Source: an uncultured Thermus sp. (GTDB taxonomy: Bacteria; Deinococcota; Deinococci; Deinococcales; Thermaceae). From it: a stretch of 26,372 bases of DNA. The stretch covers positions 1-26,372 of the forward strand of contig CAMTVD010000019.1 of the NCBI GenBank assembly GCA_947085095.1, in the 5' to 3' direction. Of the stretch, positions 1 to 26,372 are shown one piece after another. The notes under the pieces are model-generated. The model searched no databases. It worked only from the letters and a program-made list of their open reading frames with translations, and was not told the DNA's origin. Every line of letters starts with the position of its first letter. Positions within the stretch are counted from its first letter, which is position 1. The translations under genes and the position numbers were made by a program.

Positions 1-67
1 GCAAAACCTCGGCCACCGTCTCCCGCACCGCTTCCCTCAGCAAGATTCGCAAGGTATCCTGGTCCAC
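1..67 (-). CDS. IS256-family transposase, N-terminal part (truncated by window edge)
   Basis: GTG at 67 with RBS GGAGG. Translation MDQDTLRILLREAVRETVAEVL resembles Thermus IS256-family transposase N-termini. Confidence 0.75.
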   Translation of the reverse strand, partial: MDQDTLRILLREAVRETVAEVL

Positions 68-140
68 GGGGCACCTCCTCGTGCTAAGGTGTGCCCCCCT
101 ATTAAACACGGACCCTTACACATAAATCCTTACACGACCC
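1..140 (-). mobile_element. Left end of an IS256-family insertion sequence (continues beyond window start)
   Basis: Minus strand reads GGGTCGTGTAAGGATTTATGTGTAAGGG (IR-like end at ~140), then RBS GGAGGT and a transposase-like N-terminus. It sits ~17 bp after the glycosyltransferase stop. Confidence 0.75.
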
Positions 141-157
141 CCCCAGAAGCGACACCT

Positions 158-1276
158 TCATTGCCCGCTCCCAAATAGTAGCGACAAGTATCCTTTTACC
201 ATGTTTTCCGCACTAAAACTCCCCGCCCTTAACCGGGCGGCATCAGCAAGGCGTATCCTTTTTTCTTCATTAGCTATCAGCCCTTTTATCGCCTCAACCC
301 ATTCCTCAATCGCATTCAGCGAAAGCAATATGCCCGCGTCCCTAACAACCTCTCTATGAGCATCTATGTCGCTCGCTATCACCGGAAGACCCATCATCAT
401 AGCTTCTACAAGAGCAAACCCAAAGGCCTCAAATCTTGACGGAAAAGCAAAAACATCTCCAGCTCTCAAAAAGTCGGGAACATCACTTGGTATCAATTCG
501 CCTAGAAAATAAACACTATCCTCAACTTGCCTTCTTCTCGCTAAAAGCTTCAGCTGTTCACGAAGTTCTCCATCCCCTGCGATTGCCAAAAAGACATCAT
601 CGTAACCGGTTGCTTTCAAGATGCTCAACACTTCAATCAACAGCGCTTGATTCTTTTGTTCGGCCAAACGTCCAACATTAACAATGCCAAAAGAGTCCAG
701 AGGTAGACTAAATTTCTCCCTCGCCTCCTCTTTGGTTAAGTTGGAATGTAAAGGCTCAATGCCATTCAAAACGACAAAACTTCTTTTAAGGTAGGCGTCT
801 GGGTAAGCTTTGAAAGACTTCTGCACGCTGCCAGAAACAAAAACGTTTGCCGTATATACTCCTATACTTCCCCAAATCAAATCAAGCCACCTAGCCAACC
901 AGGGGTAAGTATGGCTCGGATTTCGTTGGGTTGCCAACCGACGCTGTACACCGGCAAAGTAAGCTATTGCTTGGCCAATGACATTTGCATAGTGAGTGTA
1001 CGTAATAACACCTTCAGGAGAAAGCTCCTTCAGCCACTTGTGGAGGGTTCTAATAATCCGAATGACATCACGCGGACCCTTTGGGGGCCTATCTAACACG
1101 CACCTTACAAATGGCAGTTGGTTGTACGTGGGCCTTTTCTTATAAAGAAACCAGACTTCGGAGTCAAAGCCCAACTCCCTCAACTTTTGTGTTACCATTA
1201 CGGCGGCCCGCTGTGCGCCCCCACCTTCCATCTGCGTCACTATATTGACAATGGTATTTTTTGATGCTAATCCCAT
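158..1276 (-). CDS. Glycosyltransferase family 4 (GT-B)
   Basis: GGAQR N-terminal motif, VGRLAEQKN, and PSRFEAFGFALVEAM (EX7E). Start set at ATG 1276 because the upstream extension of the ORF is IS remnant sequence. Confidence 0.9.
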   Translation of the reverse strand: MGLASKNTIVNIVTQMEGGGAQRAAVMVTQKLRELGFDSEVWFLYKKRPTYNQLPFVRCVLDRPPKGPRDVIRIIRTLHKWLKELSPEGVITYTHYANVIGQAIAYFAGVQRRLATQRNPSHTYPWLARWLDLIWGSIGVYTANVFVSGSVQKSFKAYPDAYLKRSFVVLNGIEPLHSNLTKEEAREKFSLPLDSFGIVNVGRLAEQKNQALLIEVLSILKATGYDDVFLAIAGDGELREQLKLLARRRQVEDSVYFLGELIPSDVPDFLRAGDVFAFPSRFEAFGFALVEAMMMGLPVIASDIDAHREVVRDAGILLSLNAIEEWVEAIKGLIANEEKRIRLADAARLRAGSFSAENMVKGYLSLLFGSGQ

Positions 1277-1288
1277 CCTATACCCCCT

Positions 1289-1527
1289 GGTCAAGTCGCG
1301 ATTTTTGTAGGTTTTTCTTCTGCGGCCCAAAGCAGGCCCATGTCCAGGTAACGCCTGAAAGCCCAGTCCTCTGTGGCCCTCGGCATCCCCACCTTCCAAC
1401 ACCTGCCCGATGACAGCCTTGACCCCTTCCCGGATGTGCTGGCTGATCGCTATCCTTGGTTAACCTCTTGAGCTCCCCTCGGCCCATTTGGCCCCCCATG
1501 CTTAACCCACAAAAATGCGCGACACTA
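1289..1527 (-). mobile_element. Internally deleted IS256-family remnant (MITE-like)
   Basis: Imperfect terminal IRs GTCGCG-ATTTTTGTAGGTT (1295-1313) and AACCCACAAAAATGCGCGAC (1504-1523). Internal minus-strand fragments IREGVKAVIGQVLE (N-term-like) and EDWAFRRYLDMGLLWAAEEKPTKIAT* (IS256 C-term-like). Confidence 0.7.
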
Positions 1528-2814
1528 ACGGCTTCTCCCATTACCCTTGGCTTCCGACCAGGCAAACCATCGCAAGTACATCTGCGCAAGCAAAAGCCAA
1601 AGTAAGTTGTTAGACCGAACAAACCCACTCTCCGCGAAGTTATACATAAAGAAAAACGCCCACACGACTAGCCAAAAAAGCGGCTCCGGCGCGCCTGTCC
1701 GCATGTAAGCCCGCCACCAGTAGCCCAAGGTCCCCCAAAGAAGGAGCAAGCCCAGTCCGAAACCCACCAGCCCCAAATCTAACCACAGGTCCAAGTATCC
1801 GTTATGGGAGTGTGGAACGCTCCAACCAGCTAAGGCGGAAACAGCAAGCCCATGAGTTTCCTCTAGCCAAAAGCCCCCGTACCCATACCCCAATAAGGGA
1901 CGCTCCTGGATATAGCCCCACACAATCTCCCAAAGAGGCACCCTTCCCGTTAACGTTAGGTCCCGCCCAGTAAGCTGGACAATTGTCTCCAGGTTGGCCA
2001 CCAGGCTTACGCCTGCCCCACCCACCAAGAGCACCAAGGCAGCCAAGTAAGCAGGCCAAACCCGCCGCAACCGCCAGGCCAGACCAAGGGTTCCTATCCA
2101 GAGAATTGCGACCAGGAAAAGTATCTGCGCCGTGCGAGATTCACTCGCGTAAAGAAGAAATAGTGCCAGGAAAAGACCTGCTCCCCAAAATATGCGATGC
2201 CTACCCCAAAGGAGCAACCAGAAAAACACTAAAGCCCCCAGCAACGCAACCCTGCCCAACATGTTCTTCTGGGCGAACACGCCCACCCACGGCTCTCCTC
2301 TAAGCTCAGGGGCCCGACCCAGTTCAGGCAAAGCAAACCCGACAAGAAAGCTTGCTCCTAAGGATACCAAAAACACCCACGCAAAAAGAGAAAGAAGCTC
2401 CCAAAAATTCAGGCGTACAACCAGGACCACCGCGGCCAAAGTGCCCAGGATCACGGCAACTGCCCGCCTAAAAGAGACGTCCGGTGCTTCAGACCAAGCC
2501 ATAGAGGCCAAAGTCCATGCGAGGAGAAAAACCAGAAGAGGGGCGCGTAGAAACAACCGGACCACCTTGGGGAGTGAACCCATCCCCCATGATATTGCTA
2601 GCAGATAAGCCCCCAAAAGCAGAAAACGGGTAATAGGGTCCCCCTCCGCTGAGGCCAGCCCCAAAGCCTCAGGACCTTCTCTTAGACGTGCCCACATGCC
2701 AAGAAAGGCATTGGTGAGCAAGGTGAATAGAACAAAGTAAATGGCGTATTCTAACCAGCGAGAAACACTCTTCCTTTGCGGGTAGCGTTGAACCATCACT
2801 ATCCTGTCCCACAT
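1525..2814 (-). CDS. O-antigen polymerase/ligase family membrane protein (Wzy_C, ExoQ-like)
   Basis: Many TM segments, GVFAQKNMLG, SRTA, LTLTGRVPLW, RPLLGYG and HSHNGYLD motifs. The start could be 2796-2799. Confidence 0.85.
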   Translation of the reverse strand: MWDRIVMVQRYPQRKSVSRWLEYAIYFVLFTLLTNAFLGMWARLREGPEALGLASAEGDPITRFLLLGAYLLAISWGMGSLPKVVRLFLRAPLLVFLLAWTLASMAWSEAPDVSFRRAVAVILGTLAAVVLVVRLNFWELLSLFAWVFLVSLGASFLVGFALPELGRAPELRGEPWVGVFAQKNMLGRVALLGALVFFWLLLWGRHRIFWGAGLFLALFLLYASESRTAQILFLVAILWIGTLGLAWRLRRVWPAYLAALVLLVGGAGVSLVANLETIVQLTGRDLTLTGRVPLWEIVWGYIQERPLLGYGYGGFWLEETHGLAVSALAGWSVPHSHNGYLDLWLDLGLVGFGLGLLLLWGTLGYWWRAYMRTGAPEPLFWLVVWAFFFMYNFAESGFVRSNNLLWLLLAQMYLRWFAWSEAKGNGRSR

Positions 2815-3980
2815 TCGCCACGAACTACCTGGTCGTAAAGATGCTCTAGCTCTGCCGCTCTTTTCTTTATGTCAAAGAATCTTTCCGCCCGCTCACGTGC
2901 CTTCAGGCCCATCTCCGCTCGAAGGGTGGGGTTTTCCAAAAGAAGGCGAATGTGCCCTGCCAGGCTCGCCACGTCCTTTTGCGCTGACAAAAAGCCTGTC
3001 TGTCCATGCTCCACAACCTCCGGCACCCCTCCCACAGCGAACGCCACCACGGGGACCCCAGAGGCTTGGGCTTCAGCGTACACCATGCCAAAAGCTTCCG
3101 TTGTACCATCAGGCATCTCTATGGATGGGAGGGAAAAGATGTAGGCCTTGCGCATCTCTTGAGCCACCACTTCCAAGGGTTGGGCTCCCATAAACTCTAT
3201 CTGCTCGCCAAGGAGCCTTTTGCCCAACGTCTCATACTTAAACCTTTCAGGCCCGTCACCGATAACTACCAACTTGATCATAGGATAGTTAGGTCTCAGA
3301 TAGGCCAGCGCTTCCATGATGTACGGCAAGCCTTTCAGTTCAATCAAACGTCCCACATAGAGGACCCGCCCAAACTCTACCTGCTCTAATCTGGGATAAA
3401 ACCTGCTTAGGTCCACTCCATGCGGTAGAAGCACCATTTTTTCCTCTGGGAAACCCCTCTCTAAAGCCTTCCTCCAGAGGAACATGGAAGGAACGAGAAA
3501 CTTTGCCGCTTCCTTAAAGAGGCGCTTTTTACGCAAAACATAAAGCCGATGCCCCCACCAAGAGCGCCTAAGGGCAACCCTTTCATCCAGGGTAATATCG
3601 GTACCCAAAAGGCTAACGATAAGAGGCACCCGCAGATAGCGGGCTACCGGAATAGCCAAAACACCATCCGGAGCAAAGTGCGCATGCACTAGCCTGGGCG
3701 CCACTCTGTCAAGCCAGACCTTGGCATCTTGGGGAAGTATCCCCGCCAGCTTAAAACCCACCTCTCGCCAAAAAGCGCCACTCTGAGGATTCCGGACACC
3801 GCTTGGATTAACTACGAACGTCTTTTCCGAAGGAAGGGCAATTCCCTTTTGCGTCAAGGTGCTTCCGAAGAAGTAAGCGTCATGGCGCTCAAAGCGTGCC
3901 GCAGGCTCGGAAACAAAAGTTTCGGAAATGGGTAAAAGCTTATCGCGGTAGACCAAAACTGGTACCCTATGCATGCTCAC
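2799..3980 (-). CDS. Glycosyltransferase family 4 (WcaL-like)
   Basis: LPISETF, HAHF, VGRLIELKG, EAFGMVYAEAQASGVPVV motifs. Confidence 0.9.
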   Translation of the reverse strand: MSMHRVPVLVYRDKLLPISETFVSEPAARFERHDAYFFGSTLTQKGIALPSEKTFVVNPSGVRNPQSGAFWREVGFKLAGILPQDAKVWLDRVAPRLVHAHFAPDGVLAIPVARYLRVPLIVSLLGTDITLDERVALRRSWWGHRLYVLRKKRLFKEAAKFLVPSMFLWRKALERGFPEEKMVLLPHGVDLSRFYPRLEQVEFGRVLYVGRLIELKGLPYIMEALAYLRPNYPMIKLVVIGDGPERFKYETLGKRLLGEQIEFMGAQPLEVVAQEMRKAYIFSLPSIEMPDGTTEAFGMVYAEAQASGVPVVAFAVGGVPEVVEHGQTGFLSAQKDVASLAGHIRLLLENPTLRAEMGLKARERAERFFDIKKRAAELEHLYDQVVRGECGTG

Positions 3981-3993
3981 CCCTCTTCCAACC

Positions 3994-5037
3994 TTAGTTT
4001 CCCCAAAACCTCTTCAATATCGGCGGTCTAGTGGACGGGTAAAGGCTCCAAATCAACAACCTTCTTGCCACCTTCCTAGGCAAAGCTCCTGCGAGAACAA
4101 ACATCAGGGCTCGACGCAAACGCAAGACCCAGGGCAAAAACGGCCAGGTTAGAGCGGCCCATAGGCCTTTAAAAGCAAGCTTTGGTCGGCTCTCAGAAAA
4201 ACCTGCCTCTTGCGCGTAAGTAGGCGCATTTATCTTTAAAAAGATCCCCAGTTTGTATGAATACTGGAACCCAAAGGGAAACTTGGGAATTTGGCCATGC
4301 TTCGCCGACCAACGAAGAATGAGGTCCCTCTGGTTTTTAAAAATCAAGGATTTTGTCCGCACTTTTTCTATATCAACTACATCGGTGTTCCAATTGTTAT
4401 TACCATGGATTCTGTAAAGACTTAAACTGCGATTTAGCGATATCACATAGCCCATAAGGCCCGCCATCGTGTTCAGGTAGCTATCAGCCGCTATCCTCCA
4501 TAGACGCTCTGGTATCGGCAAAACATCCATCAGAAACCTTCGCGCAAACAAATTACCACTAGTCGGAGGCGCAGGGTAATCTCGCCAGGTAAGAAGTGCA
4601 TTTTTAAAATCCCCAGAGGGAAAAGCTACGTGAGCCTCGGGCCGCAACCTGCCCTCAGGCTGTAGCTTTTCGTTCACTAACTGCATGCGCCATTGAACTT
4701 TAGTAGCACCCTCTCTCCAGGCCGCCAGGGCCTCCTCCACACAGGTGGGCAATATCACATCGTCAGCGTCTAAAAACAGGATAAAATCACCTCTAGAAGC
4801 GGCAAAGCCTGCGTTGAAGGCGGATGCCTGACCGCCGTTTTGTTTCAGGACGGGGATAACCTTACCCGCACGCGCGTATTCCTCAATAATGCTCCTAGAC
4901 TCATCCGTAGAGCCATCGTCTACCACGATGACTTCAATAAGAGGATAGGTTTGACGCAGGGCGCTCTCAATGGCATCTCGCAGGAAGCGCTCGTAGTTAT
5001 AGTTGTTAATAATGATACTGACTAGGGGCCTATCCAT
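3994..5037 (-). CDS. Glycosyltransferase family 2
   Basis: VSIIINNYNY, VVDDGSTD, NGGQASAFN, FLDADD. Start at ATG 5037 with RBS GGAGG. Confidence 0.9.
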   Translation of the reverse strand: MDRPLVSIIINNYNYERFLRDAIESALRQTYPLIEVIVVDDGSTDESRSIIEEYARAGKVIPVLKQNGGQASAFNAGFAASRGDFILFLDADDVILPTCVEEALAAWREGATKVQWRMQLVNEKLQPEGRLRPEAHVAFPSGDFKNALLTWRDYPAPPTSGNLFARRFLMDVLPIPERLWRIAADSYLNTMAGLMGYVISLNRSLSLYRIHGNNNWNTDVVDIEKVRTKSLIFKNQRDLILRWSAKHGQIPKFPFGFQYSYKLGIFLKINAPTYAQEAGFSESRPKLAFKGLWAALTWPFLPWVLRLRRALMFVLAGALPRKVARRLLIWSLYPSTRPPILKRFWGN

Positions 5038-5047
5038 GCCTTCCTCC

Positions 5048-6427
5048 CTATCCACGCCTTCCTCCGAGGATTTTCGCATATAAAGCGATCGTCCGCCAAG
5101 TACCCGGGCTGATCAACCAAAGAACAAGGGGCAGGAAAGCCCAGACCCCCAGAAACTGCCAAAATAAGGGTGATCCGAAGGCCAAAACAATCCATAGCAC
5201 CGCTTTGTAATCCAATTCCCCAAGTACACTAGTAAAGTAGCGATGGATAACAACATAGCTTGCTAAAGCCGCCAGCTCCGCTAGGCCATAGCCAACAAAG
5301 CCGAGTCTCCCAACAAACCACCAAGCCGCTGGAAAGAAAATTGCCACATGCGCAAAATGGAATACTGTTACTTGCCAGTTATACCTTAATACGTAAAGTG
5401 CAGAAGAGTGAAGGCTAAAAACCCCATTTACCAAATAGGCTAAGGCAATAAAGGGGTAAACCAAGAGGGCTTCGGACCACGCCTCTCCCAACAAGCGGGG
5501 AACCAGCCAAGGTCCCAGCCAAGCAAAAGCTAAAAGAAAAGGTCCCAGAGCCAATACTTGAAGGTACATACCTTCTTCCACAGCGTAACGCAAGCGCGAG
5601 CTTTCTTGTTGAATACGGGCAAGAGCGGAAATGGACACTCGCCATGTGGCGCTTCTGACGAACGAAAGGGCCTCAACTAGGCGAACAGCTAAGGCCACAT
5701 ATCCCGCTCCCTGGGGACCAGCCAGAGGAGCCACCACCAGTGGCAGGGCCAGAATCCGGATCTGCCAAACCCACAAAGAAGCCGAAAAACCCATGCCATA
5801 CTCCAGCATGGCTCGGACTCTCTCCCGATGCCATCTGGGCCGCAGAGGTATCGCGGCGAAGCGAGCATAGAGTAGTGTCACAACCCCTTGACTCACCAGC
5901 CATCCAAAACTAGGAGCCCAATATCCCCACCCTTGCCAAGCAAGGGGCACAGCAACCAGCAAATAGGACAAAGACCCTGCCAGCTCAGCTACCGCCACAC
6001 GCGCAAAGTCCAGAGTACGCTCAAGTTTGGCCAAGAAAACCTGCCCTATGAGAAAAACGGGTAACCCCAAAAGAAGAACCGCTGTAACCCAATCCAAGCC
6101 ACTAATTTTTGTATACAGTTGTAGCGCTTCCCCGATAGGAAAGGCTAACACTAGAAGGGCCAAGCCTATACAACCATACAACGCCAACGCAGCTTGGTAA
6201 TCCTTTTCATCTAAATCCGGTAAGCGAACGAGATAAACATTTACCCCTAGCGAGGCAATTTGAAAGACAAAACTGACTAAACCCAACGCAGAAGCATAAA
6301 CCCCGTAAGCTGAAGGACCGATAATTTTTGTAACTAGGAAGAGGGCCGCAAGGCTAAGCACTAATCCAAGCCCTTGACGGGTAATCAGGAAAGCCCCACC
6401 GCGTAGGACCTGTTCTCGCAGGCTCAT
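5048..6427 (-). CDS. wzx: Oligosaccharide flippase (Wzx/PST family)
   Basis: 459 aa, ~12 TM segments, N-terminal LRGGAFL..Q and GPSAYGVYA typical of PST exporters, polysaccharide operon context. Confidence 0.85.
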
Positions 6428-7359
6428 GGGTTCAGGAGTTCCTTAAAGTACGCAATGGTACGCGAAAGCCCCTCCCGCACCGGGACCTTGGGCTCCCAGC
6501 CCAGGAGCTTCCGGGCCAGGGTGATATCGGGCCGCCGCTGCTTGGGGTCGTCCTCCGGCAGGGGCAGGAAGGTGATGGACGAGGGGCTTCCCGTGAGCTC
6601 CTTCACCAGCTGGGCCAGGTCCAGGACCCGGTACTCCTCGGGGTTTCCCAGGTTCACCGGGTAGGGGTAGTCCACCCCCATGAGCCGCCTTATCCCCTCT
6701 ATGAGGTCGTCCACATAGCAGAAGGAACGGGTCTGGCTCCCGTCGCCAAACACCGTGAGGGGCTCTCCCCTAAGAGCCTGGACGATAAAGCTGGACACCA
6801 CCCGCCCGTCCTCCGGGTCCATGGCGGGACCATAGGTATTGAAGATACGCACAATCCGCACCGGAACCCCGTAAGCCCGGTGGTAGGCCAGGGTGAGGGC
6901 CTCGGCGTAGCGCTTGCCCTCGTCGTAGATGCTCCTGGGGCCTATGGGGTTCACGTTGCCCCAGTACGTCTCGGGCTGAGGGTGGACGAGGGGATCGCCG
7001 TAGACCTCGCTGGTGGAGGCCAGGAAGAAGGCCGCCCCCTTGGCCCGGGCCAGGTCCAAAAGGTGCCGGGTCCCCTCGGCGTTTACCAGGAGGGTTTCCA
7101 CGGGTAGCTTTAGATAGCGAGGTGGGGAGGCGGGGGAGGCGAAATGGAGTACCCAGTCCAGGGGGCCCTCCACCTGAAGGGACCGGGTCACGTCTGCCTG
7201 GAGGAAGTGGAAACCCGGATGGGCCAGAAGGTGGTCCAGGTTCCGTTTCTGTCCCGTGGAGAGGTTGTCCACCCCCAGGACCTCATGGCCTTCTTTCAGG
7301 AGCCTCTCTGCCAAGTGGCTCCCCAGAAAACCCGCCGCGCCCGTGAGGAGTACCCGCAT
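6424..7359 (-). CDS. UDP-glucuronic acid decarboxylase (UDP-xylose synthase) family SDR
   Basis: [52 protein letters not shown]. Confidence 0.92.
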
Positions 7360-8753
7360 CAGACCCCCACCCTTTCCAGGATGCCCAAGGAGGGCACCCC
7401 CATCCCCAGGTAGCGGTAACCCAAGGCCGCCAGGGCCTTCCCGTCCAGGAAGTTCCGCCCGTCCACCACCAAGGGGGTATGCATCAGGGGCTTTAGATCG
7501 GCCCAGGGCCAGGTGCGGTACTCCGGCCAGTCCGTGGCCAGGACCACGGCGTCCACCCCCCGGAGGAGGTCCCCGGGCGTTTCGGCGTACTCCAGGGAAA
7601 GGGCCACCTCCCGCTTTGCCCTGGGAAGGGCCACGGGGTCGTGGGCCCGCACGAAAGCCCCCCGGTCAAGGAGGCGCTTCGCCAACTCCAGGGCGGGGCT
7701 TTCCCTGAGGTCATCCGTGTGGGGCTTGAAGGCGAGGCCCAGGAGGGCGATGGTCCTACCCTTTAGGGTCTTAAGCTCGGAGAGGAGCTTCTCCAAAACC
7801 CACTCCCGCTGCCCGTCGTTCACCCTCCGGGCCGCCTCGGTGATGGGAAGCGAAAGGCCGTACTCCCGCCCCATGGCCAGGAGGGCGGCCGTGTCCTTGG
7901 GAAAGCAGCTCCCCCCCCAGCCCAAGCCCGCCCCCAGGAAGCGGGGGCCGATGCGGCTGTCCAGGGCGATGCCCCGGGCCACCTCCCGGATGTCCGCCCC
8001 CACCTTCTCCGCCAGGCGGGCAAGCTCGTTGATAAAGCTGATCTTTAGCGCCAGGAAGGCGTTGGCCCCGTACTTGATGACCTCCGCCGAGGCCAGGTCC
8101 GTGGTGATGAAGGGCACCGCCCCCATGCGCTCGGGCCGGGGGAGGAAGGGGAGCGGGGTAAAGCTCTGCTCCAGGATGGGTTCATAGAGCTCCCGCAACA
8201 CCTCAATGGCCCGCCGGTCCTCCGCCCCCACCACGATCCGGTCCGGATAAAGGCTGTCGTAAAGGGCCTGGCCCTCCCGAAGGAACTCCGGGTTGGAGGC
8301 CACGGCGAAGCGCCCATTGAGCTCCCCCCCACGGGCCTCTTGGAAGGCCCGCCGCACCAAGGCTTCCACGTAGTTGCCGCTTCCCACAGGCACCGTGGAC
8401 TTGTTGACCACCACGGTGAACCCCTCGCCCAGATACCTACCAACGGCCTCCGCCGCACCCCGCACCTGGGAAAGGTCAGGGGACCCATCGGGCAGGGAAG
8501 GGGTCCCCACGGCGATGAAGACCACCTGGGCTTCAGGGATGCCCTCCTCCGGATGGGTGGTGAAGCGAAGCCGGGGCCCAGCAAGGGCCATCAACTCCTT
8601 CAGGTAAGGCTCAAAGAAGGGCAGCTCCCCCCGCCGCAAAGCCGCCACCTTGGCCTCGTCCACGTCCACCCCCACCACCTCGTGCCCCAGATAGGCCAGG
8701 CTGACCGCGGTGGTGAGGCCCACATAACCGGTACCTAGAACCGCTACCCTCAT
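7359..8753 (-). CDS. ugd: UDP-glucose 6-dehydrogenase
   Basis: [31 protein letters not shown] (catalytic Cys), [11 protein letters not shown]. Confidence 0.95.
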
Positions 8754-8804
8754 ACCATCCCCCTTGTAACAGGCAACCCATGAACTCTGCCTGAACGCTC
8801 AAAT

Positions 8805-8963
8805 GGCCTCCTCCAGGAAACAAGACCCGAAGCCGCTCACCTGTGGCCTGGAGCAGGCTCTGCTCGCCAAAAGGCTCCAAGAAGGGCTTCGGCCTTTCCG
8901 GGGTAGAAAGAGGCCCAAACGCTCCCCTTGTCCTCCAGCAAGCATAACCGCGTACGCTTTCAT
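8805..8963 (-). pseudogene. Mannose-1-phosphate guanylyltransferase (manC-like) N-terminal relic with frameshift
   Basis: MKAYAVMLAGGQGERL, then restoring one T at ~8915 gives WPLSTPERPKPFLEPFGEQSLLQATGERL, the classic ManC N-terminal motif. The rest of the gene is missing. Confidence 0.85.
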
Positions 8964-9011
8964 GGCCAGTTCCTGGGGCACCCAGGCAAAGCCCGGGGCA
9001 TCGGGAGCACT

Positions 9012-10121
9012 TTACCTCAAAGCCCGGATGCCTAGTGCCAAAAATGCCAAATTGGCCCCCCAGGCCCCAAGCTCCGGCGGGATCACCCCCACCCCCGCCA
9101 GGGAACGGCCCAGGAAGAAGGCCCCGTAGTAAAAGAGGGCCAGGACCACGCTGAGGCCCAGGGCAAGGCCGGTGCTCCGCCCGTAGCGCAGGGCCATGGC
9201 CGCCGAAAGGAGGACCAGGACCAGGTTGGCCAGGGGCAGGGCCAGCTTGGAGTGGAACTCCAGCTTCGCCCGGTCCCGCTCCAGGGGGGGCAGAAAGGGG
9301 TCCATGGCCTTCCGCCAGGCCTGGGAGAGGCTGTTCTGGCCGAAGCTGAAGGTGTCGGCGTAATCGGCGATGGCCCGGGCTCGGGAGAGGTCGGACTCCA
9401 CCTCCAAGACCTCCCCCCGGCTCACCGCCCGGAAGACCCGGCGCACCTGGGGGAGGAGGTCCTTGGCCCCTTCCAGCCCCCCCACCTCGCCGAAGTCCAC
9501 CCGGTAGAAGCGGTAGCCCTTGAGGGTGATCAGCTTGTCCTCCCAGGTGCCCCGCTCGGCGAAGAGGAAGGTCCCCACCTCCCCCTGGAAGGAGGCGATG
9601 CGCACCCCCACCATCTCCCTTTTGGCCATGTCAAAGTCCTCAAAGTAGAGGCTTCTCCCCTGGCCGATGGGGATCTGCATCCCCTTGAGGCGGAAAAGCC
9701 CCGCCCCCTGGGTGTGGATCTCGTCCCACCAGGCCACCCGCACCCGGTTGTTGGCCTCGGGGACCACGTACTCCTGGAGGTAGAGGGCGGCCCCGGAGAG
9801 GAGGGCCCCAGACCAGAGAAGGGGCAAGGCCGCCCGCCACAAGGGAATGCCCCCAGAGAGGAGGGCGAACTGGGCCCCCTCGGCCGCCAGGCGGCCGAAG
9901 ACCAGGACGGTGGTGGTCACCAGGGCGATGGGGAAGGCCTGCACCAGGACCCCAGGGATGTGGAAGGAAAGCCAGCGGAGAATCTTAGGGATGGGCACCC
10001 CCTCCAGCCACCTCGCCCCGGCGTAGAAGAAGCCAAAGAGGAAAAGAGCGGTTAAAAAAACCAGGGTCAAGAGCAAGACGGGAGCGCTCTCCCGCAGGAT
10101 ATGCCGGTAGAGAACCCCCAT
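9012..10121 (-). CDS. LptF/LptG family permease
   Basis: Three N-terminal TMs, FGRLAAEG...SGGIPLWR, periplasmic domain with AERGTW, EFHSKLALP, three C-terminal TMs, PPELGAWGAN. Start at ATG 10121. Confidence 0.9.
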   Translation of the reverse strand: MGVLYRHILRESAPVLLLTLVFLTALFLFGFFYAGARWLEGVPIPKILRWLSFHIPGVLVQAFPIALVTTTVLVFGRLAAEGAQFALLSGGIPLWRAALPLLWSGALLSGAALYLQEYVVPEANNRVRVAWWDEIHTQGAGLFRLKGMQIPIGQGRSLYFEDFDMAKREMVGVRIASFQGEVGTFLFAERGTWEDKLITLKGYRFYRVDFGEVGGLEGAKDLLPQVRRVFRAVSRGEVLEVESDLSRARAIADYADTFSFGQNSLSQAWRKAMDPFLPPLERDRAKLEFHSKLALPLANLVLVLLSAAMALRYGRSTGLALGLSVVLALFYYGAFFLGRSLAGVGVIPPELGAWGANLAFLALGIRALR

Positions 10122-10122
10122 C

Positions 10123-10935
10123 CTAGTACCGGTAGTCCACAAGGCGCCAGGAGCACCCGTCGTGCTCAAAGGTGGCTTGGCCCGAGCCCGAGTACCTGAG
10201 CCTCTGGCCGTCCGATTTCCGGGTAGCGCCCACACTGTAGGTGCCCCTTATCACGCCCCTGTTTCCGCTAACCTGCACGTCCGAGATCGCGTATTCCACC
10301 AAGAAGTCCGTGTATAGACCGCTTAAGCTGGCTAGGACGCTGCTTTTTGTTGAGGCCACCAGAGATTGAAAGAGCGCAAGAAGGCTCTCCGGCGTAGGTT
10401 CCCTGGGGCCGGAGCACTCCGCTCCCCCGCTCCCGGAAAAGGGAGCCCCACCCTGCCCGCTTCCTAGCCTCAGGGAAGGCACGCTCCAGAGCACCCGGAG
10501 GCCCACGACCGCCCGCGGATTAGGTATCCAGTTTCCTAAAGGGAGGCGCACCAAGGCCACGCCCGCCGTAGCCTCTAGGGACACGCCGGGCCACGGCAGG
10601 AGGGGGGAAAGGGGAAGGATGGGTTGCGAGAAAAGGGCGTGGAGGCCAAGGCCCAAAGCCCCCCCCACCACATCCAGGCCCAAAGCAGCGGAAAAGGGGC
10701 TAGAAAAGAGCCTTATCCCTCCTTGCACCCCAAAGCGCCAGGATTCGCAAAAGCCCGCATTAAGGCCAACAAACCCCTCTCCTTGAGAAATGCGCAGGCT
10801 AATCTCTGGCAAGGAGCACCCAATACCCGCGCCAAGGCCTAAGCCCATGGTGGACCCTTCCGCTTTGGCCAAAGAAAGGAAGAGCAAGGCCCCAAGAAAG
10901 GCACCAGGCCGCAAGCTCTTGAACACGATCACCAC
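10123..10935 (-). CDS. Secreted hypothetical protein (beta-rich N-domain, Gly/Ser linker, NTF2-like C-domain)
   Basis: Signal peptide ending AKA, GSGQGGAPFSGSGG linker, packed between neighbouring genes, lower GC than flanks. Confidence 0.7.
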   Translation of the reverse strand: MVIVFKSLRPGAFLGALLFLSLAKAEGSTMGLGLGAGIGCSLPEISLRISQGEGFVGLNAGFCESWRFGVQGGIRLFSSPFSAALGLDVVGGALGLGLHALFSQPILPLSPLLPWPGVSLEATAGVALVRLPLGNWIPNPRAVVGLRVLWSVPSLRLGSGQGGAPFSGSGGAECSGPREPTPESLLALFQSLVASTKSSVLASLSGLYTDFLVEYAISDVQVSGNRGVIRGTYSVGATRKSDGQRLRYSGSGQATFEHDGCSWRLVDYRY

Positions 10936-11540
10936 CTACCCAAATAACCCAAAAGCCGGTGGCCCTGAGGAACCCGCGTTTCCGCCCTTAACCTTCCAAA
11001 TCCAAAGCGAAGGAGAAGCCTCGCCGAAGGGCCTGCGCCCTTGAGGGTCCTTTGGCCGTCCGCTAAAGCAAAGCTTCCAGCGGCCAAGGCCTCCCGCCTC
11101 CTCAGATCCACCACCAAGGTCTCCGCCGTTAAAGCCGGCTTCTCCGCCTTAACCCCCTTAGCGATAAGGACCCCCTCGCTCAAAAACCCATGTCCTATTT
11201 CCGCACGCAAGTTGGCAAAGTCTTGGTTAGAAAAGAGCAGGCCTGTGAAACGAGCTTCCTGCTTGGGAATGCTATACTCCAGGCTTTGGGCCCGGAAGAC
11301 TTCCTTCTCCGAGAGGAGCTCCAGGGCCCGCGCCCGGATAAAGGCCCCCTCCTTGTACTCTATGTAGGCCGCCTTGAGGCGGAGGCCGTTCTCGTTATCC
11401 ACCAGGACCCCCCCTTGGGGCAGGGTGGTGACCCCGGTGTCCAGGTTGAGCCTTTGGGGGCCAGCCGGCTCCACGCTGAAGGCGGCGAAGCGGGCCGCCA
11501 GGGCCAGGGAGAAGAAGAGGGCAAGGGGCCAAAGCCTCAT
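10929..11540 (-). CDS. Secreted beta-rich protein, possibly LptA/OstA-like beta-taco
   Basis: Signal peptide MRLWPLALFFSLALA, repeated LKAAYIEY/FRAQSLEY/LTAETLVVD strand motifs, TATAGT 7 nt upstream of ATG 11540. Confidence 0.7.
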   Translation of the reverse strand: MRLWPLALFFSLALAARFAAFSVEPAGPQRLNLDTGVTTLPQGGVLVDNENGLRLKAAYIEYKEGAFIRARALELLSEKEVFRAQSLEYSIPKQEARFTGLLFSNQDFANLRAEIGHGFLSEGVLIAKGVKAEKPALTAETLVVDLRRREALAAGSFALADGQRTLKGAGPSARLLLRFGFGRLRAETRVPQGHRLLGYLGRW

Positions 11541-11594
11541 GGGAAACACTATACCCTTCTTCCTGAGAAGGGCCTTATGGGTATATTGAGGCCC

Positions 11595-13013
11595 GTGCGC
11601 GCCCTAGCCTGGGGCCTGGCCCTAAGCCCCCTCCTCCCCCCCTTAAGCCTCCTCAGCCCCCTCTTCCTCCCCTACCTCCGGAGGCTTCCCAAGGCCGCCT
11701 TGGTCCTGCTCTTGCTCTATGGGCTAAGCCTCCTCCTCCCCGCCCTGCCCCTGGGCAAAGAGGCCCTTCTCCTGGCCGCTTTGCGCCTCCTTTATGTCCT
11801 GGGCCTGGTGGGGGCAGGGGTAGCCCTGGCTCCCGTGGGCCTAAGGCCCTTAGGCTACGGCCTCTTCCTCCTCTACCTGAGCGCCCTTCTGGCCTCCTAC
11901 CTGGCCTACGGGGACCGGGCGGCCTCAGAGAGGCTCCTCCATCCCTTCCACTCCCCCGTGGGCCTGGGGTTCATGGGGACTTTGGGCGTTCTCCTCGCCC
12001 TCCACCTCCGCTACCCCTGGCCCTTTAGGGTCCTCCTGGGGCTCCTGGGCGGAACGGTCCTCCTCCTCTCCGCCAGCCGAGGGGGGCTTCTGGCCCTGGC
12101 CCTGGCCGGGGCGGGGAGCGTCCTCTTCCAAAGGCGGGGGTGGCTGGCTCTGGGAGCGGCGGGGCTTGTCCTCCTCTTGGCGGGGAGCCTCGAGGTGCCC
12201 ATCGCCCAGCGCTTCTTCCAGGCCCACCTCTCCGGGCGGGAGGGGCTTTGGCTCCAGGCCTACGAGGTCTACCAAGCCCACCCCTTTACCGGGGCGGGGC
12301 CCTACCTCCTGGGGGACCAGCTCAAGGGGATCCTCTTCGGGGAGTGCTTCCTCTTCCCCTTCTGGGAGATGCGGGGGATGGCGTGCCCCGAGGCCCTGAA
12401 GCCCTTGGGGGGGCTATGGGTCTTCGCCCACAACCACCTACTCCAGGCCCTGGGGGAAAGCGGCCTCTTGGGAGCCCTGGGCCTTCTTCTCCTTTTGGGC
12501 GGGTTTCTGGCGGGGGCCTGGGGCGAGGGGCTCCTCTTTTCCCTTCTCCTGGCCTACCTGGCCATGGGCATGGTGGACAACCCCTTCAGCGTGCCAAGCC
12601 CCTTCCGGGGGGAGGTCTTCTTCCTCGTGGGGGGCGTGGCCCTTTCCCGGGGCTTCCGCCCGCCCCTGGCCCTGGGCCTGGCCGGGGCCTCCGCCCTCCT
12701 CCTCAGCCTCCCCTTCCTCTACCTGGCCACCCGGCCCGCCCCCCCACCTCCCGCCCTCCTCTACGCCGCCATCCCCCCGGGCCAGGGGGTGGGGGTGGTG
12801 CGGCTTTCCGGCCAGGGGTACCGGGCCCAGGTCTGGCTCTGCCAGGAGGGGTGCCGGAGGCTGGGCTGGGAGTGGGATGCGGGCAAGCCCATCCTCTTTG
12901 CCTTCCCCGAGAGCCTGCCCCCGGGGAAGTACCAGCTCAGGGTCGTCCTCTTCAGCCAGCACCGTCTGGCCCAAAAGCCCCGGTACGTTCTCCCTTTTGA
13001 GGTGGAGCGATGA
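11595..13013 (+). CDS. O-antigen ligase family membrane protein with C-terminal soluble domain
   Basis: SASRGG, LSGREGLW, HPFTGAG, FAHNHLLQ motifs. GTG 11595 lies 7 nt after TATATT (alternative ATG 11577). Confidence 0.85.
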   Translation: MRALAWGLALSPLLPPLSLLSPLFLPYLRRLPKAALVLLLLYGLSLLLPALPLGKEALLLAALRLLYVLGLVGAGVALAPVGLRPLGYGLFLLYLSALLASYLAYGDRAASERLLHPFHSPVGLGFMGTLGVLLALHLRYPWPFRVLLGLLGGTVLLLSASRGGLLALALAGAGSVLFQRRGWLALGAAGLVLLLAGSLEVPIAQRFFQAHLSGREGLWLQAYEVYQAHPFTGAGPYLLGDQLKGILFGECFLFPFWEMRGMACPEALKPLGGLWVFAHNHLLQALGESGLLGALGLLLLLGGFLAGAWGEGLLFSLLLAYLAMGMVDNPFSVPSPFRGEVFFLVGGVALSRGFRPPLALGLAGASALLLSLPFLYLATRPAPPPPALLYAAIPPGQGVGVVRLSGQGYRAQVWLCQEGCRRLGWEWDAGKPILFAFPESLPPGKYQLRVVLFSQHRLAQKPRYVLPFEVER

Positions 13014-13417
13014 GGTGGGTTCTGGGTTCCCTTGCCCTTATCCTCGGCTTCGGAGGCAGTCTTTTCGTCCTGGAAAGCGCTTTGGGCACCCAAAGGGACC
13101 TCCCCCTGGCCTGCGCCCCCGGCCCCCTGCCCCAGGAGGGAGCCCTTTACAGCAATGGAACTCTGGAGATCCCCCTCTGCCGGGGGGTCCGGCTGGGGAT
13201 GGTTCTGGAGGGGACCATGGCCCAAGGGAAGGGACCCTGGGCCATGGTGGTGGAGGGAAGAAACGTTCTCTGGCAGGGGGAGGTGCGGGGGCGGGTGGAG
13301 GTGGCGGTAGAGACCACGGGGGAGGGAACCCTGGCCATAGTCTTCACCAACGACCTCTACCAGCCTCCTGAAGACCGGAACCTCTTCCTGCGAGGCCTGA
13401 GGGTGGAGCCCCGTTAG
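13010..13417 (+). CDS. Membrane-anchored/secreted protein with CBM60-like carbohydrate-binding motif
   Basis: N-terminal hydrophobic segment, C-terminal IVFTNDLY...EDRNLFL motif, ATGA overlap with upstream gene. Confidence 0.65.
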   Translation: MRWVLGSLALILGFGGSLFVLESALGTQRDLPLACAPGPLPQEGALYSNGTLEIPLCRGVRLGMVLEGTMAQGKGPWAMVVEGRNVLWQGEVRGRVEVAVETTGEGTLAIVFTNDLYQPPEDRNLFLRGLRVEPR

Positions 13418-14199
13418 CGGAAAAGGGCCAGAAGGGCGAGGACCACCCCGATGGCGGTGAAGAGGAGCATGGCCTTGTTGAAGGCGGTGTTGATCTCCGC
13501 CTTGATCTCTTGCCTCAGGCCGGCGAGACCCTTCTCAAGGGTGGCCAGCCTGGCCTCAATGTGCGCACCTTGGGCGCGAATCTGTTCCCCTAACCTCCCT
13601 TCCACCCCTTGAATCTGTCCCTCTAGCCGCCCCTCCACACCCTGGATGCGGGCTCCCAGGCGCTCCTCCACCTCGCGCACATGCTCCAAAAGCTCCGCCT
13701 TGGCCCCCTGGATGCGGACCTCCAAACGATCCTCTACGCCGCGGATGTGCTCCAAAAGCTCCGCCTTCACCCCCTGAACCTGCCCCTCCAGCCTGCCCTC
13801 CACACCCTGGATGCGAGCCCCAAGCCGCTCCTCCACCCCGCGGACCTGGTCCAGAAGCTCCGCCTTGACCCCCTGAACCTGCCCCTCCAGGCGGGTCTCC
13901 ACACCCCCTATGCGGGCCTCCAGGCGCTCCTCCGTACCCCGGATTTGGGCTTCCAGCCTGGCCTGGAGGTTCTGCAAGCCGGCTTCAAGCCTCTCCTCCA
14001 GGCCCTGGAGGTGGAGCTCCACCCCCTGTACGCGGGCCGTGAGGCGGGCCTCGGTTTCCCGAAGGTCCCCCTTGAACTCCTCCCGAAGCTCGTCTATGCG
14101 CCGGGAGAGGTCGTTGACCAGGGGCGGGAGGACCTGTACCGTGGCCTCCACGATCCCCTCCAGCTTCTCCAGGCGCTCCAGGAGGCGGTCTTCCGGTAT
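13414..14199 (-). CDS. Coiled-coil protein with 11-aa repeats and C-terminal TM anchor (DUF1640/Bdr-like)
   Basis: Hendecad repeats such as LGARIQGVEGR/LEGQVQGVKAE and a C-terminal hydrophobic tail. The frame is open to ATA 14199, 6 nt after TAGAAT; the first canonical start is GTG 14151. Confidence 0.8.
   Translation of the reverse strand: MPEDRLLERLEKLEGIVEATVQVLPPLVNDLSRRIDELREEFKGDLRETEARLTARVQGVELHLQGLEERLEAGLQNLQARLEAQIRGTEERLEARIGGVETRLEGQVQGVKAELLDQVRGVEERLGARIQGVEGRLEGQVQGVKAELLEHIRGVEDRLEVRIQGAKAELLEHVREVEERLGARIQGVEGRLEGQIQGVEGRLGEQIRAQGAHIEARLATLEKGLAGLRQEIKAEINTAFNKAMLLFTAIGVVLALLALFR
13560..14050 (-). repeat. Degenerate 33-bp tandem repeats in the coiled-coil gene
   Basis: About 13 units of 11 aa, with recurring DNA such as CCCTCCACACCCTGGATGCG and CTCCAAAAGCTCCGCCTT. 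Confidence 0.8.
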
Positions 14200-14208
14200 G
14201 GTCCCATT

Positions 14209-14580
14209 CTACCGGAGGCGCAGGGCGAAGGCCAGAGAAAACCCCGTGGCTTCGGCGTGTTGGCCCTTGAGGACGTTCTGGGCCTTGAGCTCGTAGGCGA
14301 AGCAGCCGTCGTAGTAGCGTACGGTGAGGCCATAGCGGCTAAGCTCCCCGGGGCCAAACCCCACCTGAGGAGCCAGCCAGACGGCCTGGCAGCAGGCCCG
14401 GTCGGGCTCGGGCATGGCGTAGGCGAGGAGCCACTCGGGGTAGCTTCCCTTCCGCCAGCCCAGCTGGAAGCGACCCAGGTCCCGGTCCTGGAATCTGACC
14501 TCCGTCCCCACCATCCGGCTTCCCAGGGGGTTTTCCAGGTAGTAGCGCCCTTCCACCGGTCCATAGCCCAGGAGGAGTAA
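14209..14580 (-). pseudogene. Probable 5'-truncated fragment of an outer-membrane beta-barrel protein (LptD-like C-terminus)
   Basis: Amphipathic strands, RYYDGCFAYEL, terminal FSLAFALRLR. No signal peptide or RBS, abuts a divergent gene, Thermus-like codon usage. Confidence 0.5.
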
Positions 14581-14589
14581 ACTTTGGCC

Positions 14590-15069
14590 ATGCGGACCCT
14601 GGTCTTTTTCCTCTTTATCCTGGCCTCGGTCCTGGCTCAGGACTGGCGGCTCACCAAGACCACCTCCGAGGGCCTGGGGGAAAAGGGGGCGTGGCGCTAC
14701 ACCCTAAGCCCCGCCACCAAGGAGGCCCGGGAGCTCTGGCAGGCCCTCCTCCTCCAGTACCGGGGCCACCTCCAGGCGGGGTACCGCGTGGACCTGGGGG
14801 CCTACAGCCTCTACTTCCGGGGAGGGGCCCTCTGGCTCTCCCCGGCCTGCCCCACGGCCCACCCCGCCTGCCTCACCCCGGGGGCCCTGCCCATACCCAA
14901 AGAGCGGCAGAACCGCTTCCTCCTGGAGCTGGCAAAGCTCTTGGAGAAGGCTCTGGCCGAGGCCAAGGGCACGGGGGGCCGCCTCACCCTCACGGGCCTC
15001 TTCTGGGCTGAGCTGAGGCGGGGCCAGGTCCCACCCTTTAGGGCCCACCCCTCGGGCTGGAAGCCGTAG
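14590..15069 (+). CDS. Secreted hypothetical protein
   Basis: Signal peptide MRTLVFFLFILASVLA, CPTAHPAC Cys pair, TAAACT 6 nt upstream of ATG. Confidence 0.8.
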   Translation: MRTLVFFLFILASVLAQDWRLTKTTSEGLGEKGAWRYTLSPATKEARELWQALLLQYRGHLQAGYRVDLGAYSLYFRGGALWLSPACPTAHPACLTPGALPIPKERQNRFLLELAKLLEKALAEAKGTGGRLTLTGLFWAELRRGQVPPFRAHPSGWKP

Positions 15070-15079
15070 ACTTAGGGCA

Positions 15080-15790
15080 ATGCGGGTAGCCCTCTTCATC
15101 ACCTGCCTGGCGGACCAGTTCTACGCAGAGGCCGGGGTGGCGGCGGTGCGCCTCCTCAGGGCCTTGGGGGTGGAGGTGGGCTTCCCCGAGGGGCAGACCT
15201 GTTGCGGCCAGCCCGCCTTCAACGCCGGATACTGGGAGGAAGCGAGGCCCCTGGCTAGGCGCACATTGCGGGTCTTCCAGGAGGCGGAGTACGTGGTCGT
15301 TCCCTCGGGAAGTTGCGCCAGCATGCTGAAGAACCACTACCCCGAGCTCCTGCCCGGAAGCCAGGAAGCCCTGGCTTTTTCAGAAAGGGTCTATGAGCTT
15401 TCCCAGTTCCTGGTGCGGGTCCTGGGGGTGGAGAAGCTGGGGGAAGGCCTGAAGGGGAAAAAGATAGCCTACCACCACGGCTGCCACGCCCTGAGGGAGC
15501 TTGGGGTGCGGGAAGAGCCCCTCATGCTCCTCAAAAACGCTGGGGCCGAGCTTTCACCTTGGGAGGCGGCGGAGGAGTGTTGCGGCTTCGGCGGCCTCTT
15601 CAGCGTCAAGCTCCCTGAGGTCTCCCTGGGCATGGCGGACCGGAAGCTTTCCACCCTTCCCGAGGCCCAGGTCCTCACCTCCACCGACGCGGGCTGCCTC
15701 CTCCACCTCGCGGGAAGGATGGCAAGGAAGGGGATGGACCTGAGGGTGGCCCCCCTGGCCACCCTCCTCTGGGAGGCGTATGCGGGCTAA
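15080..15790 (+). CDS. lutA: Lactate utilization protein A (CCG domain Fe-S protein)
   Basis: LFITCLAD, QTCCGQPAFNAG, SGSC, YHHGCH, ECCGFGGLFSVK, DAGCLLHL. Confidence 0.92.
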   Translation: MRVALFITCLADQFYAEAGVAAVRLLRALGVEVGFPEGQTCCGQPAFNAGYWEEARPLARRTLRVFQEAEYVVVPSGSCASMLKNHYPELLPGSQEALAFSERVYELSQFLVRVLGVEKLGEGLKGKKIAYHHGCHALRELGVREEPLMLLKNAGAELSPWEAAEECCGFGGLFSVKLPEVSLGMADRKLSTLPEAQVLTSTDAGCLLHLAGRMARKGMDLRVAPLATLLWEAYAG

Positions 15791-17174
15791 GGCCAGGCTC
15801 TACCCCAAGGAGGCGGCGAGGCTCTTGCAGGAAAGGCCGGGGGTGCGGGAGGCGGTCACCGGAGCCACCTTGCACTTTGAGAGGAACCGTAAGCGGGCCT
15901 ACGCCGAGGTGCCCGTGGAGGAGTGGCGGGAACGGGCCAAGGCGGTGAAGGACCACGTGCTCTCCCACCTGGACCACTACCTGGAGCTGGCGGAAAAGCG
16001 CCTTTTGGAAAACGGTGTCCAGGTCCACTGGGCGGAAACCCCCGAGGAAGCCCACCGGGTCCTTCTGGAGATCGCAAGGAGGCGCGGGGTCAGGCGGGCG
16101 GTGAAGGCCAAGAGCATGCTCACCGAGGAGCTCGGGATCAACCCCCTCCTGGAGTCTCTGGGGGTGGAGGTGTGGGAAACCGACCTGGGGGAGTACCTGA
16201 TCCAGCTCCTAGGAGAGCCCCCAAGCCACATCGTGGGCCCCGCCATCCACCTCTCCCTGGAGGAGATCCAGAGGCTTTTCCATGAACGCTTCGGCACCCC
16301 CCTCGAGGCCAGCCCCGAGGCGCTGGCAGGGGTGGCCAGGAGGGTCCTGCGGGAGGCCTTCCTCACCGCCGACTTGGGCATCAGTGGGGCCAACTTCCTG
16401 GTGGCGGAGACGGGCACCCTGGCCCTCATGGAAAACGAGGGGAACATAAGGCTTTCCACCAGCCTTCCCAAGGTCCACGTGGCCTTCGTGGGGATAGAGA
16501 AGCTCCTCCCCCGCTTCTCTGACCTCGCCCTCTTCCTCCCCCTCACCGCCCGGGCGGCCACGGGACAGAGGCTTTCCACCTACGTCTCCCTGATCCAGGG
16601 CCCGGCCCGAAAAGGGGAGGAGGGACCCGAGGAGGTGCACGTGGTCCTGGTGGACCATGGGCGCACCGCCCTCCTGGCCGATCCCGAGGCCTGGGAGGTC
16701 CTGAGGTGCCTCCGGTGCGGGGCCTGCCTCAACGCCTGTCCCGTCTACCGCCAGACGGGGGGGCACCCCTACGGCTACGTCTACTCGGGGCCCATCGGGG
16801 CGGTTTTGGACCCGGGCCTCCTCTCCCTGGAGGAGGCCTACCCCCTCCCCTACGCCTCCACCCTCTGCGGGGCCTGCCTCGAGGCCTGCCCGGTGAAGAT
16901 CCCCATCCCCAGCCTCCTCCTCACCTGGCGCCACCGGGCGGTGGCCCAAGGCCTCAGCCCCACCTGGGAGAAGGCCGCCCTCAAGGCCTACCGGAAGGTC
17001 ATGGAAAGCCCCACCCTCTACCGCCTCTTCTCCAAGGCCCTAAGGGGCCTCCCCCTTCCCCAGGACCTCCTCCCCCTCCTCCGGGCCTGGACCGAGGGCA
17101 GAGGCCCCTTGAGGCCCAGCCCCAGGCCCTTCCACGAGCTTTGGTGGGAACTGGAGGAGAAAGATGGACGCTAG
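15780..17174 (+). CDS. lutB: Lactate utilization protein B (LUD + 4Fe-4S)
   Basis: KSMLTEE, ETDLGEY, PSHIVGPAIH, NEGN, CLRCGACLNACPVY, STLCGACLEACPVKIP. Confidence 0.95.
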   Translation: MRAKARLYPKEAARLLQERPGVREAVTGATLHFERNRKRAYAEVPVEEWRERAKAVKDHVLSHLDHYLELAEKRLLENGVQVHWAETPEEAHRVLLEIARRRGVRRAVKAKSMLTEELGINPLLESLGVEVWETDLGEYLIQLLGEPPSHIVGPAIHLSLEEIQRLFHERFGTPLEASPEALAGVARRVLREAFLTADLGISGANFLVAETGTLALMENEGNIRLSTSLPKVHVAFVGIEKLLPRFSDLALFLPLTARAATGQRLSTYVSLIQGPARKGEEGPEEVHVVLVDHGRTALLADPEAWEVLRCLRCGACLNACPVYRQTGGHPYGYVYSGPIGAVLDPGLLSLEEAYPLPYASTLCGACLEACPVKIPIPSLLLTWRHRAVAQGLSPTWEKAALKAYRKVMESPTLYRLFSKALRGLPLPQDLLPLLRAWTEGRGPLRPSPRPFHELWWELEEKDGR

Positions 17175-17727
17175 AAGCCGCATCCTCTCCCGGGTGAAGC
17201 GGGCCTTGAAGGGGAGGCCCAAGGCGGAGCTCCCGGGCCCCCTTCATCCCGCTCCCCTTCCCGACCCCCTGGAGCTCTTCCTCAGGCGGCTTGGGGAGAA
17301 TGGCGGGGAAGGCCACCTCCTCCTGCGGGAGGAGGTGAGAGGCTTTCTGGAAGCCCTGGCCCAAAGCTTTTCCGGGGCCGCCTTCGGCAGGACCTTACCC
17401 ATGGACCTCAGGCCCCCCCTCCCCGAGCTTCCCCCGGAGGAGGCTCCCCTAGGGGTGTCCTACGCCCTCTTCGCCGTGGCGGAGACGGGGAGCGTGGCCC
17501 TGGCCTCCGAGGAGGGGCGGAAGGTCCACCTCCTTCCCCCCACCCACCTGGTCTTGGTGGAGGCGGAAAGGGTCTACGGCACCTTGGCGGAAGCCCTGGC
17601 CTCCCTGGAGGACCTCCCCACCGCCCTCGGCCTCCACTCCGGCCCCTCCAAGAGCGCGGACATCGGCCAGGTGATGGTGACGGGGGTCCACGGACCGGGG
17701 AGGCTTTTGGTGGCCGTCCTCACCTAA
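17164..17727 (+). CDS. lutC: Lactate utilization protein C (LUD domain)
   Basis: AVAETGS, LLPPTH, SGPSKSADI, GVHGPG. Confidence 0.9.
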   Translation: MDARSRILSRVKRALKGRPKAELPGPLHPAPLPDPLELFLRRLGENGGEGHLLLREEVRGFLEALAQSFSGAAFGRTLPMDLRPPLPELPPEEAPLGVSYALFAVAETGSVALASEEGRKVHLLPPTHLVLVEAERVYGTLAEALASLEDLPTALGLHSGPSKSADIGQVMVTGVHGPGRLLVAVLT

Positions 17728-18526
17728 GCTCGTACACCTCGGGCGGGTCAAGCCGCCTCAGGTTCAGGCGAAGGCCGTTCCCATCCCGCACGAAGATGGG
17801 CCACCAGACGAAGTTGGCCCGCCCGGCGATGGCCTCCACGGGCACGGGGCCGAAGGTGCGGGAGTCCTCGGAGCCCCCTAGGGTGCGGTTATCCCCCATG
17901 ACGAAGTAGTAGCCCTTCTTCAGACGGATCCGCCCCACCTCACAAGCCTCCTCCAGCCGGCTCCGGGCCAGGACCCCTTCCGAAGGGGGGAGGAGCATCT
18001 CCTTGAGGGGCCTCAGGTAGGTGGGGAGGAGGTCCACGGGGAAATCCCCCTGCTGGGTGATGATCCGGGTCATGCGCCCATCCCGGTAGCAGACCCCGGG
18101 GAAGGAGTCGGGCCAGGGGGTGAGGTGGTCGGTGATGTGGGCTTCCATGAGGGGCACCCCGTTCACGTGGACCACCCCCCGCTCCACGTAGACCTCGTCC
18201 CCAGGAACGGCCACGATGCGCTTGATGAAAAAGGCGCGGAAGGAGAAGCCCAGCACGGGAAAGCGGGCGGTGGCGTAAGGGGTGCCCTCAGGGGGCTTGA
18301 GGATGGCGATCTCCCCCCGCCGCCACTCCTTAAAGCCGAAGCGCACCAGCCAGGTCTCCCACTTGGGCACCAGAACCCGCTCCCCGTTTTTCAGGATGGG
18401 GAACATGCTCTGCCCCACCACGCCCACGGTGGTGAAGACGAAGGTGGTGACCAGAAAGGCCACCAGCAGGGCCTCCCCCACCTGGCGAAACCACTCTTTG
18501 AACAGATAGTCCCAGAACGCCTTCAT
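17720..18526 (-). CDS. lepB: Signal peptidase I
   Basis: GQSMFP (catalytic Ser), FIKRIVAVPGD (catalytic Lys), MGDNR, SEDSRTFG. Confidence 0.95.
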   Translation of the reverse strand: MKAFWDYLFKEWFRQVGEALLVAFLVTTFVFTTVGVVGQSMFPILKNGERVLVPKWETWLVRFGFKEWRRGEIAILKPPEGTPYATARFPVLGFSFRAFFIKRIVAVPGDEVYVERGVVHVNGVPLMEAHITDHLTPWPDSFPGVCYRDGRMTRIITQQGDFPVDLLPTYLRPLKEMLLPPSEGVLARSRLEEACEVGRIRLKKGYYFVMGDNRTLGGSEDSRTFGPVPVEAIAGRANFVWWPIFVRDGNGLRLNLRRLDPPEVYELR

Positions 18527-19278
18527 ACCCCTCCTACTCTACCCGCTAGGACCGCTCTTGCCGCCTGGCGGCCCGCCTCGGCGATCTCCTCCAGGCGGCG
18601 GAAGTCCTCGAGGCCCACCCCCCGAAGGGCGGGGCGCACGTACACCTCGGGAGCGTAGAGGGTGAGGCGCACGGAGGTGAGGTGGAGCTGCATCAGGTCC
18701 ACCGCCCGCCGGGCCAGGGAGAGGAGCCCCGTGGGGGCCGCTTCCACCCCCCGCTCTGGGGTCACGTCCACCGCGTAGACCTCCAGGGCCCCCAGGAGGC
18801 GGGCCGCATCCACGGGCAGGTTGTCCAAAACCCCTCCGTCAAAGAGGAGCCGCCCCTCCCGTTCCACCGGGGCCAGGAGGCCCGGGTAGGCGGCCGAGGC
18901 CAGGACGGCGCTGGGCAGGTCCCCATGGGTGAGGAAGACCAGCCTCCCCGTGATCACGTCCACCGCGGTCACCGCCAGGGGGCGCTCCAGATCCTCAAAG
19001 CGGGGGGGAAGGTGCTCCGCCAGGAAGTCCCGGAGCTTCCTGCGGGAGAAGAGCCCCTCCCGCGGGGAAAAGCCCAAAAGCCCCAGCCACGGGGTCTTGC
19101 GGGCCATGGCCAGCATCTCCTCCGGGGTCTTCCCCGCCGCGAAGAGGGCCCCCACGATGGCCCCCATGCTGGTGCCCGCCACCACCTGGAAGTCCAGCCC
19201 CGCCTCCAGGAAGACCTCCAGAACCCCGATGTGGGCAAGCCCCCTAGCCCCTCCTCCGGAAAGCGCCAAGCCGCGCAC
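18523..19278 (-). CDS. Patatin-like phospholipase
   Basis: SGGGARG, GTSMG, DGG motifs. Confidence 0.93.
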   Translation of the reverse strand: MRGLALSGGGARGLAHIGVLEVFLEAGLDFQVVAGTSMGAIVGALFAAGKTPEEMLAMARKTPWLGLLGFSPREGLFSRRKLRDFLAEHLPPRFEDLERPLAVTAVDVITGRLVFLTHGDLPSAVLASAAYPGLLAPVEREGRLLFDGGVLDNLPVDAARLLGALEVYAVDVTPERGVEAAPTGLLSLARRAVDLMQLHLTSVRLTLYAPEVYVRPALRGVGLEDFRRLEEIAEAGRQAARAVLAGRVGGV

Positions 19279-19335
19279 GGGAAAATCCTAACGGCTCCCG
19301 GGTGAAAGAGGTGAGGGGCGGGTATAGTGAAAGCG

Positions 19336-20100
19336 GTGAGCCTGGCGGGGAAGGTCCTTCTTGACCGCTACCGGGTGGTGCGCCCCCTGGGCCAGGGGGC
19401 CCTGGCCACCGTCTACCTGGCTTTTGACCGCTTCGGGGCCCCCCACGCCCTCAAGGTCTTCCCCCAGGGAGCCGAGCCCAGGCGGGACCGGGAGTTCTGG
19501 GTGGGAAGGAGGCTTTCCCACCCCAACCTCAACCCCGTTTTGGAAAAGCTGGACCTCGAGGAGGGCCCCGCTTTGCTCCTGGCCTACGCCCCCGGGGAGG
19601 AGATGGGACGGTGGATGGCCCGGAAGCCAGAGAGGGAGCGGGCCCTCTTCGTCTTCCGCCAGCTCCTTCTGGCCCTGGCCCACATGCACGAAAAGGGCCT
19701 GGTGCACCGGGACGTGAAGCCGGAGAACATCATCGTGGCGGGTACGGACGAGGCCCGGCTGGTGGACTTTGACCTTTCCGGGCCGGTGGCGGAGGCCTTC
19801 AGAAAGCCCCTGCGGGTGGGCACCCTGCCCTACCTGGCCCCCGAGCAGGTCCTGGGGAAAAGCCCCGGCCCCGAGGCCGACGTCTACGCGGCCGGGGTCA
19901 TCCTCTACTGGATCCTCGCCGGGGAGCACCCCTTCGTGGGGGCCCCGGAGGAGGTCCTCCTGGGCCACCTCCAGGGGGAGGTGCCCCCCCTCCCCGGGCT
20001 CAAGGAGGGGGCGCACCTCTACCTGGAGCGCCTCCTGGCCAAGCGCCCGGAGGAGCGCTTCCCTAGCGCCAAAGAGGCCCTCGAGGCCTTCCCCTTCTAG
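19336..20100 (+). CDS. Hanks-type serine/threonine protein kinase
   Basis: LGQGALATV, ALKV, HRDVKPEN, DFD, GTLPYLAPE, DVYAAG. GTG 19336 lies 7 nt after TATAGT. Confidence 0.92.
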   Translation: MSLAGKVLLDRYRVVRPLGQGALATVYLAFDRFGAPHALKVFPQGAEPRRDREFWVGRRLSHPNLNPVLEKLDLEEGPALLLAYAPGEEMGRWMARKPERERALFVFRQLLLALAHMHEKGLVHRDVKPENIIVAGTDEARLVDFDLSGPVAEAFRKPLRVGTLPYLAPEQVLGKSPGPEADVYAAGVILYWILAGEHPFVGAPEEVLLGHLQGEVPPLPGLKEGAHLYLERLLAKRPEERFPSAKEALEAFPF

Positions 20101-21191
20101 CGGGCGAAGGCCCCGTTCCCCAGGAAGGTGAGGATGCCGGAAAGGAGCCCCTGGGCCACCCTCTCCCGGTAGGTGGGGTCCTGGAGCCGCCTTCCCTCCG
20201 CCGGGTGGTCCCCAAAGCCCACCTCCACCAAGACGGCGGGCACCTTGGCGTAACGCAGGACGAAGAAGTCCCCGGGGAAGCTCCCCCTGTAGGGGCTCCC
20301 CGTGGCCTGGGAAAGGTGCCGCCCCAGGGTCTCCGCCAGGCGCTGGCTGAAGCGCTGGTTGGCCTGGGCCACGACGTCCGAGAGGATTCTCTCTGTAACA
20401 CTCCTGGCCTCCTCGGTGAGGCGTCTACCCACCTCTCCCCCGCCGTTTTCCCGGATCACCTGGGCCAGAACCCTGGGGTCCTGGGCCCGGCCGAAGTAGA
20501 AGACCTCCACCCCTTGCGCGGTGCGGGTGGGGGAGGCGTTCACGTGGATGGAGACGAAAAGGTTCACCTGGGAGCTGTCGGCCATGCTGGCCCGCATGGA
20601 GAGGTCCGTGCGCTTGTCCGGAGAGAGGTGCGTGTCCTTTTCCCGGGTCAGGCGGACCTCTATCCCCTCCCGCAAGAGGAGGCGCTTGAGGCGTAGGGCC
20701 ACGTCCAGGACCACCTCCTTCTCCACCACGTGGCCCACCATCCCCGGGTCAATCCCCCCGTGGCCGGGGTCCAGGAGCACCACGGGCCTAGGAGGCTTGG
20801 GGGCCTGGGCCTTGGGGGGGTCCGGGGCCTGGCGCTTGAGGAGGGTCTCCCCCTTCTTCAAGGCAAGGTCCAGGACCAGGCGCTCGGGGTCCCTGAGGCG
20901 GCTTGTCCTCACCTCCACCGCCCCCCTGGTGCGCACCAGGACCCGTACCCCCCCTCCCTCCGGCACCACCTGGACCGAGGCCACCTCGGGGGAGTTCACC
21001 ACTTGGTCGGCCCTGGGCGCCGAGAGGCCCGGGAAGACCAGGATGAGGAGGCCCTCCCCCTCCTCTATGCGGTAGGCCGTCTGGGGCGAGGGCAGGTCAA
21101 AGACCAGGCGGGTGAAGCCCTCGTGCACCCCCACCCGGGGGAAGGCCAGGGCCACACTCCCCACGCCGAGAAGCCACAGGAGCCAGCGCAT
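20097..21191 (-). CDS. N-acetylmuramoyl-L-alanine amidase (AMIN + Amidase_3)
   Basis: Signal peptide, RLVFDL/PERLVLD, LDPGHGG, EKEVVL, SIHVNA, LVEVGF. Confidence 0.93.
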   Translation of the reverse strand: MRWLLWLLGVGSVALAFPRVGVHEGFTRLVFDLPSPQTAYRIEEGEGLLILVFPGLSAPRADQVVNSPEVASVQVVPEGGGVRVLVRTRGAVEVRTSRLRDPERLVLDLALKKGETLLKRQAPDPPKAQAPKPPRPVVLLDPGHGGIDPGMVGHVVEKEVVLDVALRLKRLLLREGIEVRLTREKDTHLSPDKRTDLSMRASMADSSQVNLFVSIHVNASPTRTAQGVEVFYFGRAQDPRVLAQVIRENGGGEVGRRLTEEARSVTERILSDVVAQANQRFSQRLAETLGRHLSQATGSPYRGSFPGDFFVLRYAKVPAVLVEVGFGDHPAEGRRLQDPTYRERVAQGLLSGILTFLGNGAFAR

Positions 21192-21229
21192 CCAGGCCCA
21201 TTCTACCGGGGGGTGGTAAAATCTGCCCC

Positions 21230-21646
21230 ATGACGAAGAAGGTCGTGGTCTACAACCTGGTGGGGCACCGCTTCTTGGGGATGAACGAGCAGGGGGACAA
21301 GGTCATGATTGACGGGGATAAGCCCGCCACCGGGCCCCGCCCCATGGAACTCCTCCTCATGGCCCTGGGGGCCTGCACCGCCTACGACGTGGTGGATATC
21401 ATGAAGAAGAAGAAGCAGCCCCTGGCCCGCTACCGGGTGGAGGTGGAGGGGGTGCGGGCGGAGACCCACCCCAGGCGCTACACCCACATCACCGTGACCC
21501 ACATCGCCTCCGGGCCGGGGGTGACCCTCGAGGCCCTGGAGCGGGCCGTCCACCTCTCCCACACCAAGTACTGCTCCGTCTCCGCCAACCTCAACGCCGA
21601 GATCACCACCCGGGTGATCCTGGAGCCCTGGGAGGAAGAGGCCTGA
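21230..21646 (+). CDS. OsmC family protein (YhfA-like)
   Basis: GPRPMELLLMALGACT and KYCSVS. Confidence 0.9.
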   Translation: MTKKVVVYNLVGHRFLGMNEQGDKVMIDGDKPATGPRPMELLLMALGACTAYDVVDIMKKKKQPLARYRVEVEGVRAETHPRRYTHITVTHIASGPGVTLEALERAVHLSHTKYCSVSANLNAEITTRVILEPWEEEA

Positions 21647-22404
21647 TGCTCCTGGCGGTGGACATCGGCAACACCTCCACGGCCCTGGGCCTTTTTGAGG
21701 GGGAGAGGCTCGTCGCCCACTTCCGCATCCACACCGACCGAATGCGGATGGAAAGCGAGTATAGGGTCCTCCTAAAGAACCTCTTCGCCCTGGAGGGCCT
21801 TCCCCCGCCCAAAGCCGCCCTCCTTTCCAGCGTGGTGCCCCCGGTGGAGCGGGAGATGGGGCGGGCCATAGAGGGGCTTTTCGGGGTCAAGGCCCGCCTG
21901 GTGGACGCCGAGGCCACGGGCCTCCAGGTACTCATAGACAACCCCAAGGAGGCCGGGGCTGACCGCCTGGTGAACGCCGTGGGGGCCCTGGCCTACCCCA
22001 GCCCCACGGGCCGCTACATCGTGGTGGACTTCGGCACCGCCACCACTTTTGACCTGGTGGAGGCCCCCAACCGCTACCTGGGCGGGGCCATCACCATCGG
22101 CCCCCAGACGGCGGCGGACGCCCTGGCGGCCCGCACCGCCAAGCTCCCCCGTATAGACCTGGTGCCGCCCAAGGGGGTGGTGGGCAGGAACACCCTGGAA
22201 GCCCTCCGCTCCGGCCTCGTCCTGGGTTACGCCGCCCTGGTGGAGGGGATGGTGCGCCGCTTCAAGGAGGAGACGGGGGAGGCCCTGGTGATCGCCACCG
22301 GGGGGTTTGCGGAAACCCTCAAGGACCTCTGCCCCTCCTTTGACGTGGTGGACGAGGACCTCACCCTCAAGGGCCTCCTGCGCATCCACCAGGGGCAAGG
22401 GTGA
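21646..22404 (+). CDS. coaX: Type III pantothenate kinase
   Basis: DIGNT, SSVVP, GADR, VDFGTATT, GGAI, ATGG. Confidence 0.95.
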   Translation: MLLAVDIGNTSTALGLFEGERLVAHFRIHTDRMRMESEYRVLLKNLFALEGLPPPKAALLSSVVPPVEREMGRAIEGLFGVKARLVDAEATGLQVLIDNPKEAGADRLVNAVGALAYPSPTGRYIVVDFGTATTFDLVEAPNRYLGGAITIGPQTAADALAARTAKLPRIDLVPPKGVVGRNTLEALRSGLVLGYAALVEGMVRRFKEETGEALVIATGGFAETLKDLCPSFDVVDEDLTLKGLLRIHQGQG

Positions 22405-22732
22405 ACCAGTAAACATACCGCCCCTCCTCGGGCAGGAGGGCATACCGCCACCCCTCCACCCGGTACCAGCCCAGGTCCCGCCAGCGCCCTGGCCGCTCCC
22501 GCAGGAAGACCCGCAAGGGGATGCTCTCCCGGTGGGCCAGGAGGAGGCGGAGGTTGCCCCCAAGGGGCTCCTGGTGCCCCCGCTTCCCCTCCCCCATGTA
22601 GAGGATGCGCCCATCGGGCAAAAAGACATTCCGGTAGCCCGACTCCCCCCGGTCCACCAGGAGGCTTTGCCGACCGATCCCCCTGCGGGTGCCGTGGAAG
22701 GCAAAGACCTCGCTCCAGCTCAAGCTTGACAC
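22367..22732 (-). CDS. Stand-alone SRA/YDG-like domain protein
   Basis: GYRN...ILYMGEGKRGHQ...GGNLRL...PLRVF...LGWYRV matches the SRA-type YxGEG..GxQ...GN pattern. Confidence 0.65.
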   Translation of the reverse strand: MSSLSWSEVFAFHGTRRGIGRQSLLVDRGESGYRNVFLPDGRILYMGEGKRGHQEPLGGNLRLLLAHRESIPLRVFLRERPGRWRDLGWYRVEGWRYALLPEEGRYVYWFTLAPGGCAGGP

Positions 22733-22754
22733 TTCCCTTTCCCCCGGCTATCAT
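22726..22754 (+). promoter_or_regulatory. Sigma-A promoter of tRNA operon
   Basis: TTGACA (22726-22731), 17 bp, TATCAT (22749-22754). Confidence 0.85.
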
Positions 22755-22797
22755 CCTAAGTGCCCGGTCGGACGCCCCCGACCTGGCGACAACCCCA

Positions 22798-22874
22798 GGC
22801 CCCGTGGTGTAGTTGGTTAACACACCCGCCTGTCACGTGGGAGATCGCGGGTTCGAGTCCCGTCGGGGCCGCCA
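22798..22874 (+). tRNA. tRNA-Asp(GTC)
   Basis: 77 nt, acceptor GGCCCCG/CGGGGCC, anticodon loop CTGTCAC, GGTTCGAGTCC, encoded CCA. Confidence 0.97.
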
Positions 22875-22875
22875 G

Positions 22876-22951
22876 GCCGAGGTAGCTCAGTCGGTAGAGC
22901 ATGCGACTGAAAATCGCAGTGTCGGCGGTTCGATTCCGCCCCTCGGCACCA
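22876..22951 (+). tRNA. tRNA-Phe(GAA)
   Basis: 76 nt, acceptor GCCGAGG/CCTCGGC, anticodon loop CTGAAAA, GGTTCGATTCC, encoded CCA. Confidence 0.97.
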
Positions 22952-22953
22952 GA

Positions 22954-22986
22954 CGGCCTGCCCCTTTTGGGGCAGGTCGCTTTTTG
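22954..22986 (+). terminator. Intrinsic terminator of tRNA operon
   Basis: CCTGCCCC-TTTT-GGGGCAGG stem followed by CTTTTT. Confidence 0.85.
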
Positions 22987-23135
22987 CTACAATGCCCCCG
23001 AAGGGGGTGGGAAGCTGAGGAGACCTTCGCCATATTGGGGTGCCATTTGAGGTAAGTATTCGCTGAGGCATTGCGGTAGGTGTTTTTTCGGTATTGCCGG
23101 TGTATTCCAGGGGCGCATTAAAGCTGGATGTTTTG

Positions 23136-23181
23136 GGGCCCGCGTGGGGCGCTTAACCCCCACGGGCCCGCGTATTTTTTA
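23136..23181 (+). terminator. Putative intrinsic terminator in the intergenic region
   Basis: GGGCCC(GC)GTGGGG...CCCCACGGGCCC then GCGTATTTTTT. Confidence 0.55.
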
Positions 23182-23343
23182 GGCCATTCCCCCCTCAAAA
23201 CCCCGAGGCTTCCCCCCGTTGCTCTAGCCCCGCTACCCAGCCGGCACCGGGTGTGCTAAGCTGGGTAGCGTAGGTCTGATCAAATCCAAACTATTGTGAC
23301 CCTATAGGCATTTTTTGCCGTGCTGATACCTATTCTTCCCCTC

Positions 23344-23372
23344 TTGACAGTATTGACCCGACCCCCTAAAGT
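23344..23372 (+). promoter_or_regulatory. Sigma-A promoter of the small peptide gene
   Basis: TTGACA (23344-23349), 17 bp, TAAAGT (23367-23372). Confidence 0.75.
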
Positions 23373-23428
23373 GAAAGACAAGCAAACGGGGCCGACCCCC
23401 CGGAAGCGGAGGAAAAGGAGGGATGAAG

Positions 23429-23518
23429 ATGAAGAAGCTGATCGCTCGTGTGTTGGTGCTTCTCGGCAGCTTGATCGCGCTTGGGCTCGCGGCTGGGGCC
23501 GCTACGCGCTGGGAGTAA
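23429..23518 (+). CDS. Small hydrophobic peptide MKKLIARVLVLLGSLIALGLAAGAATRWE (29 aa), candidate signalling-peptide precursor
   Basis: AGGAGG (23416-23421) 7 nt before ATG 23429 (alternative ATG 23423), upstream promoter, immediate terminator, signal-peptide-like architecture. Below the ORF-track cutoff. Confidence 0.85.
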   Translation: MKKLIARVLVLLGSLIALGLAAGAATRWE

Positions 23519-23522
23519 GGGG

Positions 23523-23550
23523 GAGGCCAGCTAAGCTGGCCTCTTTATTT
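23523..23550 (+). terminator. Intrinsic terminator after peptide gene
   Basis: Perfect 9-bp stem GAGGCCAGC-TAA-GCTGGCCTC followed by TTTATTT. Confidence 0.85.
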
Positions 23551-23553
23551 CTC

Positions 23554-23583
23554 TTGCCTTGGCGGAGGAGGGTTTGCTACACT
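23554..23583 (+). promoter_or_regulatory. Putative promoter for HD-GYP/DUF5317 genes
   Basis: TTGCCT, 18 bp, TACACT, 9 nt before ATG 23593. Confidence 0.55.
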
Positions 23584-23592
23584 CAGGCCACC

Positions 23593-25008
23593 ATGGCCTT
23601 TAGACGCCTGGAGCTTCCTCCGCCGCGGGTGCTCCTTCTGGTCCTCTCGGCCTTCCTGGGCTTCCTGGCCCTGGAGGGCTTCCTGCTTTGGGCCTACGGG
23701 GGCACCCCTCTCCGCTTGAGCCTCCTGGACCTGCTTTTCTGAGGCGCGCTCATGCTTTGGAGCGTATTTGTTCGCGTCCCGCTCCCCTTAAGCGCCAGCA
23801 TGAGCCAGTTCTTTATCTTTGCCTTGGCTTTAGTCGTTCTTACGGCTCCATGGGTCTCGCCCCTGTTGAGTTTTGCCCTCCAGTGGGGCCGAAAAGTTTG
23901 GTACAAGGAGCTCTTCAACAGTTCCCAGATTGGCATGGCCACCGCCCTGGCGGCCCTGGCCTGGCAGTTCTTCCAGCAGAACCCCGTCTACCTGGGTCCC
24001 TGGAATGTGTCGGCAGGGGTGGGCATCGCCACCGCTTCCCTGGCTTTTTTTGCGGTCAACACCACTTTGGTGACCACCGCCATCCACCTGGCCAACAACG
24101 TTCCCTGGCGCGAAGTGTGGCGCAAAAACTACAGATGGCTCGCCTCCAGCTACCTCCTCCTCTCCCCCCTCGCCCTCCTCCTGGCCCGGGCCTATGAGAC
24201 GCCCCTCCTGGGCAACTGGGGCGGGTGGACGGTGCTCTTCTTCCTCATCCCCCTCTACTACAGCCGCTTCTACTGGGACGAGAAGGTGCGTCTGGAAGCG
24301 GCCTTTGACGCCACCCTGGAAACCCTCATGCACGCCCTCGAGGCCAAGGACCCCCAGACCCGCCTCCACTCCGAGCGCGTGGCCGAGATCGCCCGGGACC
24401 TAGCCCGGAAGGTCAAGAACGGGGACGAAGCCTACGCCCAGGCCGTCTACCGGGCAGCCCGGCTCCACGATATTGGCAAGATCGGCATCCCCGAGTTCGT
24501 CCTCCTGAAGCCCGGCTCCCTCACCCCTGAGGAGCGCCAGGCCATAGAAAAGCACCCCGAGTTCGGAGCGGAGATGCTGAAGCCCGGGGCCAAGGTGGCC
24601 TTTGAGCCCCTGGTCTATAACATCATCCTCTACCACCACGAGCGCTGGGACGGCCGGGGCTACCCAAAGCGGCTCGCCGGGCACGAGATTCCCGAGGAGG
24701 CCCGCATCGTGGGGCTGGCCGACGCCTACGAGGCCATGACCGCGGGTCGCCCCTACCGCAAGGCCAAGACCCCGGAGGAGGCCTTGGAGGAAATGCAGGA
24801 ACTATCCGGCATCCAGTTTGACCCCCGCCTGGTGGAGGCCTTCATGGAGCTCTGGCAGGAAGACCCCATCTGGCGGGACCGGGAAGCCTACCTCAAGGCC
24901 AAAGCGGAAAAGGAGGGATCCGTATCACGCTTTATCTTGCCGCCGCTCTCTTCGCCCTGGGCCTCGCCCTCGCCCTCGGAGTCCGACCAAAGGACCTCGG
25001 AGGAATAG
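23593..25008 (+). pseudogene. Multi-TM sensor HD-GYP cyclic-dinucleotide phosphodiesterase, interrupted by in-frame TGA at 23740-23742 (may restart at ATG 23752)
   Basis: One frame from ATG 23593 through LLF*GALMLWS. Several TM segments, then EAKDPQT..HSERV, LHDIGK, HHERWDGRGYP, ADAYEAMT, RPYR. Confidence 0.85.
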
Positions 25009-25553
25009 AGCTAAAGGCGGCCTGGGCCTTCCTCCTGGCGGCCCTCCTCGAGGGGGGCCTGGCCTACGGCACCTACCGGGGCCTCTTCCCCCCCGAGGTG
25101 GCGGGCCCCTTGGCCAAGGCCTTGGTCCTCCTCCTGGTGGGCTACGGCCTTTACCAGAACCGCCACCTGAAAAGCCTCTACCTGGTCCTCCTGGGGCTGC
25201 TCCTGAACGCCCTGGTCATCTTCGCCAACGGCGGGCACATGCCCGTGAGCCTCCCCGCCCTGCGCCAGGTAGGCCTGGGGGAGCTGGAAAACCTCTTGAG
25301 AAACCGGAGCGATGCGGTCCACACCCTTCTGGACGAAACCACCCGCCTGCCCTTCCTGGGGGACGTGATCCCTCTACCCCCCCTCGTCAAGGTGATTAGC
25401 CCCGGAGATGTCCTCATCCTCCTGGGCATCGTTGGGGTGGTGGTGGAGGGAGCCCTGCGGGCTGGGGGTTTCCGCCTCCCCCTGCGCCTCGCCGCCCTTC
25501 GCGTGCTGGCCTACCTGGTTCTGGTCCTCCTCCTCCTCGCCTGGCGGGCCTGA
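24924..25553 (+). CDS. DUF5317-like integral membrane protein
   Basis: LNALVIFANGGHMPV, H..LDETTRLPFLGD, ISPGD motifs. The frame is open with hydrophobic sequence from ATC 24924, 7 nt after AGGAGG; the first canonical start is GTG 25098. Confidence 0.8.
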   Translation: MTLYLAAALFALGLALALGVRPKDLGGIELKAAWAFLLAALLEGGLAYGTYRGLFPPEVAGPLAKALVLLLVGYGLYQNRHLKSLYLVLLGLLLNALVIFANGGHMPVSLPALRQVGLGELENLLRNRSDAVHTLLDETTRLPFLGDVIPLPPLVKVISPGDVLILLGIVGVVVEGALRAGGFRLPLRLAALRVLAYLVLVLLLLAWRA

Positions 25554-25614
25554 TGTTTCCCCGGTGTAGGGTATATTCCTCGTAGGGGGGCACCCCCCCT
25601 CACCAGGAGGAGAA

Positions 25615-26372
25615 ATGGCGTACCGGATTTGCTTGATTGAGGGGGACGGGATCGGCCACGAGGTGGTGCCCGCGGCCAGGAAAGTCTTGGAGGCCACCGG
25701 CCTCCCCTTGCAGTTCGTGGAAGCCGAGGCGGGCTGGGAGACCTTTGAGCGAAGAGGGGTCTCGGTCCCCGAGGAAACCGTGGAGAAGATCCTCTCCTGC
25801 CACGCCACCCTTTTCGGGGCCGCCACCAGCCCCACCCGCAAGGTGCCGGGCTTCTTCGGGGCCATCCGCTACCTCAGAAGGCGGCTGGACCTCTACGCCA
25901 ACGTGCGCCCGGCCAAAAGCCGCCCCATCCCGGGTAGCCGCCCCGGGGTGGACCTGGTCATCGTCCGGGAGAACACGGAAGGGCTCTACGTGGAGCAGGA
26001 AAGGCGCTATCTGGACGTGGCCATCGCCGACGCCGTCATCTCCAAGAAGGCCAGCGAGCGCATCGGCCGCGTGGCCCTGAAGCTGGCCGAGGGCAGGCCC
26101 CGCAAAACCCTGCACATTGCCCACAAGGCCAACGTACTCCCCGTCACCCAGGGGCTCTTCCTGGACACGGTGCGCGAGGCGGCCAAGGACTACCCCCTGG
26201 TGAACGTGCAGGACATCATCGTGGACAACTGCGCCATGCAGCTGGTGATGCGGCCCGAGCGCTTTGACGTGATCGTCACCACCAACCTCCTGGGGGACAT
26301 CCTCTCCGACCTGACCGCAGGGCTCGTGGGCGGCCTGGGGCTGGCCCCTTCGGCCAACATCGGGGACACCAC
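25615..26372 (+). CDS. hicd: Homoisocitrate dehydrogenase (partial, runs off window)
   Basis: [84 protein letters not shown]. Confidence 0.92.

Follow-up and report, generated by a model that had tools for sequence, protein, structure and literature searches.

A micropeptide gene, a MASE9-HD-GYP gene and a DUF5317 gene in Thermus: a probable membrane sensing unit recurrent in many bacterial phyla

A short open reading frame, a gene for a membrane-bound HD-GYP protein and an overlapping gene for a DUF5317 protein lie together in an uncultured Thermus sp. Are they one functional unit, and what might the small product do in it? The window is the whole stretch of DNA analysed, 26,372 nt of contig CAMTVD010000019.1 (assembly GCA_947085095.1); the region studied is 23344–25553. 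The order on the + strand is promoter, 29-codon ORF, terminator, MASE9-HD-GYP gene and overlapping DUF5317 gene. The preliminary description had placed a small ORF, an HD-GYP gene and an overlapping DUF5317 gene here, and all three are found at those positions and on that strand. The micropeptide gene is real and lacks annotation. The second gene encodes a membrane-sensor enzyme that degrades c-di-GMP. The trio of peptide, MASE9-HD-GYP and DUF5317, recurrent in many bacterial phyla, is probably one membrane sensing unit and not a secreted pheromone system.

The features of the region are as follows.
23344..23372, + strand: promoter of the micropeptide gene, TTGACA-17-TAAAGT (consensus scan, 10/12 matches)
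23373..23428, + strand: 5' leader preceding the micropeptide ORF; contains a short GC hairpin and the Shine-Dalgarno sequence GGAGGG
23429..23518, + strand: micropeptide gene, 29 codons (ORF list, conservation and coding test)
23520..23556, + strand: intrinsic terminator after the micropeptide gene, a 12-pair stem (hairpin 23520–23546) and then a T run (terminator scan)
23554..23583, + strand: putative promoter of the HD-GYP gene, TTGCCT, 18 nt, TG-n-TACACT (read from the sequence)
23593..25008, + strand: MASE9-HD-GYP gene, 471 codons (Pfam, read-through translation, aligned relatives)
about 23593–24300, + strand: MASE9 membrane sensor (Pfam)
23740..23742, + strand: in-frame TGA, codon 50 of the HD-GYP gene (comparison with relatives and public runs)
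about 24322–24831, + strand: HD-GYP catalytic domain (Pfam)
24910..24917, + strand: Shine-Dalgarno sequence of the DUF5317 gene, AAGGAGGG, within the HD-GYP coding region and conserved in Thermus loci
24924..25553, + strand: DUF5317 gene, 209 codons, ATC start (PF17248 match)

Genes of the locus and their signals

The micropeptide gene is bounded by signals of its own. Promoter-like sites of the quality of TTGACA-17-TAAAGT number two in the region against 0.3 expected (consensus scan), and the two hexamers are near-invariant across 20 aligned Thermus-type loci. In the Thermus-type alignment the coding region is less well conserved than the 5' leader before it; in an Rfam scan of 22700–23800 (E ≤ 1) only two tRNAs exceed the gathering scores, and no family falls on the leader. 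Translation can be read from ATG 23423, giving a 31-codon ORF (23423–23518), or from ATG 23429; the 29-codon version is likelier. The Shine-Dalgarno sequence GGAGGG (23417–23422) touches the first of these ATG codons and is separated by 6 nt from the second, and in one relative the first is replaced by ATA. Downstream of the ORF, a hairpin and T run are present in all aligned relatives, with stems that diverge in sequence and keep their pairing (20 Thermus-type loci). With a strong promoter and a terminator of its own, the gene could yield more peptide than enzyme and could be regulated separately from it. The gene is covered by contigs of two metatranscriptome runs, contigs from RNA libraries being no proof of transcription; gaps in such cover over the DUF5317 gene carry no information either.

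The Thermus 29-mer consists of a basic N-terminus, a single hydrophobic helix, Gly-Ala, three variable residues, an invariant Trp and one residue before the stop. Lys residues are confined to the N-terminus, and Cys is absent. The pN/pS ratio (24 sequences) is 0.33 in the ORF frame versus 0.90 and 2.23 in the remaining frames, and 0.24 over codons 1–26; four of five public-contig variants in the gene are synonymous. As judged by these substitutions, the micropeptide is under purifying selection. The three tail residues that precede Trp are near neutral in Thermus (pN/pS 0.95), which is compatible either with a spacer or with a diversifying signal; variants of the tail follow phylogeny and so provide too few independent changes for an analysis of peptide-receptor co-variation. 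Among 48 micropeptide sequences from several phyla, Ala26 and Trp30 are invariant. Sequence conservation extends to the hydrophobic core, where two columns have Leu in 44 and 42 of the sequences and Ala is found in 38. A profile search of 1.84 billion proteins yields 88 representative clusters at E ≤ 0.001, all of 25–94 aa, none of them a fusion of the micropeptide to a larger protein. No family model matches it in Pfam and NCBIfam scans.

The MASE9-HD-GYP gene is longer than its largest uninterrupted ORF. The 418-codon ORF 23752–25008 is a partial gene; the frame extends upstream to ATG 23593, with TGA 23740–23742 as its sole interruption. At this position TGG (Trp) is found in 19 of 19 relatives, position 23742 is G in contigs of four of four public runs, and the best-matching DNA contig differs from the window at 23742 alone over 23300–23965. 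The TGA is probably private to the assembly or an error. Relatives are 461–486 aa long and start at an ATG aligned with 23593. With the 418-aa ORF as query, Pfam MASE9 (PF20972) scores 74.2 bits against a cut-off of 24.3, over profile positions 50–197 of 203; the first MASE9 helix, missing from that ORF, is encoded in frame at 23593–23739. Pfam HD_5 scores 141 bits. An alignment of 53 sequences shows no variation at H292, D293, G356, Y357 and P358 of the HD and GYP motifs, and the window reads LHDIGK and HHERWDGRGYP. The membrane sensor is fused directly to the HD-GYP output, without a kinase relay in the window, as had been proposed. The TGCTA..CT element of the putative promoter is conserved in relatives and scores under the threshold of the promoter scan. 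Only 9 nt separate the end of this promoter from ATG 23593, and the HD-GYP mRNA would accordingly have little or no leader.

The DUF5317 gene begins inside the HD-GYP gene, with an overlap of 85 nt. Its frame is open over 24822–25553, and ATG, GTG and TTG are all absent before 25098. In 21 of 21 Thermus loci AAGGAGGG is followed, after 6 nt, by ATC or ATT (position 24924); two loci have AAGGGGGG. ATC or ATT stands at the start codon in five additional loci as well. Because the starts are ATC or ATT, Thermus DUF5317 annotations are 40–45 codons short. The protein matches Pfam PF17248 with 126.6 bits against a cut-off of 25, over profile positions 2–150 of 151. Its AlphaFold2 model (pLDDT 91) has six helices and a conserved loop of about 58 residues (25227–25400), in which N-G-G-x-M-P, D147 and S159-x-G-D162 are invariant. 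Lys and Arg abound in loops 1 and 3 and in the stretch that follows helix 5. The conserved loop, loop 4, has a net negative charge and is predicted to be extracytoplasmic. A −1 frameshift fusing HD-GYP to DUF5317 was considered and rejected: a slippery heptamer is absent, the annotated Meiothermus and Oceanithermus DUF5317 proteins have their initial Met eight residues before the aligned position, and the DUF5317 N-terminus would lie outside the cell, as opposed to the cytoplasmic HD-GYP domain.

Recurrence of the trio

Within the Thermales the trio is found at 44 of 48 loci. One of the misses, L027, is a deletion remnant that has also lost the 5' end of HD-GYP; two, L044 and L096, are contig ends, and the missing half of L096 lies together with the peptide on a separate contig (L191). 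The fourth is a genome with MASE9 unlinked from DUF5317, where the peptide gene is directly upstream of MASE9 (L190) and none is present at DUF5317. A second, diverged trio is present in three Thermus genomes, and the two genomes of the genus that lack DUF5317 lack MASE9 as well. In genomes with a broken HD-GYP gene DUF5317 is intact, and it may thus have a separate role. The Thermales form of the peptide motif occurs once in the 2.08-Mb genome of the window, at the 29-codon ORF. The L022 locus carries an insertion.

Outside the Thermales, 80 DUF5317 loci were collected with a four-sequence alignment as the search query; 52 have an HD-GYP match and 65 an HD-GYP or MASE9 match. A scan of DUF5317 neighbourhoods for small ORFs with the tail motif had been suggested in the preliminary description. 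Micro-ORFs were accepted when a hydrophobic stretch is followed by the ending [GASD]-x-x-[KRH]-W-x(0-2). Such an ORF is present at the 5' end of 40 of 48 evaluable MASE9/HD-GYP genes of other phyla and was not found at the other eight. The products are alike in build: basic residues at the N-terminus, a single membrane helix, Gly-Ala, two or three further residues, the invariant Trp and the stop. Over 593 kb in six frames, 41 of 45 motif matches adjoin a detected MASE9 or HD-GYP gene; linkage counts of this kind are inflated by neighbouring genes and by shared ancestry, related genomes not being independent. The counts in the Thermales and elsewhere uphold the earlier view that the three genes are a conserved functional unit and not chance neighbours.

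The peptide gene accompanies MASE9 when DUF5317 is unlinked or divergent, and also when MASE9 lies downstream of DUF5317. The output domains behind the peptide-linked sensor are HD-GYP, GGDEF plus HD-GYP, and histidine kinase; the last is found at one Chloroflexales locus (L126), where a similarly built micro-ORF stands in front of the gene for a MASE9-like histidine kinase. At one locus of the Thermoleophilia (L124) two motif ORFs stand in tandem.

Role of the micropeptide and of DUF5317

The reading favoured here, to which we give about an even chance, is that the 29-mer stays in the membrane and serves the MASE9 sensor as an accessory subunit, DUF5317 being a second partner. The 29-residue product would be a single-pass membrane micro-protein, its N-terminus cytoplasmic and its Trp tail outside, and would work within the bilayer, as a subunit that assists or regulates MASE9. 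DUF5317, made from the overlapping gene, would be the second membrane partner, with its conserved loop on the same outer face as the Gly-Ala...Trp tail of the peptide. Peptide and DUF5317 may jointly tune c-di-GMP hydrolysis by the cytoplasmic HD-GYP domain. The data establish the genes, their conservation and linkage and the constraint on the coding sequence; topology, physical contact and the direction of regulation are presumed in this model. A three-chain co-fold of the intact relative L021 (MASE9 residues 1–245, DUF5317, and the peptide as partner, alignments supplied), run without controls, gives ipSAE values of 0.23 and 0.19 against a mark of 0.32 and weighs neither for nor against the model. 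In a bolder reading, the Lys-Trp-anchored helix might report the thickness or fluidity of the bilayer to MASE9.

The closest known counterparts in manner of working are MgrB and SafA, single-helix proteins of fewer than 50 residues that target PhoQ of E. coli and Salmonella in its membrane or periplasmic portion. By analogy, a small single-helix protein acting on a sensor is the model of action favoured for the micropeptide. It has no known sequence relation to either protein. MgrB and SafA are encoded away from their sensor, have a narrow taxonomic range and act on histidine kinases, whereas the micropeptide is encoded directly upstream of its sensor, is found in seven phyla and would mostly serve a c-di-GMP enzyme.

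The front of the micropeptide also has features of a signal peptide: a Lys-rich start, an uncharged stretch of 13–19 residues, and a putative cleavage site with Ala invariant at −1, Gly at −2 in 41 of the 48 sequences and Ala, Ser or Val at −3. Signal peptidase requires small residues at −3 and −1, and the Gly-Ala site fits this rule. Signal peptidase I or DUF5317 might then cut after Gly-Ala and release an exported signal of four to six residues, x-x-[K/R/H]-W-x, to be read outside by the DUF5317 loop, by MASE9 or by both, and so to gate c-di-GMP hydrolysis. We regard this as unlikely. The n-, h- and c-regions, the fast change between Gly-Ala and Trp in Thermus, the separate promoter and terminator of the peptide gene, the predicted outward-facing loop of DUF5317 and the tandem motif ORFs of L124 speak for it. 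The tail motif, however, is common to the seven phyla and is not species-specific. Lys-Trp is common at the N-terminus of the non-Thermales micropeptides viewed, and this pair, like the conserved core, counts against a mere signal peptide because signal peptides do not need them. The conserved unit includes no transporter, no RRNPP-type receptor and no known maturation protease, and DUF5317 has no protease likeness in Pfam, fold or hhalign comparisons. We know of no precedent for a product of four to six residues immediately behind a signal peptide. The Phr pentapeptides of Bacillus (RRNPP) have a pro-region, are re-imported by Opp and act on cytoplasmic receptors of the Rap type. The micropeptide would resemble them in being a small precursor whose front looks like a signal peptide and whose last five or so residues are possibly the active part; it differs in that the trio has no Opp-type or Rap-type genes and the partner is a membrane sensor. 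If an exported signal were nonetheless made, it would be an autocrine or population cue coupled directly to c-di-GMP hydrolysis in at least seven phyla.

More doubtful still is a triad of the Agr kind, in which AgrD is the precursor, AgrB the membrane peptidase and AgrC the membrane receptor. DUF5317 would here take the part of AgrB, as a membrane peptidase devoted to maturing the peptide, and MASE9 would be the receptor of the matured product. The likeness is superficial: each system joins a short peptide to two polytopic membrane proteins, a small one and a receptor. The joint conservation of the three genes is in keeping with it, as is the predicted position of the invariant DUF5317 residues D147, S159 and D162 at or near the outer face, on the side of the peptide Gly-Ala; S-x-G-D-V also resembles the GxGD motif of aspartyl intramembrane peptidases. 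Comparisons of the protein point the other way. A Pfam scan at E ≤ 0.1 returns PF17248 alone, neither AgrB nor a peptidase family, and NCBIfam has no model for DUF5317. An hhalign comparison of 35 DUF5317 sequences with 10 PilD-type A24 prepilin peptidases from the same genome and relatives gives a probability of 0.2%, with E 0.29 over 12 columns. For the whole model, Foldseek against the PDB finds nothing at E ≤ 0.001, and a wide VIA-align search gives a best Z of 6.8, with generic helical hairpins only. The loop folded alone (pLDDT 90.4) has no chain with Z ≥ 2 and no Foldseek match; the best E of a PDB sequence-profile search is 0.33, and an ESM Atlas search gives no usable match. The lack of matches in these searches does not amount to a new fold. 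The peptide, for its part, offers no Cys or Ser where a thiolactone or lactone would form, lacks a C-terminal recognition tail and remains with MASE9 where MASE9 and DUF5317 are unlinked. The window has no two-component output, its output being HD-GYP, and between species the tail is conserved, not hypervariable. The preliminary description had cast DUF5317 as the maturation enzyme; with PF17248 as its only family, no solved fold detected, no A24 profile similarity and a peptide gene that tracks MASE9, this part of it is not supported. The Agr-type pheromone it had drawn fares no better, the peptide lacking Cys, its tail motif being shared across phyla instead of diversified, and its membrane helix being conserved in sequence.

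Least probable of all, at a slight chance, is a cis-acting leader ORF or small RNA whose transcription or translation matters while the peptide is functionless: the greater conservation of the 5' leader than of the ORF in Thermus and the terminator between ORF and HD-GYP gene suit it, and against it stand amino-acid constraint with synonymous turnover (e.g. Ser AGC/TCT, Leu TTG/CTG), recurrence of the peptide build in different phyla on unrelated DNA sequence, the lack of an Rfam match and the apparent promoter of the HD-GYP gene itself.

Relation to MASE9 enzymes and significance

To our knowledge no input is known for MASE9 or for most membrane sensor domains of c-di-GMP enzymes. MASE9-HD-GYP phosphodiesterases, with TM1467 of Thermotoga maritima and HdgA of Streptomyces venezuelae among them, were defined by Galperin and Chou (bioRxiv 10.1101/2021.11.05.467447), and the part of that text consulted proposes ligand binding by MASE9 within the membrane and makes no mention of a partner micropeptide or DUF5317; no paper in the literature collection searched mentions "DUF5317". 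HdgA of Streptomyces is the only studied MASE9 member known to us, and its mutants are reported to be without phenotype (PMC6205966). The window gene appears, from its domains and invariant residues, to be of the same type as TM1467 and HdgA, with a polytopic MASE9 fused to a catalytically complete HD-GYP domain. The unit differs from both in the addition of two conserved partner genes, those of the micropeptide and DUF5317.

The locus exposes systematic gaps in annotation, namely a 29-codon gene that no family model matches and Thermus DUF5317 starts misplaced by 40–45 codons. Thermus thermophilus is genetically tractable. A conserved micro-protein encoded before the sensor, together with a second membrane partner, offers concrete handles on the switching of the MASE9 class.

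Gene models of the peptide, HD-GYP and DUF5317 genes

The trio reads on the forward strand in the order promoter-like site, leader, small ORF, terminator, MASE9-HD-GYP gene (a polytopic membrane sensor domain with a c-di-GMP-hydrolysing domain) and, overlapping it, the DUF5317 gene (Pfam PF17248). Housekeeping genes flank it in the window: OsmC-like protein, type III pantothenate kinase and Iso_dh-family dehydrogenase. The pantothenate kinase gene and the tRNA genes have between them a 120-codon minus-strand ORF (22367–22729) with no Pfam match at E ≤ 0.001.

Features of the trio region
22798–22951: tRNA-Asp and tRNA-Phe, upstream of the trio
23344–23372, + strand: promoter-like site, TTGACA-17-TAAAGT
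23417–23422, + strand: GGAGGG at the end of the micropeptide gene leader
23520–23546, + strand: terminator hairpin and T run, 3' of the small ORF
24910–24926, + strand: Shine-Dalgarno-to-start region of DUF5317, AAGGAGGG then ATC

That the small ORF is a genuine gene, as the preliminary description had proposed, is confirmed. Among 24 Thermus-type sequences pN/pS is 0.33 in its frame (codons 1–26, 0.24; three codons before Trp, 0.95), against 0.90 and 2.23 in the second and third frames. Synonymous turnover is observed within single columns (Ser as AGC or TCT, Leu as TTG or CTG). Differences in public contigs are synonymous and at the third position in four of five cases; the fifth is in the variable tail. 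The ORF is covered by contigs from two metatranscriptome runs, contigs of RNA libraries being no proof of transcription. The Shine-Dalgarno sequence directly adjoins the first ATG (23423) and precedes the second (23429) by 6 nt, and one relative has ATA instead of the first ATG; the 29-codon call made earlier is therefore better than a start at 23423. No model in Pfam or NCBIfam matches the peptide.

The leader of the peptide gene (23373–23422), with a short GC hairpin, is conserved above the level of the ORF among Thermus; nothing in Rfam matches it. A further conserved hairpin (23233–23268) precedes the peptide promoter by about 80 nt. Its 9-bp arms are CTACCCAGC ... GCTGGGTAG, pairing is kept in three arm variants among relatives, and the 3' arm overlaps a TG-n-TAAGCT element.

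The 418-codon ORF at 23752–25008 lacks the first part of MASE9, its Pfam match beginning at profile position 50. The HD-GYP frame is open from an ATG at 23593; the sole break is TGA at 23740–42. Because this codon is TGG in 19/19 Thermus relatives and G is read at 23742 in contigs of 4/4 public runs over the region, the TGA is probably private to the assembly or an error. Across 23300–23965 the best DNA match among public contigs departs from the window at this G alone; a second difference, C>A at 24169, replaces Leu with Ile. The natural HD-GYP gene would comprise 471 codons. Its ATG at 23593 lacks a Shine-Dalgarno sequence and has a conserved TG-n-TACACT element 9 nt before it, which suggests a leaderless mRNA.

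In several Thermus genomes the HD-GYP gene is damaged and DUF5317 is intact. At locus L029 the gene carries 0.9 kb of inserted DNA, including a 281-aa ORF without a Pfam match; at L022 it is interrupted, at L094 frameshifted and at L027 deleted at its 5' end. At L045 the peptide gene is frameshifted as well as the HD-GYP gene. Assembly errors may be behind some of these.

The DUF5317 frame is open from 24822. Its first ATG, GTG or TTG is found only at 25098 or later; the conserved protein and the Pfam model both start well upstream of 25098. In 21/21 loci and 5 further Thermus loci (26/26), AAGGAGGG is present and the codon 6 nt beyond it, in the position of 24924, is ATC or ATT. Annotated DUF5317 proteins of Meiothermus and Oceanithermus have a Met start eight residues upstream; in other Thermales genera the ATG is about eight codons upstream of the Thermus ATC/ATT. 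Given the conserved ATC/ATT start and the upstream conservation, public Thermus proteins of 164–169 aa appear truncated. The first two helices are missing from these annotations and from gene calls of 147–151 aa. The overlap with the HD-GYP gene, noted earlier for a small polytopic membrane protein gene, is confirmed and amounts to 85 nt. Among named DUF5317 proteins, those of Thermus species are nearest.

Distribution in Thermales and other phyla

The 48 loci examined belong to Thermus, to genera of the Meiothermus type and to a second family with Oceanithermus-like genomes. The order homologous micro-ORF, MASE9-HD-GYP, DUF5317 is kept at 44/48. The exceptions are a deletion remnant in which the peptide gene and the HD-GYP 5' end are both gone (L027), two contig breaks (L044 and L096, the missing half and peptide of the latter being on another contig, L191) and one genome, G031, with the MASE9 gene 1.4 Mb from DUF5317. 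In G031 the peptide gene is immediately upstream of the MASE9 gene (L190); none is beside DUF5317. DUF5317 is present in 46/48 genomes of the window's family and 8/8 of the sister family, and in 0/82 Deinococcus-type genomes. The two Thermus genomes without DUF5317 lack MASE9 too; among 14 control genomes, T. thermophilus and Thermotoga maritima are the only two with a DUF5317 match and also the only two with a MASE9 match. A second, diverged trio occurs in three Thermus genomes (L047 in G011, L091 in G012, L092 in G002), with a peptide ending GGGWVW and a DUF5317 copy of about 164 aa; in L047 the HD-GYP match is split across two frames.

A small alignment of DUF5317 proteins, used for a pattern scan, gave 80 loci, which were searched with HMMs built from Thermales proteins. 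By record titles they belong to Chloroflexota, Actinomycetota, Bipolaricaulota, Thermotogae, Bacillota, Sysuimicrobiota and others. HD-GYP is matched in 52/80 and HD-GYP or MASE9 in 65/80, in most of those immediately upstream of DUF5317. The micro-ORF test (hydrophobic stretch, [GASD]-x-x-[KRH]-W-x(0-2), stop) gave 45 matches in six frames of 593 kb, 41 of them at the 5' end of a MASE9/HD-GYP gene found by the HMMs. A small ORF passing this test, of the kind that the preliminary description proposed to seek in DUF5317 neighbourhoods, precedes 40/48 evaluable MASE9/HD-GYP genes; 18 more genes are cut by the locus end and unscored. Neither a MASE9 gene 1.7 kb downstream of DUF5317, as in Chloroflexaceae-type loci, nor a divergent arrangement of the two (L149, L168) breaks the association. 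Output domains behind the MASE9-type sensor are HD-GYP, GGDEF plus HD-GYP (L155) and histidine kinase (L126, MASE9 likeness from a custom HMM only).

In seven Chloroflexaceae-type loci (L125, L126, L128, L129, L131, L148, L153) a like-built micro-ORF precedes a MASE9-like-domain gene 1.6–2 kb downstream of DUF5317; L126, the only one Pfam-scanned, has HisKA and HATPase_c.

In the window's own genome the Thermales-form motif occurs once, at the small ORF; a looser motif has three other matches, all ending open frames of 127–628 codons. A profile of 48 peptides against 1.84 billion proteins gave 88 representative clusters at E ≤ 0.001, all of 25–94 aa, with the match at the very C-terminus in most. 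In the 48-peptide alignment Ala26 and Trp30 are invariant, Gly28 is found in 41/48 and several helix positions are nearly fixed. The N-terminus is commonly Met-Lys-Trp or Met-x-Lys-Trp in the non-Thermales peptides viewed. One library protein (P0131, 58 aa) has two tandem peptide units in one frame; it could have arisen by natural fusion or be an artefact of read-through.

The DUF5317 protein and the proposed role of the peptide

No paper mentioning DUF5317 was found among the main texts searched. In the same scope MASE9 was found in one relevant preprint only, whose passages on the domain describe it and its unknown input without naming partners. Titles and abstracts on Thermus thermophilus, HD-GYP and c-di-GMP contain nothing on the trio locus.

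The AlphaFold2 model of DUF5317 is confident (pLDDT 91) and shows six helices; a loop of some 58 residues, which includes short strands, contains the invariant N-G-G-x-M-P, D147 and S159-x-G-D162. From charge counts, loops 1 and 3 and the stretch that follows helix 5 are predicted to lie inside the cell and the conserved loop outside, on the same side as the peptide tail if the Lys-rich N-terminus of the peptide stays inside. No solved structure matches the whole model or the loop folded alone, the PDB sequence profile gives no match, and A24 aspartyl peptidases show no profile likeness. DUF5317 bears no mark of an enzyme, and may be one all the same.

By gene linkage the tightest partner of the peptide is the MASE9 domain, irrespective of output domain. 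Helix, both ends and exact C-terminal spacing of the peptide are conserved over seven phyla. Export of the peptide with cleavage after Gly-Ala is unlikely; it agrees with the −3/−1 rule and with the free drift in Thermus of the three residues before Trp. Of the Agr-like triad proposed earlier, the grouping of the three genes holds; the maturation enzyme finds no counterpart in the structure and A24 comparisons, and with no peptidase likeness an AgrB-like role of DUF5317 is quite improbable. A purely cis-acting leader is the least probable reading.

The linkage to MASE9, with the conserved helix, ends and spacing, is better fitted by a membrane-resident accessory subunit of the MASE9 sensor than by a species-specific pheromone or signal peptide; we give this reading about an even chance. 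DUF5317 would then be a second conserved partner; in most lineages it is co-translated from the overlapping gene.

Follow-up and report, generated by a model that had tools for sequence, protein, structure and literature searches.

A conserved 29-codon gene beside a MASE9-HD-GYP phosphodiesterase gene in Thermus and its relatives, and its possible role as a membrane partner of the sensor

Introduction

What is the function of a gene of 29 codons whose product has the layout of a signal peptide and ends five residues after the apparent cleavage motif? The question arises from a stretch of 26,372 nucleotides of an uncultured Thermus sp. (here called the window), in which an earlier note, made from the sequence alone, had drawn attention to a short open reading frame (ORF) at positions 23429 to 23518. 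The note proposed that the product either releases a short Trp-containing tail as a signal or acts as a ligand within the membrane.

The neighbor of this ORF encodes a protein with a MASE9 domain, a domain defined by Galperin and Chou (bioRxiv 10.1101/2021.11.05.467447), who, in the available part of their text, name a single, poorly expressed member as studied. Nothing in that available text refers to a small gene as partner, nor does it use the terms "small protein," "neighborhood," or "DUF5317." A full-text literature search found no paper on DUF5317, the domain encoded by the next gene. Searches on Thermus small proteins, transcription start sites, HD-GYP proteins, c-di-GMP membrane proteins, and peptide signalling, covering titles and abstract openings, returned nothing on the 29-codon gene, nor did they bring up any micro-protein described as the partner of an HD-GYP enzyme; the gene could be listed in tables of Thermus transcriptomes or proteomes. 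We found no published description of the three genes as a module, and the mechanism proposed below is our own suggestion.

Results

A 29-codon gene with its own expression signals

The peptide gene lies on the forward strand and runs from the ATG at 23429 to the TAA at 23516-23518 (23429..23518); its frame, its length, and its end are all conserved. Another in-frame ATG, at 23423, would give an alternative product of 31 residues. The Shine-Dalgarno sequence AGGAGG (23416..23421, forward strand), which is invariant or nearly so in the Thermus alignment, stands 7 nt from the ATG at 23429 and only 1 nt from that at 23423, and because of this spacing we prefer the 29-residue reading. Three further observations agree with this choice: the equivalent MKK is the start in other genera, one Thermus locus has the first ATG changed to ATA with the second ATG kept, and a profile drawn from every genus is 29 positions long.

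Upstream of the gene is a sigma-70-type promoter, TTGACA-17-TAAAGT (23344..23372, forward strand), with the -35 hexamer at 23344-23349, the -10 hexamer at 23367-23372, and a consensus score of 10/12. Both hexamers are nearly invariant among the 23 aligned Thermus loci. A consensus scan found just two promoter-like sites between positions 22500 and 24500, versus 0.2 +/- 0.4 in shuffled sequences. The -35 hexamer is abutted by an A/T-rich run (23324..23337, forward strand) that is conserved in the Thermus alignment and is possibly a UP-like element; comparable runs precede the -35 hexamer in other genera and in a second family. The 5' untranslated region (UTR), of about 50 nt, folds into a hairpin, CGGGG-loop-CCCCG (23387..23402, forward strand), whose stem is invariant in Thermus. 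In other genera a hairpin of different sequence occupies the same position, and this element may contribute to mRNA stability. An intrinsic terminator (23520..23552, forward strand) follows the stop codon, with a 12-pair stem at 23520-23546 and then a T-run; its hairpin differs in sequence between Thermus clades while holding the same position, and every genus examined has one. The layout common to all members examined is an A/T-rich stretch, a -35/-10 pair, a 5' hairpin, a Shine-Dalgarno sequence, 29 (rarely 28 to 30) codons, and a terminator. The full set of signals that the earlier note had listed (TTGACA-17-TAAAGT, AGGAGG at 7 nt, and the terminator) was confirmed by the sequence, the ORF listing, and the consensus scan. 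Judged by these signals, the peptide gene is a transcription unit of its own and is probably strongly expressed.

A riboswitch or known small RNA in the 5' UTR was considered and rejected, given a UTR of only about 50 nt and the lack of an Rfam match there; Rfam 15 gave nothing over 23373-23550.

Metatranscriptome contigs from four hot-spring studies (X1 to X4) span the ORF and both flanks. Such contigs are blind to transcript ends, strand, and DNA carry-over, and their coverage is compatible with expression of the peptide gene, not proof of it. Summed contig depth is higher over 23410-23493, probably because several strains share this conserved segment. One X3 contig carries 19 letters that mismatch the window just before 23390; the letters resemble sequencing adapter, the position is not that of the expected start site, and we base no conclusion on this contig.

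Distribution and selection

Searching 40 relatives at the DNA level turned up the segment from promoter to stop in 22 of 24 same-genus genomes, at 81 to 93% identity; the 16 genomes that belong to other families of the order gave no match. Counted from the second ATG, 22 of the 23 Thermus loci, the window included, have an undisrupted frame of 29 codons, and the remaining locus has a 2-nt deletion. By profile search, the peptide is encoded in 62 of 68 genomes of the window's family (E < 1e-4), which added four more genera, and in 60 genomes of a 201-genome sample of the phylum, all within two families. Seven of nine genomes of the second family were positive by profile, and one more was recognized by eye. 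The other three families of the phylum yielded nothing credible in the 92, 41, and 2 genomes sampled; three weak matches in other families (E 0.0017 to 0.0032) sit inside long ORFs. A wider locus search confirmed at least three loci, all from Thermus, which added nothing to the range, and a tblastn search of plasmids found no match to the peptide.

Among 47 unique 29-codon coding sequences from the two families, 27 of the 29 third codon positions vary, versus 18 of the 29 second positions, and the pairwise-mean NG86 dN/dS ratio is 0.28 overall, 0.24 for codons 2 to 24, and 0.41 for the tail. The frame is under purifying selection. Members of the family have also been predicted by gene callers elsewhere: 21 protein clusters of 25 to 61 residues matched at E <= 0.001 among 1.84 billion representatives, and in the ESM Atlas only unnamed clusters of 29 to 30 residues matched. 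All matches in the 21 clusters reach the W-x C terminus, and the longer clusters are extended at the N terminus only; therefore, the ORF is not the start of a longer protein, and a 5' piece of a larger gene is ruled out, since no relative has any cargo beyond W-x. The claim of the earlier note that the micro-gene stands alone, rather than being part of something larger, is borne out by frame conservation (22/23 Thermus loci), dN/dS (0.28), and the C-terminal ends of the clusters (21/21 at W-x). We regard it as virtually certain that the ORF is a real gene. No Pfam family covers it, and NCBIfam gave only a 14-bit match versus a cut-off of 156. The possibility that the peptide is a subunit of a solved Thermus membrane complex was rejected, as no PDB chain matched (best E 0.14).

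Sequence and predicted properties of the peptide

The consensus of 37 family members is MKKLxxKVLxLxxSLVALGLAAGAxxxWx. A core of L, A, L, G, and A is invariant in these sequences, and M-K-K, one more L, A-A, and the Trp are present in at least 90%. The charge pattern consists of M-K-K followed by K/R at position 7. The best 19-residue window has a mean Kyte-Doolittle hydropathy of 2.37, and an uncharged stretch of 17 to 22 residues is found across the 37 members, from which a single membrane-spanning helix is predicted; in 7 of the 37 the stretch is just 17 residues, which is short for a membrane span. The tail measures 5 residues in 34 of 37 rows by automatic count. The remaining three rows hold a second G-A and, read by eye, also have 5 residues after A-A-G-A. 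The Trp occupies place 4 of the tail in 33 of the 34 rows reached by the automatic count, the other four tail positions vary between species, and no member has Pro at +1 of the putative cleavage site. This comparison, for which the earlier note had called, leaves its description standing (basic N terminus, hydrophobic core, A-G-A motif, and short Trp-containing tail), with the refinement that the tail has 5 residues after A-A-G-A and the Trp at place 4.

Several features resemble those of a signal peptide, namely, a basic n-region, a hydrophobic h-region, and small residues at -3/-1 (invariant G-A, near-invariant A-A). An exported mature domain is absent: every member has 5 residues after the putative site, and no relative has a longer C terminus. 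Such a layout is compatible with a signal peptide (n-h-c, A-x-A) and equally with a short membrane helix that has its Trp at the interface. The core is conserved across two families more than a generic signal peptide would seem to need, and this residue-by-residue conservation suggests specific packing of the helix.

The peptide gene belongs to a three-gene module

Downstream of the peptide gene on the same strand is a gene (23593..25008) for a predicted c-di-GMP phosphodiesterase, with matches above the curated cut-offs to Pfam MASE9 (PF20972; 74 bits) and HD_5 (PF13487; 141 bits). In six genera from both families, all nine downstream ORFs examined encode proteins of 457 to 504 residues with MASE9 (PF20972) and HD_5/HD-GYP (PF13487). 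All 28 orthologues compared keep the HD, HHE, and GYP motifs unchanged, and because of this the enzyme is probably active. A third gene (25098..25553, forward strand) encodes a DUF5317 membrane protein (PF17248; E 3.9e-33); a DUF5317 gene also comes next after that of the enzyme in 10 of the 15 further loci tested (10 of 16 ORFs). The peptide gene, the MASE9-HD-GYP gene, and the DUF5317 gene form a conserved module. The adjacent HD-GYP gene, which the earlier note had not seen, is the most telling fact about the locus.

The enzyme gene lacks a Shine-Dalgarno sequence. A putative extended -10 element, TG-n-TACACT, read from the sequence at 23575..23583 on the forward strand, lies 9 nt before its ATG; in the Thermus alignment the element is conserved as TGTGCTATCCT or TTTGCTACACT, and a similar element stands at the equivalent place in other genera. 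This suggests that the mRNA of the HD-GYP gene is leaderless or near-leaderless, with a promoter that overlaps the terminator of the peptide gene.

Of the 61 places that encode the peptide, 60 have a MASE9 match downstream, on the same strand and contig, with a median spacing of 166 nt, and the lone exception is at a contig end, with its MASE9 match opening another contig. This count joins the separate peptide and MASE9 searches, whose 201-genome draw is presumed to be the same from equal sample sizes and per-genus totals. The distribution of MASE9 parallels that of the peptide, with matches in 53 of 56 genomes of family f1, 8 of 9 of f4, 0 of 92 of f3, 1 of 41 of f2, and 0 of 2 of f5, the single f2 match being to a different protein of 1066 residues. 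Upstream neighbors differ: tRNA-Asp and tRNA-Phe genes precede the peptide gene in 19 of 22 Thermus loci (at 22798-22951 in the window), and a GT2 glycosyltransferase gene does so in three other genera.

Five genomes of the family without the peptide were examined. Four of them, one only 69% complete, have only paralogous HD-domain matches, at 40 to 46% identity; in the fifth, one deletion took the peptide gene together with an estimated 110 codons or so from the beginning of the enzyme gene. The peptide and an intact enzyme are thus jointly absent in 5/5 genomes, a count that, like the other co-occurrence counts, overstates the evidence because the genomes are related and not independent; we estimate roughly three or four independent co-loss events. 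One genome (G070) has two diverged copies of the whole peptide-enzyme pair. The dependence between peptide and sensor is thus one seen by comparative genomics, in adjacency (60/61), joint absence (5/5), and duplication of the pair, and we consider a functional link between the peptide and the enzyme to be likely.

In a few Thermus genomes, second, weaker-matching MASE9 places without a peptide gene occur, at L104 (G012:C1), G002:C25, and G011:C1:936508. The one in G012 encodes a protein of 418 residues that is 44% identical to the window enzyme over both domains; no small hydrophobic ORF was found before it, and another ORF of 418 residues precedes it. Therefore, the peptide goes with one group of orthologues and not with every MASE9 protein.

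Decay of the module

In the window itself, an in-frame TGA at 23740-23742 splits the enzyme gene into ORFs of 49 and 418 residues in the same frame, and the MASE9 profile match (23626-24273) spans this stop. All relatives examined have Trp (TGG) at this codon, which is invariant in the 28 orthologues, and the metatranscriptome contigs read G at 23742; the TGA is therefore either a strain-specific nonsense change or a sequencing or assembly error. The peptide-enzyme pair may be non-working in this genome. Elsewhere, the enzyme gene is interrupted in two Thermus species by insertions of about 0.9 kb (G003, L006) and about 1.3 kb (G020, L115), with the peptide gene intact in both; G002 has a frameshift in the peptide gene as well as a disrupted enzyme gene. 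Because of this damage, the module is dispensable, decaying in several Thermus lineages and often lost.

Discussion

A possible partner of MASE9 within the membrane

What, then, does the peptide do? The reading that we favor, with about even confidence, is that of a small peptide, spanning the membrane once, whose action there would modulate the MASE9-HD-GYP phosphodiesterase. The Lys-rich N terminus would lie in the cytoplasm, followed by one helix of about 19 residues and the 5-residue tail, with the Trp at the outer interface. The peptide would be the dedicated partner of the downstream enzyme, and perhaps of the DUF5317 protein as well, and its helix could pack on the transmembrane MASE9 domain through a face of small residues (S/A, A, G/A-x-A-A-G-A). 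How active the cytoplasmic HD-GYP domain is, and thereby the level of c-di-GMP, would then depend on how much peptide the membrane contains or in what state. While the gene, its expression signals, the selection on it, its adjacency, and its joint presence and loss with the enzyme are observed, membrane insertion, orientation, direct binding, and an effect on enzyme activity are inferred.

According to the available part of the paper that defined it, MASE9 has eight membrane segments, its ligand is proposed to bind within the membrane, and its periplasmic loops are short and poorly conserved (10.1101/2021.11.05.467447). With a core conserved residue by residue and a gene that stands beside that of the MASE9 sensor in every genome encoding the peptide, it is an obvious candidate for a partner within the membrane. 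The suggestion of an intramembrane ligand in the earlier note has in this way gained support of an indirect kind, from the adjacency to MASE9, the proposal made for MASE9 ligands, and the conservation of the core. Complex prediction was carried out with MASE9 residues 1 to 250 of the closest intact orthologue and the peptide, with alignments for both. The score was 0.44 versus 0.00 for the best control, which is weak by the calibration of the tool, and the controls were not chosen as hydrophobic helices; the pLDDT of the partner was at least 59, and runs shared at least 68% of contacts. In the calibration, 116 of 157 solved complexes attained the mark, as did 2 of 215 mismatched pairs, and at scores of 0.60 or less only 18 of the 157 solved complexes passed, along with both passing mismatches.

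Some features sit less comfortably with a membrane partner. Separate promoters with a strong terminator between the genes would be unusual for stoichiometric subunits and would suit a signal precursor just as much. A signal-peptidase substrate would look like this peptide, with its n-h-c layout, invariant A-x-A, and tail fixed at 5 residues, which counts against the membrane-partner reading.

Alternative explanations

These same features lead to the strongest alternative, which we hold to be unlikely though still a live one: that the 29-mer inserts into the membrane, that signal peptidase I cuts after A-G-A, and that the pentapeptide thus set free, x-x-x-W-x, serves outside the cell as a cue for the MASE9-HD-GYP protein or for another receptor. 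It corresponds to the released-tail idea of the earlier note. The basic n-region, an h-region of about 13 residues, and the invariant A-A-G-A are what such a precursor would have, as are a tail of fixed length with a near-invariant Trp at place 4, four species-variable positions, and no Pro at +1. A strong promoter and terminator of its own beside a sensor gene would suit it as well, and the higher dN/dS of the tail (0.41) is expected of a diversifying signal. Against this, conservation of the core far exceeds what export needs. A chain of 29 residues is complete before it leaves the ribosome and is too short for co-translational targeting. The short, poorly conserved periplasmic loops described for MASE9 in the available part of its source (10.1101/2021.11.05.467447) also speak against an external cue. 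In its most specific form, in which the cleaved, species-variable pentapeptide would be a diffusible autoinducer read by the MASE9-HD-GYP protein, the idea seems to us improbable. If true, it would describe a peptide quorum-sensing circuit feeding directly into c-di-GMP turnover in a diderm thermophile, and the shortest known dedicated signal precursor, without any pro-region.

The remaining explanations are less likely than a signal precursor. The peptide might act in the membrane or envelope without any relation to the HD-GYP enzyme, the adjacency being inherited gene order. The separate transcription units would allow this, as would the intact peptide genes beside the broken enzyme genes of the window genome, G003, and G020, but the adjacency in 60 of 61 places holds over two families while the upstream neighbors differ, the two genes are jointly absent in the 5/5 genomes examined, and G070 has duplicated the whole pair, and we accordingly give this explanation little credence. 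It is highly improbable that the ORF is a cis-acting leader, in which translation would govern read-through of the terminator into the HD-GYP gene and the peptide itself would be irrelevant. In Thermus the terminator stem begins 1 to 4 nt past the stop codon, so that a ribosome at the stop codon would occlude the 5' arm of the stem, but this distance is not conserved (about 20 to 40 nt in other genera), the core amino acids are under purifying selection (dN/dS 0.24), and the downstream gene has its own -10-like element by its start codon. A type I toxin, that is, a hydrophobic membrane-damaging peptide checked by an antisense RNA, would be similar in size and hydrophobicity and can nevertheless be nearly dismissed, given the strong Shine-Dalgarno sequence and promoter, the fixed chromosomal position, the family-wide vertical conservation beside one partner gene, and a minus strand with no promoter-like site in 22500-24500 and no Rfam match.

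Comparison with known systems

For a peptide that modulates MASE9 in the membrane, the nearest analogues are modulators of the MgrB type, and for a pro-peptide they are the Phr proteins; neither is homologous. In enterobacteria, MgrB acts on PhoQ, and SafA and MzrA act on sensor kinases. The likeness lies in a very short single-pass membrane protein with a proposed action on the membrane part of a signalling enzyme. In contrast to the case described here, where the target would be a c-di-GMP phosphodiesterase, their targets are histidine kinases, and these proteins are about 47 to 127 residues long, with functional periplasmic or cytoplasmic parts. Their genes are not known to be fixed beside the sensor gene, unlike the peptide gene. 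They share no sequence similarity with the peptide, which has no Pfam or NCBIfam match.

The Phr peptides of the Bacillus Rap-Phr (RRNPP) systems are likewise encoded by a small gene beside a receptor gene, with a Sec-type signal sequence and a strain-variable C-terminal pentapeptide. Their precursors are about 40 residues long with a pro-region before the pentapeptide, whereas here nothing separates A-x-A from the 5-residue end; their receptors in the Firmicutes are cytoplasmic TPR proteins reached through Opp import, whereas the neighbor here is an integral-membrane sensor. KdpF, AcrZ, and CydX resemble the peptide in being proteins of about 30 residues with one helix, bound in the membrane to a larger protein. 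They are usually co-transcribed or co-regulated with their complex, whereas the peptide gene carries a promoter and terminator of its own. Here the larger protein would be a signalling enzyme, and no PDB chain matched.

The downstream gene is a member of the MASE9-HD-GYP proteins as described in 10.1101/2021.11.05.467447. The peptide is apparently limited to two families within a single order. MASE9 ranges more widely, being present in Thermotoga (by a control search) and, according to the available part of the same paper, in Streptomyces; the control genome of Thermus thermophilus has it too.

Significance and upstream sequence features

MASE9 is an orphan sensor domain, and a 29-residue peptide is a concrete, synthesisable candidate for its ligand or modulator. 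Thermus offers genetically tractable strains and proteins suited to structural work. As this locus further shows, conservation over two families is possible for a gene of 29 codons that belongs to no curated family. In Thermus thermophilus, c-di-GMP binds PilF, the ATPase of the pilus and of DNA uptake (PMC11731258, available in part). This raises the possibility that the module, through c-di-GMP, could bear on motility, biofilm formation, or natural transformation.

The region upstream of the peptide promoter has features of its own. The terminator of tRNA-Phe (22954-22979) is followed by an ORF-poor stretch (22980-23180) with a second strong hairpin at about 23137-23170 and then TATTTTTT, which hints at another short transcript; no Rfam match was found in this spacer. 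The whole spacer between the tRNA genes and the promoter, about 370 nt, can be aligned at 66 to 75% identity in nine Thermus loci; most others align only partially. A 10-bp inverted repeat, GCTACCCAGC ... GCTGGGTAGC, lies at 23231-23270, just upstream of the promoter, and its 3' arm is conserved at the same position in most Thermus loci. In genus g14 (e.g., L072, L075, and L076), the -35 hexamer of the peptide promoter is enclosed in the loop of an inverted repeat. The arms of this repeat vary in a compensatory manner between species, and it could be an operator or a DNA or RNA hairpin.
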